Source: a virus
Virus record (IMG/VR): IMGVR_UViG_3300019888_000001
Coordinates: 18,111 to 82,110 of that record
Length of the DNA stretch: 64,000 nt
Strand: one strand, 5' to 3'
Positions 1 to 64,000 of this stretch are shown here, one piece after another. Position 1 is the first letter of the stretch, and the number at the start of each line of letters is the position of its first letter. Position numbers and translations under genes: made by a program. The notes below the pieces were generated by a model. The model made no database searches. It was not told where the DNA came from and worked only from the letters and a program-made list of their open reading frames with translations.

Positions 1-1092
1 TAATGATGCCACATCAACAGATTGAACTCTCTCATGAGCATCGACGACCATTTTATCCCAGCCTTCGTCCCCGGTCTTTTTGAATACCGGAAGATCGGTT
101 GAGAGTTTATTATACGACGCGTCTAGAGCCGTGACCCAATCTTCATGGAACTTGGCCGTTTGGCTTTTCTCTGCCGCTTCGCGAGCTTTTTGCATTTCCG
201 CGAACTTACCGGCGGCGCCATCGATAGTGGATTGCTTAAGTTCTAACAACCGGTCTTGTTCGCTCAGCAAATGATCAAACCTGTTAATATCCAGGCGGTT
301 AAAATTTGCCGACAGTTCTGCTAATTTATCGCTCCTCTTATTAGGGTCTGGGTCGGAAAGAGCCGCCTGTAAATCACCAGGGGCAATCTCATACTTCTTA
401 GCCAGCGCTGTTAGGGCATTTTGAGCGGTCTTAAGAGGCGATGTAATTCTTTTCTTAAAGTCGTCAGTAGCTTCAACACGAGTAACTGAAAGTTCGTCTT
501 CATAACGTTTAATCGTTTCCTCCATCTCGGTGACCTTAGAAGCGTCTACCGCAGTTGCTTTCTTCCTGAAGTCGTCGCGTTCTGCTTCAAGAGCTTTGAT
601 CTTACCTTCCGCAATAGCCAGGTCTCCGCGCACAGCTTTGAAAGCTGAACCAGCCTTTACAGTCATCATCTCTTCCGCTTTATCTAAAGCAGCTTTGGTA
701 AGCTTTTCGGCCGGCGTTGGTCCAGTCGGCCCAGTTGCCGCTGGCTCAGGAGCGCCTGTAGGACCGGTTGCTGCCGGTTGCGTAGCGCCGGTAGGACCTG
801 TGGCCGCAGGTTGGGGAGTTCCTGTTGGGCCTGTGGGCGGTTTGGGTAAAGAGACCGGACTTGGAATTACAATCGCCGAGGTGGATGGGGGAGCAGGCGT
901 TGGAGCCGGTGTAGGAACCGGAGCAGGTGGCGTAATTGCCGTAGCGGCATTATCCACGGGGGGCTGCGCTCTGCGCATAACAAAATCTGGGTCCATTACA
1001 CCATGCGGAAACAATTTGTCGAGTTCGGCACGGATTTTGGTGGGAGCCTGACCTTCGCCGGGGATTACAGTAGGAGCGGGGTTTTCGGCCAT
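1..1092 (-). CDS. Putative capsid scaffolding protein, 3' end cut by window edge
   Basis: Open minus frame from ATG at 1092 (MAENPAPTVIPGEG...) to the edge; absent from the ORF track. Pro/Thr-rich N-terminus with PAATGPTG repeats, then coiled coil; lies downstream of portal. Confidence 0.65.
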   Translation of the reverse strand, partial: MAENPAPTVIPGEGQAPTKIRAELDKLFPHGVMDPDFVMRRAQPPVDNAATAITPPAPVPTPAPTPAPPSTSAIVIPSPVSLPKPPTGPTGTPQPAATGPTGATQPAATGPTGAPEPAATGPTGPTPAEKLTKAALDKAEEMMTVKAGSAFKAVRGDLAIAEGKIKALEAERDDFRKKATAVDASKVTEMEETIKRYEDELSVTRVEATDDFKKRITSPLKTAQNALTALAKKYEIAPGDLQAALSDPDPNKRSDKLAELSANFNRLDINRFDHLLSEQDRLLELKQSTIDGAAGKFAEMQKAREAAEKSQTAKFHEDWVTALDASYNKLSTDLPVFKKTGDEGWDKMVVDAHERVQSVDVASL

Positions 1093-1093
1093 A

Positions 1094-1492
1094 TTATTTT
1101 TCCTCAGGGGTTAATAGGTTTTTTAAAGTATCGTCCGGTTTAGGTTCTGAAGCTCGTTTGGCTTCCTCGCGTTTTTCGTCAGACGAGCGCCAAGAATCAG
1201 TCGCGGAATCTGCGGTGGGAAGTCTAGCTGGAATAGAAGCTAAGTCCAAAAAATTGGTAAGGCAGTCGAGGTAGCCCTCTCGTTTAGCGCCCATCAACGC
1301 ATACTGCTCCATAAGTCCGGCGGTTCCAGACATGGCCGAGGGAGTAAAAGCTTTCTCTCGTACAATTTCCAGAGCTTCAGCCATAAGCGGGTCATTAAGA
1401 ATCACGGAAAATTCTTGACCTTTAGTAGGATGCTTTTTCCACTGATCGAATTTAGTTAACATAATATTACGCGCTATTACAGGCAACCGCAC
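1094..1492 (-). CDS. Hypothetical protein between portal and scaffold (ATG at 1462 is an alternative start)
   Basis: Fills the gap in the head operon; TTGACA-N17-TAAGGT lies upstream on the minus strand. Confidence 0.65.
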   Translation of the reverse strand: MRLPVIARNIMLTKFDQWKKHPTKGQEFSVILNDPLMAEALEIVREKAFTPSAMSGTAGLMEQYALMGAKREGYLDCLTNFLDLASIPARLPTADSATDSWRSSDEKREEAKRASEPKPDDTLKNLLTPEEK

Positions 1493-1529
1493 CTTAAGAC
1501 CTACTCTTTAACGTGTCAACTAATTATTT

Positions 1530-3932
1530 TTAAGGAGCGGGTTTAGGCTTGGCCGCTGCCTTAGCTTTGGCCTCAATTACTTTAAGATTTTGTTGATGCT
1601 CCTCCTCTTTTCGACGCTGTTCAGCCTTGCTCTCGGCCATCTTCTGAGCATGAGCCTCGTCTTTCCGTCGCTGCTCGGCTTGGCTTTCCCTGGTCTTTAT
1701 ACCCAACTCAGCCGCCTGGTTAGCTGGATTCTGGTTCGAGGTAACATCTACAATGTGAGCATGAGTTCTAGTAGCAGCCTCCGCATCTTTCAGAGCGCGT
1801 TCTTGGTCTGATTTTTCTTGGTTATGCTTCATCTGCTGGGCATGCGCTTGGTCCTTACGGCGCTGCTCAGCTTGGCTTTCTTGAGCCTTGAGAGCCTGGT
1901 CGGAGGTCTGTTGCTGACCCTGCGCCGCTTGTTTAGACTGGAGTTGTTGGGCGTGATCCATGGCGGCTTGTACTCGCTCCTGCGCGTTACTGACCTGGCG
2001 GGTAAGTTCGGCCACAAGTTTGCCCTGAAGCTTATCAGGCTTCACGACCTGCATATGCTGGCTGATATGCTGCAGTTTAACCTGGGCGCCCTGAATCAGT
2101 TGAGGCGTAACTTGCCCTGATTCCAACGCATCTAAGTCGCCGGTCAAACTTGGTAAGTGAACTTGGGTGTGCAGAATATGATTGTCATTTGGTACCACTG
2201 TTGCCGGCGTCCCGGCAGACATAACGCTATTTTGGAGTTCCGCTATCTCCAGATCAACCGGCATACGGCCACCAGTGGTAATCGTTGGCACATACCGATC
2301 AACTTGAGAGTATCCACAGCGTTGGGCAAATCGGTCGCGCAATAGCGCATTTTGCCCGACCGGATCGAGGGACCCATAGTACTGCATAAATTCGTCAAGT
2401 GCCAGTAAGCGATTGGTTGGGGAACCATAGCCTACTGCCCTGACAGGCATCACTCGAGGGGTATTATAAATTGCTTCTAACGGAACACCGCGCTCGTGGC
2501 AGCGTTTACGAAAGTCCCAAACTTCACGGCCACCTGGATCTTTGGGTCGCAAAGTTCTAGAGGCCGTCCTCCGCCACACTTCATTAAGATGTCGACCCCA
2601 AGGTTGATAAAAAAGATTCATAGACGCTGTGGGTAGCACAGCTTCTTTCATCAGTTCGGATTGAACTTCGAACTTGGTTTTTTCGTTGGTTTCGTCAGTG
2701 GACTTGGAAAGGAAATCTCCAGTGTTAGTTCGCATTGTGAGCGACATTTCCTGGATAATCGGAAGAATAGATGTAGACGGATTGTTAAGCTGGCTATTCT
2801 GAACCTGTAGGCCAGGCGGCATATAGATAGCGCCGCCGTAGAATAGAAGAGCCATATCTTCTGCGTCGGAGGGAGTTTTAGGCTGGAGGAGAAGGCTACC
2901 CGCGAATTTGGCGTTGTCTACTGTTTGGCACCGGAGAGTGTTTAGCACTTGTACGATGGGGTAGATTTCGTGAGCTAGACCGCGGATTGAATGGAGCGTA
3001 CCATTAGACCCGACCTCAAAAGGGAAATACGTAAAACACTGATTAATGTTATCGAACCGATTCTCACACTTAAAAAGAAAATCATCATTACCAAAACTCC
3101 GCAAAGTAAGATACTGCGAAACCCTACCCGAAAATTCCCTGATCCAGACATGCACCAGTTTCACTGTTTCCTGCGACATTGCTGTAGCAAAAATATCGTT
3201 GTTCTTTAAAATTTGTTGGAGTTTTTCCCAAGCGCCAACTGTGAAAATTAAATTCTGGTCTACGGCATTTACGATTGCTTTCTGAACCTCTTTAACATTC
3301 CATCGCTTATCTTTTGGATCTAAGTCTTTAATATACTGATACATCCGTCCTACCGATATATCGCGCATAGCTATGGCTATATCTACCTCTTCTTCATTGG
3401 CTAGTGTTCCACGTGGCAGTTTAAAGTCTTCTAAACCAGCGACTTGCCATTTCCAGTCTACTTCATCTGGAAAGTAAAGAAAACCTAAACCATGTGTGGT
3501 AAATTTTTGAATTAGAAGTTGAAAGTAGGGATCAAAACACGACCATTCTTTCAGCATACGGTGCCATTCTTCGGCCATGATATTATTCCACCCTGGCCGT
3601 TGTAAAGGGTCTCCGAAATCTGTCAAAGGAATAGCTAGTGTAGGAACGGAGTCAGTCAGATCATAATAACCAGCCATCTCAGCTTTAAGCCGAGCTTTCA
3701 TATCCCCAAAATTAAGATTACAACGCCCATGCTGTCCTGTATCTGAAAGATGCCGAGCATCAAAAGGAGGAGCCCCATCAGCCGCGGCTTGAATGTCCTG
3801 TCGAGCTAGCGCGCTATAAGTGTCGCTGTAAATTATTTTTCGTACAACTGCGTTTAGACTTATAGCGTCAGTTATACGTGTGATAGGAGCTTTACCCGTT
3901 TTGGAGTCAAGCGTTCTTAAATTCGCGTCCAT
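1530..3932 (-). CDS. Portal protein
   Basis: 800 aa, downstream of terminase; portal-like core, PNDNHILH motif, Gln/Ala-rich coiled-coil tail as in P22/N4-like portals. Confidence 0.75.
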   Translation of the reverse strand: MDANLRTLDSKTGKAPITRITDAISLNAVVRKIIYSDTYSALARQDIQAAADGAPPFDARHLSDTGQHGRCNLNFGDMKARLKAEMAGYYDLTDSVPTLAIPLTDFGDPLQRPGWNNIMAEEWHRMLKEWSCFDPYFQLLIQKFTTHGLGFLYFPDEVDWKWQVAGLEDFKLPRGTLANEEEVDIAIAMRDISVGRMYQYIKDLDPKDKRWNVKEVQKAIVNAVDQNLIFTVGAWEKLQQILKNNDIFATAMSQETVKLVHVWIREFSGRVSQYLTLRSFGNDDFLFKCENRFDNINQCFTYFPFEVGSNGTLHSIRGLAHEIYPIVQVLNTLRCQTVDNAKFAGSLLLQPKTPSDAEDMALLFYGGAIYMPPGLQVQNSQLNNPSTSILPIIQEMSLTMRTNTGDFLSKSTDETNEKTKFEVQSELMKEAVLPTASMNLFYQPWGRHLNEVWRRTASRTLRPKDPGGREVWDFRKRCHERGVPLEAIYNTPRVMPVRAVGYGSPTNRLLALDEFMQYYGSLDPVGQNALLRDRFAQRCGYSQVDRYVPTITTGGRMPVDLEIAELQNSVMSAGTPATVVPNDNHILHTQVHLPSLTGDLDALESGQVTPQLIQGAQVKLQHISQHMQVVKPDKLQGKLVAELTRQVSNAQERVQAAMDHAQQLQSKQAAQGQQQTSDQALKAQESQAEQRRKDQAHAQQMKHNQEKSDQERALKDAEAATRTHAHIVDVTSNQNPANQAAELGIKTRESQAEQRRKDEAHAQKMAESKAEQRRKEEEHQQNLKVIEAKAKAAAKPKPAP

Positions 3933-3961
3933 TAGATAGACGTTATCTTACAGCTTTTTCG

Positions 3962-4396
3962 TTAGAACACAACTTTAGGTTTATGGTTAAGGGAAACCCC
4001 TTTTTGAGAGTTTTCTTTACTAAAAATGATCTGGAGGTTTTCTGCCGAATGGGCGCCTCCCTTAGCTAAGGGAATAATATGATCAACCGCAACATCAAAA
4101 CGCTTACGCAATTCCTTAGCCCGAGCATAAATCTTTTTAATAGCTTCCACATTTCCTATGGTAGCTTTTTGCCGCCTTGCTCTACGTTTTGCTTCATGGA
4201 AAGTAAATAGCTCGCTATGCCTTCTTTTCCAGGCACTCCAATATTCAGGGTTAGCGTTTCTAAATTTTCTGCTTGCTTCACATGCATGGTTAGGAAAAGC
4301 TAATCGAATTAAGCGAGCGTATTCCCTATATACATCAGGAAATTTGGCCATACGAATCTTGTAATATTCTTTTTCTTTCTCAACTCTGGTTTTCAT
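3962..4396 (-). CDS. HNH homing endonuclease
   Basis: VDHIIPLAKGGAHSAENLQ..N..K motif; start placed at ATG 4396 (MKTRVEKE), overlapping the upstream stop. Confidence 0.85.
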   Translation of the reverse strand: MKTRVEKEKEYYKIRMAKFPDVYREYARLIRLAFPNHACEASRKFRNANPEYWSAWKRRHSELFTFHEAKRRARRQKATIGNVEAIKKIYARAKELRKRFDVAVDHIIPLAKGGAHSAENLQIIFSKENSQKGVSLNHKPKVVF

Positions 4397-5132
4397 ATAA
4401 GGTATAAATACTCCCATCTTTACAGCCGTGCACGAGCACAGCTTCTTCTGGAATTGGGACACTATAGTCGTGATAGTTAACAGGATCCACGGCGTCCATA
4501 ACAATTTGATTTTTTTCGTTTCGACGATATCTGCAGGTTCCCCACCTATGGGCAAGCAAGTTTGTGTCGTGAGTTTCTGGAACTACCTCTTCTCCAGTCC
4601 AGGTATCCCAGCTAATCGTTGCGGGCACACTTTGAATCATTTTACACCGCCGCATATAATCGGCAGGGTACGTCGCGACCCCCATTAAGTGGTGCCCTTT
4701 TTCAAACCGCGCTCCAGTTTCAAGATTCTTATAACGAGAAATATTAATGTGGCCCATATATGGTTTTTTAGATTGGGCGTATTCTTTTTCCCAGGTTTCT
4801 AACCAACCTGGCGCGAATGGAAAAACATCGCTTTCTAACCAAAACCACGGAAGAGTATTGTCTTTTGTTTCCAAATAGTCTGCAGTAGCTATAAACATAG
4901 AATTTGGCCCAGCCGGCCACGCTTCATCTTCAAACTCAGGAACCGTGAAGTCTACTTTTTTGAACCCTTTCGCGAGAATCGCTACAATCTCCGGAGCGTC
5001 CAACTTTACGCGCCAAGATGACACCACAAGAGCTTCGTGATCCTGCATACCGCCAAGTTTAACAATTCGTTCTGCTAACGCTCGGGCAAGCATGAAGTCG
5101 CCATAGCTAACGGGAAAAACCGGAAGTATCAT
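4380..5132 (-). CDS. Putative GT-A fold glycosyltransferase-like protein
   Basis: WFWLESDVFP (DxD-like) and C-terminal VLVHGCKD; family assignment is tentative. Confidence 0.5.
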   Translation of the reverse strand: MILPVFPVSYGDFMLARALAERIVKLGGMQDHEALVVSSWRVKLDAPEIVAILAKGFKKVDFTVPEFEDEAWPAGPNSMFIATADYLETKDNTLPWFWLESDVFPFAPGWLETWEKEYAQSKKPYMGHINISRYKNLETGARFEKGHHLMGVATYPADYMRRCKMIQSVPATISWDTWTGEEVVPETHDTNLLAHRWGTCRYRRNEKNQIVMDAVDPVNYHDYSVPIPEEAVLVHGCKDGSIYTLYENQS

Positions 5133-5500
5133 TAGAATAGTTTGATTGGCGCAGCTTCGGGATGAAGTACGGGATCAGTAACCGCCTGCACTGCGCCTCT
5201 TGCTGAAGCTTGGGCTTCAAACCTAGCTGTGTCTAAATCGACCTCATTCTTACTTAAAGAAATATACGCAGAAAGAAACGCCGCCTGGTAGGCTGGAAAG
5301 TAAGCCGCGGCGCGTAAGTTAGGATCGTAACCGTCAGGTAGGAATTGTTTGATAGCAGACGCGACCGCCCAGCTAGCCACTTTGGTGGCCGTCCCAGATA
5401 ATCGGCTCAGGGCTTTTTCGGATTGGTCTTTGCGATGCTGGGGCGTTATGGTAATAACTTTCTTAGGCTCCTTCTCCGCATCTTCAGGGGGTTTAGACAT
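5132..5500 (-). CDS. Hypothetical protein
   Basis: ATG-started, translationally coupled in the packaging operon. Confidence 0.65.
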   Translation of the reverse strand: MSKPPEDAEKEPKKVITITPQHRKDQSEKALSRLSGTATKVASWAVASAIKQFLPDGYDPNLRAAAYFPAYQAAFLSAYISLSKNEVDLDTARFEAQASARGAVQAVTDPVLHPEAAPIKLF

Positions 5501-5508
5501 ATTATATA

Positions 5509-7326
5509 TTACAACCGTTTGCCCCGATATGCTGAAGATAAATTAACTGGCATCATACGTGTAAACGAACTTAATCGGCGGACCGTGTCACGCCACGGAG
5601 TTCCTTTTGTAATAAACTCTTGCTGTTGTAGAGTTGTCATATGCGTCGCGAACCCCAACCGCTGCCGGCACAATTCAACCAGAATAAAACCTGCCTCGGC
5701 CAGATCGGGCGAAAACCCTGTTCGAACTTTCATATCTTCTTTGGGCTCCGCGTACAGTCGTTTTTCAGCACCGGTGGTTCCATACTTACGTACCGTCATC
5801 TCTTTAGCCATTGCCGGCGCGATCCCTTTAAGTTGGCCTTGACGCAAGAGTTCCTTCGCAGAATACCAAAGCTCAGTAGCGCGATTATAATATCGCTCGT
5901 TGGCGGGTCTAAGATCCGTTAGGCTGACCGGCAGTTCGCTGGCCTTACCACCGAACCTAACACGGAGCACGTTTCTAGACCAAATGATATCGAGTACATC
6001 ACAGAACGGATCCCCGGCACCAGTGGAATCGACGGCTGCATATTGGGGCTGCACGCCTTCCCGAACACAAAGATCGCGGAACTTGCCCGCAATCTGCATG
6101 GTGCGGTTGTCGACTTTATTCGTAACATCTTCAACCAGCTCCACATAACGATCTAAGTTGATTACCCGAACGCCGTCTGTATTCACACCGACCGTGCCTA
6201 GATAAACCATCGACCGGTCACCCCCGTTCGTAAAACTGGGGTCGAGCGCGGCCACTCTAATAAGAGGTGAGGAGCCCCAGATAGCCGGAATGTCGCCACG
6301 CCACTTCACAATATCCTGTTCGCTGTAGATCAAGTCCTCTTGACCCATAGGACTCGGGAACCCCCGAACCATTCGCCAGAAACGAATTGAGTTTTCACCG
6401 CCTTCAGCGGCTTTCGCTTCCTCCACTTTTTCCTTGGTAGGAAGAAACGGAACTCCGTTAATCCCGAACTGACTGGTCGGGTCGGTAATCGCGGGCGACT
6501 TTGTAGCATCGAAGTGAAGCGATACGCCGTATTCTGACTCCCATTTGAAATCGTTAACCGTAATCGAGGTCCATCCAGCTTTTGGTTTCCAGAGTTTCGC
6601 AAAAGGATCGTAATATCCAGGCGGGTTTGCGGCACCGATAAATTGATACGAGGGGTTTGAACTGAGGTTACCCCCGGGCAGAGCATACTCCAAAACCGCA
6701 TCTGTGAGTTCGCTAAGCTCATCCGCGAACACGATAACGTTTTTATTGTGGAAACCGATAAGCTTCTCGGTCGCCTCTTTCTCCACTTTCCGATCCGCGG
6801 CGACTAGCGATATGCTGGATTTGTCAGAACTGGTAAACTTCGTAGAAGCAAACCGCACAATTCCAATAGAATCGATTACTTTTAGTGGAAGGCCGGGAGG
6901 AGGAATCACGCGAATGAAATCAAGCAGGGAGCCCCAAGCGCGCTTGCGACTTTCTTTTAAACTCGTAGATAGAATAGCGCATAACGTGTTACGAGCATCT
7001 GCGAGGAAATTAATCAAGATCCATAACGCCACTGTTTCCGATTTCGTGCTCGAAGCACAGCCTCCGAGAGCCACATATCTATGCACGCACAGTTCGTCGA
7101 TGATGGCTTCAGACCAAGCATTCCGGATAAAGAATTTGCTCCGGTTTCGTACCGGGTTTTTCGGCCCGTATAGAAGATTAACTATCTTCCAAAAATGCTC
7201 AGGCTGCCCGAGGCCTCCTTGCTCAACAGTGCGCTTAGTTTTGAAGCAATGTAGCTCTATATCTAACGGGTTCCAGGAAATAGGAAAGCGCAAACCATAC
7301 TTATCTTTATAAGAAACGTTAGCCAT
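5509..7326 (-). CDS. terL: Terminase large subunit
   Basis: Walker A-like GCASSTKS, Walker B VIVFADE, motif III GAANP, RNase H-like LDPSFTNGGD and C-terminal SPDLAEA. Confidence 0.9.
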   Translation of the reverse strand: MANVSYKDKYGLRFPISWNPLDIELHCFKTKRTVEQGGLGQPEHFWKIVNLLYGPKNPVRNRSKFFIRNAWSEAIIDELCVHRYVALGGCASSTKSETVALWILINFLADARNTLCAILSTSLKESRKRAWGSLLDFIRVIPPPGLPLKVIDSIGIVRFASTKFTSSDKSSISLVAADRKVEKEATEKLIGFHNKNVIVFADELSELTDAVLEYALPGGNLSSNPSYQFIGAANPPGYYDPFAKLWKPKAGWTSITVNDFKWESEYGVSLHFDATKSPAITDPTSQFGINGVPFLPTKEKVEEAKAAEGGENSIRFWRMVRGFPSPMGQEDLIYSEQDIVKWRGDIPAIWGSSPLIRVAALDPSFTNGGDRSMVYLGTVGVNTDGVRVINLDRYVELVEDVTNKVDNRTMQIAGKFRDLCVREGVQPQYAAVDSTGAGDPFCDVLDIIWSRNVLRVRFGGKASELPVSLTDLRPANERYYNRATELWYSAKELLRQGQLKGIAPAMAKEMTVRKYGTTGAEKRLYAEPKEDMKVRTGFSPDLAEAGFILVELCRQRLGFATHMTTLQQQEFITKGTPWRDTVRRLSSFTRMMPVNLSSAYRGKRL

Positions 7327-7927
7327 TCCTGCCCTTTAATAAATTATCATGTATCCATAACGGCTGCAGATTTTTAAAATTAAAACATTCATGCTGTTGG
7401 GACACCTTCGTAAGGTCAAATTTACAAACGGGCTTAATATGATCAATATGCCACATGCGGCGGTTTTCCCACGTCATTCCTGGAAGAAATTTACTGGCTA
7501 AATAATCGAGTAAAGTCTTTATAGAGCACCCTATTAATTGTTCAGTAGTTTTGCTTTTTCTCGTACCTTGGGATCGTATGGCCGAATTTATTCTACAACG
7601 TAGACGCCCCATAATCACAAAACCAGGATTTTTAACTCGCTGTTTTTGGGCCCATTTTGTAGCATACTTCCTATGATACAATTTATATTCTTTCGTGTTT
7701 CTTCGCCGTTGCCAGTATTGGCGAACATATTCTTTGTGGGTGATATACCAAAGTTTGGAACACATTATTTTTTTTGCTCTATTTTTATGATAGTTTTTTT
7801 TGGCGGCCGCTTTTAATCTGACGCTATGCTTTTTCCGGTAAAAACACGCACGCGCTATACATGCGTCTTTATGCTCCAAATAGTATTTTTTATCATACGC
7901 CTTTTTATCCTGTTTATTTTTAAACAT
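7319..7927 (-). CDS. HNH homing endonuclease (GMTWEN..WHIDH family)
   Basis: GMTWENRRMWHIDHIKP...NLQPLW..DNL.KG; start is uncertain. Confidence 0.85.
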   Translation of the reverse strand: MFKNKQDKKAYDKKYYLEHKDACIARACFYRKKHSVRLKAAAKKNYHKNRAKKIMCSKLWYITHKEYVRQYWQRRRNTKEYKLYHRKYATKWAQKQRVKNPGFVIMGRLRCRINSAIRSQGTRKSKTTEQLIGCSIKTLLDYLASKFLPGMTWENRRMWHIDHIKPVCKFDLTKVSQQHECFNFKNLQPLWIHDNLLKGRNG

Positions 7928-8031
7928 TAAAACAGTATAATTCAAATCCCGAAATAAAGCCATATAAAAGATTGTCTTAAAGGCATAAAAATAGTTGTAG
8001 ATCAGCGTATTAGACGTTACTCTTAATAACC

Positions 8032-8400
8032 GTGAAATCAAACCGAAAGCGCAAATCTTGGAAGGCCTCGTTGTTTATGGATTTGTATCCTGTCGCTATT
8101 CATATTAACGTCGTGGACAACACCGCAAACTGGACGGCTACACATAATTTTCCGGTTAATAACAACCGGGTAGCGTGTTGTGGCCGCGACGGTACAGGAA
8201 ATTTTATGCTGGTCTTCCAGCGTGATTATTTAACGCATAGAGTTATCGCGCATGAAATTTCACATTGCGTTTTTAGAATCGGCGAATATATAGGCATGCC
8301 ACATGAGAACGCGTCCGACGAAGCCTACGCGGCATTGCATGAACATTTGACATACTGGGTTTTATCCCAATGTAAGAAGCACGGCACCAAAATTTTCTAA
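8032..8400 (+). CDS. Small zincin-like (HExxH) protein
   Basis: IAHEISH motif with downstream EAYA. Confidence 0.6.
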   Translation: MKSNRKRKSWKASLFMDLYPVAIHINVVDNTANWTATHNFPVNNNRVACCGRDGTGNFMLVFQRDYLTHRVIAHEISHCVFRIGEYIGMPHENASDEAYAALHEHLTYWVLSQCKKHGTKIF

Positions 8401-8414
8401 ACAGGCTAAAATTT

Positions 8415-8918
8415 ATGACTCCAAAAGCCAGAAGCTACCAGCGAGCATATCGCCTAAAAAATAAAGAGCACATACGGGCTACGAAACGCAGATGGTTTTT
8501 GGCCAATATTGTTAAAGTACGAGAAGCGCAAAAACGATGGCGGTATAGCAGTTCGGTTAATCTCGAAAGAGCTAGAGCCAGAACTAGAAAATGGAATAAT
8601 GCAAATCCTGGTAAACTGAGAGCTATGCGCTTGAAGCGGGAATATAACCTTACTGTAGAAGAATATAATCTTATTCTTGCTGTTCAAAACGGTCTTTGTG
8701 CTGGATGCAAACAACCTGCAACTAACTTCAAACGCTCTCTTCACGTTGACCACGATCACTCAAAAAAGATTGTCAGAGGTTTGCTATGTTGGAGATGCAA
8801 TCATATGCTGCCCGCGCGCCGAAACCTTAAAGAAATTCTCGAAAACTTAGCAAGCTATATCAACAACCCGCCCGCTACTAAAGCCCTTGGCGAAGAAAGA
8901 AAAACTCGTGGCGCCTAG
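8415..8918 (+). CDS. Endonuclease VII-like homing endonuclease
   Basis: QNGLCAGC...HVDHDH...VRGLLCWRCN. Confidence 0.88.
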   Translation: MTPKARSYQRAYRLKNKEHIRATKRRWFLANIVKVREAQKRWRYSSSVNLERARARTRKWNNANPGKLRAMRLKREYNLTVEEYNLILAVQNGLCAGCKQPATNFKRSLHVDHDHSKKIVRGLLCWRCNHMLPARRNLKEILENLASYINNPPATKALGEERKTRGA

Positions 8919-10452
8919 ATTCTCCATTAGCATAGTCGCATTCAACAAGTTGGAGTACACGAAAAAGTGCATCGAATCCGTTATAGCGGGGGGCGGGGAT
9001 TTCGAAATCTTGCTTACCGACAATGCCTCAACAGATGGTTCCGGACAATGGATGGACGAGTTAACATCAAAAGATCCTCGCGTACATGTAGTCCATAACA
9101 CTACGAATCGTGGGTTCAAGGAACCACAGAACGACGCGTGCGCCCGAGCGAAGGGAAAATTTTTTGTCTGCTTAAACAACGACACCGAAGTACCAAAAGA
9201 CTGGTTAATGCTTCTGGAGCAACCTTTTATTGACTTCTCGGAGACCGCGACTATTTCGGGGCCATCAGGAACTTGTTGTGAATTTAAAGACAGTTTTCCT
9301 AGCTGGCATGGCCGAATTGGAAACAATGTTGAATACATCGAGGGTTCCTGTCTCTGTATTCCTACCGCCCTGGCTAAAAAATATACACTATTCGCTCCAC
9401 ATTTTAAATTTGCTTATGCCGAAGATGCAGATTTATCTCTACGAATGCGCGCGATGGGAAAAACGATTCACCAAGTTCCATTTCGCATAATGCATCATCG
9501 GGGGGCAACATCAAATGGAATGCCTGGAATGGCTGAAATTCAAATAGCCAACTCGGCAATAATGACTGAGCGGTGGGCCAATTACCATAAATTTCGACGT
9601 TTTGATTTACCGATAGTTATTCGACGAGACGAGGCGTTAGGAGACGTGTTATTAACTACTCCGCTTATTCGGGCTCTCCGAGAGCAAATGCCTCGATCCG
9701 AACTTTTTTTTGAAACAGCGCTGCCACATGTGCTTAAACACAACTTGAAAATTAAGAAACGAGAACCCTGGGGACGATGGGATGGTTCGACAGGAGACCA
9801 AAATTTATATCAATGGGCAAGAGTTATAAACTTAAACATGTCCTATGAAAACATGCTTCAAACGCATATTGTCGATGGTTACTTTAAAAAAGCACTAATC
9901 GTCCCTGTGGGGTCAGACTATCGGCATACTGAAAACTATTACACTGAAGCAGATATTGCCTTTGCGGAAACAAACTTGCCCGGAGAACAGTGGGTGGCGG
10001 TTCATCCCGGGCCGTCAACTTGGCAAGGTAAGGCTTGGCCAGAAGATAGATTTAGAAAGTTATGCGTCTGGCTCATGGATAATAAATGGAGAGTAGTGAT
10101 AGTCGGCCATCAAGGAGGCCCCGGCTATCCTAGCTATCATGATCTTAGAGGTCACACAAGTTTACAACAACTTGCTGCAGTCATGGCCCGCTGTAAATTT
10201 GCGGTATGCTTAGACTCGTTTCCTCTTCACGTAGCCGAAAGTGTGGGAACGCCAGTAATCGGATTATTCGGGGTAACAGACCCTCAATTCATCCTGACTA
10301 GAAAACCTTCGTATTCTATAATGGGAGTCGCGCCTTGCTCCGGTCAACGACATCGTGAAATTGGCAAAGTTCAAATGCCGTGCGATGGTGCTTGTATCGC
10401 TAGTATATCTCTAGACCAAGTTAAAGAAAAAGTATACGCCATCACAAAATGA
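8887..10452 (+). CDS. Glycosyltransferase, GT2 + GT9 (heptosyltransferase-like) fusion
   Basis: DNASTDGS, LNND and YAEDADLS (GT2); LGDVLLTTPLIRAL, KAWPEDRF, DSFPLHVA..GTPVIGLFG (GT9). Confidence 0.9.
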   Translation: MAKKEKLVAPRFSISIVAFNKLEYTKKCIESVIAGGGDFEILLTDNASTDGSGQWMDELTSKDPRVHVVHNTTNRGFKEPQNDACARAKGKFFVCLNNDTEVPKDWLMLLEQPFIDFSETATISGPSGTCCEFKDSFPSWHGRIGNNVEYIEGSCLCIPTALAKKYTLFAPHFKFAYAEDADLSLRMRAMGKTIHQVPFRIMHHRGATSNGMPGMAEIQIANSAIMTERWANYHKFRRFDLPIVIRRDEALGDVLLTTPLIRALREQMPRSELFFETALPHVLKHNLKIKKREPWGRWDGSTGDQNLYQWARVINLNMSYENMLQTHIVDGYFKKALIVPVGSDYRHTENYYTEADIAFAETNLPGEQWVAVHPGPSTWQGKAWPEDRFRKLCVWLMDNKWRVVIVGHQGGPGYPSYHDLRGHTSLQQLAAVMARCKFAVCLDSFPLHVAESVGTPVIGLFGVTDPQFILTRKPSYSIMGVAPCSGQRHREIGKVQMPCDGACIASISLDQVKEKVYAITK

Positions 10453-11216
10453 AAATCTCAGGTTATTCATGCATCCGAAACAATTTTAGCCTTGATTACT
10501 GTATCCAGCAAACTATAGAATCGTTACTTCCGGTTTGTAATGAAGTCGTGATTTCTGAATCTGAAAGCACAGACGGAACCCGAGAATTTCTTGATGAGTG
10601 GACAAAACGCGAACCTAAACTTCGAATCGTAAATTATAAATGGCCAAACCCCTGGCGAGATGTCAAATGGTGGACCACGTGGATTAATGAAGCAAGACAG
10701 CATCTTCAATATCCTACCCAAATATTTTTAGACGCAGATGAAGTTTTAAGCCCGGAAGGATACGCCGGGATTAGGGAAGCCGCAAAATTAGGGCAAGCCA
10801 GATGGTTTAGACGATTGAATTTTTGGAAAGACCCATATCACTTAGTAGCAAGCGGAACAGTTTGCGCAGATCAGTGTGTCCGTTTAGGACCTACAGATAT
10901 GTGGATGCCCAGCGACGAACCTCATCCTGATGGCGAGCCGCCTATTATTTTAAAAGCAGGATGGCCTCCTAGTGCTACACCAAATTTTAATATTTTTCAT
11001 TATGGATTTTTACGAAAAGAACGCGCTATGATTGATAAATGTCGAATCGTGGGTGGGGCATTTTTTGGAACCATGGATGCAAGACTCGAAAAGGCCGAAC
11101 TACAAGGTACACCATGGTTAAATGAAGTTTGCCCAGAAAAACCCCTTCAAGATTTTCTGGGTGACCATCCTGAAATTGCTAAACAATGGCTTCGAGGCCG
11201 AATGTATAATATATGA
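10449..11216 (+). CDS. Glycosyltransferase family 2
   Basis: ESTDGT, LDADE and IFHYG motifs. Confidence 0.85.
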   Translation: MKISGYSCIRNNFSLDYCIQQTIESLLPVCNEVVISESESTDGTREFLDEWTKREPKLRIVNYKWPNPWRDVKWWTTWINEARQHLQYPTQIFLDADEVLSPEGYAGIREAAKLGQARWFRRLNFWKDPYHLVASGTVCADQCVRLGPTDMWMPSDEPHPDGEPPIILKAGWPPSATPNFNIFHYGFLRKERAMIDKCRIVGGAFFGTMDARLEKAELQGTPWLNEVCPEKPLQDFLGDHPEIAKQWLRGRMYNI

Positions 11217-11707
11217 TTATAGGTAGCAGCGATCTTTATATTTCGAAACTGTATGTCATAATTGGAACTCCAGAGGACAAAACACTATTAGATTTATGCT
11301 GCGGGGAAATGCCACACACTCGAAGTCTTAAATTTAAAAGCCATTTTGGAGTCGATATTCTAGATTGGCCTAACCGACCAAAAGAAATACCATTTGAACA
11401 AGCTGATCTCCGAATATGGGAGCCAAAACAACATTATGACATAGCCATTCTTTCAGACGGAATAGAACATTTTTCTAAAATAGAAGGAAGAAACATAATT
11501 AAGCGCATGGAATCTTGGGCTGCATTACCTATTATTTTTGCGCCAATAGGAAATTATGAAATTGCACCAAACGCAGTAGATCCTCACTCCCATAAATGTG
11601 GTTGGACTGCAGAGGAATTTCAACAATTAGGATGGCAGACCACTGACTATCCAAACTGGCACCCGACTTTAAATTTAGGCGCGTTTTTTGCTTGGAAAAG
11701 ACAATGA
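11213..11707 (+). CDS. Class I SAM-dependent methyltransferase-like protein
   Basis: LLDLCCG motif I, GVDI, YDIAILSDGIEH. Confidence 0.75.
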   Translation: MIIGSSDLYISKLYVIIGTPEDKTLLDLCCGEMPHTRSLKFKSHFGVDILDWPNRPKEIPFEQADLRIWEPKQHYDIAILSDGIEHFSKIEGRNIIKRMESWAALPIIFAPIGNYEIAPNAVDPHSHKCGWTAEEFQQLGWQTTDYPNWHPTLNLGAFFAWKRQ

Positions 11708-12225
11708 GCGAAACAGGAAAATACCGCCCCTTAACCACGCCGTATTGCATAGGTAATGGTGTGGATATAGGATCGCAGGGGGATCCTGTGGTACCCTGGG
11801 CCATATCCATGGATCTTCCTGCCAATCAGTATTTAATTTATAGTTCCAACAACGCCGCGGATACCGGAATTCAGTGGCACGGAGACGGGCGCGCCCTACC
11901 TTTCAAAGACAATACCCTTGATTTTGTTTACTCTTCACATTTACTCGAAGATTTTTTGGAATGGGGCCCAATATTACAAGAATGGACTCGGGTTTTGAAA
12001 CCGGGAGGACATTTGATAATTTTAGTGCCAGATAAACTGCGGTGGGGTGAAGCTATCCTGCAAGGCCAGCCACCGAATTGTGCTCATACACACGAGTCCT
12101 ATCCTGGAGAAATAAGTGAACAAATTCTTAAAGCAGGATGCAAGTATGCCGTAATCAGAGACAGTTTAACACTAGTTACCCCAGAGGACTACAGCATTCT
12201 TTTTATAGGACTAAAACAAGATTGA
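11704..12225 (+). CDS. Class I SAM-dependent methyltransferase
   Basis: GVDIGS, LPFKDNTLDFVYSSHLLE, EWTRVLKPGG. Confidence 0.85.
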   Translation: MSETGKYRPLTTPYCIGNGVDIGSQGDPVVPWAISMDLPANQYLIYSSNNAADTGIQWHGDGRALPFKDNTLDFVYSSHLLEDFLEWGPILQEWTRVLKPGGHLIILVPDKLRWGEAILQGQPPNCAHTHESYPGEISEQILKAGCKYAVIRDSLTLVTPEDYSILFIGLKQD

Positions 12226-12255
12226 CAAAATCATAGCATAGACTAGCCTTACCTA
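12222..12255 (+). promoter_or_regulatory. sigma70-type promoter, predicted leaderless
   Basis: TTGACA-N16-TAGCCT-N5-ATG(12255). Confidence 0.6.
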
Positions 12256-12683
12256 TGCCCGCTTTTTCATCGCCTCTCCCTGATACCACTCTAGAAGATA
12301 GAGTCGAAAGACTAGAACAACTTCCAATGCGAGTAAGCGCCGGCAACGCCGCTGTAGGTCAGTCTATTTTATCATTTACTTCTAGCGGCGGTATTTCTCT
12401 CACCGGCGGACCGAGTACTGATATCTATACAGTTTCGGCGGGGAAGACCTTTTTTATTACAGATATTTATATTACTGTTAATGAAACTACCACTCCTCAG
12501 TTAGTTCAGCTAAAAGCAGCGGGAGTCGTAATTCTGGAAGCATTCACAATGTCTACTCTTCCGTTTGATGTAGTCGGTATTGAATCACAAGCCTCAGTTG
12601 CGGGGGGCGCGCATCTTTCTATTCAATGGCCATCAGATTCGGGTAAACTTGGAGCTTATTTTATTGCGGGATTTGAGCAATAA
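12255..12683 (+). CDS. Beta-rich hypothetical protein, paralog of 31498-31869
   Basis: GKTFFITDIYIT...IESQ...YFIAGFEQ matches GQTFYITDISIT...LETQ...FFISGYED. Confidence 0.75.
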   Translation: MPAFSSPLPDTTLEDRVERLEQLPMRVSAGNAAVGQSILSFTSSGGISLTGGPSTDIYTVSAGKTFFITDIYITVNETTTPQLVQLKAAGVVILEAFTMSTLPFDVVGIESQASVAGGAHLSIQWPSDSGKLGAYFIAGFEQ

Positions 12684-12800
12684 TTTATGGCCCTAAGCCC
12701 TACGCCAGATGGAGGATATCCCGGCGGCAATATACAAAAGAATTAAATATTAACACCAAAAGTCTTGACACAATCCCACAATTTATGGTAAGGTAAAAAT

Positions 12801-12938
12801 ATGATAGCATTCGTTATTGGGCTGGTTCTCGGTGGCGTGGCTGGATTTTTCATTGGAGACGGTAAAGCTGCAAGCGTTATCGCCGCTCTTGAAGCTGACA
12901 TCGCCGCGCTTAAAGCCCGCCTGAAAAAGAAAAAGTAA
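12801..12938 (+). CDS. Small membrane protein (45 aa)
   Basis: MIAFVIGLVLGGVAGFFIG...KKKK; TTGACA-N18-TAAGGT-N6-ATG promoter. Confidence 0.7.
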   Translation: MIAFVIGLVLGGVAGFFIGDGKAASVIAALEADIAALKARLKKKK

Positions 12939-13084
12939 TGGGCCTAATCTTACTCATCGTTGTAATTCTCTTGCTGTGTGGGGCCTTCCCTACTGGCGGC
13001 TATGGGTTCGGCGGCGGAGCACACGGAGTCCTCGGACTCATTTTGATAATCATTCTTATCCTGTTTTTACTCGGCAGACTGTAA
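12938..13084 (+). CDS. DUF3309-like small membrane protein (48 aa)
   Basis: MGLILLIVVILLLCGAFPTGGYGFGGGAHGVLGLILIIILILFLLGRL. Confidence 0.8.
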   Translation: MGLILLIVVILLLCGAFPTGGYGFGGGAHGVLGLILIIILILFLLGRL

Positions 13085-13131
13085 AAATTGTTGACAAAAA
13101 TCGCGGGTTTTGGTAGTGTAAAAATACACAA

Positions 13132-13269
13132 ATGTTGTGCCCTAAATGTAAGAAGCAGAAGCAGCATCGGTCTTTTTACTGGCGAAAAGATACCAAAAAT
13201 TTAAGCCTTAGAAGTCATTGTAACCAAATTAAAAAAGTTATAAATAAGGAACTTCCTTGGAAACAATGA
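13132..13269 (+). pseudogene. Probable internally deleted endonuclease VII/HNH remnant
   Basis: MLCPKCKKQK..RSF resembles the N-terminus of 18629-19075, but the ORF is only 45 aa. Confidence 0.45.
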
Positions 13270-14573
13270 AAACTCTCTTCCCTATTCAACAATTACATGC
13301 AAGTATATTGTTATCATCACTAAAAAAGAATAGAAGCGCCCTTGATGCAAGCTGCACCGGCGCCGGAAAAAGTATAATCGCTATAGAGATAGCCAAAAAA
13401 CTGGGGCTGCCTACACTGATCGTCTGTCCACTCGCAGTCAAAGGGATGTGGGAGGCGTTGTGCACTGAACAAAAATTTAAACCTATCGCGGTAATTAACT
13501 ACGAGCACCTGCGCTCCAAATCCAATATATTTTGCAAGAAGATAGGCAATCAGTATGCTTGGAATATGGATAAAGAGAGCTTGATTATTTTCGATGAAGC
13601 GCAACGCTTGAAATCATGGAATTCAATCTCAAACAAAATTGGCGTAGCGGCCAAACCCATGCGTACGTTACTCTTAAGCGCAACATTAGCCGAAGACCCA
13701 ACTCATATGCGAGCTGCGGGGTATCTTCTGGGCCTTCATAATTTAAGATCGTATTTTTGTTGGATGCGCGAACGAGGTTGCATAATGAACCAATGGGGTA
13801 GCCCTGTTTTTAATGGCGACAAGAAAATTCTAGATACACTGCATAAAGAAATCTTTCCAAGTCGGGGGCACGGGCTCTCGTTAGCTGATATGACAGATTA
13901 TTTCCCTGCGACTCAAACCGTGTTTGAGCGCGTGAACTTCGGAGATTCAGGCAAAATTCACGAACTTTATGAGGCTATGGCCGACGAACTTGCGATTCTC
14001 GCATCCACGGTTGCAAAAGACAAAAAAGGCGCGGAAGGGCTGACCCTACAACTGCGCGCGCGCCAGAAGACTGAACTTTTGAAGATCCCTCTCTTAATTG
14101 AACGCGCCCAAGAACTTCTTGATGAGGGGCGCAGCGTAGTCGTATTCTGTAATTTTAACGCGAGTCTAGACGCACTAGCGAAGGCATTCCCGACCGCGGG
14201 ACAAATTAGAGGTGAACAGAACTACGAGGAGAGAGACCAGGTAGTGAAGGATTTTCAAACTGACAAGATTCCGTTAATCGTAGCCAACATGGCAAGCGGC
14301 GGGGTTGGTATAAGTTTGCATGGTAAACGCCCCCGAGCTTCCCTGGTTACCTTATCATTTAACGGACCAGACGTGCTTCAAGCCCTTGGTAGAACGCATC
14401 GAGCGGGTGGAAGTTTTAACCAACGATTTATTCTAACGGCCGCCGGGACTATTGAAGAAACTATCGAGGCTTCTGTAAAAGCAAAGATCGAAAACATAAA
14501 AATTATCAATGAAGGTTTTGCGACGATACCCGAAACCTCTGTGCCAGGGCCAGCTCTGGCACAGAGGGATTAA
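13266..14573 (+). CDS. SF2 (SNF2/ResIII-like) helicase
   Basis: TGAGKS, IFDEAQ, LSAT, QALGRTHR. Confidence 0.9.
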   Translation: MKTLFPIQQLHASILLSSLKKNRSALDASCTGAGKSIIAIEIAKKLGLPTLIVCPLAVKGMWEALCTEQKFKPIAVINYEHLRSKSNIFCKKIGNQYAWNMDKESLIIFDEAQRLKSWNSISNKIGVAAKPMRTLLLSATLAEDPTHMRAAGYLLGLHNLRSYFCWMRERGCIMNQWGSPVFNGDKKILDTLHKEIFPSRGHGLSLADMTDYFPATQTVFERVNFGDSGKIHELYEAMADELAILASTVAKDKKGAEGLTLQLRARQKTELLKIPLLIERAQELLDEGRSVVVFCNFNASLDALAKAFPTAGQIRGEQNYEERDQVVKDFQTDKIPLIVANMASGGVGISLHGKRPRASLVTLSFNGPDVLQALGRTHRAGGSFNQRFILTAAGTIEETIEASVKAKIENIKIINEGFATIPETSVPGPALAQRD

Positions 14574-14738
14574 ATGCCCAAACGCTTTGAAGATGAATAT
14601 CCACGAGCTGCGGAATTTCTTTATGAACTCTATGGTAAACCCCGCTTTATTTGTGATCGCGGCCATATTCACGCTTTACCTTATCGGCTGCATTGTGGCA
14701 GCGACTATTGCCGAAAGCTTCCGCTACACGAAAAATCG

Positions 14739-14772
14739 TTGACAATTTAAGCGGATTTTCGTAAAGTAAAAA
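14739..14772 (+). promoter_or_regulatory. Repeated phage promoter, near-identical to 27416-27449
   Basis: TTGACAatttaagcggattttcgTAAAGTaaaaa. Confidence 0.7.
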
Positions 14773-14782
14773 TACTGAATAA

Positions 14783-14995
14783 ATGGCAAAAATCATAGCA
14801 AGTTGTGGGCACGAAATCACGCCCCGCGAAGGATTGGGAGAAATCGTGGCTACAAGAGGATGGACGCGAAACTGTAAACATGCTGTAGACTACCAAACTC
14901 TGTGTTCGAAATGTCTTGCATACTATCGTGCCAATAACGCTATTCTTACACCAGAGCAGGCAGACCAGTGGTTAGGTCTAAAGATATTAAAATGA
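14783..14995 (+). CDS. Small Cys-containing hypothetical protein
   Basis: CGH...CSKC; follows the promoter and is coupled to the next gene. Confidence 0.6.
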   Translation: MAKIIASCGHEITPREGLGEIVATRGWTRNCKHAVDYQTLCSKCLAYYRANNAILTPEQADQWLGLKILK

Positions 14996-16101
14996 AAGAA
15001 GAAAAGCACGCGGAGTTCAGCCCGTCGTCTCTTAACAATTTGGAAGTCTGCCCCGGCTGGAGGCACAGACCCGATCAGGAAGGCAAGAAAAGTCCGGCCG
15101 CGGAACTCGGAACAAAGATCCACGAGGCGTTGGAGACTGGGAAGATCGACGAACTTCCAGATGAGGGCGACGCCAAACACATGGCGCGGCAGTGCGTGGA
15201 CTTTATAGATTCCATTATGGCGGATCGACTGCCAGCAACTCCAACTCAGGACTTTCGCGAGCGAAAACTTACAATCAAGCTGGGCGAGGATATGACGACC
15301 TACGGTACTCTTGACAGACTTATTATTTTTGGGCGCAAAGGTTTCTTGGTCGATTACAAGACCGGGCGCCGCGAAGTCATTGACGCCGAGCTAAACCTTC
15401 AAACTTCGGCATACGCATTGGGGGTTTTCCAAGCACATCCTGAACTCGAAACAATTGAGAGCCATATTCTCCTGCCGGCAAGAAACGAGATCTCGAGCTA
15501 CGAGTTCCCCCGCGCCGCTATGCCTGATATGTCGCTTCGAATCAATACTGTTATCAGGCGCGCAATGGAAAACAACCCAGCTTTATACAACCCTCAAGCT
15601 GGCTTATGCGAGTTCTGCGCGCAGCAGGGGTCGTGCCCAGCCCTTGGTAAAAAAGCACTTTTGATTTCCGCGAAACTCGGCCCCGGCCTCGCAATTCCCC
15701 AATCACTCACGGTGAGCAAAGACCGCCCGCAGGATATCCCTCAGATCCTGGCTTTGGCGCCAATCATCGAATCGTGGGCGAAAGGACAGAGAGAAGAAGC
15801 TCTTCGGCTTAACCTTGAAGAGGGAGTCCAAATTGCCGGGTATCAGCGCGTCACTCGATCACTGCCACGGGCGGTGACCAGTGTTCTCGGTGCCTACGAA
15901 GCAGTCAAAGATAAGATTACACTCGAGGCGTATCTGGCTGCATGCAGTAAAGTTTCTGTTCCAGATTTAGAAGATTTTTTTGCTGAACAAGCCCCGAATA
16001 AGAAAAAAGGTAAGGCAAGACAAGAACTAGAAGATAGATTACGAAGCGCAGGGGTTCTAAGAGAATCAAGTGATATATACTATCTTAAAAAGAAAATATG
16101 A
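14992..16101 (+). CDS. PD-(D/E)XK Cas4/DUF2800-like exonuclease
   Basis: HAEFSPSS..C, GTKIHE, GTLD..VDYKTG, CEFC...CP. Confidence 0.88.
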   Translation: MKEEKHAEFSPSSLNNLEVCPGWRHRPDQEGKKSPAAELGTKIHEALETGKIDELPDEGDAKHMARQCVDFIDSIMADRLPATPTQDFRERKLTIKLGEDMTTYGTLDRLIIFGRKGFLVDYKTGRREVIDAELNLQTSAYALGVFQAHPELETIESHILLPARNEISSYEFPRAAMPDMSLRINTVIRRAMENNPALYNPQAGLCEFCAQQGSCPALGKKALLISAKLGPGLAIPQSLTVSKDRPQDIPQILALAPIIESWAKGQREEALRLNLEEGVQIAGYQRVTRSLPRAVTSVLGAYEAVKDKITLEAYLAACSKVSVPDLEDFFAEQAPNKKKGKARQELEDRLRSAGVLRESSDIYYLKKKI

Positions 16102-16574
16102 CACCGACTGATCTTCATTATGCAGCAGGACTTTTAGAAGGTGAAGGCCATTTTCAATGCTCCAAAGACCCGAAATTTCCTACATCTCGGAAATTTTGTA
16201 TAACTACTTCAATGGCAGATATAGCTCCTCTAGAACGACTACAACAAATTATTGGCGGTAAAATTAGAGGCCCATTTATTAAAAGCTCAAACCGAAAACC
16301 TCTATATAATTTAGCAATAGGAAGACATCAAAATTGTGTACCTATAGCTGCAGAACTGTTCCCTCTCATGTCTCCCCGTAGACAAGAGCAGATAAAAGTA
16401 ATGCTAGAATGGGACTCAAGATGCAAAAAATTACTTTATACTAAAAACTATCCTCACGGGTCGATTGAACGAGCAGTCGGTACCCGGTGTCGTTGCAAAA
16501 CATGCGATCCTAAAAGGCGAGAAATATCACGGGAGTTTACCCGTTTTAAACGTTTATCTGAAGAAAAGCATTGA
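16098..16574 (+). CDS. LAGLIDADG homing endonuclease
   Basis: YAAGLLEGEGHF, LQQIIGG, LFPLMSPRRQEQI. Confidence 0.8.
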   Translation: MTPTDLHYAAGLLEGEGHFQCSKDPKFPTSRKFCITTSMADIAPLERLQQIIGGKIRGPFIKSSNRKPLYNLAIGRHQNCVPIAAELFPLMSPRRQEQIKVMLEWDSRCKKLLYTKNYPHGSIERAVGTRCRCKTCDPKRREISREFTRFKRLSEEKH

Positions 16575-16609
16575 CGGTTCCCGCAAAACTTGATAAGGTA
16601 AATATACAA

Positions 16610-16834
16610 ATGAAGTTTTGGTTACGCCCATCCCGCGAAGAGATTCTTCAAACCCACCTTCGCATTTGGATCGAAATCTCCATGAGGTTAGCCCAAGATA
16701 ACGCAACCAAAGACCACATGATCGACGACCTTGATTTTACAATTGCCCATTTACTCGACAACCAAATAAACCAACACTGCACAGAAGTGATGCAGCCAAA
16801 AACCCAAAAACCATACAAACCATACACATACTAA
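16610..16834 (+). CDS. Hypothetical protein
   Basis: ATG follows the TTGACG-N17-TAAGGT promoter at 16571. Confidence 0.55.
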   Translation: MKFWLRPSREEILQTHLRIWIEISMRLAQDNATKDHMIDDLDFTIAHLLDNQINQHCTEVMQPKTQKPYKPYTY

Positions 16835-16838
16835 GACA

Positions 16839-17564
16839 ATGAAACACTCATTCAAAACACCCCCTCAGCCTGAAGTTGCGGAACAGGCCGAGAATACTGA
16901 AACAACGCTAGCCCGTCCCCTCCAACCTATGCCGCAATTTAGCGGAGACTGGGATTACAACGATACCCGCAAGCCGCGAATTAACTTGGTTCACAAGACA
17001 AGCGATTCTGAGCTAATTGAAAAGTTCGGAATTGGATCATTCGTCTTCCAGAAAGAAGTAAAGCTAAGCAACGGCAAAGATCCTTTGCTGGTGACGGCCC
17101 TGCGCGCGGGTAAGGACTTCATCCAAAAGCTTCCTTTCGGCGCTCCTGACATGCCGCTCGTGTTCAAAACCAAAGACGAAGTTCTAGCCAACGGCGGTTC
17201 GTTTAACAAGAAAGACGAGGCCACCCAAAGTTATTACATTCCTAGGGCGCACATTCTGTTTTTGGTAGAAATGCCTGAAAAAACAGATGACGAAGACTCG
17301 TCCATGTTTCCTTATGAGTTTGAAGGAAAACAATACGGCCTCGCGGTCTTGACGGTCAGTTCCAGTGCGTTCACCGCTACGGCAGTTGAACTCGCCACAC
17401 TATGCAACTTCAACGCAGTGATGCGTAAAGGTATGGAGTATGGTAAACTTGAACTTACCTCAGCGCAGCGTATGTCTCCACGTTACAGTTGGATAGTCCC
17501 GGAAATTCGTTTCAAAAGTGAAAACGACGCGAACTTCGTAAAGTTTATACAAAGTTTGCTTTAA
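16839..17564 (+). CDS. Replication-module protein, possibly ssDNA-binding
   Basis: 241 aa; lies between nuclease and polymerase; function inferred from position only. Confidence 0.5.
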   Translation: MKHSFKTPPQPEVAEQAENTETTLARPLQPMPQFSGDWDYNDTRKPRINLVHKTSDSELIEKFGIGSFVFQKEVKLSNGKDPLLVTALRAGKDFIQKLPFGAPDMPLVFKTKDEVLANGGSFNKKDEATQSYYIPRAHILFLVEMPEKTDDEDSSMFPYEFEGKQYGLAVLTVSSSAFTATAVELATLCNFNAVMRKGMEYGKLELTSAQRMSPRYSWIVPEIRFKSENDANFVKFIQSLL

Positions 17565-17872
17565 TGGATATAACTCAATTAGCCGCAGACCTCGGCATCA
17601 AAACCGAAATGGGAAAAGAACTTCTCAAAGAAGCTATCGATCTTGCCGTCGTCCTTGACGGCAAGAACGCTGACTACAGTTCGGCTAACATCAGTAAATT
17701 CGGGTTGTTTGGAATCGTAGTTCGGCTTAGTGATAAGCTTGAGCGATTAACTAATCTTCTCGATAAAAAAGCGCTCGACTCACCTTGTAACGAGCCTATA
17801 GAAGATACATGCCGCGACGTAGCCGGATACGGTTTGATCGCTAAAATAGTAGCCAGAAAAGGATGGAGATAA
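17564..17872 (+). CDS. Nucleotide-modification-associated domain 1 (DUF1599-like)
   Basis: KNADY...GIVVRLSDKLERL...EPIEDT.RDVAGY. Confidence 0.8.
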   Translation: MDITQLAADLGIKTEMGKELLKEAIDLAVVLDGKNADYSSANISKFGLFGIVVRLSDKLERLTNLLDKKALDSPCNEPIEDTCRDVAGYGLIAKIVARKGWR

Positions 17873-17873
17873 T

Positions 17874-18383
17874 ATGCCCGCAAGCCCAAATGACCCGCAC
17901 CCTAACGAATACACGTTTGCAGAAAAACTAGCCGCGGTTAACGCAGGCGTCATGGCACCCGAAGATTTGGGTGTGCTACCCACTCCAGGAGATGCCTCGG
18001 AGGCTACAGCTGGTGGATTAGAAATAAAACCAGCTACACCGGAAGAACTCGCAAAGAAGCCGGAAACAGGCGACTATATAGTGTTTCAGGCCGCAGTTGT
18101 TCCACTAGATTTAAGAGCAACCTGGTCTGAACTTGATGCTAAAGCGACTAATAAAATCTTGCCTTTTACATTTGATAAAGAGGCATGGAAAGACGCGCAC
18201 AAACATGAGCATGTAATTCAAGCCAAGTTTCAATGCGGCACAGCTAGCGGAGCGATAGAAGGAAAGTTCTCGGATAAAGTATTAGGTCTGTGCAATCTAT
18301 TAGACGCAGCCTCTAAGCAAATACGAGAGTTTTACGCGAATGAAAAAAGCAAGACCGATACCGCAACACCACCGATGGCGTAG
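17874..18383 (+). CDS. Hypothetical protein
   Basis: 169-aa ORF in operon. Confidence 0.65.
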   Translation: MPASPNDPHPNEYTFAEKLAAVNAGVMAPEDLGVLPTPGDASEATAGGLEIKPATPEELAKKPETGDYIVFQAAVVPLDLRATWSELDAKATNKILPFTFDKEAWKDAHKHEHVIQAKFQCGTASGAIEGKFSDKVLGLCNLLDAASKQIREFYANEKSKTDTATPPMA

Positions 18384-18628
18384 CTGGTTTACACCTTCAG
18401 TCCTAGCCCAACGAACAGGTATCACTGACTCCAGAGGTCAGATCTATATGGTTCAACCTGACGGAAGTATCAAACGTATAAGTGAAAGAAAGATTGGACG
18501 GAACAAGAAAACCAATGAATAGTGAGAAAAGATACGTTAAAAATAGAGTCGGAGAAAAACTCCGAACGGGCCTCTTCTCGCCCCAACCATGGGGAGCCTT
18601 GTTTAACATTTAACGTATCTTTATTTTT

Positions 18629-19075
18629 ATGAAATTTTGTCCTAAATGCAGAAAAACAAAAAGTTTGAAAGCGTTTAATAAAAACCAAAAAAGATACGAC
18701 GGCATTCAAGGATGGTGCTCGTCTTGCAGATGTAAAAATTATCAAGAAAGTCCAAAACGAAAAGCGATTATAGCTAAAGCCACTAAATGGAATTATTCTC
18801 ACCCCGAACAACGTTTAAAAATAATTAGGAAAAGTAACTGGAAAAGACTTCACGGGCTTACTGAAACTGAATTTTTGAGTTTACTAAAACTTCAAAAATC
18901 AAAATGTGCTATCTGTAAACAATCATTTCCTAAATTTCCTTCTGTGGATCATAACCATAAAACAGGAAAAATTAGAGGACTACTCTGTGGAAAACGTAAC
19001 TCAGGATTAGGATTCTTTAAGGACACAGTTAAATTTCTGCGTAACGCAATTAGATATTTAAATGCAAACGATTAG
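18629..19075 (+). CDS. Endonuclease VII-like homing endonuclease, possibly inactive
   Basis: CAIC...VDHNHKTGKIRGLLCGKRN; the fourth Zn-binding Cys is Arg. Confidence 0.85.
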   Translation: MKFCPKCRKTKSLKAFNKNQKRYDGIQGWCSSCRCKNYQESPKRKAIIAKATKWNYSHPEQRLKIIRKSNWKRLHGLTETEFLSLLKLQKSKCAICKQSFPKFPSVDHNHKTGKIRGLLCGKRNSGLGFFKDTVKFLRNAIRYLNAND

Positions 19076-20846
19076 TTTGGACTACGAAACTGAATACAGT
19101 AAAGACTACTCTATTCGAGACATGGGCGCCTGGGCTTATTGCAACGACCCACGCTTCAACGCATATCTGTTAGCTGTGGCTTGGGAAGATGGGCGAACTT
19201 GGATAGGGAACCCCAAAGACTTTGACTGGGAATCTATTAACGGGTTAGACTGGGTTGCTGCGAATGCCGGTTTTGAATGGGAAGTAACCGAACGATTACG
19301 TAAAGACGGCGTGGTTCCAGCGCACATTAAACCCCGAAAAATTTATGACGTGCTAGATTTAAGCCGATACCTGGGGTATCCGGGAAATCTAAACGCCGCA
19401 TGTCAGTATCTTCTCAACGTAAAAATTGACAAAGGGATGCGAGACCGCGCCAAAAACCAGACCTGGGTCTCAATGTCGCCAGATTTCCAGGATGCAATGA
19501 AGCAATACGCACTTCTGGATGCGGTTCATGAATTATCAATTTGGCAAAAGCACGGGCACAAAATGCCCGAAGATGAGCGCATGCTTTCTCGACTAACCCG
19601 TATCATGTGCCGCCAGGGCGTGCCCATCGATGTGCCGGCTGTAGATGACGCCATTTCAAAACTCGAAGCGTATCTCGCCGACATACGAAGCCGAATTCCT
19701 TGGACCACTGATCCCACGATTCCGGTTATGTCACCGAAGGCGATGGCTAAAGAATGCCTTAAAAAAGGAGTGGCTCCGCCTACGTCGATGGCCAAAGACT
19801 CCGAGGCCTTTGCTGCATGGTTGAAAGAGCATGGTGATATGTTTCCATTCGCGGTAGCGATAGGCCAATATCGGAGTGCTAACAATCTTTTGAAAAAACT
19901 CCAGACCATGAAGCGGCGAACGCGACTGGATGGAGTTATGCCTTTTGGTTTGAAATATTTCGGAGGTCACACTGGCAGGGACTCAGGAGATTCAGGATTC
20001 AATGTTCAAAATTTACACCGCGAGCCCTACACCTGCACGCCCACTAAAGGGGAGCATTTTAAGATCGATCTGCGCGGCATGATCGCCGCGCCAACAGGAA
20101 AACTACTTTTAATTGCAGACGAAGTGGCTATTGAGCCATGCGTATTGGCGGTTCTATCCGAAGATAAAGAACTTCTGAAGCGCTTATCAACCGGCGAAGA
20201 CGTTTACGAAGCGTGGGCCCGGCTTACGAAAGGTTACGCTGACCCAAGACCGCTAAATGATGTGGATCCCCGGATGCGACGGCTTTGTAAAGTAGAGCAA
20301 TTGGGGTTATCGTACGGGGCCGGCGTGGAGAAATGTATCAAGATAGCCAAAATGTGGGCTGGCATTGATTTAACGTATCAACAAGCCCAGCTTCAGGTGG
20401 CTAAATTTAGAGAGCGACCGTTCATCCCTAGATTTTGGCAGAAGCTCGAAAGCCTGATGACACGAAGCGCTGGAGAAGATTTTCAATTCGAGCTGCCGAG
20501 TGGAAGAATAATGAATTACCGAAAAGTCCAAACAGTTAATGGACTTAGCGCGGAGATACCTAAATTAGGGCAAATGCTTCGTTGTCGTTTTTGGGGTGGA
20601 GCAATTTGTGAAAATATTATCCAAAGCGTTGGCCGTGATGTATTTATGCATCATATTTTAGAACTCCAAAAAAAAGGTATAAATATAATTTGTAGAATTC
20701 ATGATGAGGTTCTGTGTTTAGTTGATGAAGATAAAGCCGAGGAAAGCTTAAAACTAGCCTTACAGATAATGTCTACCCCACCGCCCTGGTTAACAAATCT
20801 TCCTATTCGGGCTGCCGGACATCTTTCCCAAAAATATTGTAAATGA
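19062..20846 (+). CDS. DNA polymerase family A with 3'-5' exonuclease
   Basis: LDYETE (Exo I), YALLD (Exo III), HTGRDSG..NVQN, motif A ADEVAIE, motif B R..CK...LGLSYG, motif C IHDE. Confidence 0.93.
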   Translation: MQTISLDYETEYSKDYSIRDMGAWAYCNDPRFNAYLLAVAWEDGRTWIGNPKDFDWESINGLDWVAANAGFEWEVTERLRKDGVVPAHIKPRKIYDVLDLSRYLGYPGNLNAACQYLLNVKIDKGMRDRAKNQTWVSMSPDFQDAMKQYALLDAVHELSIWQKHGHKMPEDERMLSRLTRIMCRQGVPIDVPAVDDAISKLEAYLADIRSRIPWTTDPTIPVMSPKAMAKECLKKGVAPPTSMAKDSEAFAAWLKEHGDMFPFAVAIGQYRSANNLLKKLQTMKRRTRLDGVMPFGLKYFGGHTGRDSGDSGFNVQNLHREPYTCTPTKGEHFKIDLRGMIAAPTGKLLLIADEVAIEPCVLAVLSEDKELLKRLSTGEDVYEAWARLTKGYADPRPLNDVDPRMRRLCKVEQLGLSYGAGVEKCIKIAKMWAGIDLTYQQAQLQVAKFRERPFIPRFWQKLESLMTRSAGEDFQFELPSGRIMNYRKVQTVNGLSAEIPKLGQMLRCRFWGGAICENIIQSVGRDVFMHHILELQKKGINIICRIHDEVLCLVDEDKAEESLKLALQIMSTPPPWLTNLPIRAAGHLSQKYCK

Positions 20847-20931
20847 GAGCCTCACGTAGATCGTATCTAAGCCCAGGACAGATAAGCGAAAAGTGGCTTA
20901 TATTATACGTGCTTAAGACTACAGTTAATCC

Positions 20932-21762
20932 GTGGATATACAAACTAAACCTACACAATCAGAGTTAATTGCTTGGGCAGCCGGCTTTTTTGACGGAGAA
21001 GGATGCTGGAATGCGGACTTTGATAAAAAAACTGGTAGAGCTAGGCTAAAGGCTAAAGTGACAGTCTGCGATAAAGACTATGTTTTTAAACTCCAAACCA
21101 TTGTAGGGGGGAGTGTATACGGCCCTCTAAAACCTTCGGGTTTTGGTAAACTGCCGCGCTGGCAGTGGGGCTACTCAAACTCTCTAGATACAATTGCGCT
21201 ATTTTTGGCGTTTAAACCTTTCTTAGGAAAAAGACGAACTAGTCGTTTTGAAGAGCTTTTTAAAAAATGGGCTGTTCCATTTGGACCAGCATACGATAAG
21301 CTGAAGCGATATGAATGGTACGATATTCGTATGGCCGATCCCAAAAAGTATGAAGATGCCCGGCGGTTAGCCAAAAAGTATGGAGTGACAGACCAAGTTA
21401 TTTCGCAGATACTTAACTCCAGACTTATGACTTGTTATATTTCTGGAAAAATGCGAGGCCTAAAAGACTTCGGATTTCCGGCATTCCGTAAAGCTGCGGC
21501 AGCTTTACGGACTAAAAATTGGCCCGTAGTATCTCCTGCAGAATTAGATTTAGGAGATAATATTAATATACAGAACGTATCAAGTTTGAATATAGCAAAA
21601 ATTTTCCAGCGCGATTTTGCTGCTTTGAAAAAATGCCATGTAGTGGCTCTTCTTCCAAATTATACGACTTCTGAAGGAGCACACTATGAAAAAAAGATAG
21701 CTGAAAAATATGGCCTTAAGATTTTACCAATCGAGAAAATAGAGCGACTTCCAATACGATAA
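20932..21762 (+). CDS. LAGLIDADG endonuclease fused to a DUF4406 (nucleoside deoxyribosyltransferase-like) domain
   Basis: WAAGFFDGEG at the N-terminus; YISGKMRG..F.FPAF...SPAE...SEGA..E at the C-terminus; internal ATG at 21427. Confidence 0.8.
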   Translation: MDIQTKPTQSELIAWAAGFFDGEGCWNADFDKKTGRARLKAKVTVCDKDYVFKLQTIVGGSVYGPLKPSGFGKLPRWQWGYSNSLDTIALFLAFKPFLGKRRTSRFEELFKKWAVPFGPAYDKLKRYEWYDIRMADPKKYEDARRLAKKYGVTDQVISQILNSRLMTCYISGKMRGLKDFGFPAFRKAAAALRTKNWPVVSPAELDLGDNINIQNVSSLNIAKIFQRDFAALKKCHVVALLPNYTTSEGAHYEKKIAEKYGLKILPIEKIERLPIR

Positions 21763-22030
21763 TGAAAACAAAATACAGGTTTGTGGAATCGAAAAAGGCG
21801 TATACCGAGCAGTGTTACTATTATACCGAGAAAAAAAGTTTTTGGGCACTTGGACACGCGTCCATGACAGTTGGGCCATGGATAAAGCAGAAGGGTGGAA
21901 AAAGTATACATCAATTATTACCAATACATTTAAGAATGTAAACACCGTGCTGCATGAAGTTCCAGATAAACTACGTGATATTCAAGAAGTGAAGGCATGG
22001 TTAAAACTAACCGATGACACCCAACTCTAA
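21762..22030 (+). CDS. Small protein, apparently frameshifted at an A7 run
   Basis: The ATG 21762 frame joins the 21812-22030 frame by a -1 shift at GAGAAAAAAAG. Confidence 0.4.
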
Positions 22031-22202
22031 AGCTAAATTAACATCTGCGATGTTAGATGCGATTTCATATAAGTTCCGTTTTCCCTATTTGGTTGAATAC
22101 ATAAAACTTTGTGCCCCGAAAGAAATACAAAAAGACAAGAAAGCAATGCTCGCATGGATACGTTTGACACACGATTTACCGGTTACTATGGAGGATATGT
22201 GA
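22014..22202 (+). CDS. Small hypothetical protein (AWxxL motif)
   Basis: Coupled ORF, ...AMLAWIRLTH. Confidence 0.55.
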   Translation: MTPNSKAKLTSAMLDAISYKFRFPYLVEYIKLCAPKEIQKDKKAMLAWIRLTHDLPVTMEDM

Positions 22203-22555
22203 ACAAACCTGTCACATATAATGAGGATGCATTGCAGAATACAAACCCTAAAGATAAAATAGGAGAAACCAAACCGTCACTTGCGCTAGTGCCAACCAGC
22301 CTTCTCGTGCCACTTTCCGAAGTTATGAAACTTGGCGCAAAGAAATATGGCGCGTGGAACTGGCGTAATACCAATCCGAAAGCAATGGTTTATTACAATG
22401 CAATGCTTCGACATATACATGCTGCTCTAGATCGCGAGGATACTGATCCAGAGAGTAGGCAATCTCATTTAGCTCATGTAAGTGCATGCTGTTTAATCTT
22501 GCTAGATTCAGCAAAATGTGGTAATTTAATAGATGATCGACCGCCAAAAAATTAG
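22199..22555 (+). CDS. dATP/dGTP diphosphohydrolase domain protein (DUF5664-like)
   Basis: NPKD.IG..K..L.LVP...GAKKYGAWNWR...RH...EDTDPES...HLAH. Confidence 0.85.
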   Translation: MNKPVTYNEDALQNTNPKDKIGETKPSLALVPTSLLVPLSEVMKLGAKKYGAWNWRNTNPKAMVYYNAMLRHIHAALDREDTDPESRQSHLAHVSACCLILLDSAKCGNLIDDRPPKN

Positions 22556-23039
22556 TCACTTTTCTCTTTCTTATATCGCAGGATTGTTTGATGGAGAAGG
22601 ATATTTAGGCATATCCCGAGATAAGAAAATTCATTCAAAACGAGGGTTACTGTTTAGAGTATACGGAGGATTAAGAATCAGAGAAAAATTCATTGTGAAA
22701 GCTTTTGCTAAACGATTCGGCGGGACTGTGTGCAAGCGAATAGCACAGAACCCAAACTGGGCTGATACATATGTATGGCAAATTTATGGGTGCGATCTCG
22801 AAAAATTTCTTAAAACTGTTGCGTCATATTTGATTCTCAAACAACCTCAAGCCCGAATTATCTTGCGGTGCAGACAGCTAACGAAAACCAATACTCATAC
22901 TAGAATAATGCCAAAGTGTAAATATATAGCTTACCAAAATCTAACCAAACAAATTAATAAGTTGAACTTCCGAGGAAAGAAAACCAACCAAAAAAAATCC
23001 GAAGGCTCCTTGAGCCGAAACAACACAAAACCCTTATAG
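22533..23039 (+). CDS. LAGLIDADG homing endonuclease
   Basis: YIAGLFDGEG, FGG, YLILKQPQA. Confidence 0.85.
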   Translation: MIDRQKISHFSLSYIAGLFDGEGYLGISRDKKIHSKRGLLFRVYGGLRIREKFIVKAFAKRFGGTVCKRIAQNPNWADTYVWQIYGCDLEKFLKTVASYLILKQPQARIILRCRQLTKTNTHTRIMPKCKYIAYQNLTKQINKLNFRGKKTNQKKSEGSLSRNNTKPL

Positions 23040-23049
23040 ACGACAGACC

Positions 23050-23728
23050 GTGAATATGCGAACTGTGTATAAATACACAAAAATTTTTAGTGAGCTGTGG
23101 TGCGCAGAAGTGCCCGCCGAACTGTACCCTGATAAGGAACTTACTGCTGCATGGCTAAACATTAACAATGGAACCATGATGCGAGCTTCAGAGTTACACT
23201 GGCGTACTCCATATTGGAATCTGCCTACAAATACGACAGGACCAAGATGACCAGAGAAACCATTTTTATAATACTGGCGATTTTTACAGGACTCTGGACG
23301 TTTATCGGAACCCTAAGGTGGTATTGGCGGATAACGACACCAGGGGAGGGATTAGATAACTATAACTATAATAACCGGCAAATAAGGTATCTGATGTTTC
23401 TGCACGGGCCCGTAGTTTGGTGTTATGACCTTCATTGCGCGTTATTCACCTGGCTTGGCCGCGAAACCAAATTCGAGAAAGCTTACCGGAAGATACGCGA
23501 ATGAAAGCCGTAATGTATGGTGAAGAATCGGTTTACTTGGGCGGCTATGAACGAGTTATGTATCGAACAGGAATTCCTGATGAATTGTATCCTGATATTG
23601 AATGGATAGATCCAGATTATATATCTCATCAGCTGGCATACCGTCCCGTAAACGTTAAGCCGACCAAAAACCCGAAGGCTTGCCGCGCTCCTTGGAATGA
23701 GCTTTCGGACAGCATCTGCGATTTTTGA
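23050..23728 (+). CDS. Three small coupled hypothetical ORFs (23050-23250, 23247-23504 membrane, 23501-23728)
   Basis: ATGA overlaps; the first and third share P.ELYPD. Confidence 0.5.
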
Positions 23729-23775
23729 TCGGCTAAGTAACAGTATAATTAAATAAATAACTTGTAAAGGTCCAC

Positions 23776-24627
23776 ATGGACACCGCCCACACACAGTTTG
23801 ATTTTACCTCCTGCCCTAAAAGTGGGCAAGGTTGTCATAAATGGTTGTTTTATATTTCGTGTAAAGCAGTTGATGAAGGCCTAACAGATGAAGAAGCAGA
23901 ACCTTTGATTCGCAAAGCAATGACGCGCGCACCAACACCGCCGAGTGAGATCATGGACGCGCTACGAAGTGCGCGCAGGGAAGAAAGAGTGCCGTCGATG
24001 GTGTGGAACCCGAGGAACGAAACCGCGATTAAGGAAATCGTGGGCAAAGACTTGTTGCCGGGGTTGAACAAATACCAAAACTTCGAGCCGCTATCCAGAC
24101 TACCCCAACCGGAAATGTGGATAGACCAGTTATTTCCGGGAAATCCTTTATTATGTATCGGGAAAACCAGTTCATTATTCCGAACAAAACCAAGAGAAGA
24201 ATGGCGCGGGTTGGAAAAATTCAATTCATTGATCGTTCCAAGTCCTATGACCGCGGTAAAAGGAAGAACAAAAGCAGGAACTTTATCAGAGCACTCGTTA
24301 GACAATACCGGGCCGCGGCGCTATCTAATTCTCGAATTCGATCAGGGGCCTGAACTAGACCAGCTAAAGTTAATATTTCATCTTGCCGATTATGGCCCAC
24401 TTGTGCTAATATGCCGATCAGGGGGAAAAAGTTTGCATGCGTGGTTTAGAGCAAAAGACGAAGAAGATTTAAAACTCATAACGTTTATGCAATACGGGGT
24501 AAGCCTTGGCGCCGATCCGCGAACTTGGCTGGCCAGTCAGTTCGTTAGGCTCCCTGACGGAACTCGGTTTGAAAACAAAAACCCCCAATCTGTAATTTAC
24601 TACGACCCAGAACAACTTCCACAATGA
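23776..24627 (+). CDS. Primase (AEP/RepB-like)
   Basis: YLILEFD, SGGKSLHAWF, GADP...RLP; coupled to the helicase. Confidence 0.75.
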   Translation: MDTAHTQFDFTSCPKSGQGCHKWLFYISCKAVDEGLTDEEAEPLIRKAMTRAPTPPSEIMDALRSARREERVPSMVWNPRNETAIKEIVGKDLLPGLNKYQNFEPLSRLPQPEMWIDQLFPGNPLLCIGKTSSLFRTKPREEWRGLEKFNSLIVPSPMTAVKGRTKAGTLSEHSLDNTGPRRYLILEFDQGPELDQLKLIFHLADYGPLVLICRSGGKSLHAWFRAKDEEDLKLITFMQYGVSLGADPRTWLASQFVRLPDGTRFENKNPQSVIYYDPEQLPQ

Positions 24628-26039
24628 AGAAAGAATTTAGGACACCACCTCTAACACCAACGGGCGTATATCCTGTAAACGATCTCGACCGCGCAGCAAG
24701 GTTCGTGCAACACCTGAAGGGTGAAGCGCTGTATATCTCGTCTTGGAAACAGTGGGTAATTTGGGATGGCAAGCATTGGGCGCGCGATATCACCGGTGGC
24801 GAAATCATGCGCCGAGCGATGCAAATACCGAAGATTCTGGAGGCAGAGGCTTCAGTTATCACTGATTCAGGGTTACATAAGAAAGCTATGATGGCCGCAC
24901 TCCTATCCGGTAACGAAGAACGGTTAACGAAGATGGTGAAGCTCGCAAGAAGTTTTCCAGAAGTCGACAAATCGGAGATGGTGTTTGACCAGAACCCGTG
25001 GATCGTTGGAGTCCAGAATGGTGTTATAGAGCTTCAGTCGAAACCATTTTTATTCAGACCTGCAAAACTAGAAGATTATGTATTACGGAAAATGAATGTT
25101 GAGTATGACGCGGTGGCTACCTGCGAGCCTTGGATGGATGCTATTCAATTAAGCCTGCCTAACCCCGCAGTCAGGAACTTTGTGCAGCGCGCGGTAGGTT
25201 ACAGTATTACAGGAAGCGTCGCAGAGCAGATATGGTTTTTCATGTATGGGCACGGTCAGAACGGCAAATCTACCTTTATAGAAACGATTTCCGATATTCT
25301 TGGCGAGTATGCCCATAAAGCGCCAGCAAAGTTGTTTCTCCAAAACAAGCATGGCACAACGCCGGAAGGATCGATCGCGCAACTAAATGGCCGACGATTC
25401 GTGGTAGGCAGCGAGATTCCAGAATCTGCTCAATTGGCAGAAGGGCTTATTAAAGACTTAGCGTCCGATGACAAATTAAGTGGGCGCCTATTGTATGAAA
25501 ACGATCGGACCTTCGCGCCGACCCACCACCTGTGGTTAAGTGGAAATGTAAAACCGGTTATCAAGTCTACTGATTTAGGAACTTGGCGCCGAATTAAGCT
25601 TATCCCGTTCGACGTCACCATCCAAAATCGAGATCTGGAGATTAAAAATAAGCTCCGCGCCGTAGCGCCGGGTATACTCAATTGGGTTTTAGATGGCTGT
25701 AGGCAATGGCAAACCTCTGGTATGCAAGCCCCACCAGAAGTGGAAGTAGCTACCACAGGCTACCAAGAAGAAGAAGACCTGGCCGGGCAGTTCATTTCTG
25801 AGGTATGTATCTTAGATGAAGCGGAGCGTATTGCCAAAGGAGACCTTTATGCGGCTTTTAAGGCTTGGGCTATTTTAAATGGCGAAAATGAACGATATAT
25901 ACCTGGCATCAAGACATTTGGGAAGCGTATGAGCCGCCCTGGAATCCGGGAAATGCTCGATCCAGACCCTAAAAAGCGCACCCGAATGTGGGCCGGAATC
26001 AATCTAGCAGAGCCAGGCCGCTGGCCTAAACTGGCATAA
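24624..26039 (+). CDS. P4/D5-family SF3 replicative helicase
   Basis: D5_N region WDGKHW, Walker A GHGQNGKST, WRRIKLIPF. Confidence 0.92.
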   Translation: MKKEFRTPPLTPTGVYPVNDLDRAARFVQHLKGEALYISSWKQWVIWDGKHWARDITGGEIMRRAMQIPKILEAEASVITDSGLHKKAMMAALLSGNEERLTKMVKLARSFPEVDKSEMVFDQNPWIVGVQNGVIELQSKPFLFRPAKLEDYVLRKMNVEYDAVATCEPWMDAIQLSLPNPAVRNFVQRAVGYSITGSVAEQIWFFMYGHGQNGKSTFIETISDILGEYAHKAPAKLFLQNKHGTTPEGSIAQLNGRRFVVGSEIPESAQLAEGLIKDLASDDKLSGRLLYENDRTFAPTHHLWLSGNVKPVIKSTDLGTWRRIKLIPFDVTIQNRDLEIKNKLRAVAPGILNWVLDGCRQWQTSGMQAPPEVEVATTGYQEEEDLAGQFISEVCILDEAERIAKGDLYAAFKAWAILNGENERYIPGIKTFGKRMSRPGIREMLDPDPKKRTRMWAGINLAEPGRWPKLA

Positions 26040-26050
26040 ACGCCAAAAAC

Positions 26051-26152
26051 TGAACGATCCTGAACGATTTGAACGCATTTTTATAAACCCCCTTTACACC
26101 ACCACCCTACACACACTTTTAGATAAGCCCTAATATCGTTCAGGATCGTTCA
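26051..26152. repeat. Iteron-like direct and inverted repeats; candidate replication origin
   Basis: TGAACGATCCTGAACGAT (26051-26068) with its exact reverse complement at 26135-26152; extra TGAACG at 26070. Confidence 0.75.
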
Positions 26153-26177
26153 CAAAGCCTTAAATGTGTAAAGAATT

Positions 26178-27098
26178 ATGACAAAAGAGCAAAAAGCTTC
26201 ATATGCTCGGGCCCGGTACGCCGCCAACCCAGAGCGATTACGGGAGATCGGTAGGCTTTCTATGCAGAAGCGGCGCCTTGATCCTAAGAAGAGAGCGCAA
26301 ATAAACGCGCAGCACCGAGAGTATCGTAAGCGCCACCCCGAATTGGTGCAGGCGCGACATAGATCTTGGTATCTAAGAGATACGGCCAGAATTCTATCGC
26401 GGCATCGAGCCTATTATAGAAAAAATCGTGCTCGGTTAATAGCCCAGGGGGTTGTGCGCACGCGCAATCGTCGGCGAGCTGATCATGCCTTTCGCCTGCG
26501 ACATGTATTAGCCAAGCGTATCTGGGCGGCTCTGCAACCTGGCATCAAGAAATCTATGCGCACCCGACAATTACTAGGCTGCACGCCTGCTGAGTTTAAA
26601 GCTTGGATTGAAGACCTGTTTCTTCCAGGCATGCGCTGGCAAAACCGTTCGTTATGGCACATTGACCATATCAAGCCTGTTAGCAGTTTCGATTTAACCA
26701 CTGAATCAGGACAACGCGCGGCATTTCACTACTCAAACTTCCGCCCACTGTGGGCTCGTGATAACCTGAAAAAAGGCGCAAAACAAACTGTTGACATGAC
26801 CGCGAATCAGGTTGATGATAAACACATGGATCAAAAATTTTTGGATGGTGCGGATTACGGTATTAAAAGCTACGCAGAAAAGAACTCGGGAAACGCCCCT
26901 GGTCTGAACAGTCCAGCCGGTGGATCTGCGGATCTCACGAAAGGCTGCAGATTGTCGGGCTGTGGTGGATCGGAACAATCGATTGATAGCGTGCAGGCGT
27001 CTTCGGATGTACTTCGTTTAATCAGTCAAGGTAGCGGTCCTGATTTAGGACCCGAATCAAAACGAATTAACTCTCCCGGCGCAACAGCGAAAAACTAA
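26178..27098 (+). CDS. HNH homing endonuclease running in frame into a separately promoted gene (ATG 26826)
   Basis: GMRWQN..WHIDHIKP...PLWARDNLKKG; internal TTGACA at 26791 precedes ATG 26826. Confidence 0.75.
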   Translation: MTKEQKASYARARYAANPERLREIGRLSMQKRRLDPKKRAQINAQHREYRKRHPELVQARHRSWYLRDTARILSRHRAYYRKNRARLIAQGVVRTRNRRRADHAFRLRHVLAKRIWAALQPGIKKSMRTRQLLGCTPAEFKAWIEDLFLPGMRWQNRSLWHIDHIKPVSSFDLTTESGQRAAFHYSNFRPLWARDNLKKGAKQTVDMTANQVDDKHMDQKFLDGADYGIKSYAEKNSGNAPGLNSPAGGSADLTKGCRLSGCGGSEQSIDSVQASSDVLRLISQGSGPDLGPESKRINSPGATAKN

Positions 27099-27412
27099 TG
27101 GCACAAGAATATATTGAAGGATTTCAAACCGGCGATCCCCGGAAAGCTGCAACTACAGTAGGACCGGGCGAAAGATATCAAGCTCGCGGAGACACCAGTC
27201 CTCCGAGTTCGAATGAAGACGCAGCATTCCACGGTCTTACCCGAGGACAAGAAGGCTCGCCCAGCGGGAACCCATTCGGTATCGGCGACCCGAACAGCCC
27301 CCGCGATGTAATGAAAGTTATGGACACGGGCTCCGGCGTGGAAGAAGGCATCAGTTCGAAACCTGTAGCCACGTTCGGTCGTACCACAGGTAGATCGTTA
27401 GCCGGCGAATAA
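27098..27412 (+). CDS. Gly/Pro/Ser-rich hypothetical protein
   Basis: Coupled by TAATG. Confidence 0.65.
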   Translation: MAQEYIEGFQTGDPRKAATTVGPGERYQARGDTSPPSSNEDAAFHGLTRGQEGSPSGNPFGIGDPNSPRDVMKVMDTGSGVEEGISSKPVATFGRTTGRSLAGE

Positions 27413-27454
27413 TTGTTGACAATTTTAGCGGTTTTTCGTAAAGTAAAAACACAG

Positions 27455-28288
27455 ATGAGAACATTAAAATATAGTCTTGCAGTGATTATTATTTCAGTTG
27501 CCGCCGTCATTGCCGGAGTTGGTTTGATAAGCATCTTTGTTATATGGCCCTTCGGTGTCGTTATCCTGCCCGTCGTGGGCTTCGGGTCAGCTTTGTTGTG
27601 GGCGATTCAGTATATAATTAATTACGACTCACGTTTATAAAAATGATTGGAACCTGGAAAATTGAGCCGCGATACTGGCCTGAACTGCTTGGGAAAGCCC
27701 CTGTCCCGGTAGAAACCGATCCGAAAACCGAAACCAAACCCCAGAAGCCTTTGTTCCATGGCCCATTATGGCAGACCACTAAGATGTGCCTTCAATGCCG
27801 AAAAGCCAAAGTTACAGGGAAAGCTAAATTCTGCGCACTCTGCACGAAAGCTCGCAACGCCCGGGCGGCTCGTAAATCGTATAAAAAGCTTAATCCTCAT
27901 AAGTTGGTCACAGGCCCCCTTCAGTATGAGGCACTTACAACTGACCAAAATTGAATCCGCTATGTTGACCCTCTAATATGAAGAATAGTATATGGAGCGG
28001 CATTCAGTAACCTCGACAGGGGGGTCGTCTCCTTGTGAACTGGATCCGATGTATCAAAAGATCCTGCAGTCGTTGAGGTTAGCTACGTTTGCTGACCAAG
28101 AACAATTTCCTAACGCGTATTTGGATAAGCTCGCACGAAACCTTCGAACCGATTTTCAGCACGAATTAGACGCCTGGAAAGCGTTGCTGAGCGCCGATAA
28201 TCAGGCCGGCGACACACCTGATCCTTATCCTGATCCTAATATTAAATACACCTTCCATGCTGATATTGGGCTCCTACCTAACGACTAA
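27455..28288 (+). CDS. Three small ORFs (27455-27640 membrane; 27643-27954 CxxC; 27992-28288)
   Basis: ATG-started ORFs following the promoter at 27416. Confidence 0.55.
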
Positions 28289-28289
28289 T

Positions 28290-29294
28290 ATGAACAAACT
28301 AATAACCATAATCCTAACATACCTGGCCATTTCAGTGCAAGCTTCACACGCACTCACAGTCCTCTGGCCTACAGGCGGCGGAGGTACCCATGTTGTAACC
28401 CTAAACATAGATGGCAACGGGCCTATTATTACTAGTCCTGTTCCAGGCTCGATTTTAACCTCGTCGACGGTTAACTTTTACTGGAAACCGAAAACCGGTA
28501 GTACATTTCCAGCTTATTATGCCGCGGTCGGCGTCCCGTCTAACCTTACGAAATATTTTCAGCAGTTGTTTATTAAAGACCCGTTTACGGTAAGCGGCCT
28601 TCCTACTACTTGTGGGCAAACAATTGTCGTCACAGTCTGCGGTGGTGATCCGGAGTGTACCCAATACACGTATCATACAAAGGCTTGCCCGACGCCAACA
28701 CCCACGCCAAAACCTACCCCAACTGCCACACCTACCCCAACTGCCACACCTACCCCAGCTCCGACAGCAACGCCAACTGCGACGCCCGCACCTACCCCAG
28801 CTCCGACAGCAACGCCAACTGCGACGCCCGCACCTACCCCCGCGACGAACTGCACGTTCACTCAAGGCTATTGGTCTACGCACGGCCCGGTCGACTGTAA
28901 TCCTTCGGACGGCACTGATTTGTGGCCAGTGAAGTCTCTCACATTTGGCACAGTAACTTACAGTGAGTCGCAGTTGTGTGCGATTATGAATACTCCAGTT
29001 ATGGGTAATGGATTGATTGATCTAGCTCACCAACTGATTGCTGCCGAGTTAAATATCGCGAACGGTGCAGACCCCTCCGTGATTAGCGCGACGATCAGTT
29101 TGGCAAACACGATGATCGGAAATCTTGTTATCGGTAGCGCTTCGTTACCCACGAGTCAGACATCGCCGCTGGTGGTCGCGCTTGATGCGTGGAACACCGG
29201 CACGGCTGGGCCTGGCCACTGCCCCACAATCGCCACCACCGAGCCGCTGATGTTCGACACCTGCCCTGTGGTCACACCTACACCAACACCGTGA
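28290..29294 (+). CDS. Secreted two-domain protein with Pro/Thr linker and TQGYW domain
   Basis: Signal peptide MNKLITIILTYLAISVQASHA, (PT/PA)n linker, CTFTQGYW...LAHQLIAAELN domain. Confidence 0.8.
   Translation: MNKLITIILTYLAISVQASHALTVLWPTGGGGTHVVTLNIDGNGPIITSPVPGSILTSSTVNFYWKPKTGSTFPAYYAAVGVPSNLTKYFQQLFIKDPFTVSGLPTTCGQTIVVTVCGGDPECTQYTYHTKACPTPTPTPKPTPTATPTPTATPTPAPTATPTATPAPTPAPTATPTATPAPTPATNCTFTQGYWSTHGPVDCNPSDGTDLWPVKSLTFGTVTYSESQLCAIMNTPVMGNGLIDLAHQLIAAELNIANGADPSVISATISLANTMIGNLVIGSASLPTSQTSPLVVALDAWNTGTAGPGHCPTIATTEPLMFDTCPVVTPTPTP
28690..28845 (+). repeat. Coding tandem repeats (18-bp and 42-bp units) for the PT linker
   Basis: cctaccccagctccgacagcaacgccaactgcgacgcccgca twice; cctaccccaactgccaca twice. 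Confidence 0.85.
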
Positions 29295-29355
29295 ATGAAA
29301 CCCTGCAACAAGACAACCTGCCTCCCGAACCACCGGTCGCTTATTTCGTGAAACA

Positions 29356-30286
29356 ATGAAAATGAAAATGAACCAGAAACCCGAAGACCAGAAAAAACTT
29401 ACCCAACAACAAGCTGTAATTGAAGTCGCGGCTGTTTTGGGGAAGGCATCACTCCAACTTTACCGTAGTGGTTACAGCGCGCTTGCGATAGAATGTGAAA
29501 GCGCAATTCAAAAATTACGGGATTGCGAAATCCCGCAGAATTTATTTTTGGACCGGAGTTTACAGGAGCGATAATGCTATCCCTAAAAATTAGTCTTTTT
29601 TTAGAGAAGATTCACCCTTGGCTAAAGCGAAATGAGTGTGTTTGGCTGGCTGGCGTAGTTTTACAATGGCGGCTAAAACTTTGCGTATACAATCTTAATC
29701 TTATGCTGAAAGAATTACGTGAGCAACCCGCCCAAATAATCCGTTCGAACAACGGGTCCCAACATCAAAGAAGTCCTCTGATATGATAGTACCTCAGTCC
29801 CATAATGGTTAGCGGTTTCTCGCAATCCAAGAGAAAGATGAGAACAAAAGGTTACTTTTTTGAACCATTTAGCAACGTAATTTGCCGCCCGCGCATTATT
29901 ATAAATCGGCGTATGTTCTGTTGCGATGTAAGTTACGATACGAAATTTCATGTTAGCTTTTATAAAATGGAATTTGTTCGCAATTTTAAGCGCCCGAATG
30001 GGGAAATATATACAGGCTGGCAGAAGAAATTATGATATTACCCGATAGCAAAATAATGGTAAGCGGTTTCGCGTATGGCGTTCTAGACGGCAAGCGAGCA
30101 GACGCGGAAACAAAAGCCGAGACTACTCTGCGAATTTTAACCTTCCAAGACAAAGAAAGTGCGATGCAGTTTCAGTTCGCTTTTTCTGTTGACGAATATG
30201 AAAAGTTTCAGGAAGTTATACAAGATAAGAAAATTGTACCTGCGTCAATAATGCCGCCGGTACCAGCGAAAGGACGATCAGTATGA
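29356..30286 (+). CDS. Run of four small hypothetical ORFs
   Basis: Coupled plus-strand ORFs at 29356, 29574, 29805 and 30032. Confidence 0.5.
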
Positions 30287-30561
30287 ATAAAATAATCAGT
30301 ATGATAATGGCAGTAGCAATACTGCTCCCAGTCGGCGCGATGGCCGGCGGACGACACGAAGGCACTCATCATGGCTCACGCGGCGGGGAACGCCACGAAG
30401 GCGGCGAACGTCATGAAGGTTTTCGCGGTCATTTCCGTGGCGATCGCGGTCATTTCCGACATGGAGGCTTTATAGGCGAAATCATTATTCTCGATGATGG
30501 GTGCTGGACCTGGGATGGATTCCAGTGGGTTGCTTATGTAGACTGCGGCGATCTCGATTAA
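30283..30561 (+). CDS. Secreted His/Gly/Arg-rich small protein
   Basis: Signal peptide, RHEG/RGHF repeats, C-terminal CWTWDG..W...C. Confidence 0.7.
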   Translation: MNKIISMIMAVAILLPVGAMAGGRHEGTHHGSRGGERHEGGERHEGFRGHFRGDRGHFRHGGFIGEIIILDDGCWTWDGFQWVAYVDCGDLD

Positions 30562-30665
30562 TGTATAAAAAGAAAAAGTATTCGTTGCATCTGAAGAAAG
30601 CGCATGAAGTGAAAAGTGCGGCGGACGCTCATCTTGCTCTACAGAAACTCTGGGAGCATAATGCT

Positions 30666-30700
30666 TTGAGCACGCGGCATTCTCGTGTTACTATTCAACA
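30666..30700 (+). promoter_or_regulatory. Promoter of the tRNA, predicted +1 at tRNA nucleotide 1
   Basis: TTGAGC-N17-TACTAT-N5-A30700. Confidence 0.6.
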
Positions 30701-30780
30701 GCAGGATGGACAAGTTCGGTTTAAGTCGCCACGCTCATAACGTGGAGAATTCGTGGGTTCAAATCCCACTCCTGCAACCA
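30700..30780 (+). tRNA. tRNA-Met(CAU), initiator-like variant
   Basis: Acceptor GCAGGA/TCCTGC with A1:A72 mismatch, D stem GAC/GTC, anticodon arm CCACG-CTCATAA-CGTGG, T arm GTGGG-TTCAAAT-CCCAC, encoded CCA. Confidence 0.93.
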
Positions 30781-31077
30781 AATGAAATTTGACAAGGAAG
30801 GATGACGGCTTAGACTTAATTATGAAGACAATAAGATTAGTTGTTGCAACGGTTTTATGTTTGCTTAGCACAACCATGGTGGCATCTGCAGGCTTGATGA
30901 GCTGGATTTACAGCGCTTGCTGGAGTGCCGGATGGTGTGGTGTTAAATGGTAAATAGTTGTATGACACCAGAACAGTTTAAAGTCGTTTTAATGTTATTG
31001 GTTAACATTGAAATGCTGCTAGCTGGGTTACTCCTGGTAGGAATTTTGAAGGGTAGTCCACCTAAAACGCCCTTTAA

Positions 31078-31323
31078 ATGAGGTTTATAACCGCTACCAC
31101 CTACTCATCTTCTAATGGATATCTGGCTGAGCAGGGTCCACTACAGCATAATGTAGTAGGGCGCTGCGGAGTCTGTGGGAGAAATGTTATCTCGCCGCAG
31201 ATATGGGGCGGCTCTGCGCCAGTTTCGGAATGGTGCCAGAATTGTGGACGGACAGCAAAACCTATAGGAATTCAGTTTCCTCCGCTTCGAGATATGTTTG
31301 ACAAACCTGAAAAGCCCACTTAA
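31078..31323 (+). CDS. Small zinc-ribbon protein
   Basis: CGVCG...CQNCG. Confidence 0.6.
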   Translation: MRFITATTYSSSNGYLAEQGPLQHNVVGRCGVCGRNVISPQIWGGSAPVSEWCQNCGRTAKPIGIQFPPLRDMFDKPEKPT

Positions 31324-31331
31324 ACTACGAC

Positions 31332-31496
31332 ATGATAATCCTAAGTGCAGTCATAGTAGCAGTTATTGGGCTATTGATGTACGCGCTTTGTACTAACCCT
31401 AAACTCCAAGAAATCGGGCGAATCGCATTCTTTTGCGGATTGCTCGCAGCTTTACTTGGTGGCGGGGGAGCAGAGCTAGGCGCGCACATTCGATAA
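31332..31496 (+). CDS. Small two-TM membrane protein (54 aa)
   Basis: MIILSAVIVAVIGLLMYALCTNPKLQEIGRIAFFCGLLAAL; TTGACA-N17-TAAACT-N5-ATG promoter. Confidence 0.75.
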   Translation: MIILSAVIVAVIGLLMYALCTNPKLQEIGRIAFFCGLLAALLGGGGAELGAHIR

Positions 31497-31497
31497 C

Positions 31498-31869
31498 ATG
31501 GATGAAGTACAAAGAGTAACCGCAGGACCAGGTGCCGATCAACAGCGGCTTTTTCAAGTTTGTTCTAGCGGTGGGATTGACACTACGACTAGCGGCGCGC
31601 AAGCTATTCGAACTACTAATACTGGCCAAACTTTCTATATTACCGATATTTCTATTACTGCTGATTATGCAGGTAATGCCACAAAATTAATCCAACTTGA
31701 GATTTCTGGCGGGGTTATCGTGTTTGAAGCTTATGTAAGTACGACGGCGCCAATAGATATGCCAGGGCTTGAAACACAGATTCAAGTTCCAAGTAATAGT
31801 GTTCTCGCGATTAAGTGGGGCGCGCAGGCCGGGCACATTGCTTTCTTTATCTCAGGTTACGAAGATTAA
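31498..31869 (+). CDS. Beta-rich hypothetical protein, paralog of 12255-12683
   Basis: Shared TF.ITDI.IT and terminal F.I.G[FY]E motifs. Confidence 0.75.
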   Translation: MDEVQRVTAGPGADQQRLFQVCSSGGIDTTTSGAQAIRTTNTGQTFYITDISITADYAGNATKLIQLEISGGVIVFEAYVSTTAPIDMPGLETQIQVPSNSVLAIKWGAQAGHIAFFISGYED

Positions 31870-32159
31870 GGTTTTGTAGGTGTAGCGGCAGCTGCAGGAG
31901 TGTTAACCGAAGCGTTGAAATTTGGCGCTACGAGCGGTGGATACTGAATAGCCAGGCGATGTAACTCTCTTTCGAGTTTTGGTACATCTGCTTCCATTTT
32001 TGAAAAAGTTGCAAATAATGTATGAATTGATAGAAGCGCCCATGTGAGTAGGGTGCAAGCAAGACTTCCGAAAATTGTAGTAAGCACGCTGTTGACGTTT
32101 ATCTCCAAATCCCAGATCCTAAACAATCCGTGTTGAACTGCGTGTCGATGTCTAGGCAT
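31866..32159 (-). CDS. Membrane protein (one TM plus coiled coil)
   Basis: Coupled to the DUF3309-like gene. Confidence 0.6.
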   Translation of the reverse strand: MPRHRHAVQHGLFRIWDLEINVNSVLTTIFGSLACTLLTWALLSIHTLFATFSKMEADVPKLERELHRLAIQYPPLVAPNFNASVNTPAAAATPTKP

Positions 32160-32305
32160 TATAGCCTGCCTAACAAAAATAGAATTAGTATAATCACTAA
32201 AAGCAATCCTAGGATACCATGCGCGCCGTTACCAAATCCATATCCTCCTGTAGGAAAGGCCCCTACCAGTAATAGAATTATAAGAATGAGGAGAATGAGA
32301 CCCAT
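32159..32305 (-). CDS. DUF3309-like small membrane protein, second copy
   Basis: MGLILLILIILLLVGAFPTGGYGFGNGAHGILGLLLVIILILFLLGRL. Confidence 0.8.
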   Translation of the reverse strand: MGLILLILIILLLVGAFPTGGYGFGNGAHGILGLLLVIILILFLLGRL

Positions 32306-32400
32306 ATAAATAAAGGTCCGTCTTTTCAGAGTTTTGTCAATAAGTTCCTTCCCGCGGTCCTGGTTTCCCAAAATCGCGGAAGGATCTTTATCGTGAGCTG

Positions 32401-32703
32401 TTAGCTCGTTGTCGCGCCTGTAGGCCCGGTAGGCCCCGCGGGTAGCAACGCTGTTACGCTTTGAGTCGCGGCTTTTAAGTTCGCGAGTGCCGTATCGACC
32501 GCCGGGGTTGTTCCGCCGGCAGAGGCCAATGCAGCTTCGAGAGCTGTGACCCCAACACCAATTGCAGTTACTTGATCAGCCACTGCTTGAATGTCGAGAG
32601 CTTCTTGGGATTGCGTTTCCATAATGGTATGCTCCTGGGTTACGAGGCGTTCAAGAAGGTTTTCGATGGCCTTCAAGCGCGACTCTATGTTTCGTTTCGT
32701 CAT
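32401..32703 (-). CDS. Ala-rich coiled-coil protein with GPTGPTG tail
   Basis: 100-aa ATG ORF. Confidence 0.7.
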   Translation of the reverse strand: MTKRNIESRLKAIENLLERLVTQEHTIMETQSQEALDIQAVADQVTAIGVGVTALEAALASAGGTTPAVDTALANLKAATQSVTALLPAGPTGPTGATTS

Positions 32704-32804
32704 GTTCTAAGTTAATCGGGATCCGGCGTAAGCGCTAAGCTTTTATTTGTAAATAGTTTTTGTTAGACGTTTGACAATTCTTTCCTAACAAGACATTTTA
32801 GTTC

Positions 32805-32996
32805 ATGGCCGATCAGATTTCTCAACTTCGAGCAAAAGTCTCGCGAACGCTTGAAGCTAAGGTGATGGCCCGCGGTCGTTTGGTCCGAGCGGATCAAGAG
32901 TGGGCCCAAGCGGTTCGGGCGCTACAACGAGCGGAGCAGGCTGAAGCGCTGGCTCATGCTGAACGGACTCGGGTTTTGGTTCGGTCTGTGCTTTAA
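32805..32996 (+). CDS. Small helical protein
   Basis: TTGACA-N17-CATTTT-N5-ATG; overlaps the non-conserved tail of the HNH on the opposite strand. Confidence 0.55.
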   Translation: MADQISQLRAKVSRTLEAKVMARGRLVRADQEWAQAVRALQRAEQAEALAHAERTRVLVRSVL

Positions 32997-33429
32997 AAAA
33001 TTTTTCATGTTTGAGGCCAGTTGAAATATAGTATTCTTTATTTTCCGCTCGTTTTATCCAATTACAGTTTGAGCATAGACATTGAAAGTTGGCAGGGTTA
33101 TCGCGTACGTATCTATAGTATGCGTGGCGGCTTGGAAAGGTGGCGCGGTGTTTTCTACCTCCTCCATTTATGTGATCAATTTGAAGTGCACGAGTATCTA
33201 AAAAGCCGCATCGGGCACATTTATTGCCGAGAATGTTTAGAATTAGCACGCGCAAATTTTTGCGATAACGAGCGTCGTTTAGTCGGTGTTTTTCTGGATG
33301 CGCTTGGTTATAACGTTTATCGCAAGCTTTTTTCTTTGCTGTTTTGTTATATTTTTTGGTTCGGCGGATTTTTGAAGCGCGCCCGTTAGGAGTGCGGCTC
33401 CATATTTGATACTGGTTTCGGGTTTGCAT
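32857..33429 (-). CDS. HNH endonuclease
   Basis: LGNKCARCG...LQIDHINGGG...QCLCSNCN. Confidence 0.85.
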   Translation of the reverse strand: MQTRNQYQIWSRTPNGRASKIRRTKKYNKTAKKKACDKRYNQAHPEKHRLNDARYRKNLRVLILNILGNKCARCGFLDTRALQIDHINGGGRKHRATFPSRHAYYRYVRDNPANFQCLCSNCNWIKRAENKEYYISTGLKHEKFFKAQTEPKPESVQHEPALQPAPLVVAPEPLGPTLDPLGPNDRGPSP

Positions 33430-33654
33430 TTAAGATAAATTATAGTATAAAAGAAAGTTTTCAAGATATTTTGTCATCGTAGTGGCGTTTGTTTTTTCTG
33501 TGGCAATTGCTTGTCCGGTATGCACAAAATTTTTGTGACATCAAAAATTAATTTTTTCTTCGAGTTAAAAACCTTGTAACCTTCACGTACATAAGGGCTT
33601 ACACCCCACTAGGGGAGGCCATTGCACCAGGGGAACCCTGTCATTCTGAATGAA

Positions 33655-33749
33655 TGAAACAAAATTACATTGAAACAAAATTACATTGAAACAAAATCAT
33701 AGTGTTACCGTGTTACCGTGTTACCGTGTTACCGTGTTACCGTGTTACC
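33655..33749. repeat. Adjacent tandem repeats: 16-mer TGAAACAAAATTACAT x2.7 and 8-mer GTGTTACC x6
   Basis: Read directly at 33655-33697 and 33702-33749. Confidence 0.95.
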
Positions 33750-33782
33750 TTGCGGCACCGGGCGTAGCGTGGAAGGTTTTCG

Positions 33783-33870
33783 CAATTATGAGTCGCAGTG
33801 TTGCAATTTGTCCTGGATTCCATTGCACCGTTGTCTTGTTGCAGGGTTTCAGGGTTGCGACTCATAATTG
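33783..33870. repeat. Perfect 15-bp inverted repeat
   Basis: CAATTATGAGTCGCA (33783-33797) / TGCGACTCATAATTG (33856-33870). Confidence 0.92.
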
Positions 33871-33947
33871 AGATTGCTGAGGACTACCGTTTATCCAACA
33901 TCGAGGATAAAAAATAGTTACCTAAGAGAAATAGTGTTGATGAAGTG

Positions 33948-33964
33948 TTGGCACGAGCTTTGCT
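33948..33964 (+). promoter_or_regulatory. sigma54 (-24/-12) promoter
   Basis: TTGGCACGagctTTGCT matches TGGCACG-N4-TTGC; intergenic and facing the early operon. Confidence 0.75.
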
Positions 33965-33973
33965 AATGCCCTT

Positions 33974-34750
33974 GTTGCCTCGGATGAAATCCGGGCGACC
34001 AAAGCAGCGAAGCTACCTTAGGCAGTTTGATCGCAGTGCAGTAGCAGGTGCGATTGCCTATCGGAGTCTAAGTCGCAAGAGTAGCTGCCCACAGTCGCGC
34101 GAGTAGTAACTGAGGTCGCGGAGCAAAATCGTGGTGGCTTTGTCCAACACGCGGGCAAGCGGTGAAACGTTTGCGAGCGCAATCCTGCGCTTCTCTATTG
34201 TAGAGCAAGAGTCGAAGATACAATGCCGATTAACGGGCGCGCTTGCGTGCTTTACGGCTGAACATGACCTTGTAAAACTGCGATAAGAATCTACATGCGG
34301 CACGAAATGAGAGCGAGACCGCAAAAAGAACGTGCGAGGAAACTCAATATCTCGGCAAAGCTGGTAATGTCAGCAAACGCGAAAGCGGTCAAGTGACCGC
34401 TAAATCGTAGGGAAATTGGCGGCTAGTTGGACTGCAAACTATTAGAAAAGCCAGTCGAAACGAAACGTGGCGCACCTAAGGGCAATAAAAGGATTCGGCG
34501 CTAATTGCGCGGAGTCGAATAAGCTGTGAAGCTGCACAGTAACATCAAAACAAAGCGGCCACCCGGTAGGGATGGTGGATTTCTATTAGGCGTGACGCCT
34601 ATTAACTAAGCATCTCGCGCGGCCGCGATGGTCTGCGCTGAACTAGAGAAATCTGTTAGCGGGCGCACAAGGCGCGCCCGTTTGCACTCTCAATCTTACA
34701 CTTGCGCGCATGTGTGTGCGTTGCGAGGCAAAAACAAGTAAGGTTGAGAA
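33974..34750 (+). ncRNA. Candidate large structured RNA or leader (about 780 nt), family unknown
   Basis: No credible ORF; more than 15 consecutive helices, many needing G-U pairs on the plus strand, with purine-rich and GNRA loops. Confidence 0.65.
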
Positions 34751-34759
34751 AATCAAACT

Positions 34760-35209
34760 ATGGATAACCAATTAACAGTATTCGTGGAGCAAACGAACGC
34801 CCAGATTGCTATTTCCAAAGCTATCGGACTGCCTATCGAGGTAATCCGAAGCAATGGTTCTAAAGCAAACTTCAAGACGTTCGCAGACTCGCGCGGAGTA
34901 GTTATCGACAAAACGGATTCGGATTTTGACAAAGATGCCGCAAGGGCACTTCGCGCAGAATTTAATTCGTTAGTCGCGGAATATCACGCGAAAATTAAAC
35001 CAATCGCAGCGGGAATGCTCGCAGCGGACGGTTTCCGCGTGGCTTCATTGCAGCCTAAATACAACGCTAAATCGGGCGAGTATCAAGGCTGCAATATCGC
35101 AGTTCGACGTGAATTGAAGGGCGCGGCCCTTACACTTCGCGGCGAAAACGCGTTGCTCCGAAAGCAGCTTGCTGAACTGCAAGCCAAGCTATCAGCGTTA
35201 CCAGCCTAA
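34760..35209 (+). CDS. First early gene, hypothetical, with C-terminal coiled coil
   Basis: 149 aa, directly after the structured leader. Confidence 0.8.
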   Translation: MDNQLTVFVEQTNAQIAISKAIGLPIEVIRSNGSKANFKTFADSRGVVIDKTDSDFDKDAARALRAEFNSLVAEYHAKIKPIAAGMLAADGFRVASLQPKYNAKSGEYQGCNIAVRRELKGAALTLRGENALLRKQLAELQAKLSALPA

Positions 35210-35232
35210 CCAAAGCAGGCAATAGCCTACTT

Positions 35233-35279
35233 TGCGAAAAACTGCGCTCAATCTAGGTAGGTTGAGCGCAGACTTCGCA
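35233..35279 (+). promoter_or_regulatory. Intergenic long hairpin (processing or regulatory site)
   Basis: CTGCGCTCAATCT/AGGTTGAGCGCAG plus outer TGCGAA/TTCGCA; no U tract. Confidence 0.6.
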
Positions 35280-35285
35280 GATTTT

Positions 35286-35471
35286 ATGAGACATCACACG
35301 AAAAATGTCTCTCCGCGAAAAGAAAAACGGCATTTGCTTAATCAAATCGCAATTTGTCGAGCGTTAGCGGCGAGGCATCAAATGACACGATCAGAACGCT
35401 CTTGGATGAACGAGCGCCAACGTATCGTTTTTCAGATTAAGATTTTGAAAGGGCAACTAGCCCGAAGTTAA
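35286..35471 (+). CDS. Small basic hypothetical protein
   Basis: ATG just after the hairpin. Confidence 0.55.
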   Translation: MRHHTKNVSPRKEKRHLLNQIAICRALAARHQMTRSERSWMNERQRIVFQIKILKGQLARS

Positions 35472-35474
35472 TAG

Positions 35475-35725
35475 TCAGCGCATAGCCTGCGCTCGTTATG
35501 AACGGCGCGTAATACATATCCCGCCTGTGGTATGTTCAAGCGCGATTAACAGGCACAATTTTCATCGCCGAAACGGTTGGGTTAAAGTCCCACTCTACAG
35601 GCTTGGAAGATATCGAACACGACGCGAGAAATCTGTATTCGTGTGCTCCGGCAGCCCGATGATTATTTACACTACAACTGCGCTCGATCTGAGCGAATAG
35701 CCCGATAAAAACGCGCAGTCGGGCA
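35475..35725 (+). ncRNA. Second candidate structured RNA element
   Basis: ORF-free on the plus strand; stems AGCGCA/TGCGCT, ACATATC/GGTATGT, CACGA/TCGTG, GCCCGA/TCGGGC, ACTGCG/CGCAGT; contains the 24-mer complementary to 38421-38444. Confidence 0.5.
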
Positions 35726-35742
35726 CAATTTACGTTACATTT

Positions 35743-36066
35743 ATGCAAAAAAATAAGAGCGTTTACGTGATTCTGCTCAATTCAGCAGTCGCGGTGCACG
35801 CAAAACTGCGTAAACAGAATCCAAACCGCAATCCACAGAAACCTTGCGTTTATGTAGGAATTACGGGGCTTTCTGTCGAAGAAAGATTTGAGAATCATAA
35901 ACGCGGATATAAATCGTCGCGTTACGCTACGAAATATGCCGTCAGGCTGATGCCTGAATTATACGAGCATCTTAATCCATTGACTTACGACGAGGCGATG
36001 TGCGCAGAAATAACGTTAGCGGAAACCCTTCGTAATGAAGGATATACAGTGGCTGGTGGTCATTAA
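35743..36066 (+). CDS. Stand-alone GIY-YIG nuclease
   Basis: SVYVILL...VYVGITG...ERFENH...E. Confidence 0.85.
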   Translation: MQKNKSVYVILLNSAVAVHAKLRKQNPNRNPQKPCVYVGITGLSVEERFENHKRGYKSSRYATKYAVRLMPELYEHLNPLTYDEAMCAEITLAETLRNEGYTVAGGH

Positions 36067-36840
36067 TATGCAAATAGAAATCAGATCAATAAATGGACGT
36101 GTTATCAGAATCGAAGTAGCCAAAGATACTATTTCATCTGATGATTTGAAGAAACTGATGGATTGGAACAAACAAACTGAAAATCAAATATGACTGAAAC
36201 AGAGAAACAAAACAGCGTGAAACAGTGGGAACGGTTCGGGAACGAACCGGATTCCAAACGTCAAAAACGACTTGACATAATCGAAGCGTATAAAAACCGC
36301 TTCAAAACCGCAAACAGTCAACGCGGGAACTCCAAAAAGGCTAAATAAATGACAACTTACAACGCTACCTGCCAGTTACGTTACAAAACCTTACGCTGGT
36401 CAACTCACACTGTTTACCGCCTTCGTGCGAATACACCAAGCGAAGCATTAAAAATTGCCGATTTGAACGTTCGGCGAGATTTCGATAACCCAGATTTCCA
36501 GTTCAAAAATCTAACCGTAAAACCCGTAACATGTAACAAATAACCCTGATGCAGTGTTGCCAAACAGATTATTCAATGCAGCAGTGTGACGGCTCTGCTG
36601 CCTTGAGTAATTTATGAAAATAACATTAGAAGAATGTATCATGGTGGGCAATGCCGGGTGGGGAATACTCTTCCATTCATGGTTTTGCATGGTTGTTGCA
36701 GGAGTGATGGCGTTGCAGTTATCATACTACTCATTCAGGAAAAGGTTATGACTTTATGAGCAAAACTTCCATCTGGCTTATAGACATCGGCATAGCTATA
36801 TTTATCTGGCTTTTCGGATTCGCTATCGGCCATTACTTAA

Positions 36841-36911
36841 TATGAAATTATGAAATTATGAAATTATGAAATTATGAAATTATGAAATTATGAAATTATG
36901 AAATTATGAAA
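36841..36911 (+). repeat. Octamer TATGAAAT x8 plus partial copy
   Basis: Read directly; each unit spells ATG AAA TTA TGA. Confidence 0.95.
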
Positions 36912-37052
36912 AAACTAATACTGATAGCATTGCTAACCGCGCTTTCGGGCGTGATTGGATATCAAATCGGCATCGCAACCGCACCTACATATGACACAGT
37001 GCAGCTTGTGTTGCCGCCAACCCTACAACCACCATCACTCGAAAAATTATGA
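36906..37052 (+). CDS. Small membrane or secreted protein (48 aa)
   Basis: MKKLILIALLTALSGVIGYQIG...; starts at the last repeat unit. Confidence 0.6.
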   Translation: MKKLILIALLTALSGVIGYQIGIATAPTYDTVQLVLPPTLQPPSLEKL

Positions 37053-39354
37053 TTAAAACAGTTAAACACGCGGAATCGTATTTTCCACGTTTCATGTCGA
37101 AATGTTGTAGTGCGGAAACGCATACCGGGATTTGCATGGAGTGTGGAAATGCGGCAGTAATGCCGTTTTATTTTGTAGCTACTAAACCGATCCCTGATGC
37201 AATCGCGATTTGTCGCGAAAAACAATTACGCGCGCAACTGCCGGTCGGCGCGTCAATCGTTGGGTTAATCTCTTTATGAACACCAAAATCGAAATCAAAC
37301 TGAAAAACGGTAACACAGTTTATCTTGAAACAAACCGCGCGCCGATACCATCCCTTTGGCTCGGCGAACTAATGCTACAACTTACGAAACATGAAAAAGC
37401 AAAACAAAACTAAAATAGTAATGGCTGTAGCATGGCAACATGGCTGCAGGGTTACGCGGATAACAGATAAAAACCGGCAAACTATCAAGTTTCCGTCTTC
37501 AAAACAAGCTGCTGGTTACATCGGCCGGCTTAAAAACGTGATAATTAAACTCGGATGAAACAAAACGATTGCGAATTGGTTGACGGTAAAACCGGTGAAA
37601 CCGTGTTTCGAGGAAACTTTCCAGACTGCTGGAATCATCCTCAACGTAATGTTGATAGTAAAACTGGTGATTTAGGAGTTTTTTTGTTATCCCGTGAAGC
37701 TGCCAAGAAATATCGCGCAGCGTTGCAGGAAAAAGCGAAATTCCAAAAACAGCTAAAACAACATATAGAAAAAGAAATAGCGCGGGTCACGGCGAAGCCG
37801 CGCAAACGTAAGCAAAATGAAACCTATTAAAATCAGATTCGAGGACAAACCAGATTTAAGTTATGATCTTAGCGGCCAACCTGTTGAGATTGAACGAGTT
37901 ATCGAAGCTGCGCTTGACGGTGAGAATTTGATGAATGTCATTTTCTCGGTTAAAAACGACGGATTAACGTTGACAAAAACCACCAATTTATGCTAGAAGA
38001 TTAATATGAACAAAGAAGAAGAAGTGCAAAAACTACTGGCCGAAGGGATGTCGATTCAAGACATTGTGGATTATTACGAAAATACCCACGATTATGAAGG
38101 AATCGCCGCCGTTTCGGATTTGAACAACGACAACCACTCCGCAAGGATGGATTAATGACAATCGAATTTCGACGTAAACGAGGTAAACGCTTCCAAAAAG
38201 GAGTGCTTTATCTCCATATAGGTAAAATCTCAACCGGCGAATTGAAAACCTTATGCGACTCCGTGTTTAGTAAGAAAAGCCAAGCTCCTGAACACTGTAT
38301 GCCTTACCAAAAAGGTGAAGCATCTGATTATTAACAGTTGAAGTATGAAAACTAATAGGAACATGCTCCCTATAAATCTCTCGGACTTACCGAGGCCATA
38401 AGATATTTTTGCACAGGGACTCGCGCTTGAACATACCACAGGCGCCGGAGAACGAAACTCCATCCTATTTTAGAAGCCCGAAACCAACAACTGAAACAAC
38501 GAGGACTTCGACCATGAAGTCTTATCATGCATTACAACTCGGGCTGTTGTTTGCTATCTTCTCCAACCAACTGCCATACGCATTTGCGAAAGTAATCGGT
38601 GGTCTGTTAAGCCTAACTTATTGTGTGACCGCATGCATTTTAACATTCAAAGAAGAATGAAAAGTAAATACTACGACAATTATCCCGAAGTCAAACGTCA
38701 CATTTTGAATAAACCTGGACATACCGGAACTACAGGACACGATGGTTTCCGACTGCGGAAGAATGGCGAGGGAAGATGGGTGTTTGTTGAAGGGATTAAC
38801 CGACCAATTCCTATCGTTAATCGCCGCGATTCGGCTTGCATGAATAAATGTTTTAAGAAACGAGGATTATGAGACATAAAAAGACAAATTATGAGACACC
38901 AAACACCAAGTAAACGTGCCTGGCGGAGAATGACGAAAAGCATGTCGGTAGCAGGATTGGCGGTAATGCTGATCCAGTTATGGCATACAGCGTATCCATC
39001 CAAACCGTAGACTAATCCAAGCACGGATGAATATTATGAACACAAAACCTGAAAAATACGCACTATTCTTTTGGTATTGCCCGGAAATACCTCAAGCATC
39101 GTTGTTGGAGCAGATTATAGCTCGTCAAGGAAAAGATGCGGATATGGACAAGCCAATGGCTCGACCCGAATCGCCACCGAAAAAGCTAGTCTTTATCAAA
39201 ATGGTAGATTCGGCTGTTGAGTTAAGCTCTCTTATTTCGCGATCACCTACGTTAGATTACGTAATCATGCAAGGCAGCTTGCATGCAGTGAAGGCGTCTA
39301 CGTCGGTGTTCGTTGATGGTAAAAACCTGATGGAAGATCAAATAAACGGATAAT

Positions 39355-39777
39355 ATGGAAGACCCAATAAAACACCGCGATAAATTTATGAAGCACATTC
39401 TTCTAACAGGAGCCGCGCTTATGGTAGCCGGCTGCGCGGATATCCCAACTCATTCCACAAAAGCGCGCGTTACGTTTTACTCACGAGGCGAAGATAAATA
39501 CGGTTCGCGTATCGCCACTGGCGGACGTGCACGAGAAGGTCGCACAGTTGCAGCCTCGACTTTAGTTCCGTTTGGAACAGGAATCCAAATACCCGGCTTG
39601 GCCGGAATCGTTGGTAACGGAAGATTTGTCTGCGAAGATCGTGGTTCAGCAGTGAATCGGGAACGAGCAAGCAGAGGACAGGCGCCGGTGATTGATGTAT
39701 ATTGCGCGTCGCCTGCTAAACGACGACGGCTAGCTCGATCACTTCCTGAATATATGGAGATTAAATATGATAACTAA
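39355..39777 (+). CDS. 3D-domain (MltA-like) lipoprotein, putative peptidoglycan-acting enzyme
   Basis: Lipobox LMVAGC, VTFYS, TVAAS...PFGT, EDRG.A, IDVY. Confidence 0.8.
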   Translation: MEDPIKHRDKFMKHILLTGAALMVAGCADIPTHSTKARVTFYSRGEDKYGSRIATGGRAREGRTVAASTLVPFGTGIQIPGLAGIVGNGRFVCEDRGSAVNRERASRGQAPVIDVYCASPAKRRRLARSLPEYMEIKYDN

Positions 39778-40639
39778 GCCAATGTTAGCGGGCAAATGCA
39801 CAGATATTACTAAGCTGACGTTTCCTGTTTTAGCCACGCCTAAACTCGACGGCATCCGTTGTCTGATGATTAATGGGAAGGCCGTGAGCCGCAAATTCAA
39901 ACCAATTCCGAATAAGTTTATCCGAAGCACGCTTGAAATGACTTGCAGCTCAATGCAGCTCGACGGCGAGATAATGATCGAAGGCCGGTCGTTCAACGAT
40001 CTGTCTGGCGATGTTCGCCGTGAAGATGGACGACCAGATTTTTATTATGCTGTATTCGATTATGTTAAATACGCCAATTCAGACCCCTATCCGAAGCGGG
40101 CGCAACATTTACGAGAAGTAATTCTCCCTGCATGTTGTCGTAAGATTCTGCCAGTGCCGATTGACACTATAGAACAGTTGCAAGCGTATGAGCAAGAGCA
40201 AGTGGCTCTAGGCTACGAGGGAGTTATGGTTCGGTCGTTGCTTTCTCCTTATAAAGGCGGGCGCAGCACGGAGAACGAAGGCTATCTGCTAAAAATAAAA
40301 CGTTTCGAGGATGCCGAGGCCGTAGTCGTCGGATATCGCGAAATGATGCACAATGACAATGTCACTACAAAAGACGCTTTTGGGCGCAGCGAACGAAGCA
40401 GTCACAAAGAAAATCTACGTGGAGCCGGCGTGTTGGGAAACCTCGAGTGTAAAGCCAAGCCCTGGACGACAACATTCGAAATTGGCACCGGATTCGACGC
40501 TAAAACACGGTCTGACCTGTGGGCCAACCGAGATAAGCTTATAGGAAAATTGGTCAAGTTTCGACACCAACCAAGCGGAGCCGGCGCCCGGCCTCGGTTC
40601 CCTACGTTTATTGGCTTCCGTGACGAATGGGATTTATGA
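39767..40639 (+). CDS. lig: ATP-dependent DNA ligase
   Basis: PKLDGIR, LDGE, VFD, YEGVMVR, LLKIK, GTGF, PRFP. Confidence 0.95.
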   Translation: MITKPMLAGKCTDITKLTFPVLATPKLDGIRCLMINGKAVSRKFKPIPNKFIRSTLEMTCSSMQLDGEIMIEGRSFNDLSGDVRREDGRPDFYYAVFDYVKYANSDPYPKRAQHLREVILPACCRKILPVPIDTIEQLQAYEQEQVALGYEGVMVRSLLSPYKGGRSTENEGYLLKIKRFEDAEAVVVGYREMMHNDNVTTKDAFGRSERSSHKENLRGAGVLGNLECKAKPWTTTFEIGTGFDAKTRSDLWANRDKLIGKLVKFRHQPSGAGARPRFPTFIGFRDEWDL

Positions 40640-40833
40640 CACACAAAAACATAACGTTTGACCAAAATATTTGCCAGGGCAGACCGGTTATAACCGGCAC
40701 TGGCATCCGAACAGAAATAATTTTTAGTCGCTTCAAAGCCGGCGAAACTGTCCCTGAACTGGCAGCGGATTACTTGCTACGCCCTTCACAAATAGAAGAT
40801 GCTATTCGATATGAAATCACGAAAACTAACTAA
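40636..40833 (+). CDS. DUF433 family (antitoxin-like) protein
   Basis: I.FDQNICQGRPVITGTGI......RFKAGE...ELAADY.L...QIEDAIRYE. Confidence 0.88.
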   Translation: MTHKNITFDQNICQGRPVITGTGIRTEIIFSRFKAGETVPELAADYLLRPSQIEDAIRYEITKTN

Positions 40834-41246
40834 TCAATGAACCTGGCTCCGCATGTATCTCGCATGGTTTAACGCGAATACATGGTTTGCGGCAGCCACG
40901 ACGAGACAACGCCAATGAGGCCTCCTAGGTGGGAACCAGCCTCATCATGCAGTGACTGTATTTTTGTAGGCCAGCATGAGAATCTGGATATTTGGGTCTG
41001 TCGTAATGCCGAATCTGGGGAATTTGCAATCAACAAACATGGAAAAGCAAAACATGTTTGTTGGTGGGTATAATGAATACGATATATGGATATGTGGTAA
41101 TAGCTACCTTGGTTCTGACAAAACGTATGCTGCCACACCGCACTCTTTATCCTTACTGGCAGATTTGCCAATAATTATTCAAATGGAAATAAGAAAGCTT
41201 ACGGCTCCGTATTTTACGAATGGAAACCTAAACAACCTTTATCTAG

Positions 41247-41720
41247 CTACTGTGAAGATTCGGAACGGGGTAGATCAATGACCTCCCCTTCTGCCATTTC
41301 GTTTATGTTCACTAACGTCTGTTGGACAACCTCGGTGTTGTCTAATCCTGCTGCTCGGCGGGCAGCTTTATCAGCAATGTCGAAGTCGTGCCACGTCTTA
41401 GGCGGCGCTATCCGCGAAGCAGACACGGCTTTCGACGCTTTGTCAAACGCAGCGCCACGATGAAGCTCGGCTTTCTCTGTCCAATTTTCCGCAACTTTAT
41501 CCAGTGCAGAAGGTGTGGGCCGGGTAGTCAACTGTTTAGCCCTCCGGGCAATAGCGGCCGGCGTAGGCCACTTCAATCGGGTAGCCCGAATACGGATCGT
41601 GTTTGATTTGATTCCAAACTCTTTTGCAGCATCGGCGAAACTCATGCCGGCCACGCAAGCTAACTCGATTTCACGCCATAGCTCGACTGGATGAGCTACG
41701 CAACCACCACCATTTTTCAT
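41247..41720 (-). CDS. HTH protein, candidate terminase small subunit
   Basis: W.EI...VAGMSFADAAKEFGIKSNTIR.RA.R.KW; start supported by TTGCGC-N17-TATCGT-N5-ATG. Confidence 0.55.
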   Translation of the reverse strand: MKNGGGCVAHPVELWREIELACVAGMSFADAAKEFGIKSNTIRIRATRLKWPTPAAIARRAKQLTTRPTPSALDKVAENWTEKAELHRGAAFDKASKAVSASRIAPPKTWHDFDIADKAARRAAGLDNTEVVQQTLVNINEMAEGEVIDLPRSESSQ

Positions 41721-42601
41721 ATGCAACGATACCGCAAATCTAAGCCCGGCGCAACAACAGAGTTTTCTAGGTTGGTTAAAACGTTTTGGGAGCAGCGTCT
41801 CCAGATTCCTGACGAGGCCACCAGTGAAGAATGGACTAAAAAGGATGTGCCTCAACCAGTATTACAGGCGACGGGTCTGGAGTACCCATATCAGGTAATA
41901 ATACGCCTTTCTGGTGTAGAAACAAAACTGTTAACCGACTATCGCAAAGAATTTTTGGCATGGCTAGCACTGATGCAATGAACTTATGACTAATGGACAA
42001 ATCTTCAAGCGTCTTTACACCGAGGGCCACTGGTGGGACTTACGACATAGCATTTCAGTAAGTTATGCAGAAGAATACTTTCAATCTCTAACATACGCTT
42101 CGAAAGACTCATGCATCGCAGCACGTCTGCTTCTGAAGCGCGGTCTTGTGGAGTCCTATCTCGTTTGGAGTAGGTTCCGGCAACAATGTGTGTAAGCAAC
42201 CGCGTGCACCACGCTCGGCTATGATTTGTTTGGCTGACAATATTTATTTAGGAGACGGATGCCCACTGGGGCCGGGACCAGGACGACCCGCACGGGTTGA
42301 TTGTTTGTGGCTTGCAACGAAAACGGGAGCCCCACTCTTCTACTTCCACTCGTTACCGGGGATATATTGAGTACGGTCATCCTGTGTCCATCGATCCTCG
42401 GCAAATATTCGTACAAACTAACCAAGTTGGGCTTTTATGAACCTCTCACAATGAAACAGGACTTTACGAATCTTTTGGTTTAAGACTACGAAAGGATTAT
42501 TCCTGGCTTCCAAATGGAACCATAAGTTATGGCCTTGTGAGCGTCATTTCGTAATAACCTACCAAAAAGAATTTGAAGCATGGTTAAACAATAAACAATA
42601 A
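41691..42601 (+). other. Small ORFs and frameshifted remnants of the AWxxLxQ family
   Basis: Ends read KEFLAWLALMQ*, (LTKLG)/AFMNLSQ* and KEFEAWLNNKQ*. Confidence 0.5.
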
Positions 42602-42615
42602 ACAGAAAACAAAAC

Positions 42616-43620
42616 ATGATAGAAACCATAACACTGAAACCGTCCCAGTTAATGGACGCGTTAGCACACTGCGATAAGGCTAAGTTGCGACCCTTCATTG
42701 TGTCGCCGCCTGGCTTAGGCAAGTCCCAGATCGTGGCCCAATACGCCGCGAAGCGCCCGTTCGTGGATACGAGATTGTCTTACGCGAGTCCAATCGACTT
42801 GCGGGGCGTCCCGTATCGCGATGGCGAGAAATGCCAGTTCGCATCACCGGCGGAATATCCGTCGAATGAAGGCACAGTTTGGTTGTTAGACGAGTATTCC
42901 TGTGCCTCGAAACAAGTCCGGAACGCCGCATTGCAGTTGTTGCTGGAAAACAAAATTGGACAATACACTTGTCCTAAAGACACGTTTATCGTGCTAGCGG
43001 GCAACGGTATGTCCGATCGCGCCAACGTAGAGCGAGCGGGTTCTGCGGAAGTCAATCGCATTGTGTTCGTAAGCCTTCGACCCGATCTTACTGATTGGGT
43101 AGAGTGGGCGCTGCCGGCGGGGATTGATCCTCGTATTGTAGCGTTTCTTAACTTCCGACCAGGGTGTTTGCACGACTTCGATCCATCAACTTTTGACGGC
43201 TCGAAAGGGTTTGCCTCGCCAAGATCGTGGGAGTTCACCAACCGCCTTCTGAAAGGCGGATCCACGGGGGCCATAAGACTGGCGCTGATGACAGGGTTGG
43301 TAGGGCAAGGTGCCGCGTTGGAGTTTGAAGCTTTCTTGAAAGTATTCGACAAGCTTCCAGACTTCGATTATGTGCTGGCCAATCCTACGAAAGCAATCGT
43401 GCCGAAGAACGACCCTGCGGTAATGTATGCCATTACTGCCGGTCTTGCTTTGCACGTCACGGAAAAGACAATCAAAAATGCGCTGGTGTATCTCGCTAGA
43501 ATCCCGAAAGAATTCGAGGTTTTCGCAGTTAGAATGGCGCTGAAATCCAAGAGCAAGTTAGCGTATGCTCAAGAAATTATCACATGGGTAAGCAAAAACA
43601 AAGACGTTCTAGCAGGGTAA
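42616..43620 (+). CDS. MoxR/dynein-related AAA+ ATPase
   Basis: SPPGLGKS, WLLDE, LAGN, SPRSW. Confidence 0.9.
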   Translation: MIETITLKPSQLMDALAHCDKAKLRPFIVSPPGLGKSQIVAQYAAKRPFVDTRLSYASPIDLRGVPYRDGEKCQFASPAEYPSNEGTVWLLDEYSCASKQVRNAALQLLLENKIGQYTCPKDTFIVLAGNGMSDRANVERAGSAEVNRIVFVSLRPDLTDWVEWALPAGIDPRIVAFLNFRPGCLHDFDPSTFDGSKGFASPRSWEFTNRLLKGGSTGAIRLALMTGLVGQGAALEFEAFLKVFDKLPDFDYVLANPTKAIVPKNDPAVMYAITAGLALHVTEKTIKNALVYLARIPKEFEVFAVRMALKSKSKLAYAQEIITWVSKNKDVLAG

Positions 43621-44071
43621 GGAACACGGAGTTTATCAAACTTATCCAGGCAATCCGAAAGAAACCCAAGATACAGTTGTATCGCAAGCTACACTATCGA
43701 GATGCTGTTATTAATACATATGATAACCAATGGAAGGATCAGATAGTTTGGTACGGGCCAATGACTATACTGGTAACCGAAGTGTTTTATAAATTAATGA
43801 CCAAGCATAAGAAAGAATTCGAAGCATGGATGAGAATCCAGACTCAAAACCGGCAGGGATAAAGGGTATGATATTGCTTAAACCAAGCGTATACCTATGC
43901 ATGAACCGTGAGGGTTCAGGATACATAGGTGACATTACAGGTAACGCTATTTTTGACCCAGAAGTTTTTGAGGAAGGATTTAAGATAGCCCGTAAACGCG
44001 GATATATCCCATCTAACCTAGATTATAGGCTAACCAAACTCGGAAAAGCAATGATGAATTTAACACAATGA
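43584..44071 (+). CDS. Two small tagged ORFs inserted between the AAA and VWA genes
   Basis: ...KEFEAWMRIQ; ...LTKLGKAMMNLTQ*. Confidence 0.55.
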
Positions 44072-44195
44072 AACAAAACAAACTACCAAGACCCGAAGTG
44101 GCTATCGACCATGATTCGAAAAGAGCTTTATTGTGCAGCAAAAAAGCAACAGAAACAGCTCGATACGACATCAGAAGGGCGTTAAGGTTAAACGA

Positions 44196-45326
44196 ATGAA
44201 CGAACAAGCAAAACGAGTTGAAAAGCAAATGGTGCAATTAGTTCTGACTCAGAGCTTTTTTGCGACACTGCTTTTGCGCATGAAAATCGAGGAGAATAAT
44301 GCTCCGTGGAATCCAACAGCCTGCACCGATGGGGTGCGTATCTATTGGAACTCAGGCTTCATTAAAGGCCTCACGGATGGAGAAATACGAGCGTTGTTGG
44401 TGCATGAAGTCATGCATCCTGCACTGGGTCATTTATGGCGTATCGGAAGTCGAGACTTGCAGAAAAGTAATATCGCGGCGGATCATGCGGTGAACTTATT
44501 CATCCAGTCGATTAACGAAGAAGCCCAAAAACAAGGGCATCAACCGCCGTTGCCGTTGCCAAAGAACGGCTGCTGCGATAAGAAATACGTTGGAATGGGG
44601 ATGGAAGAAATCTACTCCCTGCTCCCTGAGTCCAAAAACAAAAAATATTCCGGGTTCGGAGAGTTCACCAAACCGGCTGCAGGGAAAGACCAAAGTAACA
44701 CAGAAGCGGATTGGAAAATAGCGGTAGTCCAAGCGGCGAACGCCGCTAAACTCTGCGGTAACCAAAGCGCCGCTCTTGATAGGCTTGTCAACGATACTAC
44801 CAAGCCTCAAGTTCCATGGCAGCGTCTGCTGGAGAACTTTGTATCATTGTCATCAGATGACGATTATGATTGGCTGAAGTTTGATCGCAGATACGTCGAC
44901 GAAGGCTGGTACTTCCCGACCGTGTATTCTGAACGGGTAGGTGAACTGGCTGTTATAATCGACACCAGTGGCAGTATCGGAGAGGATACCTTGTCGCAAT
45001 TCCGGTCGGAAGTGCAAGAACTGATGCACACAATGAAGCCTTCAAAACTCGTAGTGTTCTACGCAGATACCGAAATTTGCGCCACGCAAGAGTTTGAGAG
45101 CGGGGATAAAATTGAGTTCAAAGCTAAAGGCGGTGGTGGAACGGACTTCGCTAAACCCCTTAAAGAAGTGAAGAAACGCGGGATCGTGCCTCAATGCTTA
45201 ATCTACCTAACTGATTTGTATGGAACGTTCCCAAAAGAAGCGCCTCCGTTTCCGTTGATCTGGGTTGTAACGCCGGGTGGTGACAAACGTGAAGTTCCAT
45301 TTGGAGAGATTGCTAGGATGGTATGA
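44196..45326 (+). CDS. DUF2201-type metallopeptidase + VWA-like protein
   Basis: TACTDG, HEVMH, NIAAD..VN, IDTSGS, GGGGTDF, YLTD.YG. Confidence 0.9.
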   Translation: MNEQAKRVEKQMVQLVLTQSFFATLLLRMKIEENNAPWNPTACTDGVRIYWNSGFIKGLTDGEIRALLVHEVMHPALGHLWRIGSRDLQKSNIAADHAVNLFIQSINEEAQKQGHQPPLPLPKNGCCDKKYVGMGMEEIYSLLPESKNKKYSGFGEFTKPAAGKDQSNTEADWKIAVVQAANAAKLCGNQSAALDRLVNDTTKPQVPWQRLLENFVSLSSDDDYDWLKFDRRYVDEGWYFPTVYSERVGELAVIIDTSGSIGEDTLSQFRSEVQELMHTMKPSKLVVFYADTEICATQEFESGDKIEFKAKGGGGTDFAKPLKEVKKRGIVPQCLIYLTDLYGTFPKEAPPFPLIWVVTPGGDKREVPFGEIARMV

Positions 45327-46129
45327 TTAAGTTAACTAGCACCGTGTATTTAGACAGCTACGCGCCTGCCAACCTTAGAGAAGTGGGGCGGGATATAGGA
45401 CAGTTTGTTGATAAGGATCATGAACATATTATCGAACCTAAATTTTGGAAGAAAGCTGTAAATGTGGCGGTTAAACGTGGGTTAATTAAAAAACCCCCCT
45501 TTAATCTAGATCTTTGTCTTTGCCCCATCTGTGCCCAGATTCAATTAACAAAATATGGAAAAGCCCTTCTTAAGCTACTCCAATGATACAATTAACCAAA
45601 GACATGCGATACGCTCGCTCTTGGGCTGCCAAAAATAGTTGTTATCTCGGTTCGCATCGGCATGGTTAAAACTTCAACAATGAACCCAAAAACAGTTTTG
45701 CAAACTATTCTAAAATATAAAAGGAGCCCATATGCTCCACCATATTTTCATTATACGGGTATACGGCTAACTCCCTTCAGATATAACATGCTTCTTGTTA
45801 TTTACCCAGGATGGCATCCCGGGTATAAATCAATTAAAAACTCCTCTATTTATATTCCAGAGGAGCTGGCTGCTGCTCTAGAATGGCTTGATACTCCGAA
45901 ACGTCGAAAGCTGCCTATGGCGTGGATCAATTTAGTACAATGAAAATCCCGAACGTAGGCCACTTCTTTTTGCTAACAATAAAATGAAACCGGTAACACG
46001 AAAGTTAAGCGATAATCTATGGTTCCTTTACTGGCCTAAATTAAATCCTGAGTGGGAAATTTGGAATACCCCAGACGGCACGGTAAATTAACAAAATTCG
46101 GAAAAGCCTTGATGAATTTACAACAATGA
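45323..46129 (+). other. Small tagged ORFs (45323-45586, 45680-45943) and two remnants
   Basis: Ends read GKALLKLLQ*, AWLKLQQ*, AWINLVQ* and GKALMNLQQ*. Confidence 0.55.
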
Positions 46130-48225
46130 AAGACGACAAACATACAATAACAAACATTAAAACGTCTGACGACTTTGCCCCTGTAAATATGGGCATCTCA
46201 GACGACCCTGAAGATCAGAAAATGATTGCCAACATTCTGGTTAACAGTTTATACACAGACAAACCTCGCGCGGTTCTCCGTGAATATGGCTGTAACGCGG
46301 CCGATGCGAACACCGAAGCAGGTAAACCCAACACCCCGATAAAAGTCCACGTGCCTACGGCGGGTGAACCTTATTTATCCATACGCGACGAGGGCGGCGG
46401 AATGACCGAAGAACAGATCTTAAAAGTCTTCTGCCGCCTCGGCCGCTCTACCAAAAGAAATTCTAACGCCTACACCGGCATGCTTGGCATCGGCTCCAAA
46501 GCGGGATTTGCTTATGGGGACAGTTTTCTAGTAACATCGTTTCACGCTGGCACGAGAATAGTGTATAACTGCTTTCGAGATAAACACGGGTTATTTCAAA
46601 TGGCGAAAATGGAGTCGGGGGCTACAGCGGAGACAGACGGAGTGGAAGTCAAAATCGCGGTTAAACAAAACGACATTCCGGCGTTTGCTTCTGCCGCAAC
46701 CGAAGTGTTTCGGTATTTCAAACCTTTGCCAATCGGAATTAAAGTAACCTTACCGAGAGTGATATGTCAGGGCAAAGGTTGGCGATTTGTCAATTTCTGT
46801 AACGAGCAGACCGTAGCGATTATGGGTAACGTCGGATACAATATCGACTCCGATGTTATGCTTGCCGACGAGAACTCCCGCCATACCCCCCATGAGGCCC
46901 TGTTGGCCAATTACAAACGTATTTGTTCGTTAGAACTGGAGTTTGATATTGGGGAATTAGAAATCGCGGCTAACCGTGAAGGACTACAATATCGGGAGAA
47001 TACAAAAGCTGTGATTCGAAAGCGGTTAAATAAAATTATGGCGAGTGCAGAGGAGCAGATAAAAAAGCAAGTTGAGTCTGCGCCATCATTATGGGACGCG
47101 GGCGTTATCTTTGCTAATATGTCTTATAGTCTATCATGTCGGCTAAACGCTTTGACTTGGCAAGGTAAAGCCGTGAATACTAGCTTGAGGTTATCCGAGG
47201 GAGTGAAAGATGACACTGTGATATACGGATTCACTAGGAACCGCTACTCTAAACATATGAGCGCTGCCTTTCCTCGCGACAATCTTTTTCTTGACCCACC
47301 AACTTTCGTGATATGTGACGGAAGTAAGTATCCGCGAATTAGGATAGCGCAGTTTCTGGAAGCTAAAAGCGCGGCTAACCCTCAGGTTAGACATTGTGTA
47401 GTTTACTTCAAGTTCAAAACTCCTGCGATTCAAAAAGCCTATTGGGAGAAGAATGGGCTAACCGGCGCACCAGTAGTAATGGTAGGCTCGCTACCTTACA
47501 CAGCGCCGGTGGGCGGGGTGCCACGAGCCAAAAACACTAAACACTCTCAGCAGTGCTTCACGTTTAAAGCACACGCGTCACTATCACACTACATTCCGAA
47601 TTCTGAATGGTGGATTTCGGCTACTCTTGACCCAACCGCAACGGGCGTGTATGTCCCACTTGACCGATTTCGAGTTGATTGTGCGTATGCATTTACCTAT
47701 TCGCAGTTTGCAGCTCAGATTAAAGAGCTAAAAACCGCCGGGATACTTACTGGCCCACTTTATGGAATAAAACCGCAAACAGTACTAAAATTAGGCAAAG
47801 GATGGGTGAGGCTTAAAGATTGGGTAACTACTAACATCCCGCAAGGGACAAAACAACAGTTAGTTGATTATAGAGCGGCTACTTATCTCCAGAAGGGCGA
47901 TTTGATTTTTGGGAAGCTTTACGATGGGTTCTACCCAAACTCGGCGGCAGCAGATTTAATGGACGCTTTACGCAAAATGCTAACACCAACTCCAGCATTA
48001 CGGCCGTTAATCATGAGCCTGGTAGACAGGCACGCGCAGGATAGTGCCGAGCATATCTTACAGGCGTCTGGGTTACCTGTGCCATCGTATAATTTGAAAT
48101 CTCTAACCGAGGCCGTAGTGAAACGGTATCCTATGTTTGCTGCTTTCCAGCCATTTCAAATAAGAAATTTGCCGATGAAAACCGTAGCGGAGTATGTTAA
48201 ACTAGTCGAGGAGTCCAAAAAATGA
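46126..48225 (+). CDS. rIIA: rIIA-like protein (GHKL ATPase N-terminus)
   Basis: LYTDKPRAVLREYGCNA.DA, IRDEG.GM, STKRNSN..TG.LGIGSK, EI.ANREGL.Y. Confidence 0.8.
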   Translation: MKDDKHTITNIKTSDDFAPVNMGISDDPEDQKMIANILVNSLYTDKPRAVLREYGCNAADANTEAGKPNTPIKVHVPTAGEPYLSIRDEGGGMTEEQILKVFCRLGRSTKRNSNAYTGMLGIGSKAGFAYGDSFLVTSFHAGTRIVYNCFRDKHGLFQMAKMESGATAETDGVEVKIAVKQNDIPAFASAATEVFRYFKPLPIGIKVTLPRVICQGKGWRFVNFCNEQTVAIMGNVGYNIDSDVMLADENSRHTPHEALLANYKRICSLELEFDIGELEIAANREGLQYRENTKAVIRKRLNKIMASAEEQIKKQVESAPSLWDAGVIFANMSYSLSCRLNALTWQGKAVNTSLRLSEGVKDDTVIYGFTRNRYSKHMSAAFPRDNLFLDPPTFVICDGSKYPRIRIAQFLEAKSAANPQVRHCVVYFKFKTPAIQKAYWEKNGLTGAPVVMVGSLPYTAPVGGVPRAKNTKHSQQCFTFKAHASLSHYIPNSEWWISATLDPTATGVYVPLDRFRVDCAYAFTYSQFAAQIKELKTAGILTGPLYGIKPQTVLKLGKGWVRLKDWVTTNIPQGTKQQLVDYRAATYLQKGDLIFGKLYDGFYPNSAAADLMDALRKMLTPTPALRPLIMSLVDRHAQDSAEHILQASGLPVPSYNLKSLTEAVVKRYPMFAAFQPFQIRNLPMKTVAEYVKLVEESKK

Positions 48226-48443
48226 AGTGGTTTGTGTCAAAAGACAGTGTCACGATTTCAGGAATGAACCGAACCTGTGTTGTCCTGAACGATCATCCTC
48301 AGTTCAAAGAAATTGTAAAGGCCTTAGAGGATAAGACTTACAGCGAGGAAGCGTTGTTCGCACTGCTTGATCCCGTGGTTATTGAAGCTAGAAAGCGCTT
48401 ACTCCAACCTGATTCCGGCTCACTGCTCCAATGGCAACACTGA
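48222..48443 (+). CDS. Short rIIB-N-terminus-like protein
   Basis: Coupled to rIIA; DHPQFKEIVKAL motif; only 73 aa. Confidence 0.45.
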   Translation: MKWFVSKDSVTISGMNRTCVVLNDHPQFKEIVKALEDKTYSEEALFALLDPVVIEARKRLLQPDSGSLLQWQH

Positions 48444-49129
48444 CCTTTCAAGAAGCTTTAGAGCCGTTTCGCCGCGAGACGGAACAGATTCTTGCGCTAA
48501 AACACCAGACAAAATCAGAATACTTAACCGCGATTTATAGAGTTGTAACATCACATAGCTTCGATTATGCCTATCATTCGGTTATATGGAAGTCCGAATG
48601 CTATTTAATGACACACTACAAAACCGAATTTTTTAGCGTGGCTAAAAATGCAACTGTAAACCTAACTTTATGATATACATATACAAACTAATGGCAAGAG
48701 CCTTCATTAAGATCGGCACCATGATCTTCCCTATCATGTTGAGCTACGCTCCATCAGAGAACACAGGAATACGTGTCCTTATTTTTGGAGCGAGTCAACC
48801 TGAAGTGAACTCAGCGTGCCGCTCATATATAGAATGGCTCGACGCCGAATACGAAAAACGACAAAATGAAAAAACTAAGTGAGTTAAAATTCAACCAACA
48901 ATTCCGGCTACCAGACTGGCCGGAAACAGGACTGTTTACCTACCTAGGCCCAGACGGGGGATACGGTAAAATTAAAGCGAACGATGCTAAAATCAATCAT
49001 AAATTATGCAAGATGTATGATTCCACCAACGATTTCTTTCATCTTGCTACATGGATAACAGTCACCCCGATCTGCCCTGAATGTGGGCACGTCCAAGATC
49101 ATGAAGCCTGTAACGTAAGAATCGAATGA
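48431..49129 (+). CDS. Three small hypothetical ORFs
   Basis: Coupled ORFs at 48431, 48670 and 48866. Confidence 0.55.
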
Positions 49130-49821
49130 AATATAAATACCTAAGCGTCGGTATAGATGCTAAAACAGTCAAAGGTCAGAAGAAAGGATACCTTACCGGA
49201 ATCCTGTATCTCGCTCCGCATACCATCGCGAGTACGAAATCACTATGTCCATTCTCTACACCCGCGTGTAGATCTGTATGCCTCTATTCGGCAGGGCGCG
49301 GCGCGGTTACTAACGTCCAGCAAGCTAGGATTAGGAAAACTAAAGAGTTTCAAGCTGACTCAGGGCTTTTCATGCAAGCTTTAGCTGAGGATATTCTAAC
49401 TCTTAAGAAAGCTGCTATCCAACAAGGCATGACTCCCGTGGTGCGGTTGAATGGAACCAGTGATATTGAGTGGGAAAATTTTGGCGTTATACAGCAGTTT
49501 CCTGACTTACAATTTTATGATTATTTGAAGCATCCGCCAATATTACGCAAAAATCTACCAACGAATTATCATCTTACGTTTTCGCACTCGGAACATTTGA
49601 AGTCATGGGAATGGGGCGATGGATGGTTTGAACGAGGAGTAAACACAGCCGTTGTATTTCGCGGTGGAATGCCCGCCCTGTTCCGAGGGCGGCCGGTAGT
49701 AGATGGTGACGAGTCTGATTTACGGTTCCTTGATCCGGAAGGTGTGTTTGTTGGGTTAAAAACCAAAGGTCAAGCCCGACCCCTTGGCAAAGCTAACGGA
49801 TTTGTGGTAGACTATGACTAA
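49126..49821 (+). CDS. GP88-like (radical-SAM-like) phage protein
   Basis: CPFS...C...CLY..GRG, RLNGTSDI.W, QFYDY.K, DGDESDLRF.D. Confidence 0.8.
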   Translation: MKYKYLSVGIDAKTVKGQKKGYLTGILYLAPHTIASTKSLCPFSTPACRSVCLYSAGRGAVTNVQQARIRKTKEFQADSGLFMQALAEDILTLKKAAIQQGMTPVVRLNGTSDIEWENFGVIQQFPDLQFYDYLKHPPILRKNLPTNYHLTFSHSEHLKSWEWGDGWFERGVNTAVVFRGGMPALFRGRPVVDGDESDLRFLDPEGVFVGLKTKGQARPLGKANGFVVDYD

Positions 49822-50669
49822 AACTGACTCAAAAAAAATAATTAAACTCGCTCAGCTTGTGACTGGCGGCGCATGGCATTCTGATTGGCGAAGTTCGAAA
49901 ATGCTACATATACATAGGTTCTTTAAGATTGCGGGAGACCGTGGCGGATACAATCGCGAGCGAGAACACATTCGCTTTATGCTCTTAACAAAAGAGCGCC
50001 GACAATTCTTTGACGCTTACATCAAACTAATACAATGACATTCAAACACGGTAAACATGAACTTTAACAAACGTCCAACAAAACCACTTCAATACCCGAG
50101 TTCGCAATGGGGTGATATAAAGTTACAGTTGTGGTGTGATGGTGTAGAAACTCTCGCTCGTTGGCCTAGGCGAGCTGAGTTTTATAAGTGGGTAGCTAAC
50201 ACAGGACATGCAAAACTTAGTGACGGGTTTTGGCAGTTTTCAGAAGAATATATTGAAGCACTGCTGGCCGATCCGTCCGAGATAAAAGCTTATATGAACA
50301 TCATTTTATGAGATCGTTAAACTTATTCTGCAAAGACTGTGGAGAGCCGATTATGAAATGCCGCTGTCCTTTACGGCCGCCTTGGAGCTTTTTTCCACGC
50401 GGTTACCCATCCACGTCACCTTTATACAAAGTAACCCAGTTCAAGAAACATACTAGAAAGAATTCGTTTTGGAAGAACAAGAAAGACAGATGAAGCGTAC
50501 CCCTAGCCACAATCACCGCAAAACAGTGCAATCTTACCCTGAAATTCCGACGATCGACTACGGCCAGTTAGAGCTAACAGTCCGGTTAGTGGACAAAGCT
50601 TGTGATGTTTGGCTTATGAAGCGAGCCCGGATAGACATAGCGTTAGCTAAACTAAAATCCAACGATTAG
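49814..50669 (+). CDS. Four small hypothetical ORFs
   Basis: 49814 ends AYIKLIQ*, 50057 ends AYMNIIL*; further ORFs at 50308 and 50490. Confidence 0.55.
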
Positions 50670-50953
50670 TGACGCTCCGCTCGAACCATATTGTTGAAAT
50701 GATTCGCAACTTCCTGCGGAATCCGGTAATGTTCGCCCTCCATATAGATATCGGAATCTTCGGGGATGCCCCCCGCTTTCTTTTCCATAGATTTGTAGCG
50801 AGCCACCCACCCGCCCGGCACCAGCACGCCAGATGTATCGGCGGAAATTACATCAGTGCGACTGAGTGAGGGACTATGCTTATGGCGATGGTGCTGCCGG
50901 GATGCAGAGGCGCAACCAACCAATAAGATACAGAGAAGGAGCTTCCAGTTCAT
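50666..50953 (-). CDS. Lipoprotein, possible o-spanin
   Basis: Lipobox LLVGC after a short signal peptide. Confidence 0.55.
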   Translation of the reverse strand: MNWKLLLCILLVGCASASRQHHRHKHSPSLSRTDVISADTSGVLVPGGWVARYKSMEKKAGGIPEDSDIYMEGEHYRIPQEVANHFNNMVRAERH

Positions 50954-51120
50954 TTATGTTGGCGCCCCATGAGATACAAAATGTTTTTGTTAGCTTCAAT
51001 CTGTGCATTAGTCATCTCTGTGATCGTGTTGTTAATCTCAGTCTTAGCAGTGTTGAGTTGATAACCCAAAAACAGTGTTAGAATCAGGTTACTAACGACC
51101 ACGAAAATCAATATCTTCAT
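50950..51120 (-). CDS. Small N-terminal TM plus coiled-coil protein, possible i-spanin
   Basis: MKILIFVVVSNLILTLFLGYQLNTAK...; coupled on both sides; not in the ORF track. Confidence 0.55.
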   Translation of the reverse strand: MKILIFVVVSNLILTLFLGYQLNTAKTEINNTITEMTNAQIEANKNILYLMGRQHK

Positions 51121-51710
51121 TACGGTGTGGGAGTAGGAGACGAGTGAGCGCGCGAGTCTTGTAGTTGTTTAACTTGCGCTGATAAAGCAGAAGTTTGTTG
51201 CCCGCGTTCGATCGAAGCATGAGTTGCGGTGTAAATCTGAACGCCCAAACTTGCAGCCCACATCAAAGACGCTACGGCCCCGACGATCGCTAGACTGCCT
51301 GACTTAATTTTACCCATTTGTTGTCTTCCGCCCGTGATCAAATTTGTTGCGTTTTCTTGAGTTCGCTTGTATTCGTCAAATTCACGCTTAAGCGCGGTTG
51401 CTTTCTGGTCTACGGCGTCGGCCGCCGATTTTGCTTTAGCCTCTACCGCTTTATCGTTAGTTTCTTTGTATTGCCGGAATTCTGTTTGAAAGTACTCAAA
51501 TTTTTCTTTGGTAACATACTCAGCATTACGCTCTTGGGCTAGCCCATGAGCGTGATTCAAATCTTCAAGCCGTCGCTCGTACTCTTTGGCTTGAAGTTTA
51601 AGGGCATCATCTCTACCATCCAATTTTTCGAAAATAAGATCTTTCAGACCTACAATTTTGGTCTCAACAAATTCCTTTAACGGGACATGGACGCAAGAAT
51701 TATCGGGCAT
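51120..51710 (-). CDS. Coiled-coil protein with C-terminal TM
   Basis: Promoter TTGACA-N17-GATATT-N5-ATG. Confidence 0.7.
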   Translation of the reverse strand: MPDNSCVHVPLKEFVETKIVGLKDLIFEKLDGRDDALKLQAKEYERRLEDLNHAHGLAQERNAEYVTKEKFEYFQTEFRQYKETNDKAVEAKAKSAADAVDQKATALKREFDEYKRTQENATNLITGGRQQMGKIKSGSLAIVGAVASLMWAASLGVQIYTATHASIERGQQTSALSAQVKQLQDSRAHSSPTPTP

Positions 51711-51803
51711 GCTGGAATATCCGGGGCAAACCCCTCTATGTCAAAGAAAACTGTTGTCAAAATCAGCGGAAACTGTTAATATGAAAACCATGAAAGAGAA
51801 CCA

Positions 51804-52082
51804 ATGCCTTACATAAACACTGAAGCGAAAGAAACCGTAGCCCTATCCGGAGCCCAGACCCCGGGCCAGTTGAACTACGAAATAACAAACGTAATCATGC
51901 GCTATTGGTGGAGAACATTCAAGCAAGACTATACCACTATTAATGATATAATTGGCGCACTTGAAGGAGCAAAATTAGAGTTCACACGAAGAATTGTTGT
52001 GGATTTTGAAAAAGGAAAATGCGCAAGCAACGGCGATGTTTACCAAAAACCAAGCTATAAACAAAAACATGAAAGTACTTAA
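51804..52082 (+). CDS. DUF6899-like phage protein
   Basis: MPYI...PGQLNY.IT...INDIIGALE.AKLEF.RR...NGDVY. Confidence 0.75.
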   Translation: MPYINTEAKETVALSGAQTPGQLNYEITNVIMRYWWRTFKQDYTTINDIIGALEGAKLEFTRRIVVDFEKGKCASNGDVYQKPSYKQKHEST

Positions 52083-52302
52083 ACTACAGGAGTATAGAGA
52101 AGACGGAGGGTTTTATCCCATCCTCGTCTGTTTTGGTGAAGGGGTTCAAGTTCGAGAGGCAGCCCTTCTACCCAACGGACCGCATATCATCGGCGAGACA
52201 AAAGCCCTTAGAAAAGGATCGTTGATATCAGGTCTGCCTGGGGGGCAGCTGATTACGGTCACGGAAACCGTGGAAGAAATTGCTAAACTTCTATGTAGTT
52301 AG
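52069..52302 (+). CDS. Small hypothetical protein
   Basis: Ends VTETVEEI (FlbD-like tail). Confidence 0.55.
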   Translation: MKVLKLQEYREDGGFYPILVCFGEGVQVREAALLPNGPHIIGETKALRKGSLISGLPGGQLITVTETVEEIAKLLCS

Positions 52303-52378
52303 GGTTTAATTCCTATCCACATCAGGTAAGGCTAACCGAATAAATCGCCGATACTCTAGTCGGATTACCTTTCTTAAT

Positions 52379-52981
52379 TCAGATTTTGTAATTTGATCCA
52401 TTTTTATTACGCCAGCACCACCCTGCTACAGAAAAATCATGAGGAACAGTTTCAAGGGTTGCGATTGGGATGTGAACAGTGGCGCGGTTGTCACAATTAC
52501 ATATTGCGCAGGCCTGAAGCTCGGAGTCGTGGGATGTTGAAGCATGCAAAACTTCACTACGTAGGATGTTTACGGCTGTCTGACATGCGGCGCAACCCCC
52601 GGCCAATCCTCTATTAAAAGGGCACTGAGCACAAATTGCGGCACGGCGTTCTGCTTCAGCTTGTGGCACTTGCGCCATCCGGCTGCCGAGCCACGCGGCA
52701 GCCGTCTTAAGGAAAGACATTACATCCGTCCAAGGAATGGTAGCTGGGAGACGAGCGCCCCCTTCACAAAACTCAGCTTGAGAAGCCGGCGATAAAGAGC
52801 GACAAATTTGATCCTCGATTTCGGCTTCAGTTAAAGGCGGATAATTGTTATTCCGGCGATGAGCTGCGACTTTGGCCACTAGATCAATAAATATGTTTGC
52901 ATCGGACACAAATCCTGATGTTGGGTCTTTAAAGGTCCAGCCGCCCGGAACTGTTACAAGTAAACTTTTTAAGTGGAGCAT
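52379..52981 (-). CDS. Cys-rich hypothetical protein
   Basis: RAAICAQCPFN, CAAC, CAICNC, CW. Confidence 0.7.
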   Translation of the reverse strand: MLHLKSLLVTVPGGWTFKDPTSGFVSDANIFIDLVAKVAAHRRNNNYPPLTEAEIEDQICRSLSPASQAEFCEGGARLPATIPWTDVMSFLKTAAAWLGSRMAQVPQAEAERRAAICAQCPFNRGLAGGCAACQTAVNILRSEVLHASTSHDSELQACAICNCDNRATVHIPIATLETVPHDFSVAGWCWRNKNGSNYKI

Positions 52982-53155
52982 AAATTTATGAAATATATAA
53001 TTGGAATCATCGTATTTGTCTACTTCGGTAGCGCAGCGATTATGGTCGTAGTAGGGATTGGATTTGGAATATTCACATTCATACGCGAAGTTTTAAGGCG
53101 TAGAAACAAAGGAGTCCCATTCAGACCCCAACCATGGCCAGTTAACATAGAATAA

Positions 53156-56100
53156 TTACGGGTTTTGATCTTTGGCTTTCTTCACTTGTTGGCGTAAACC
53201 TGGAACCCCCATTTTAAGATGCTCCACAATACCTTTTGGCTGTCTACGAATAGTTTGCGATTTCAGCCAACGTTCAATATAGTTCTTCTGAACTTCTGGT
53301 TTTAAATCTGTCCAGCCAGCGATATTCTGCACCGCTTGGGGTACTACAATACCACGAGCGAAATCTCCTGCGTACCCTGCGGGATCTTTAACTAGCTTGC
53401 TCATGTCTAGCATGGTTTCCATATAAGGAGTTTCTCGGGCTAAGCCTAAAGCCCCCGCCATGACTCCTGCTGGTAGTCCTTTTTTGTGCCTATCAGTGGT
53501 GGAAACATATTGATCTGATACTCGACGCATTGTAGCCCCTAACTGTAAGCATTCAAGCAAAGGAGAGTGAGATAAAAATGAAGGGACATCCCAGTTACCT
53601 AAACGAAGTCTCCCCGCTCCTACGTCTCCTGGTTTTCGTTTTTCACCGGCGGTGTAGTATCCACCAGCTTGAATAAAGCCAGGAGCAGAATTAAAATATC
53701 CTAAAGCTAGTACGGCCGCCCCTAGCAACCCTTTTTTAAGATGCCGTGCGATCACATCTGATTCCTCTGGTGTTAAGTTTTCCATCCCTCGCCGCATGGC
53801 TCCTATAAGTTTAACACTGCCACTAACTGATCCGGTTGCATGAACGAGGGCTTCAGTTACATAGTTTAAAGGTACTTTTACAATAGGAATGGTGGCGCGC
53901 ATACTCGTAGCTCCAACTTTACGACGTAGCGGAATCTGGCCAGTTGCTTTATCTTTTGCCTCGAGTCGGGCCAATCCGCCTTTCCACCAATCTGATAACA
54001 CGTTATCTTGAAGCAAGATTTGCCGATATGCGTATTTTGCTGCGCTTTGTTTAAACGTATCCATCATTAAACTAGTCATGACTAGAGGATCGGTAACGTC
54101 AACACCATTTCTCATAGCATGCCCAATTTGTTTTTCTAGAGCTATAGTATACGCCCCGCGAAGAGCTGGAGATTTTAATGCTCCGTGGAGCTGGCCAAAC
54201 CAATCTAAAATACTGGGAGGAAGCACTACTTTATCACCAAACAAAGTACTTAACGTACTGTGCCCCGTAGTAGCCATATCATAAGCATCTTTCATACCCG
54301 TAGTTAAAGCTTGCGCATAGCCTTTAGCGTATGCATTTACGCTAAACCCGCCTTCAATGGAGGCTTTGGCAAATACAGTTTTTAACGGACCTGGGACGGA
54401 CCCAAGCCCCCCGCCAATTAAATCTTCTGTAGGAATTTGAACTGCGCGATAGGCGGCGGCTCCCGTTAGTTTAAACAAAGTAGAGATAGCAGACAGTTTA
54501 GCGGCTCGGCTAAACTTAGCTAACATATCTAACGCTTTATCCTGCAATGGACGCTGAGCTGCTTGATCAGCTAATAGCCCACGTTTATAATCGTTCTTTG
54601 CTTTTAGGGTTGCAGCTTGTAGCCTGTCCGCTTCTGGATCTTGGGCTATGGGTTCAGGTTTTGTTTTAGGAGCAAAGTCTTTATTAGCTAACCGATCTTT
54701 ATAGTCTGTTATTCGTTTTTCTAAACGCGCTTTCAATTGCTCTAAACCAGATTTTAAACGAAAATCATCATCGGTAGTTTCAAATCCTCCAGCACGAAGT
54801 TTGGTACGAACTAGTTGAGTTAATACTTTTTCTTCTATAGTTGGTATTCTATGTTCGCTTCCTGTTTTCAGTGGAGCTTCGCCTTCTCGCATTGTTTCCA
54901 GTTTTCCTAACTGCTGCATTTGCCCTGTCAGATCACGTAAGGTTTTAGACACAGCATCTTTTGATAGTGGTCTCCATTTTCCATAACCAGAAATCGCGTT
55001 CATAGTTTCAGTGCGTTCTAATTCTGGATCGTATTGTTTCAAAACGCTATGGACGGCGTCGATAAGTTTTTCTCGGTCTGTTACACCTTCAGCCACAAAA
55101 GACCTCGCTAACCGCTGAATTAAATTGCCCAGGCTGTTAAGAGGGGCACCATTTTCAAAAATTTTAGTATGGATTTTTGCGGCTATTTGCTCTGAGGTAG
55201 CGGACTCTTTAGTCTTCGTAGGTTTAACAACCCTATCTGAAGAAGCTGCATGATCCTCTTCGGCTTGCTGAGCTTTCGTAATCTCTGTGTTATGTTTTTT
55301 GACCCAAGTTTCTTGAGCTTCACGTTCTGCGGGTGTTTTAGGGTCTCCAGCCGCGGCGCGCTTTTCCGTTAGCATCTTAGCTAACGAGTAGTCCTCGGCT
55401 GCCATCATTTTTCGAGCTACTTGACCTCGGGCGTTTTCTTCGCCTGAAGTGCGAAGAATGCGCTGGAGATGATCATAATCTTCTTGGAGAGCTGTAAACT
55501 TAGCCCGTGCTTCTACGCGGGTTTCAGGGGCCGCATCGTCTAAGCCCCGCGAAGCTGTGGCAATTCTATGATGAAGATCAATCTGCTTCATAAGTAACAT
55601 GGCGCTCTCTACAGGCGTCGCTCCTCGAGGTTTGTCGGAGAGGTCTTTCATTAATCTATTAATTACCTCAGGATCCCCGGTAAATTGTTTCTCTGCCTCA
55701 GCCCACCAACCTTTATACGACTGTGCGGCGGTAGAAGCCAAAGGCGCTAACCCTTGAGCTTTACGATCACTATCTATTTTTGCGTTTTGATTACTAAACA
55801 TTAGGCGGCTAACTTTATCTCTTGCGGCTATCACCTGTTCAGCCATTCGCGCAGCATCAGCAGCCGTTAGTTTGCCTTCGCTTGCTAGGGTAGTAATATG
55901 AGTCTGGAGTTTAGCTAGGGCTTCATAAGATGCGTCAGGGTTAAGTTCTAGCTGATGATCAATTATTTTTCCATCACGCACTACTCCAGTAAACTTACCG
56001 GCGGCTTTTTCGTCCGTAGGTTCGGCCTTCGTCGCCGGTTCAGGTTGCGATCCTGGTTCGGGCTGCGTCGGAGTTTTCTGGGCTGTCGGCTCTACATACG

Positions 56101-58999
56101 GCGGGGCAAGGCTTAGATCTCGCTGGTATCTTCTAGTTTGTTTAAAATCCATTCTCCCTGCTTCCGGTAAGGTGCTGGTTAAAATACCAGCTTCCTTTAA
56201 GGCTGCTTCTAAAACACCATCTTGTTTATAGGCTCCAAATAATCGCCGTAAGGCAGCGAATAGCCCATCCAAGATTGATTTTTGACCGGGCTGCTTTAAT
56301 TTTGCCGGCAAATCCTGAGTATGTAAATCAGCCTGTACGTCGGGATCGGTCAGTAAGTGGGTTATAAATTCGTCTAAATCGGAAAGATGATATGCGTCTG
56401 GCTCTTTAGTTTCTGATTTAATGTGGTCGTAAATTTTCTGTAAGCGGTCTACGGCTACAGCTTCTTCCGGTGTTAGTTTGTACCCAGGGTCTAACTTTCG
56501 AAGGACGACGTGGTGAACTAGCTCATGTAACACTGTTTGCGTTACTCCGCCTTTATGCCCTCCTGTCATATTCACAGTGATCTCCCCTTTCGTAGGATCA
56601 GTAGGATGAGGGAAGTATGATCCGGCGTTCTTACTATCGTCTGCCACAAGATTTACTTGTATATTTGAAGTGGTGTCGCCCAATGCTGCTAGAATATGGT
56701 TAGCTAGGAGTTTAAAACGCGGAGGAGATGAGGGTTTGGAGATAATAGCGTTAAGCGCTGAACGAATTGGATCTTTTGTGCCTTTCAGTCCTAATTCGGT
56801 TGCGTCTTTCTCATTCAAAACTGCCGCTAAACTTTTAGGAGCGGCTGGTTCGAGGGCATGAGCTAAGCCGGGTAGCATATCGCTCTGAACTGGACGGTCA
56901 GCACCTAAAAGTTTCTGAGCTTCCTCGCGGGTAAGCGTAACTTCGTGACCGTTGGCATCCAAAATTGGCTTTCCATCTGGCCCTATAACTCCAAATTTAT
57001 GTTCTGCGTTCATCACCGCCATTACTTTTTTTACATTATCTATGTTCGCCGTCATCGTGCGGGTTTTGAGCCCCGCGTGGTCGTCGCCGATTACGCCGTG
57101 ATCTAGGACTTCTCCCGTTTTGGGGTCCACAATCACAGGACCGGTAACACGCGAATCTTCGGGTATGTTTGGAATATCTTTATGTGGGGTAATCGGGATA
57201 CCCTCGTTGGGAGCCAGCAGCTTAACTTCTGGTTTGGCGTCGCCAACTGGGGCTGGTGCTGGTTCGGGGGCGGTAGTTGGTTTCTCCAGCGTGTAGCTTC
57301 CGTCAGGATTTTGGGTTGCCCCGACTTTCTTCCATGCTGCCTCTGCTGAAGGTTGCATGTCCGTATCCGAGGTTGTACTACCGTATTTATCGGCTAGTTG
57401 TCGGAGAGTTTGCTGATACAATCCTTGCCCGCGGACAGATTTATCAATGTTTGCACCTTTAACTTCAAACCCTTGATTTGTTACGTTGCCTCGAATTTTG
57501 CCAACCGTTTTTCCATCGGCACTAACATCAACGACGTGTGTCCAATTGGAATCCCCATACATTTCTCCTGTCTTTTCTGCTTCAGTTACTGGACGTTCAG
57601 TTAGAGTTACTGGTTTTACTTGCGGCGGGGTTTCTGCCGCTGGAGTTGTGGGCGCCTTAGCCACAGCTTCAGGGAGGACAGGTTCCTTTGCTTCTGGTGC
57701 CGGGGTTACAGGTTGCAGTGTTTCAGGGTGAAGCTCTGCTCGAACCTCGGGAGGAGGCGCCTGGGCTTGAGCAGCTTTAACATGGTCTACGGCCGCTCCC
57801 TCCAATGCTTCCGCGGTTTTAGGCGACGCGTTTATTCTAGCATCACGAGCCGCATCCATCAACGCATTTGCGTGATCTCTGGCTGCCATAACCGAGGGAT
57901 GCTCGGCCGCCCTTACGAGTGGGACTTTTCCTCCGCCCGCACTAATAATACCAAACGCAGCTTGAATAGCATCAGAGGGTATGTCCTGTTTGTTGAAAGC
58001 ATCAGCAAAAGCTTGTTCTTTTTGTCCAGCAGGCGCGTTAGCAGCCGCTTCTGCGGCAGTGAGAAGGTGGCTCATGCTTATATTGCCGGCCATTGCGGCA
58101 GAGGCTTTCGTAGCCCATGCTTGAAGAGCAGGCATCCCTTCTGGTAAAACAGCTTTCAGGCCAGCCGAAATACCGTGGCCCACTCCCATCCACAAACCGT
58201 CCCCAAGAGTCGCCCGTTGAGCGGCATTCGCAGCTTGGGTCGGGTCTTTGGTTTGATCGTAATTCTCTGCGTATGTCTGAAGATGATGTTCAACCATGAA
58301 GGCGGGAAAATTTATAAGAGGCGCGGCTAAATTCCCGATTAATGCAGCAGCTTTCCCCCCCGCGGTGCTAGAAACTTCGGGCGAGGGGGTCATCTTTTTA
58401 GATACGTCACCCCAGGCGTCAGCAGCGTCTTGGAAGAATTGTTTGCCTTGAGTTCTGATAGCATCCGGCATAACGCTAAGTAGAAACTTTCCTACCGGCG
58501 CAGGCACGCCTCCTTCTTTGGAAAGAGTGGCCGGATCAGTGAGGGCGTTAGCGCTAATTTGGGAAAGTCCTTGAATTGCTTGCGTAACTCCATGAGAAAA
58601 TACCGTTGCTGCACCTTGCCCCCAATCCCAATCATTCTCCGTAGGAACTTTTGCAGCAAGGCTAGCTCGAGTGTTATCAAAAAAATCAGTGTCAACTTTG
58701 CGTTGGATCGGATCCTTCCACTCTGGTTGCTGAGTAGCATGGGCCAGCGCATCAGCGTGCCATTTATCAAATGTATCTAATTGACCTTCAGGGGATTTTT
58801 GGGAGAACCAAGGAGCCGCTGTTACCTCGCTCCATTTTGGAGGCATGGGCACAGGTTGGCCGGGTGCTGTTTGATCTTGGGTAGTGGCAGGAGCAGAAGT
58901 TTGATCAGTAGGTGGAGGCATGGTGGCCGAAAAATCAGGCGCGTTTTTCATGGCGTACTGATTTTTTGGATCGTCCGGAACTACCAGGGGATCAGCCAT
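53156..58999 (-). CDS. Large internal virion (ejection) or polyvalent protein with GNAT-like and zincin domains
   Basis: 1947 aa, Ala-rich helical; RGQGLY...AWKK (GNAT); VLHELVH...LDEF (zincin). Confidence 0.75.
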   Translation of the reverse strand: MADPLVVPDDPKNQYAMKNAPDFSATMPPPTDQTSAPATTQDQTAPGQPVPMPPKWSEVTAAPWFSQKSPEGQLDTFDKWHADALAHATQQPEWKDPIQRKVDTDFFDNTRASLAAKVPTENDWDWGQGAATVFSHGVTQAIQGLSQISANALTDPATLSKEGGVPAPVGKFLLSVMPDAIRTQGKQFFQDAADAWGDVSKKMTPSPEVSSTAGGKAAALIGNLAAPLINFPAFMVEHHLQTYAENYDQTKDPTQAANAAQRATLGDGLWMGVGHGISAGLKAVLPEGMPALQAWATKASAAMAGNISMSHLLTAAEAAANAPAGQKEQAFADAFNKQDIPSDAIQAAFGIISAGGGKVPLVRAAEHPSVMAARDHANALMDAARDARINASPKTAEALEGAAVDHVKAAQAQAPPPEVRAELHPETLQPVTPAPEAKEPVLPEAVAKAPTTPAAETPPQVKPVTLTERPVTEAEKTGEMYGDSNWTHVVDVSADGKTVGKIRGNVTNQGFEVKGANIDKSVRGQGLYQQTLRQLADKYGSTTSDTDMQPSAEAAWKKVGATQNPDGSYTLEKPTTAPEPAPAPVGDAKPEVKLLAPNEGIPITPHKDIPNIPEDSRVTGPVIVDPKTGEVLDHGVIGDDHAGLKTRTMTANIDNVKKVMAVMNAEHKFGVIGPDGKPILDANGHEVTLTREEAQKLLGADRPVQSDMLPGLAHALEPAAPKSLAAVLNEKDATELGLKGTKDPIRSALNAIISKPSSPPRFKLLANHILAALGDTTSNIQVNLVADDSKNAGSYFPHPTDPTKGEITVNMTGGHKGGVTQTVLHELVHHVVLRKLDPGYKLTPEEAVAVDRLQKIYDHIKSETKEPDAYHLSDLDEFITHLLTDPDVQADLHTQDLPAKLKQPGQKSILDGLFAALRRLFGAYKQDGVLEAALKEAGILTSTLPEAGRMDFKQTRRYQRDLSLAPPYVEPTAQKTPTQPEPGSQPEPATKAEPTDEKAAGKFTGVVRDGKIIDHQLELNPDASYEALAKLQTHITTLASEGKLTAADAARMAEQVIAARDKVSRLMFSNQNAKIDSDRKAQGLAPLASTAAQSYKGWWAEAEKQFTGDPEVINRLMKDLSDKPRGATPVESAMLLMKQIDLHHRIATASRGLDDAAPETRVEARAKFTALQEDYDHLQRILRTSGEENARGQVARKMMAAEDYSLAKMLTEKRAAAGDPKTPAEREAQETWVKKHNTEITKAQQAEEDHAASSDRVVKPTKTKESATSEQIAAKIHTKIFENGAPLNSLGNLIQRLARSFVAEGVTDREKLIDAVHSVLKQYDPELERTETMNAISGYGKWRPLSKDAVSKTLRDLTGQMQQLGKLETMREGEAPLKTGSEHRIPTIEEKVLTQLVRTKLRAGGFETTDDDFRLKSGLEQLKARLEKRITDYKDRLANKDFAPKTKPEPIAQDPEADRLQAATLKAKNDYKRGLLADQAAQRPLQDKALDMLAKFSRAAKLSAISTLFKLTGAAAYRAVQIPTEDLIGGGLGSVPGPLKTVFAKASIEGGFSVNAYAKGYAQALTTGMKDAYDMATTGHSTLSTLFGDKVVLPPSILDWFGQLHGALKSPALRGAYTIALEKQIGHAMRNGVDVTDPLVMTSLMMDTFKQSAAKYAYRQILLQDNVLSDWWKGGLARLEAKDKATGQIPLRRKVGATSMRATIPIVKVPLNYVTEALVHATGSVSGSVKLIGAMRRGMENLTPEESDVIARHLKKGLLGAAVLALGYFNSAPGFIQAGGYYTAGEKRKPGDVGAGRLRLGNWDVPSFLSHSPLLECLQLGATMRRVSDQYVSTTDRHKKGLPAGVMAGALGLARETPYMETMLDMSKLVKDPAGYAGDFARGIVVPQAVQNIAGWTDLKPEVQKNYIERWLKSQTIRRQPKGIVEHLKMGVPGLRQQVKKAKDQNP

Positions 59000-59001
59000 A
59001 A

Positions 59002-60057
59002 TTACTGGTATTTGCTAACAGGCGTAGTAGGTGCAGGCTGCCCAGGAGCCGACGACGCGGGTACTTGAGCCCCGGCTGCAGACGCTAAAAATTCTGCGGA
59101 AGGGCCTTTAGCATCAGTAGGAGCGGGTGGCGAGTTCAGCGGATGGTTTTTCTGATATTGTGCAATTCTGGCCTCATGCCAATCGCGAGAGTCTTCCCAA
59201 GCTTTATGCGCAGGATTTGGAGTATTAGTGTCTGGGATCATTTTGTCTGGTTCTTTCGCATACAAGCGCTGGAGTGCGGTCTCTGATGCGTTTGCTTTAG
59301 CTTCTTCTTTATCATCGTTATGAGTTCCGCCACGCTGTCCTGCCTTTAAAAGCCCTTGCGCGTAATTGCCTGTGTGAATAATGTCGCCAGCTTCCTCTGC
59401 GGAAAGTCTTTTGTCCTGAACGGCTTTGATTACTTGGTCGTAACCTTTCCCGCTCATCGTGAGATGCTGATTATGCATTTGAAAAAACCTATCGTTGAAA
59501 GCTTTAACCATCTCTCCAGATGCACCAGTATGGGTGGACGCAAGTTTCGTCCAATTGGCTATAGCATCCGGGGTGTTTGGGTCTATTTGCGAGGCTTTTT
59601 GCACGAAGTCCGCAGATTCAACTTGAGTATGGGCGTGATCGTTGAGAGCTTGCTGACGCGCTGTAAGGTTATGGTAGTCTGTCGCCCCACGGGCTGCCGC
59701 GATATGTGGGCCAATCGCGTTGGCTCCGAACTGCGATTCGAACTGGGAATCCTGTGCTGAGTTCCCTCGGCTTAAAGGTGAGTCATCGGCGTCGTCCCAA
59801 CGATCTGCAATGTTACCAGTAAACCCTGTACCCACGTATGAGGGATGGCCTTGCTGGGTTGCAATATCCCTCGCGTTGGTTGAGCGAGCGGCATCAACTG
59901 ATGCTATTACTGCATTACGCGCGGTTGAGTTTGGGTCAAATCCTGGAGTACCGGCCTGCTGCCCAAATTCATCTGTTGGTTTTGTGGGACCGAGAAAGGT
60001 GTTAACCAGGTTCGGCCGCATGTCTTCATTGGTGGGTGGGTTAGGAAGATCGGCCAT
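59002..60057 (-). CDS. Putative internal virion protein
   Basis: Ala/Gln-rich; coupled upstream of the giant protein. Confidence 0.6.
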   Translation of the reverse strand: MADLPNPPTNEDMRPNLVNTFLGPTKPTDEFGQQAGTPGFDPNSTARNAVIASVDAARSTNARDIATQQGHPSYVGTGFTGNIADRWDDADDSPLSRGNSAQDSQFESQFGANAIGPHIAAARGATDYHNLTARQQALNDHAHTQVESADFVQKASQIDPNTPDAIANWTKLASTHTGASGEMVKAFNDRFFQMHNQHLTMSGKGYDQVIKAVQDKRLSAEEAGDIIHTGNYAQGLLKAGQRGGTHNDDKEEAKANASETALQRLYAKEPDKMIPDTNTPNPAHKAWEDSRDWHEARIAQYQKNHPLNSPPAPTDAKGPSAEFLASAAGAQVPASSAPGQPAPTTPVSKYQ

Positions 60058-60059
60058 AA

Positions 60060-60584
60060 TTAATATCCACTTTCTTTACGCGCGAACCGGGCGTCTAACA
60101 AACTATCTTTTTTATCTGCAGTCGGAACCACTGCGGGTGTGGTGTTAGGTTTCGGGGAAAATAAAATATTTGGCTGGGCCCCGGGTTTAATTGGGGGAGG
60201 AACTAGCGGTAGAGTTGGTAAAGTCATACCTTGGAAACGAGGAATCGGGTCGAGCGCTCCGGTTCTGGGGGCTAAAATATTTGGGTTAACAGGAGGGGGC
60301 GCGGGTTTAAAAATATCTCCAATCAAATTTTTAATTCCTGCTTCAGCCCGCGCTTTTAAAGCCGAAGCACGATCTAGAAACGGGGTAGAAGTAGCCGCTG
60401 CCGGGGGCGCTCCAGAGGAACGGCGCTCTAAATCATTGAGGCCGCTTTCTAAAGTAGCGGTTCTGTTTGGCACAATCGGCGCGCCTGCAACCGGAGGTGG
60501 AGGAAGACCCGGCTGCGGCGCGACTTGGTTTGCGAGCGGGCCACTTGCGTAGGCTGGGGCACCGGGTGGTAGATCTTGTGGCAT
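60060..60584 (-). CDS. Pro-rich hypothetical (virion-associated?) protein
   Basis: First gene of the internal-protein operon. Confidence 0.6.
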   Translation of the reverse strand: MPQDLPPGAPAYASGPLANQVAPQPGLPPPPVAGAPIVPNRTATLESGLNDLERRSSGAPPAAATSTPFLDRASALKARAEAGIKNLIGDIFKPAPPPVNPNILAPRTGALDPIPRFQGMTLPTLPLVPPPIKPGAQPNILFSPKPNTTPAVVPTADKKDSLLDARFARKESGY

Positions 60585-60715
60585 AATTAAATAATTTTTG
60601 CTCCTTTACGTGATAAATTTTGGGAACTTCCAATATATAGTTTATCGTTTCCTGTACATTCAATTACATATACACCTGAAACTTTATTGCTATTTTGAAA
60701 AGTAAAAAGCATAAG

Positions 60716-61846
60716 TTACCAATGTGATGTGAGCCTTGGAGTCGTGCCCCCGGGATATATGAAGCGCAAACTTGGGTCCATATTGTGAGATAAGTCGTCA
60801 CCAAGCTCGTCGTTCAAAACGCCGATAGCACGCTCCCAATATTTCTCAGCGATGTCGAGTGCATTTGCATTTTCGAACGTTAGGGCATCAAGCCCAAGTG
60901 AAAGCGCGGATATGTTGTCGATTGGAAGAATGTCTTGGTCGGATACAAACTCCCGATGACGTAATTTCACCAGCGCTTGCACAACCGCGCTAGGGGTATT
61001 CGCGAGTGTGTCAACCATATATCTCCGGCACAAAAATTCTTCATCAGTGGGCGCCATAATGGCGAGGTTAGTAATAACATTGTTAACATCTATCTGTGTT
61101 AAGGTCATATTTACATCTACGGTTTCTGAATGCACGCGATCTATGTGCATGAATGGGTTAGAAACAGTTGTATTGCCGGTAAGAACGAGAGTAATCGGTA
61201 GGTAGTTAATATCCGTGCCGCTTATAGTCATGCTCAAAGTTTCGTTGCCTGGATAAGAGAGGCGAAGATTTCCGCCAACCAATAATTGGATATTCGTAAC
61301 CTGGCCGCCAGAAACAGTTGTAACTGCGGTAGCTCCGTTACCACCACCACCAGAGATTGTTACATTCGCGAAGGTATATCCAGTTCCGTAATTAGTAATA
61401 GTTATTCCAGTAACGCGCCCCGTAGTAGAAACTAAAGCTGTGGCAGTTGCGCCAGTTCCGTCGCCTGTGATTGTAACTGTGGGCTGTGCGGTATATTTCG
61501 ACCCGCCAATCGGAAGATGACACATTGTCGCGTAATTGTCACCTAAATCTCGCACTGCTGTCATAGAGAATCCTGAACGATCAGAAAAACCGGGCATCCA
61601 CGAATACCATTTGTTTGTCATTTCTAACGCAAGACCCGAAACACGAACCCCCTCAATTGTTCTGTACTGGCCTGGAAGCGCTATCTGGCCATAAGAGGCG
61701 ACGACAGCAATTGTTTGAAGAGACCCAACCCACTTACCATTCAGGATCAGGCGCTCGCAAACGCGGTTTATATTGTATTCGAGCTTGTCAGGCGGGCATC
61801 GATCTGCAAGGAATTCTTTCGCGCGGATTAAAGATAAGCGTGCCAT
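60716..61846 (-). CDS. Putative tail adaptor/tubular protein with inserted Gly/Thr-rich beta repeat
   Basis: Helical termini flank GSKYTAQPTVTITGDGTGATATA/GTGYTFANVTISGGGGNGATA repeats. Confidence 0.5.
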   Translation of the reverse strand: MARLSLIRAKEFLADRCPPDKLEYNINRVCERLILNGKWVGSLQTIAVVASYGQIALPGQYRTIEGVRVSGLALEMTNKWYSWMPGFSDRSGFSMTAVRDLGDNYATMCHLPIGGSKYTAQPTVTITGDGTGATATALVSTTGRVTGITITNYGTGYTFANVTISGGGGNGATAVTTVSGGQVTNIQLLVGGNLRLSYPGNETLSMTISGTDINYLPITLVLTGNTTVSNPFMHIDRVHSETVDVNMTLTQIDVNNVITNLAIMAPTDEEFLCRRYMVDTLANTPSAVVQALVKLRHREFVSDQDILPIDNISALSLGLDALTFENANALDIAEKYWERAIGVLNDELGDDLSHNMDPSLRFIYPGGTTPRLTSHW

Positions 61847-61924
61847 GACTGCGTAACCTACAAGATCTGAGACAGATAGTCAAACCTTTGGTTGACTGCT
61901 CGTGCGCTTGCAGTAACTTACATC

Positions 61925-62269
61925 ATGCTGCCCGCTTCACTCGATTTGGTAATCTTCCGCGACGTAACTTTTTCACTCGGTATCAATTGTCTCGATGTTA
62001 ATAACTCTCCAGTTGATATCACTGGTTGGACCCCGTACGCGCAAGCCAGAGATAAACCAGGTGGGCGTTTAATAATCGATTTAGCCCCCACGATTTCTGG
62101 GTCTCCTGTAAATGGAGCCGTAGTAATTTCTCTTTCGTCTGCGCAAACGTCGGCATTGGAACATGGAACTTTTGTGTGGGATTTTCATATGCGCCAACCA
62201 AATGGACTTATCATCGGTCCATTCTTGGGCGGCAAATTCATCGTTAACGACAGTGTTACAAATCCTTAA
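61925..62269 (+). CDS. BppU-N-like fibre attachment protein
   Basis: PVDITGWT..AQ.R...ISLSSAQTSAL..G..VWD; leaderless-type promoter at 61892. Confidence 0.65.
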   Translation: MLPASLDLVIFRDVTFSLGINCLDVNNSPVDITGWTPYAQARDKPGGRLIIDLAPTISGSPVNGAVVISLSSAQTSALEHGTFVWDFHMRQPNGLIIGPFLGGKFIVNDSVTNP

Positions 62270-62881
62270 ATGAATATTGTAGAAAAAACGACATTCGAGC
62301 ATGCGGTATACACTACAATTTATCGGCTTGCGTTTCCAGAAACTAGGAAAAATAGTGTTTTAAAGTGGAGACTTCAGAATCAAAAAACATATAAAAACAC
62401 AGGATCTAGAGCGCGGCTTTCCTTGGGCCCTTTAGGCTGGTACATGTACACTACGTTATGCAAATTAGCCGATCCTGATTATAAAAAAAAAAACACGGCT
62501 TATGCAGCTACCTGGCGTAAAACCCATCGAGAAAAACAGAGAGCAACCCGCCGAAAATGGCAAAAAAACTGGACCTTTAGTCAAAGGCTACAGCACAATG
62601 TGAGATGCAGGGTGAGACGGGCGCTAACCCACGGTAAAAAATTAACTAGCAGCCTTGATCTGTTAGGGTGCTCAGTTATGGAGTATAAAGCATATCTAGA
62701 ATCAATGTTTCTTCCAGATATGACCTGGAGGAATAATACAAAAATAGGATGGCATATTGATCATAAAATTCCTATTTGCAAGTTTGATCTTACAACTCTG
62801 GAAGGGCAAAAAGCAGCTTTTCATTATACTAACACACAGCCTCTTTGGGCTGTTGATAATCTGCGGAAAGGCGGTCAATAA
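62270..62881 (+). CDS. HNH homing endonuclease (MTW.N..WHIDH family)
   Basis: WHIDHKIP...FHYTNTQPLWAVDNLRKG. Confidence 0.85.
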   Translation: MNIVEKTTFEHAVYTTIYRLAFPETRKNSVLKWRLQNQKTYKNTGSRARLSLGPLGWYMYTTLCKLADPDYKKKNTAYAATWRKTHREKQRATRRKWQKNWTFSQRLQHNVRCRVRRALTHGKKLTSSLDLLGCSVMEYKAYLESMFLPDMTWRNNTKIGWHIDHKIPICKFDLTTLEGQKAAFHYTNTQPLWAVDNLRKGGQ

Positions 62882-64000
62882 TGCCAAGCCAAGACCCTAT
62901 CTTCCAGACTTCCATTTTATTTCCTAATACTCAAGTTACAACTATTCAGGTTCCGAATCCGGGGCCGATTCAAACAATTCAAATCGTACAGGGACTTCCA
63001 GGCCCGGCTGGCCCGACCGGTCCAACCGGCGCTGGAGCGACAGGTGCGACCGGCTCAACAGGAGTTACAGGCCCAATTGGTCCTATTGGTCCAGCAGGAA
63101 CAGACGGTGAAGATGGGCAAGATGGTATAGCAGGGTCAGTAGGTCCTCCTGGTATCACTGGTCCTACGGGTCCTACTGGAGCTGGAGTGACAGGTGCTAC
63201 GGGTCCAACGGGGCCTTACAGTGGTATTACTCCATTTGTGCAATCAACATCGTTAGGTTCTTTGCGGAATAATTTTTCCGGCGATGTTGGCATGAAGATT
63301 ATCACTAACGTCGGCTTTATAGTAACCGCGTTAGGACGCTGGAACGTTTCAGGAAACACTGGCACACATACTGTTAAATTAAAATCAAGCACCGGCGTGG
63401 TGCTTGGCTCTGTTTCGATTGATACTACTCTTGGAACGCCGGGAACCTTTCAATACGCTAACCTTGCAACCCCTATAGTTTTGCTATCTGGAACGACATA
63501 CTTTGTTGAATCGACGGAATTAAGCGGCGGTGATCAGTTTTATGATTATATTGGCACTGTTTTGGTGACGACAGCAGTAGCATCAGTTCCATTCGCCTCG
63601 GTAAACGCGACCTCACTATTCGGCGGCACAAACAGCTGCTACGGTCCGTTGAGCTTCATTTATGTCGGAGTTGGCGCTACTGGCCCTACTGGCCACGACG
63701 GCGTGCCAGGAACAGACGGAGAAGACGGAACAGATGGTGCACCTGGTGTAGCAGGTGCGACTGGCCCTACTGGCCCTACAGGTGGAGTAGGTGCAACAGG
63801 TGGAGTAGGTGCAACAGGTGGAGTAGGTGCAACAGGCGCTGGAACTACAGGTGCGACAGGCCCAACAGGTGTAACTGGCCACGACGGCGTGCCAGGAACA
63901 GACGGAGAAGACGGAACAGATGGTGCACCTGGTGTAGCAGGTGCGACTGGCCCTACTGGCCCTACAGGTGGAGTAGGTGCAACAGGTGGAGTAGGTGCAA
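62881..64000 (+). CDS. Collagen-like fibre protein, truncated by window edge
   Basis: ATG 62881 open to the end; GPT/GAT/GVT triplets interrupted by a DUF4082-like beta domain; not in the ORF track. Confidence 0.88.
   Translation, partial: MPSQDPIFQTSILFPNTQVTTIQVPNPGPIQTIQIVQGLPGPAGPTGPTGAGATGATGSTGVTGPIGPIGPAGTDGEDGQDGIAGSVGPPGITGPTGPTGAGVTGATGPTGPYSGITPFVQSTSLGSLRNNFSGDVGMKIITNVGFIVTALGRWNVSGNTGTHTVKLKSSTGVVLGSVSIDTTLGTPGTFQYANLATPIVLLSGTTYFVESTELSGGDQFYDYIGTVLVTTAVASVPFASVNATSLFGGTNSCYGPLSFIYVGVGATGPTGHDGVPGTDGEDGTDGAPGVAGATGPTGPTGGVGATGGVGATGGVGATGAGTTGATGPTGVTGHDGVPGTDGEDGTDGAPGVAGATGPTGPTGGVGATGGVGA
63688..64000 (+). repeat. Exact coding duplication (period 186 bp) with internal 18-bp repeats
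   Basis: 63688-63814 recurs at 63874-64000. Confidence 0.9.

Follow-up and report, generated by a model that had tools for sequence, protein, structure and literature searches.

The region at positions 34490 to 35300 of the viral DNA analyzed here is the most structured part of its genome. It joins the 3′ end of a non-coding stretch (33974 to 34759) to the gene that opens a rightward operon and to a hairpin behind that gene. The reading that we favor, with about an even chance of being correct, is an early-operon leader with a cis-acting folded mRNA domain, placed behind a sigma54-type promoter. An earlier note, made from the letters of the stretch, had proposed an ornate RNA of about 780 nucleotides (nt), either free-standing or acting as an antitermination leader; a control or processing region built into the early message is the most likely identity, over a free-standing giant RNA. 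The existence of the transcript, its start site, its cleavage, and a role for its structure are what we infer from folding, comparison with a relative, and the genomic setting.

In the proposed mechanism, the stretch would be an untranslated leader at the head of the early operon that runs rightward, and its first ~500 nt would be a loosely constrained, swappable spacer. The last 270 nt, the gene for a 149-amino-acid (149-aa) protein, and the hairpin behind it would form one strongly paired mRNA domain (about 34490 to 35300) that works in cis. The hairpins on either side of the gene may be processing or end-protecting signals of the RNase III kind, as in T7, and pairing inside the gene may make the mRNA more stable and adjust how well the first early protein is translated. 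That RNase III cuts at this locus is pure conjecture. The features referred to throughout are the following, with coordinates given in the window, the whole 64,000-nt stretch of DNA that was analyzed.

33949 to 33963, + strand: putative sigma54-type -24/-12 promoter motif, TGGCAC-N5-TTGC, an exact consensus match
33974 to 33999, + strand: hairpin where the transcript is predicted to start, in both MFE and centroid structures, arms verified
33974 to 34489, + strand: 5′ part of the leader, non-coding, fold indistinguishable from shuffles
34271 to 34369, + strand: leader segment kept in a relative, 4 differences in 99 nt
34370 to 34468, + strand: variable leader segment, where the relative has 100 unlike letters in place of 99
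34490 to 34759, + strand: structured 3′ leader portion, predicted to form successive hairpins, z -3.78
34558 to 34576, + strand: hairpin in which the relative has two compensatory double changes
34688 to 34749, + strand: two-part hairpin before the gene, predicted from the fold, with two compensatory pairs
34760 to 35209, + strand: 149-aa gene, first of the rightward operon, identified by coding score and homologues
35242 to 35271, + strand: hairpin after the gene, inverted repeat I7, with the shared 8-bp helix
34490 to 35300, + strand: the entire structured domain, from the 3′ leader through the gene to the 3′ hairpin, with top fold ranks and compensatory pairs

Genomic setting

The window comprises bases 18111 to 82110 of an IMG/VR record of 82,110 bp (IMGVR_UViG_3300019888_000001). 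The two ends of the record share a 21-bp overlap, and the assembly is therefore circular. Rightward helicase, exonuclease, DNA polymerase, and primase genes occupy the window up to ~31.8 kb. Small leftward genes, including one for an HNH nuclease, end at 33429, and from 34760 small rightward open reading frames (ORFs) precede genes for a ligase, a MoxR-like ATPase, a vWA protein, and rIIA. The gap between the two groups (33430 to 34759) contains a 16-mer in three copies, an 8-mer in six copies, and one 18-nt inverted repeat. The genes lack Shine-Dalgarno sequences and the minus strand of the gap's 16-mers carries TAnnTTTG, a combination that fits a Bacteroidota host, which is probable. The phage cannot be called clearly N4-like: its ATPase is ~35% identical to those of N4-like phages, but a 1947-aa protein gave no match to virion RNA polymerase families. 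The idea of N4-type hairpin promoters was dropped.

The stretch was present in five soil-metagenome DNA runs from three studies; two of these runs probably represent the source sample. Run X4, from a different study, yielded a 1,087-nt contig of a relative at a depth of about 6, which served for the comparisons below.

A sigma54-type promoter motif precedes the leader

The motif at 33949 to 33963, with GG at -24 and GC at -12, is the only exact TGGCAC-N5-TTGC within the 64-kb window. It predicts a transcription start near 33975, which bears out the earlier statement that the stretch begins at the +1 expected of a sigma54 promoter. Sigma54 promoters need an activator. Inverted repeats lie 75 to 170 nt upstream of the motif, and no enhancer-binding AAA+ activator was identified among the proteins scanned. 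On the + strand from 33300 to 35400 we found no sigma70-like or Bacteroidota-type promoter motifs. The early operon leader is probably transcribed from the sigma54-type motif. Textbooks do not, to our knowledge, describe sigma54 as driving early transcription in phages, and a literature search for phage sigma54 early promoters found none among the papers listed.

A distant syntenic relative, L068, whose ligase is 43% identical, has iterons and six tandem sigma54-type motifs at the same relative place, followed by 530 to 750 nt without a long ORF. The L068 leader, that of the one syntenic distant relative, folds like its shuffles (z 0.06), and this counts against our preferred reading; so does the lack, in that reading, of a role for the 5′ 500 nt of the leader at 33974. 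Other sigma54-like matches in relatives were rejected as promoters; the one in L004, for example, sits within a 662-aa ORF.

The leader is non-coding and matches no RNA family

TAA, TAG, and TGA are present in all six frames of 33974 to 34759, and every frame stays closed under any single stop reassignment. The longest + strand ORF is 53 aa. We scored coding potential with a frame-specific Markov model trained on 33 long ORFs of this genome; across 33970 to 34720, the six frames reached at most about +3 per 100 nt and were mostly negative, versus +4 to +8 for the 149-aa gene. A 33-aa ORF at 34295 to 34396 is unlikely to be coding, judging from the relative, where each of the two changes listed for it alters a first codon position and the amino acid. 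We conclude that the stretch does not encode protein, and its description as ORF-free holds.

Rfam at gathering scores gave a tRNA at 30700 to 30777 as the sole match in the whole window. With permissive filters, 33500 to 35300 gave no match at E values of up to 10 to any family, GOLLD, ROOL, ribozymes, and riboswitches included. The covariance-model search suggested for this DNA thus left it unrecognized and agreed with the earlier failure to see a group I or II intron, a transfer-messenger RNA, or RNase P.

Folding exceeds chance in the 3′ leader and the first gene

All 17 helix arm pairs named in the earlier note lie where it placed them. The long-range pairing CCTTAGG/CCTAAGG that it considered possible is not notable, because, by simple arithmetic, chance alone should give ~19 complementary 7-mer pairs in a sequence of 786 nt. 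Stems of at least 7 pairs, with G-U allowed, number 9 on the + strand versus 4.3 ± 1.8 expected (P = 0.013) and 4 versus 4.0 expected on the minus strand.

Taken whole, 33974 to 34759 beat its dinucleotide shuffles on the + strand (z -3.43; none of 150 as good) and did so less strongly on the minus strand (z -2.15; 3 of 150 as good); smaller runs gave z -3.10 with 20 shuffles on the + strand and -1.80 on the minus strand. Other 786-nt windows, however, had z values of -6.74 (34760 to 35545), -3.48, -2.72, -2.15, -1.82, -0.96, and +1.27. The comparable or stronger values among them mean that the whole-stretch z is not special in this genome. For 150-nt windows, the mean z was -1.38 within the stretch and -0.85 (standard deviation, 1.4) outside it.

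The signal is unevenly placed. The 5′ 516 nt (33974 to 34489) gave z -1.60, with 6 of 100 shuffles as good, and 400-nt windows across 33991 to 34590 had z values of -0.07 to -0.6 and ranked 203 to 363 of 818. The 3′ 270 nt (34490 to 34759) gave z -3.78 on the + strand, with 1 of 200 shuffles as good, and z -3.10 on the minus strand. Its predicted hairpins are at 34492 to 34516, 34523 to 34540, 34558 to 34576, 34577 to 34653, 34654 to 34684, and 34688 to 34749. The description of a dense 780-nt RNA therefore stands for the 3′ 270 nt but not for the 5′ 516 nt.

The strongest folding lies further on. Segment 34640 to 35300 has a predicted energy of -253.7 kcal/mol against -194.8 ± 5.4 for shuffles (z -10.83 on the + strand; -6.48 on the minus strand), and its centroid energy of -247.3 is near the MFE. 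In a genome-wide scan of 818 windows of 400 nt, in which MFE was corrected for composition, ranks 1 to 6 all fell within 34491 to 35490, with the peak at 34891 to 35290 (z -5.1). The signal thus sits ~500 nt to the right of its earlier placement, and its strongest part, 34490 to 35300, falls partly beyond the stretch first named and overlaps a gene.

The structured domain includes a coding gene

The 149-aa gene has a coding score of +5.4 per 100 nt, and its protein has four homologues (P0001 to P0004, with 97, 72, 68, and 66% identity). In the relative, 11 of the 12 listed changes in the gene are at third codon positions, and the gene is therefore truly coding; the two amino acid changes, N37K and L71F, are those of P0001. 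The gene was compared with synonymous-codon shuffles, which keep the protein and the codon usage. The gene's MFE of -164.6 was well below that of these shuffles (-135.6 ± 6.0; z -4.84; none of 150 as good), and five control genes gave z values of -1.85 to +0.13. The gene is thus more strongly paired than its protein sequence and codon usage require. Together with the 400-nt scan, this result defines the structured element: it spans the final third of the leader, the whole first gene, and the hairpin that follows.

The protein had no significant match in PHROGs or Pfam, even at E values of up to 10. Its matches to PDB sequences had E values of 0.3 or worse, and it had no usable match in the Atlas (TM < 0.5). 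The earlier suggestion that the RNA may be partnered by this protein was right in that the two are tied, but the tie is of a different kind: the mRNA of the gene is itself the structured core and is flanked by hairpins that share a helix.

Compensatory changes in a relative

Against 34469 to 35268, the relative has 49 differences and 2 indels in 800 nt; it is unlike the window upstream of 34271 and shows module replacement within the leader. The listed differences number 24 in 291 nt of the non-coding part and 12 in 509 nt of the gene part, where the full total is at most 25.

Using the 36 listed of the 49 differences (at least 13 more could break pairs), we mapped changes onto the MFE structure of 34469 to 35300 and found 5 compensatory pairs, 7 one-sided changes that keep the pair, 7 that break it, and 12 at unpaired positions, all from one contig of one metagenome. 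Random placement gave a mean of 0.22 and a maximum of 3 compensatory pairs in 5,000 trials, and the 7 broken pairs compare with 13.6 ± 2.3 under the null (P = 0.003). Considered alone, 34469 to 34759 has 4 compensatory double changes (null mean, 0.2; maximum, 3 in 2,000 trials).

From the window to the relative, positions 34561/34573 go from A-U to U-A, 34563/34570 from C-G to U-A, 34698/34739 from A-U to G-C, and 34707/34720 from C-G to U-A. The fifth pair, 34999/35032, is inside the gene and goes from A-U to G-C with both changes at third codon positions. In addition, the U.G pair that involves 34703 is C-G in the relative. Those in the leader support selection on base pairing in its 3′ third. 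The 5′ 516 nt are mostly unmatched in this relative, the only one found.

Wider searches concerned both the DNA and the protein. Neither blastn nor nhmmer matched the region to any of 78 ligase-anchored related viral loci, and BLAST against five whole related records gave chance matches alone (E > 0.2). The phages collection, searched by DNA and by the 149-aa protein, likewise gave nothing, and the protein or its alignment found nothing usable in viral, metagenome, and genome contigs. Weak matches to the protein in L080 and L081 were spurious, lying within a portal-like ORF of >475 aa. A back-translated invariant peptide of the protein had no match in viral contigs. The stem pattern of the 3′ hairpin also had none there; its 7 matches in metagenome contigs were dismissed as chance, being without extended likeness.

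Two hairpins that share a helix flank the gene

The hairpin at 34688 to 34749 is predicted to consist of a 12-bp lower stem and an 11-bp upper stem (23 bp in all) separated by an asymmetric internal loop, and it ends 10 nt upstream of the start codon. The 13-bp hairpin predicted at 35242 to 35271 begins 33 nt past the stop codon. The lower stem of the first and the stem of the second have a helix in common, CUCAAUCU/AGGUUGAG, of 8 bp with the same U.G pair. Each of the two 8-mers occurs exactly twice in the 82-kb genome, solely in these hairpins, and the joint pattern appeared in none of 100 shuffles. Among the listed differences of the relative, none touches the shared 8-bp core. The loops of the two hairpins are dissimilar.

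T7 RNase III signals have two stems around an internal loop. The predicted hairpin at 34688 to 34749 fits that build: it is irregular, with about two helical turns and an internal loop, and it lies at a cistron boundary of the putative early transcript.

The T7 early transcript is the nearest working model for the 34490 to 35300 domain. As in T7, a host polymerase would make the early transcript, which would open with a long non-coding stretch and have irregular hairpins on both sides of the first gene, all of these being predicted here. The sequences are unlike, the promoter is of the sigma54 type here and sigma70 in T7, and the gene itself is heavily paired here; we know of no description of heavy pairing inside T7 gene 0.3. 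[quoted passage not shown] If the favored reading is true, the first early message of this phage is a tightly folded unit in which selection keeps the protein and the pairing alike, and it would be a clean natural case of mRNA structure, processing hairpins, and coding constraints coexisting at the start of infection.

RNA or DNA

The substitution pattern leans toward RNA of the + strand. One-sided transitions at Watson-Crick pairs of the window convert 4 to G-U on the + strand and 1 on the minus strand only, a 4-to-1 count that is not significant by itself; in three other cases, a Watson-Crick pair in the relative stands where the window has G-U. In 34490 to 34759, the + strand MFE is 14.6 kcal/mol below that of the minus strand. 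In 34640 to 35300, the two strands are equal (-253.7 versus -252.0 kcal/mol) and share 152 of 219 pairs, so energy cannot separate RNA from DNA hairpins there.

This equality is one reason to consider an element that acts at the DNA level, either a replication origin beside the iterons (33655 to 33749) or a pair of cassette recombination boundaries like PeSLs. Such an element would also make sense of the iterons and the 18-nt inverted repeat just upstream of the leader, the replaced module in the relative's leader, and the bracketing of the gene by hairpins that share sequence. Against it stand the + strand advantage in 34490 to 34759 and the direction of the one-sided changes, which favor G-U on that strand. 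Both copies of the shared helix contain a T.G, which is a mismatch in DNA but pairs normally in RNA, and the helix occurs only twice in the genome. The helices of the domain otherwise differ in sequence and so are not repeated sites for one DNA-binding protein. A DNA-level role for the gene part fits poorly with the kept T.G pair and the + strand advantage, and we regard a DNA element overall as improbable, if the best placed of the alternatives.

The PeSLs (promoter-early stem-loops) of T4-type phages are composite terminator/promoter stem-loops that mediate gene swapping (PMC4122927). As there, repeated stem-loops bracket small early genes in plastic regions, and modules are swapped between close relatives (PMC4122927; PMC2839356). 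PeSLs recur many times per genome, whereas here there are two copies in 82 kb and no promoter-like motif adjoins the flanking hairpins.

A free-standing RNA or an antitermination leader

A new class of large, independent non-coding RNA, working in trans or as an RNA machine, was the earlier note's main idea; it could in principle comprise the full 780 nt or only 34490 to 35300 with an embedded ORF. The absence of an Rfam match speaks for this reading, as do the well-defined fold (the centroid and MFE energies being close), its place as the top structure outlier of the genome, and pairing that covaries in the relative. A single ornate RNA of 780 nt is unsupported: its 5′ 516 nt fold no better than chance, and within the same stretch, 34370 to 34468 is replaced in the relative and sequence before 34271 is unlike. 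We saw no terminator-like site parting the leader from the 149-aa gene, which argues against a free-standing RNA, and the structure runs on through the gene. Neither a bounding terminator nor a ribozyme was found, the core overlaps a gene under selection at the protein level, and no homologues emerged from the 78 loci, the five records, or the viral, metagenome, and genome collections. We judge this reading quite unlikely. It resembles GOLLD, ROOL, and OLE in similar size class, phage association, and a function that is not known (PMC12286853). It differs from them in having no Rfam match, in that only about one-third of the claimed RNA is structured beyond chance, in that its core overlaps a protein-coding gene, and in that no family of homologues was found.

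To about the same small degree, we entertain the idea that the 0.8-kb domain at 34490 to 35300 is a new class of early RNA with two functions. Its ornate, well-defined fold would act as an RNA in the opening minutes of infection, for example by shielding the phage from host nucleases or RNA-targeting defenses or by serving as a decoy for them, and it would also carry the first early ORF. Its transcription would start from a sigma54-type promoter of the sort found in arrays in well over a hundred uncultured phages.

With lambda nut and HK022 put, the leader ahead of the first early gene carries hairpin signals that exist in multiple copies, and lambda nutL lies in the leader of the first pL gene. 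The earlier note's other proposal, an antitermination leader of this nut or put kind, would have the repeated helix bind the 149-aa protein or a basic 61-aa ORF product (35286 to 35471), so that polymerase reads through terminators. The placement is comparable to that of lambda nutL, the 8-bp helix with its U.G pair occurs twice and flanks the first gene, and a terminator-like hairpin lies within the leader at 34175 to 34192. But a 13-mer boxA consensus, allowed up to 3 mismatches, gave 28 words in the window versus 26.3 expected and none within 33974 to 34759, so that the leader is without the boxA-like word that this proposal calls for. The two hairpin loops are unlike each other, the 149-aa protein has no family match and no known partner protein is at hand, and no canonical terminators that would need suppression lie downstream (within 32500 to 36500). 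We hold antitermination, too, to be a doubtful reading and no better placed than a free-standing RNA.

Last, chance helices in ordinary intergenic DNA, next to a gene that folds well by accident, would suit the shuffle-like 5′ 516 nt and the faster divergence of the non-coding part than of the gene, but this reading is the least probable of all, and unlikely for 34490 to 35300, given 5 compensatory pairs that none of 5,000 random placements reach, a z of -10.8 with genome-wide rank 1, and a gene z of -4.84 against synonymous shuffles.

Tandem sigma54-type motifs in other viruses

The sigma54-type setting of the preferred early-operon leader adds interest. Scanning for two sigma54-type motifs 9 to 14 nt apart, we found tandem pairs in at least 120 viral stretches, where by our estimate ~1 is expected by chance. 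Among the matches listed, arrays had 2 to 10 copies and were on contigs of 33 to 64% G+C. For 62 of the 134 arrays found, some having been skipped for too little flank, the 300 nt after the tandem motifs had a mean z of -1.82 versus -0.51 in controls taken 2 kb further downstream, whose coding state was unmatched to the test regions (Wilcoxon P = 1e-4). Thus, tandem motifs of this type tend to precede better-folding RNA than such controls.

A possible long-range pairing in the leader and a putative ORF downstream

The non-coding leader (33974-34759), which precedes the 149-aa gene at the head of the rightward early operon, contains an 11-nt perfect complement, AACGGGCGCGC / GCGCGCCCGTT, whose arms lie at 34232-34242 and 34672-34682 with 429 nt between them. 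Both arms have partners nearby as well; judged from sequence complementarity, the two arms could form a possible alternative long-range pairing. Beyond the 149-aa gene, directly after the second of the two flanking hairpins, lies a very basic ORF, which we regard only as a putative gene, its coding score being near zero.

35286-35471: putative 61-aa ORF

Tandem sigma54-type motifs in other viral loci

Elsewhere among viruses, sigma54-type motifs (TGGCA[CT]-N5-TTGC) occur in tandem arrays of 2-10 copies spaced by ~26 nt (L068, a distant viral relative, at 4771-4919, and viral loci L093-L212). The L068 array comprises six motifs, and its position is syntenic to window position 33949. A pattern scan for two copies with 9-14 nt between them found such pairs in at least 120 viral stretches. 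Downstream of arrays, the next 300 nt folded better than control regions that were not matched for coding state (mean z = -1.82 versus -0.51; n = 62 arrays).

Repeats upstream of the leader and the host

Two sets of short repeats lie upstream of the leader.

33655-33702, minus strand: three 16-mer repeats, each with TAATTTTG
33702-33749: six copies of the octamer GTGTTACC

The TAATTTTG shared by all three 16-mers matches TAnnTTTG, the Bacteroidota promoter -7 element, and these repeats may serve the small genes on the HNH side as leftward promoters in tandem. The genes also lack Shine-Dalgarno sequences, and this and the match together hint at a Bacteroidota host. The octamer region is a collapsed repeat or is variable in copy number: contigs from the source run end within it, and short contigs covering the repeats are 2-4 times as deep.

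Other structural outliers in the genome

Window positions 30900-31049, ~120 nt downstream of a tRNA gene, had no Rfam match at gathering scores. This region is a candidate for strand-specific structure, since in a 150-nt fold window its z was -5.0 on the plus strand versus only -1.7 on the minus strand. Four regions were the remaining top outliers of the genome-wide fold scan (1640 windows of 150 nt), with z values of -3.4 to -4.4 and among ranks 2-10.

Genome 15201-15400: fold outlier, before the window's start
Genome 12951-13150: fold outlier, before the window's start
Window 48691-48840: fold outlier
Window 36541-36690: fold outlier

What the first reader, a model, noticed from the sequence alone, without database searches (positions are those of the whole stretch)
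35522..38444. Perfect 24-nt complement linking a structured element to a site 2.9 kb downstream
Seen: 35522-35545 is the exact reverse complement of 38421-38444. A second, nested, imperfect pairing is possible between TTTTCA-TCGCC..CGGTTG (about 35559-35579) and CAACCG-GCGA-ATTGAAAA (about 38231-38248). The left arm can also fold locally (ACATATC/GGTATGT, exposing CGCCTG, which could pair with ACAGGC at 35549), so it looks switchable. It sits in an ORF-free element just upstream of the GIY-YIG nuclease gene. Untested alternatives: (a) a leader-trailer helix that loops out the small-gene block for RNase III processing, as in pre-rRNA; (b) an antisense or guide segment in an RNA scaffold, possibly used with the adjacent nuclease; (c) ends of an invertible segment, although no recombinase is in the window.
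Basis: partly seen in the sequence, partly recalled or inferred. Interest (0 to 1): 0.72.

Follow-up and report, generated by a model that had tools for sequence, protein, structure and literature searches.

The report
Perfect long-range inverted repeats bracketing phage gene blocks
An uncultured soil phage carries an exact 24-base inverted repeat (and a second, 22-base one) bracketing blocks of tiny accessory genes; the two copies most likely pair within the phage's long RNA, but no relatives or RNA data were available to test this.

Summary
The 24-nt perfect inverted repeat (35522-35545 / 38421-38444) is real and far beyond chance. It has only these two copies in the 82-kb phage record and none in the collections scanned. 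The arms lie in the two largest untranslated gaps of a co-directional early operon and bracket 13-14 tiny ORFan genes.

- The nested second pairing is at chance level.
- The "switchable" local hairpin and the "structured element" fold no better than shuffles.
- No Rfam family matches.
- The GIY-YIG assignment is below Pfam's threshold.
- No recombinase is found in the whole record.

New here: a second private perfect pair of 22 nt (29296-29317 / 33830-33851) brackets the neighbouring 4.6-kb block. None of 78 relatives' loci (1.04 Mb) has an inverted repeat of 20 nt or more.

My best reading, at 0.4, is RNA-RNA pairing of the two gaps on the plus-strand polycistronic RNA, acting as a processing stalk or clamp. 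The main rival, at 0.3, is a recent DNA-level inverted copy with no pairing role.

The parts
35522..35545 (+). Left arm (B1) of the perfect 24-nt inverted repeat. It starts 50 nt after the stop of ORF 35232-35471 and ends 197 nt before ORF 35743-36066.
38421..38444 (+). Right arm (B2), the exact reverse complement of B1. It starts 86 nt after the stop of ORF 38155-38334 and ends 69 nt before the ATG at 38514.
35472..35742 (+). Left untranslated gap (271 nt) holding B1. It is not more structured than shuffles, and no promoter-like site of the sigma-70 type was found in it.
38335..38513 (+). Right untranslated gap (179 nt) holding B2, with mild excess structure (z = -2.2).
35743..38334 (+). Bracketed block of 13-14 small plus-strand ORFs (29-107 aa), mostly abutting or overlapping. 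The first is the GIY-YIG-like 107-aa gene. The others tested have no family above threshold and no relative in 158 fetched loci.
29296..29317 (+). Arm A1 of a second, unrelated perfect 22-nt inverted repeat. It starts one base after the stop codon of ORF 28257-29294.
33830..33851 (+). Arm A2, the exact reverse complement of A1. It lies inside a strong ~90-nt palindrome (33783-33873, z about -5 on both strands), about 100 nt upstream of the sigma-54-type promoter motif and 400 nt from the start of the minus-strand HNH-like gene.
33949..33964 (+). Context: TGGCACGAGCTTTGCT, the only full sigma-54 consensus match in the record. It lies upstream of the operon that holds B1 and B2.

Best explanation
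The two arms are RNA-pairing partners on the plus-strand early RNA. The operon behind the sigma-54-type promoter is transcribed as a long polycistronic RNA. When the right gap emerges, its 24 nt pair with the 24 nt of the left gap into a perfect two-turn duplex. This loops out the 2.9-kb block of 13-14 accessory genes.

Such a duplex is at or just above the minimal length usually given for RNase III substrates (own knowledge). Its most likely effect is either to let the host enzyme cut the block out as a separate mRNA, or to clamp its ends together. Either way the block's stability and expression would be set apart from the flanking genes. A trans variant is included, in which a processed left-gap RNA acts as an antisense on the right gap, as c4 RNA does in phage P1.

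Shown: the perfect complementarity, its statistical excess, its uniqueness in the record, its position in untranslated gaps of a co-directional array, and a second analogous pair next door. Inferred: co-transcription, duplex formation, cleavage and any regulatory effect.
For: - The 24/24 complement is far beyond chance.
- The arms sit in the two largest gaps of an otherwise tightly packed plus-strand gene array.
- The consensus scan finds no sigma-70-type promoter-like site in either gap, and the whole 6-kb region shows no excess of promoter- or terminator-like sites over shuffles (7 against 11.1; 10 against 7.7). This fits one long transcript.
- The duplex energy is -47.6 kcal/mol, against -13.6 for the competing local fold.
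- A second private perfect pair of 22 nt (-38.2 kcal/mol) brackets the adjacent block.
- Two pairs of 20 nt or more occur in 82 kb here, against none in 78 relatives' loci totalling 1,037,947 nt. That argues against a common neutral process.
- The arms are not a dispersed motif: no third copy was found even at 1-3 mismatches on 12-16-nt sub-words.
- A distant relative that uses sigma-54 promoters (G032) has a perfect 21-bp hairpin in its leader, so perfect long stems do occur in RNA leaders of this group.
- Precedent in print: a 14-bp 5'/3'-UTR interaction controls cleavage of B. subtilis hbs mRNA (PMC5737220, abstract read).
- Earlier notes of this scan, unchecked by me, report 20-34-bp stems enclosing single phage early genes, with covariation.
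Against: - No relative shares the region, so there is no covariation test.
- Both pairs are 100% Watson-Crick, with no G-U pair and with razor-sharp ends. That looks more like DNA copying than an evolved RNA helix.
- Pair A brackets two convergent gene sets (plus strand up to 31869, minus strand 31866-33429), and A2 lies upstream of the sigma-54 promoter. A single transcript carrying both A arms therefore needs read-through antisense transcription.
- Predicted local accessibility of B1, B2 and A2 is unremarkable (18th-43rd percentile); only A1 is open, at the 89th.
- The arms' own hairpins are not above shuffles.
- The phage encodes no RNase III of its own.
Confidence: 0.4

Rival explanations
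1. Recent DNA-level inverted copy with no pairing role. A 22-24-nt patch was copied from the opposite strand a few kb away, by template switching during replication or break repair, or by a short gene-conversion tract. It persists because it fell in non-coding DNA.
For: - Both pairs are perfect, with no G-U pairs, abrupt borders and no flanking similarity.
- All four arms are in non-coding DNA, where such patches are tolerated.
- Short direct repeats sit at the borders of the distal arms: TGAA/TGAA at A1, and CACAGG before and at the end of B2 (read). I noticed these after the fact and did not test them against chance.
- Nuclease-like genes, which could cause breaks, lie beside A2 and B1 (sub-threshold).
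- The structure and accessibility statistics are unremarkable.
Against: - Two such events within 9 kb of one 82-kb genome contrast with none of 20 nt or more in 1.04 Mb of relatives' loci and one (L122, 29 nt, arms 200 nt apart) in 0.44 Mb of unrelated soil contigs.
- The copying distances of 2.9 and 4.5 kb are long for template switching (own knowledge).
- Both pairs bracket whole gene blocks at gap positions rather than falling at random.
Confidence: 0.3
2. Substrate for inversion of the 2.9-kb block by general homologous recombination. The population would then hold both orientations, as a switch or as a tolerated polymorphism.
For: - An exact 24-bp inverted repeat flanks a discrete block.
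- The phage carries a recombination-type nuclease (DUF2800 / PD-(D/E)XK).
- The layout resembles the Mu G or P1 C segments (own knowledge).
Against: - No Resolvase or Phage_integrase match was found in the whole record, while the controls ring in 13 and 14 of 14 genomes.
- The 24-mer has no half-site dyad.
- All block genes point the same way as their neighbours, so inversion would only silence them.
- 22-24 bp is marginal for homologous recombination (own knowledge).
Confidence: 0.1
3. Two copies of a DNA site for a sequence-specific protein (an operator, enhancer or looping site). The sites would act independently or by looping, with no nucleic-acid pairing between them.
For: - A2 lies where a sigma-54 enhancer would be expected, about 100 nt upstream of the promoter motif.
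- Sites in either orientation are normal for DNA-binding proteins.
- B2 has a weak internal dyad, GCGCTTG-N9-CAGGCGC.
Against: - Protein sites rarely need 22-24 identical non-palindromic base pairs.
- There is no third copy or degenerate family in the genome.
- The internal dyad is not above shuffles.
- No regulator was identified in the block.
Confidence: 0.08
4. Terminal inverted repeats of a mobile cassette headed by a nuclease-like gene. The GIY-YIG-like gene heads block B, and an HNH-like gene is the first gene inside arm A2 in block A.
For: In both brackets, reading from one arm inward, the first gene after 200-400 nt of non-coding DNA is nuclease-like.
Against: - There is no target-site duplication.
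- No transposase family was found.
- Each pair is single-copy in the record, and neither sequence occurs in IMG/VR or in GTDB genomes.
- Relatives of the GIY-like gene sit in unrelated contexts without such arms. Of 80 loci, only L087 has an inverted repeat of 16 nt or more with an arm within 350 nt upstream of the gene.
- The nuclease calls are below Pfam's cut-offs.
Confidence: 0.04

Closest known systems
RNase III processing stalks of bacterial rrn operons (leader-trailer helices around 16S and 23S rRNA); own knowledge
   Same: Two segments kilobases apart on one transcript pair into a duplex of about two turns or more, looping out what lies between them. The 23S stalk spans about 2.9 kb, as here.
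   Different: Here the loop holds 13-14 protein-coding genes. The helix is perfect and only 24 bp. No cleavage, conservation or covariation has been shown.
5'/3'-UTR long-range interaction of B. subtilis hbs mRNA (Braun, Durand, Condon 2017, PMC5737220; abstract read)
   Same: Untranslated sequences before and after coding sequence pair with each other and modulate ribonuclease action.
   Different: The hbs case is a 14-bp pairing around one gene at true mRNA ends. Here it is 24 bp around a multi-gene block inside a longer operon.
RNase III sites of the phage T7 early region (R0.3 to R1.3); own knowledge
   Same: A polycistronic early phage RNA is cut in intergenic gaps into separate stable messages.
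   Different: The T7 sites are local hairpins with internal loops, not partners 2.9 kb apart.
c4 antisense RNA of phages P1/P7 (Rfam RF01695; role in ant control mentioned in PMC8201110, passages read; mechanism from own knowledge)
   Same: An RNA segment encoded upstream in an operon pairs with a site further downstream on the same operon's RNA.
   Different: There is no Rfam match here. As I recall, c4 uses two short complementarities that cover a ribosome-binding site a few hundred nt away. Here one 24-nt stretch lies 69 nt upstream of the next start codon.
Invertible segments Mu G / P1 C / Salmonella hin (own knowledge)
   Same: A block of about 1-4 kb is flanked by inverted repeats of roughly 26-34 bp.
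   Different: Those need an adjacent serine invertase and dyad-symmetric crossover sites. Neither is present here.
PeSL cassettes of T4-type phages (PMC2839356, PMC4122927; search listing and abstract starts only)
   Same: Short repeated intergenic sequences flank small ORFan genes in plastic early regions.
   Different: As I recall them, PeSLs are multi-copy direct repeats made of a promoter plus a stem-loop. Here there are two inverted copies and no promoter-like site. Direct repeats of that sort do flank the ligase gene in relatives.

Membership tests
Long-range RNA processing stalk / mRNA end clamp | Two complementary segments of about 20 bp or more on the same strand | tested here: met
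   24/24 and 22/22 Watson-Crick pairs; duplex energies -47.6 and -38.2 kcal/mol
Long-range RNA processing stalk / mRNA end clamp | Both segments lie in untranslated parts of one transcript | tested here: inconclusive
   Pair B: both arms are in gaps of a co-directional array with no promoter-like site in the gaps, but transcription has not been observed. Pair A spans convergent genes.
Long-range RNA processing stalk / mRNA end clamp | Pairing kept by compensating changes in relatives | not testable with these tools
Long-range RNA processing stalk / mRNA end clamp | RNA ends or RNase III cleavage at the duplex | not testable with these tools
   No RNA run holds the stretch
Site-specific invertible segment (Gin/Cin/Hin type) | Recombinase gene in the genome | tested here: not met
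   PF00239 and PF00589 give 0 matches at E up to 0.1 in the 82,110-nt record, while the controls ring in 13/14 and 14/14 genomes
Site-specific invertible segment (Gin/Cin/Hin type) | Both orientations present in the population | not testable with these tools
C4 antisense RNA (RF01695) | Match to the Rfam covariance model | tested here: not met
   No match at the gathering score in the window, and none at E up to 10 in 35000-39000
Transposon / MITE with terminal inverted repeats | Target-site duplication, a transposase, and more than one copy | tested here: not met
   The flanks differ. No transposase family was found. Each pair is single-copy in the record, and the sequences are absent from IMG/VR and GTDB scans.
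GIY-YIG nuclease (Pfam PF01541), for the adjacent 107-aa gene | Score at or above Pfam's gathering cut-off | tested here: not met
   19.1 bits against a 22.6-bit cut-off, E = 0.0017. No PDB sequence match at E up to 1, and no PHROG or NCBIfam match. The alignment of 16 members shows VYV...VYVG.TG...R..NH...E, which looks GIY-YIG-like (the motif reading is from my own knowledge).
PeSL-type regulatory cassette | Multi-copy direct repeats holding a promoter plus a stem-loop | tested here: not met
   Two copies, inverted, and no promoter-like site in either gap

The most novel reading that the evidence does not exclude
The phage marks whole accessory-gene modules with private, perfectly complementary 22-24-nt 'bracket' sequences. 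One pair brackets the 2.9-kb GIY-YIG-like block, and another brackets the 4.6-kb block that holds the tRNA and the HNH-like gene. On long read-through transcripts each bracket closes into a two-turn duplex. The module is thereby looped out and excised or insulated at the RNA level. This would extend the rRNA-stalk principle to multi-gene mRNA cassettes, each with a nuclease-like gene next to one arm.
Probability: 0.3. Interest if true: 0.7.

Novelty: new variant of a known kind. Interest (0 to 1): 0.45.

Why it matters
If the arms do pair as RNA, phages can delimit multi-gene accessory modules at the transcript level with a minimal two-turn duplex. That would be a simple way to give horizontally acquired gene blocks their own processing and stability without their own promoters and terminators. 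It would also give a sequence signature (private perfect inverted repeats in the gaps that flank ORFan blocks) for finding module boundaries in uncultured phage genomes.

If the arms are instead scars of inverted templated copying, two such scars next to nuclease-like genes would be a rare visible trace of break repair in a phage. Either outcome can be tested with modest experiments.

Tried and rejected
SEARCHES FOR RELATIVES, ALL EMPTY FOR THIS REGION.
- Megablast and blastn of 35200-38700 against 50,697 phage records found no match.
- The exact 24-mer and 22-mer gave 0 hits in IMG/VR. A 22-nt core of the 24-mer and the 22-mer gave 0 hits in GTDB genome contigs. The own record may be left out of these scans.
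- The search for related loci in IMG/VR found no relative with the GIY-like protein (9 candidate stretches), the 149-aa protein (155 stretches) or the 91-aa protein (38 stretches).
- The ligase gave 78 loci. The best, L003, is 63% identical, but it shares only the ligase with this region. DNA 33900-39000 matched 0 of 5 relatives' records.
- tblastn of 30 window proteins against 158 loci hit only with the ligase, plus two weak single matches.
- The one metagenome scan went to the GIY-like protein. It returned 80 loci that share no DNA outside that gene. In hindsight this was a poor use of the single scan.
- The closest cultured phages have a DNA polymerase no more than 26% identical.

SEQUENCING RUNS. 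Five runs in 3 studies hold the stretch or part of it, and 2 of them may be the source sample.

IDEAS REJECTED.
- Dispersed promoter or operator motif: no third copy.
- Sigma-54 promoter inside the arm: the GG-to-GC spacing is off by one either way (my reading).
- Sigma-70 promoter in the arm: no acceptable -10 element follows in both copies (my reading).
- Kissing hairpins: the arms' own hairpins are not above shuffles.
- Replication-origin link: the cumulative GC skew follows gene direction, with its minimum at 8167, not at the arms.
- Compositional island: the block has ~41-42% GC against ~48-50% on its left, but the low GC runs past B2 to about 39200.
- Family-wide feature: inverted repeats of 17 nt or more occur in only 2 of 78 relatives' loci, and there they lie inside long mechanical ORFs.
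- Association of the GIY-like gene with inverted repeats elsewhere: 5 of 80 loci have an inverted repeat of 16 nt or more, and only 3 of these have an arm within 350 nt of the gene. In L122 and L151 a tRNA-3'-end-like sequence follows the gene, which suggests island ends; ARAGORN, run on L122 but not L151, calls no tRNA there.
- Phage-encoded RNase III: none.

The first literature search gave nothing relevant.
Full report
WHAT THE WINDOW IS. The window is bases 18111-82110 of an 82,110-nt IMG/VR virus record from soil, which CheckV rates as 100% complete. It carries:
- a plus-strand replication module: helicase, DUF2800/PD-(D/E)XK nuclease, family-A DNA polymerase and D5-type primase;
- a short convergent minus-strand gene set at 31866-33429;
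- a repeat-rich divergent control region;
- a full sigma-54 consensus, TGGCACGAGCTTTGCT, at 33949-33964, the only such match in the record;
- an ~0.8-kb leader;
- a long plus-strand array of tiny genes running into an ATP-dependent DNA ligase at 39767-40639.

No cultured phage is close; the DNA polymerase is at most 26% identical to any.

THE OBSERVATION. 35522-35545 is the exact reverse complement of 38421-38444.
- With up to three mismatches allowed these are the only two matches in the window, and none of 100 shuffles gave two.
- They are the only copies in the whole record.
- Sub-words of 12-16 nt with 1-3 mismatches find no degenerate third copy, so this is not a dispersed promoter or operator motif.
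- Identity stops abruptly on all four sides, and the flanks, aligned in the common orientation, are unrelated.
- The arms lie in the two largest untranslated gaps of the operon (35472-35742 and 38335-38513). They bracket 13-14 small, mostly abutting plus-strand ORFs.

- The nested imperfect pairing (35559-79 with 38231-48) is weaker than what shuffled queries find in the same block: -19.7 against a mean best of -21.8 kcal/mol, and 169 of 200 shuffles reach it.
- The local ACATATC/GGTATGT hairpin is predicted but ordinary (z = -0.11; 88 of 200 shuffles fold as well).
- The left gap as a whole is no more structured than shuffles (z = -0.35). The right gap is mildly structured (z = -2.2).
- Rfam has no match.
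- The 'GIY-YIG nuclease' scores below Pfam's cut-off (19.1 against 22.6 bits).
- That protein belongs to a very conserved ~100-aa family, with mean column identity 79% over 16 members. The family is abundant in soil metagenomes: 446 of 597 candidate stretches are relatives. The 80 loci kept are 59-70% identical to it and share nothing else with this region.
- That makes a dedicated RNA partner for this protein unlikely.

A SECOND PAIR. An exhaustive exact-repeat scan of the record found one more long-range perfect inverted repeat, unrelated in sequence: 22 nt at 29296-29317 and 33830-33851.
- A1 starts one base after the stop codon of the 345-aa gene.
- A2 lies inside a strong ~90-nt palindrome (z about -5 on both strands), about 100 nt upstream of the sigma-54 motif.
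- By my arithmetic the expected numbers for 82 kb are about 2e-4 for 22 nt and 1e-5 for 24 nt.
- Background: 78 loci around the ligase of relatives (1,037,947 nt) contain only three exact inverted repeats of 17 nt or more with arms over 100 nt apart, in 2 loci, and none of 20 nt or more. By contrast, 48 of the 78 loci have direct repeats of 17 nt or more. The three inverted repeats lie inside long mechanical ORFs.
- So two private brackets of 22 nt or more within 9 kb are a peculiarity of this phage.
- The layout repeats. Reading inward from B1, the first gene after 197 nt is the GIY-YIG-like gene. Reading inward from A2, the first gene after 400 nt is an HNH-like gene (Pfam E = 0.0023, below cut-off). 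I could not tell whether this is more than the tendency of such genes to sit beside large gaps.

WHAT IT IS NOT.
- Site-specific inversion: the whole record has no Resolvase or Phage_integrase match, while the controls ring, and the 24-mer has no half-site symmetry. One caveat applies. The record's 'direct terminal repeat' falls in an internally repetitive gene: the first 127 nt recur 80 nt before the end, and only 21 nt are truly terminal. Closure of the circle is therefore not certain.
- Transposon ends: there is no target duplication, no transposase and no other copy anywhere scanned.
- PeSL-type cassette: the copies are inverted, there are only two, and no promoter-like site lies in the gaps.
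- Assembly artefact: two runs of the probable source sample hold all sampled words, and two runs of another sample hold 46-60%. I could not check that the latter cover the arms.

BEST EXPLANATION (0.4). RNA-RNA pairing of the two gaps on the plus-strand polycistronic RNA. The duplex (-47.6 kcal/mol) would displace the local folds and loop out the block. At two helical turns it is at the minimal RNase III substrate length (own knowledge). It would therefore serve as a processing stalk, or as a clamp that joins the block's ends.
- Shown: the complementarity, its excess over chance, its uniqueness in the record, and its position in the gaps.
- Inferred: everything about RNA.
- Support by analogy: rrn stalks and T7 early sites (own knowledge), and the hbs 5'/3'-UTR pairing (PMC5737220, abstract).
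- A distant sigma-54-using relative (G032) has a perfect 21-bp leader hairpin whose sequence recurs in the divergent leader.
- Two earlier notes of this scan, which I did not verify, report covarying 20-34-bp stems around single phage early genes.

AGAINST IT.
- Both helices are perfect, free of G-U pairs and sharply bounded, which is what DNA copying would produce.
- Pair A spans convergent genes and ends upstream of the promoter, so a single RNA carrying both A arms needs read-through antisense transcription. That is possible, because the convergent genes overlap by their stops and leave no room for a terminator, but it is unproven.
- Accessibility and hairpin statistics are unremarkable.

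RIVALS. The main rival (0.3) is a recent inverted templated copy with no pairing role. Smaller rivals are inversion by general recombination (0.1), protein-binding DNA sites (0.08) and mobile-cassette ends (0.04).

- No relative shares the region in any collection I could reach.
- Supplementary files were not consulted.
- Covariation, inversion junctions and expression are therefore all untested, and the verdict rests on the anatomy of a single genome.

VERDICT. This is a real, non-random and unusual pair of bracket repeats. The most likely function is at the RNA level, as a new variant of known long-range stalks and clamps, but it is unproven. Interest is moderate.

Noticed in passing
window 26051-26068 / 26135-26152: An 18-nt perfect inverted repeat (TGAACGATCCTGAACGAT) with 66 nt between the arms, in the gap between the primase-like gene and the next gene. 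It may be a terminator, an origin or a processing hairpin.
   Followed up: no
window 35242-35694: Four of the six copies of CTGCGCTC in the record (2.5 expected) cluster within 450 nt. Each forms one strand of a GCGC-rich hairpin in the gaps of the early operon, including a 14-bp stem at 35242-35271.
   Followed up: partly
window 36841-36912: An 8-nt unit, ATGAAATT, repeated about eight times in tandem between two small membrane-protein-like ORFs inside the bracketed block. This stretch is also what the read laying filter tripped on.
   Followed up: no
window 35743-36066; loci L081-L160: The GIY-YIG-like 107-aa protein belongs to a very conserved ~100-aa family that is abundant in soil metagenomes (446 of 597 candidate stretches; the best 80 are 59-70% identical). 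In L122 and L151 the gene is followed at once by a tRNA-3'-end-like sequence; ARAGORN, run on L122 (L151 was not scanned), calls no tRNA there. This suggests it sits at the end of integrated elements.
   Followed up: partly
G037:C1:15311-15432 (loci L162, L164-L167), minus strand: Five tandem full sigma-54 consensus motifs spaced 26-27 nt apart in a 30.8-kb relative (ligase 43% identical).
   Followed up: no
G032:C1:2061-2761 (L168): A divergent pair of sigma-54 consensus motifs (2181-2196 minus, 2626-2641 plus). The plus-strand leader holds a perfect 21-bp hairpin (2674-2694 / 2741-2761), and the same 21-mer recurs in the leftward leader (2061-2081).
   Followed up: partly
loci L003-L080 around the ligase gene: In 48 of 78 relatives' loci, direct repeats of 17-79 nt recur. 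In many of these loci they lie just upstream and downstream of the ligase gene (for example L055 7890-7968 / 9513-9591). These look like repeated promoter/leader cassettes of the PeSL kind.
   Followed up: no
record ends (window 63794-64000 and the 127 nt at the record's start): The record's 'direct terminal repeat' lies in an 18-nt-periodic repetitive gene. The first 127 nt recur 80 nt before the end, and only 21 nt are truly terminal, so the circular closure or DTR call is doubtful.
   Followed up: no
window 32857-33429 (minus) and 33830-33851: Each of the two bracketed blocks has a nuclease-like gene (HNH-like; GIY-YIG-like) as the first gene inside one arm, transcribed inward. Both Pfam scores are below the cut-off. 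Coincidence or a link to break repair or mobility is not resolved.
   Followed up: partly
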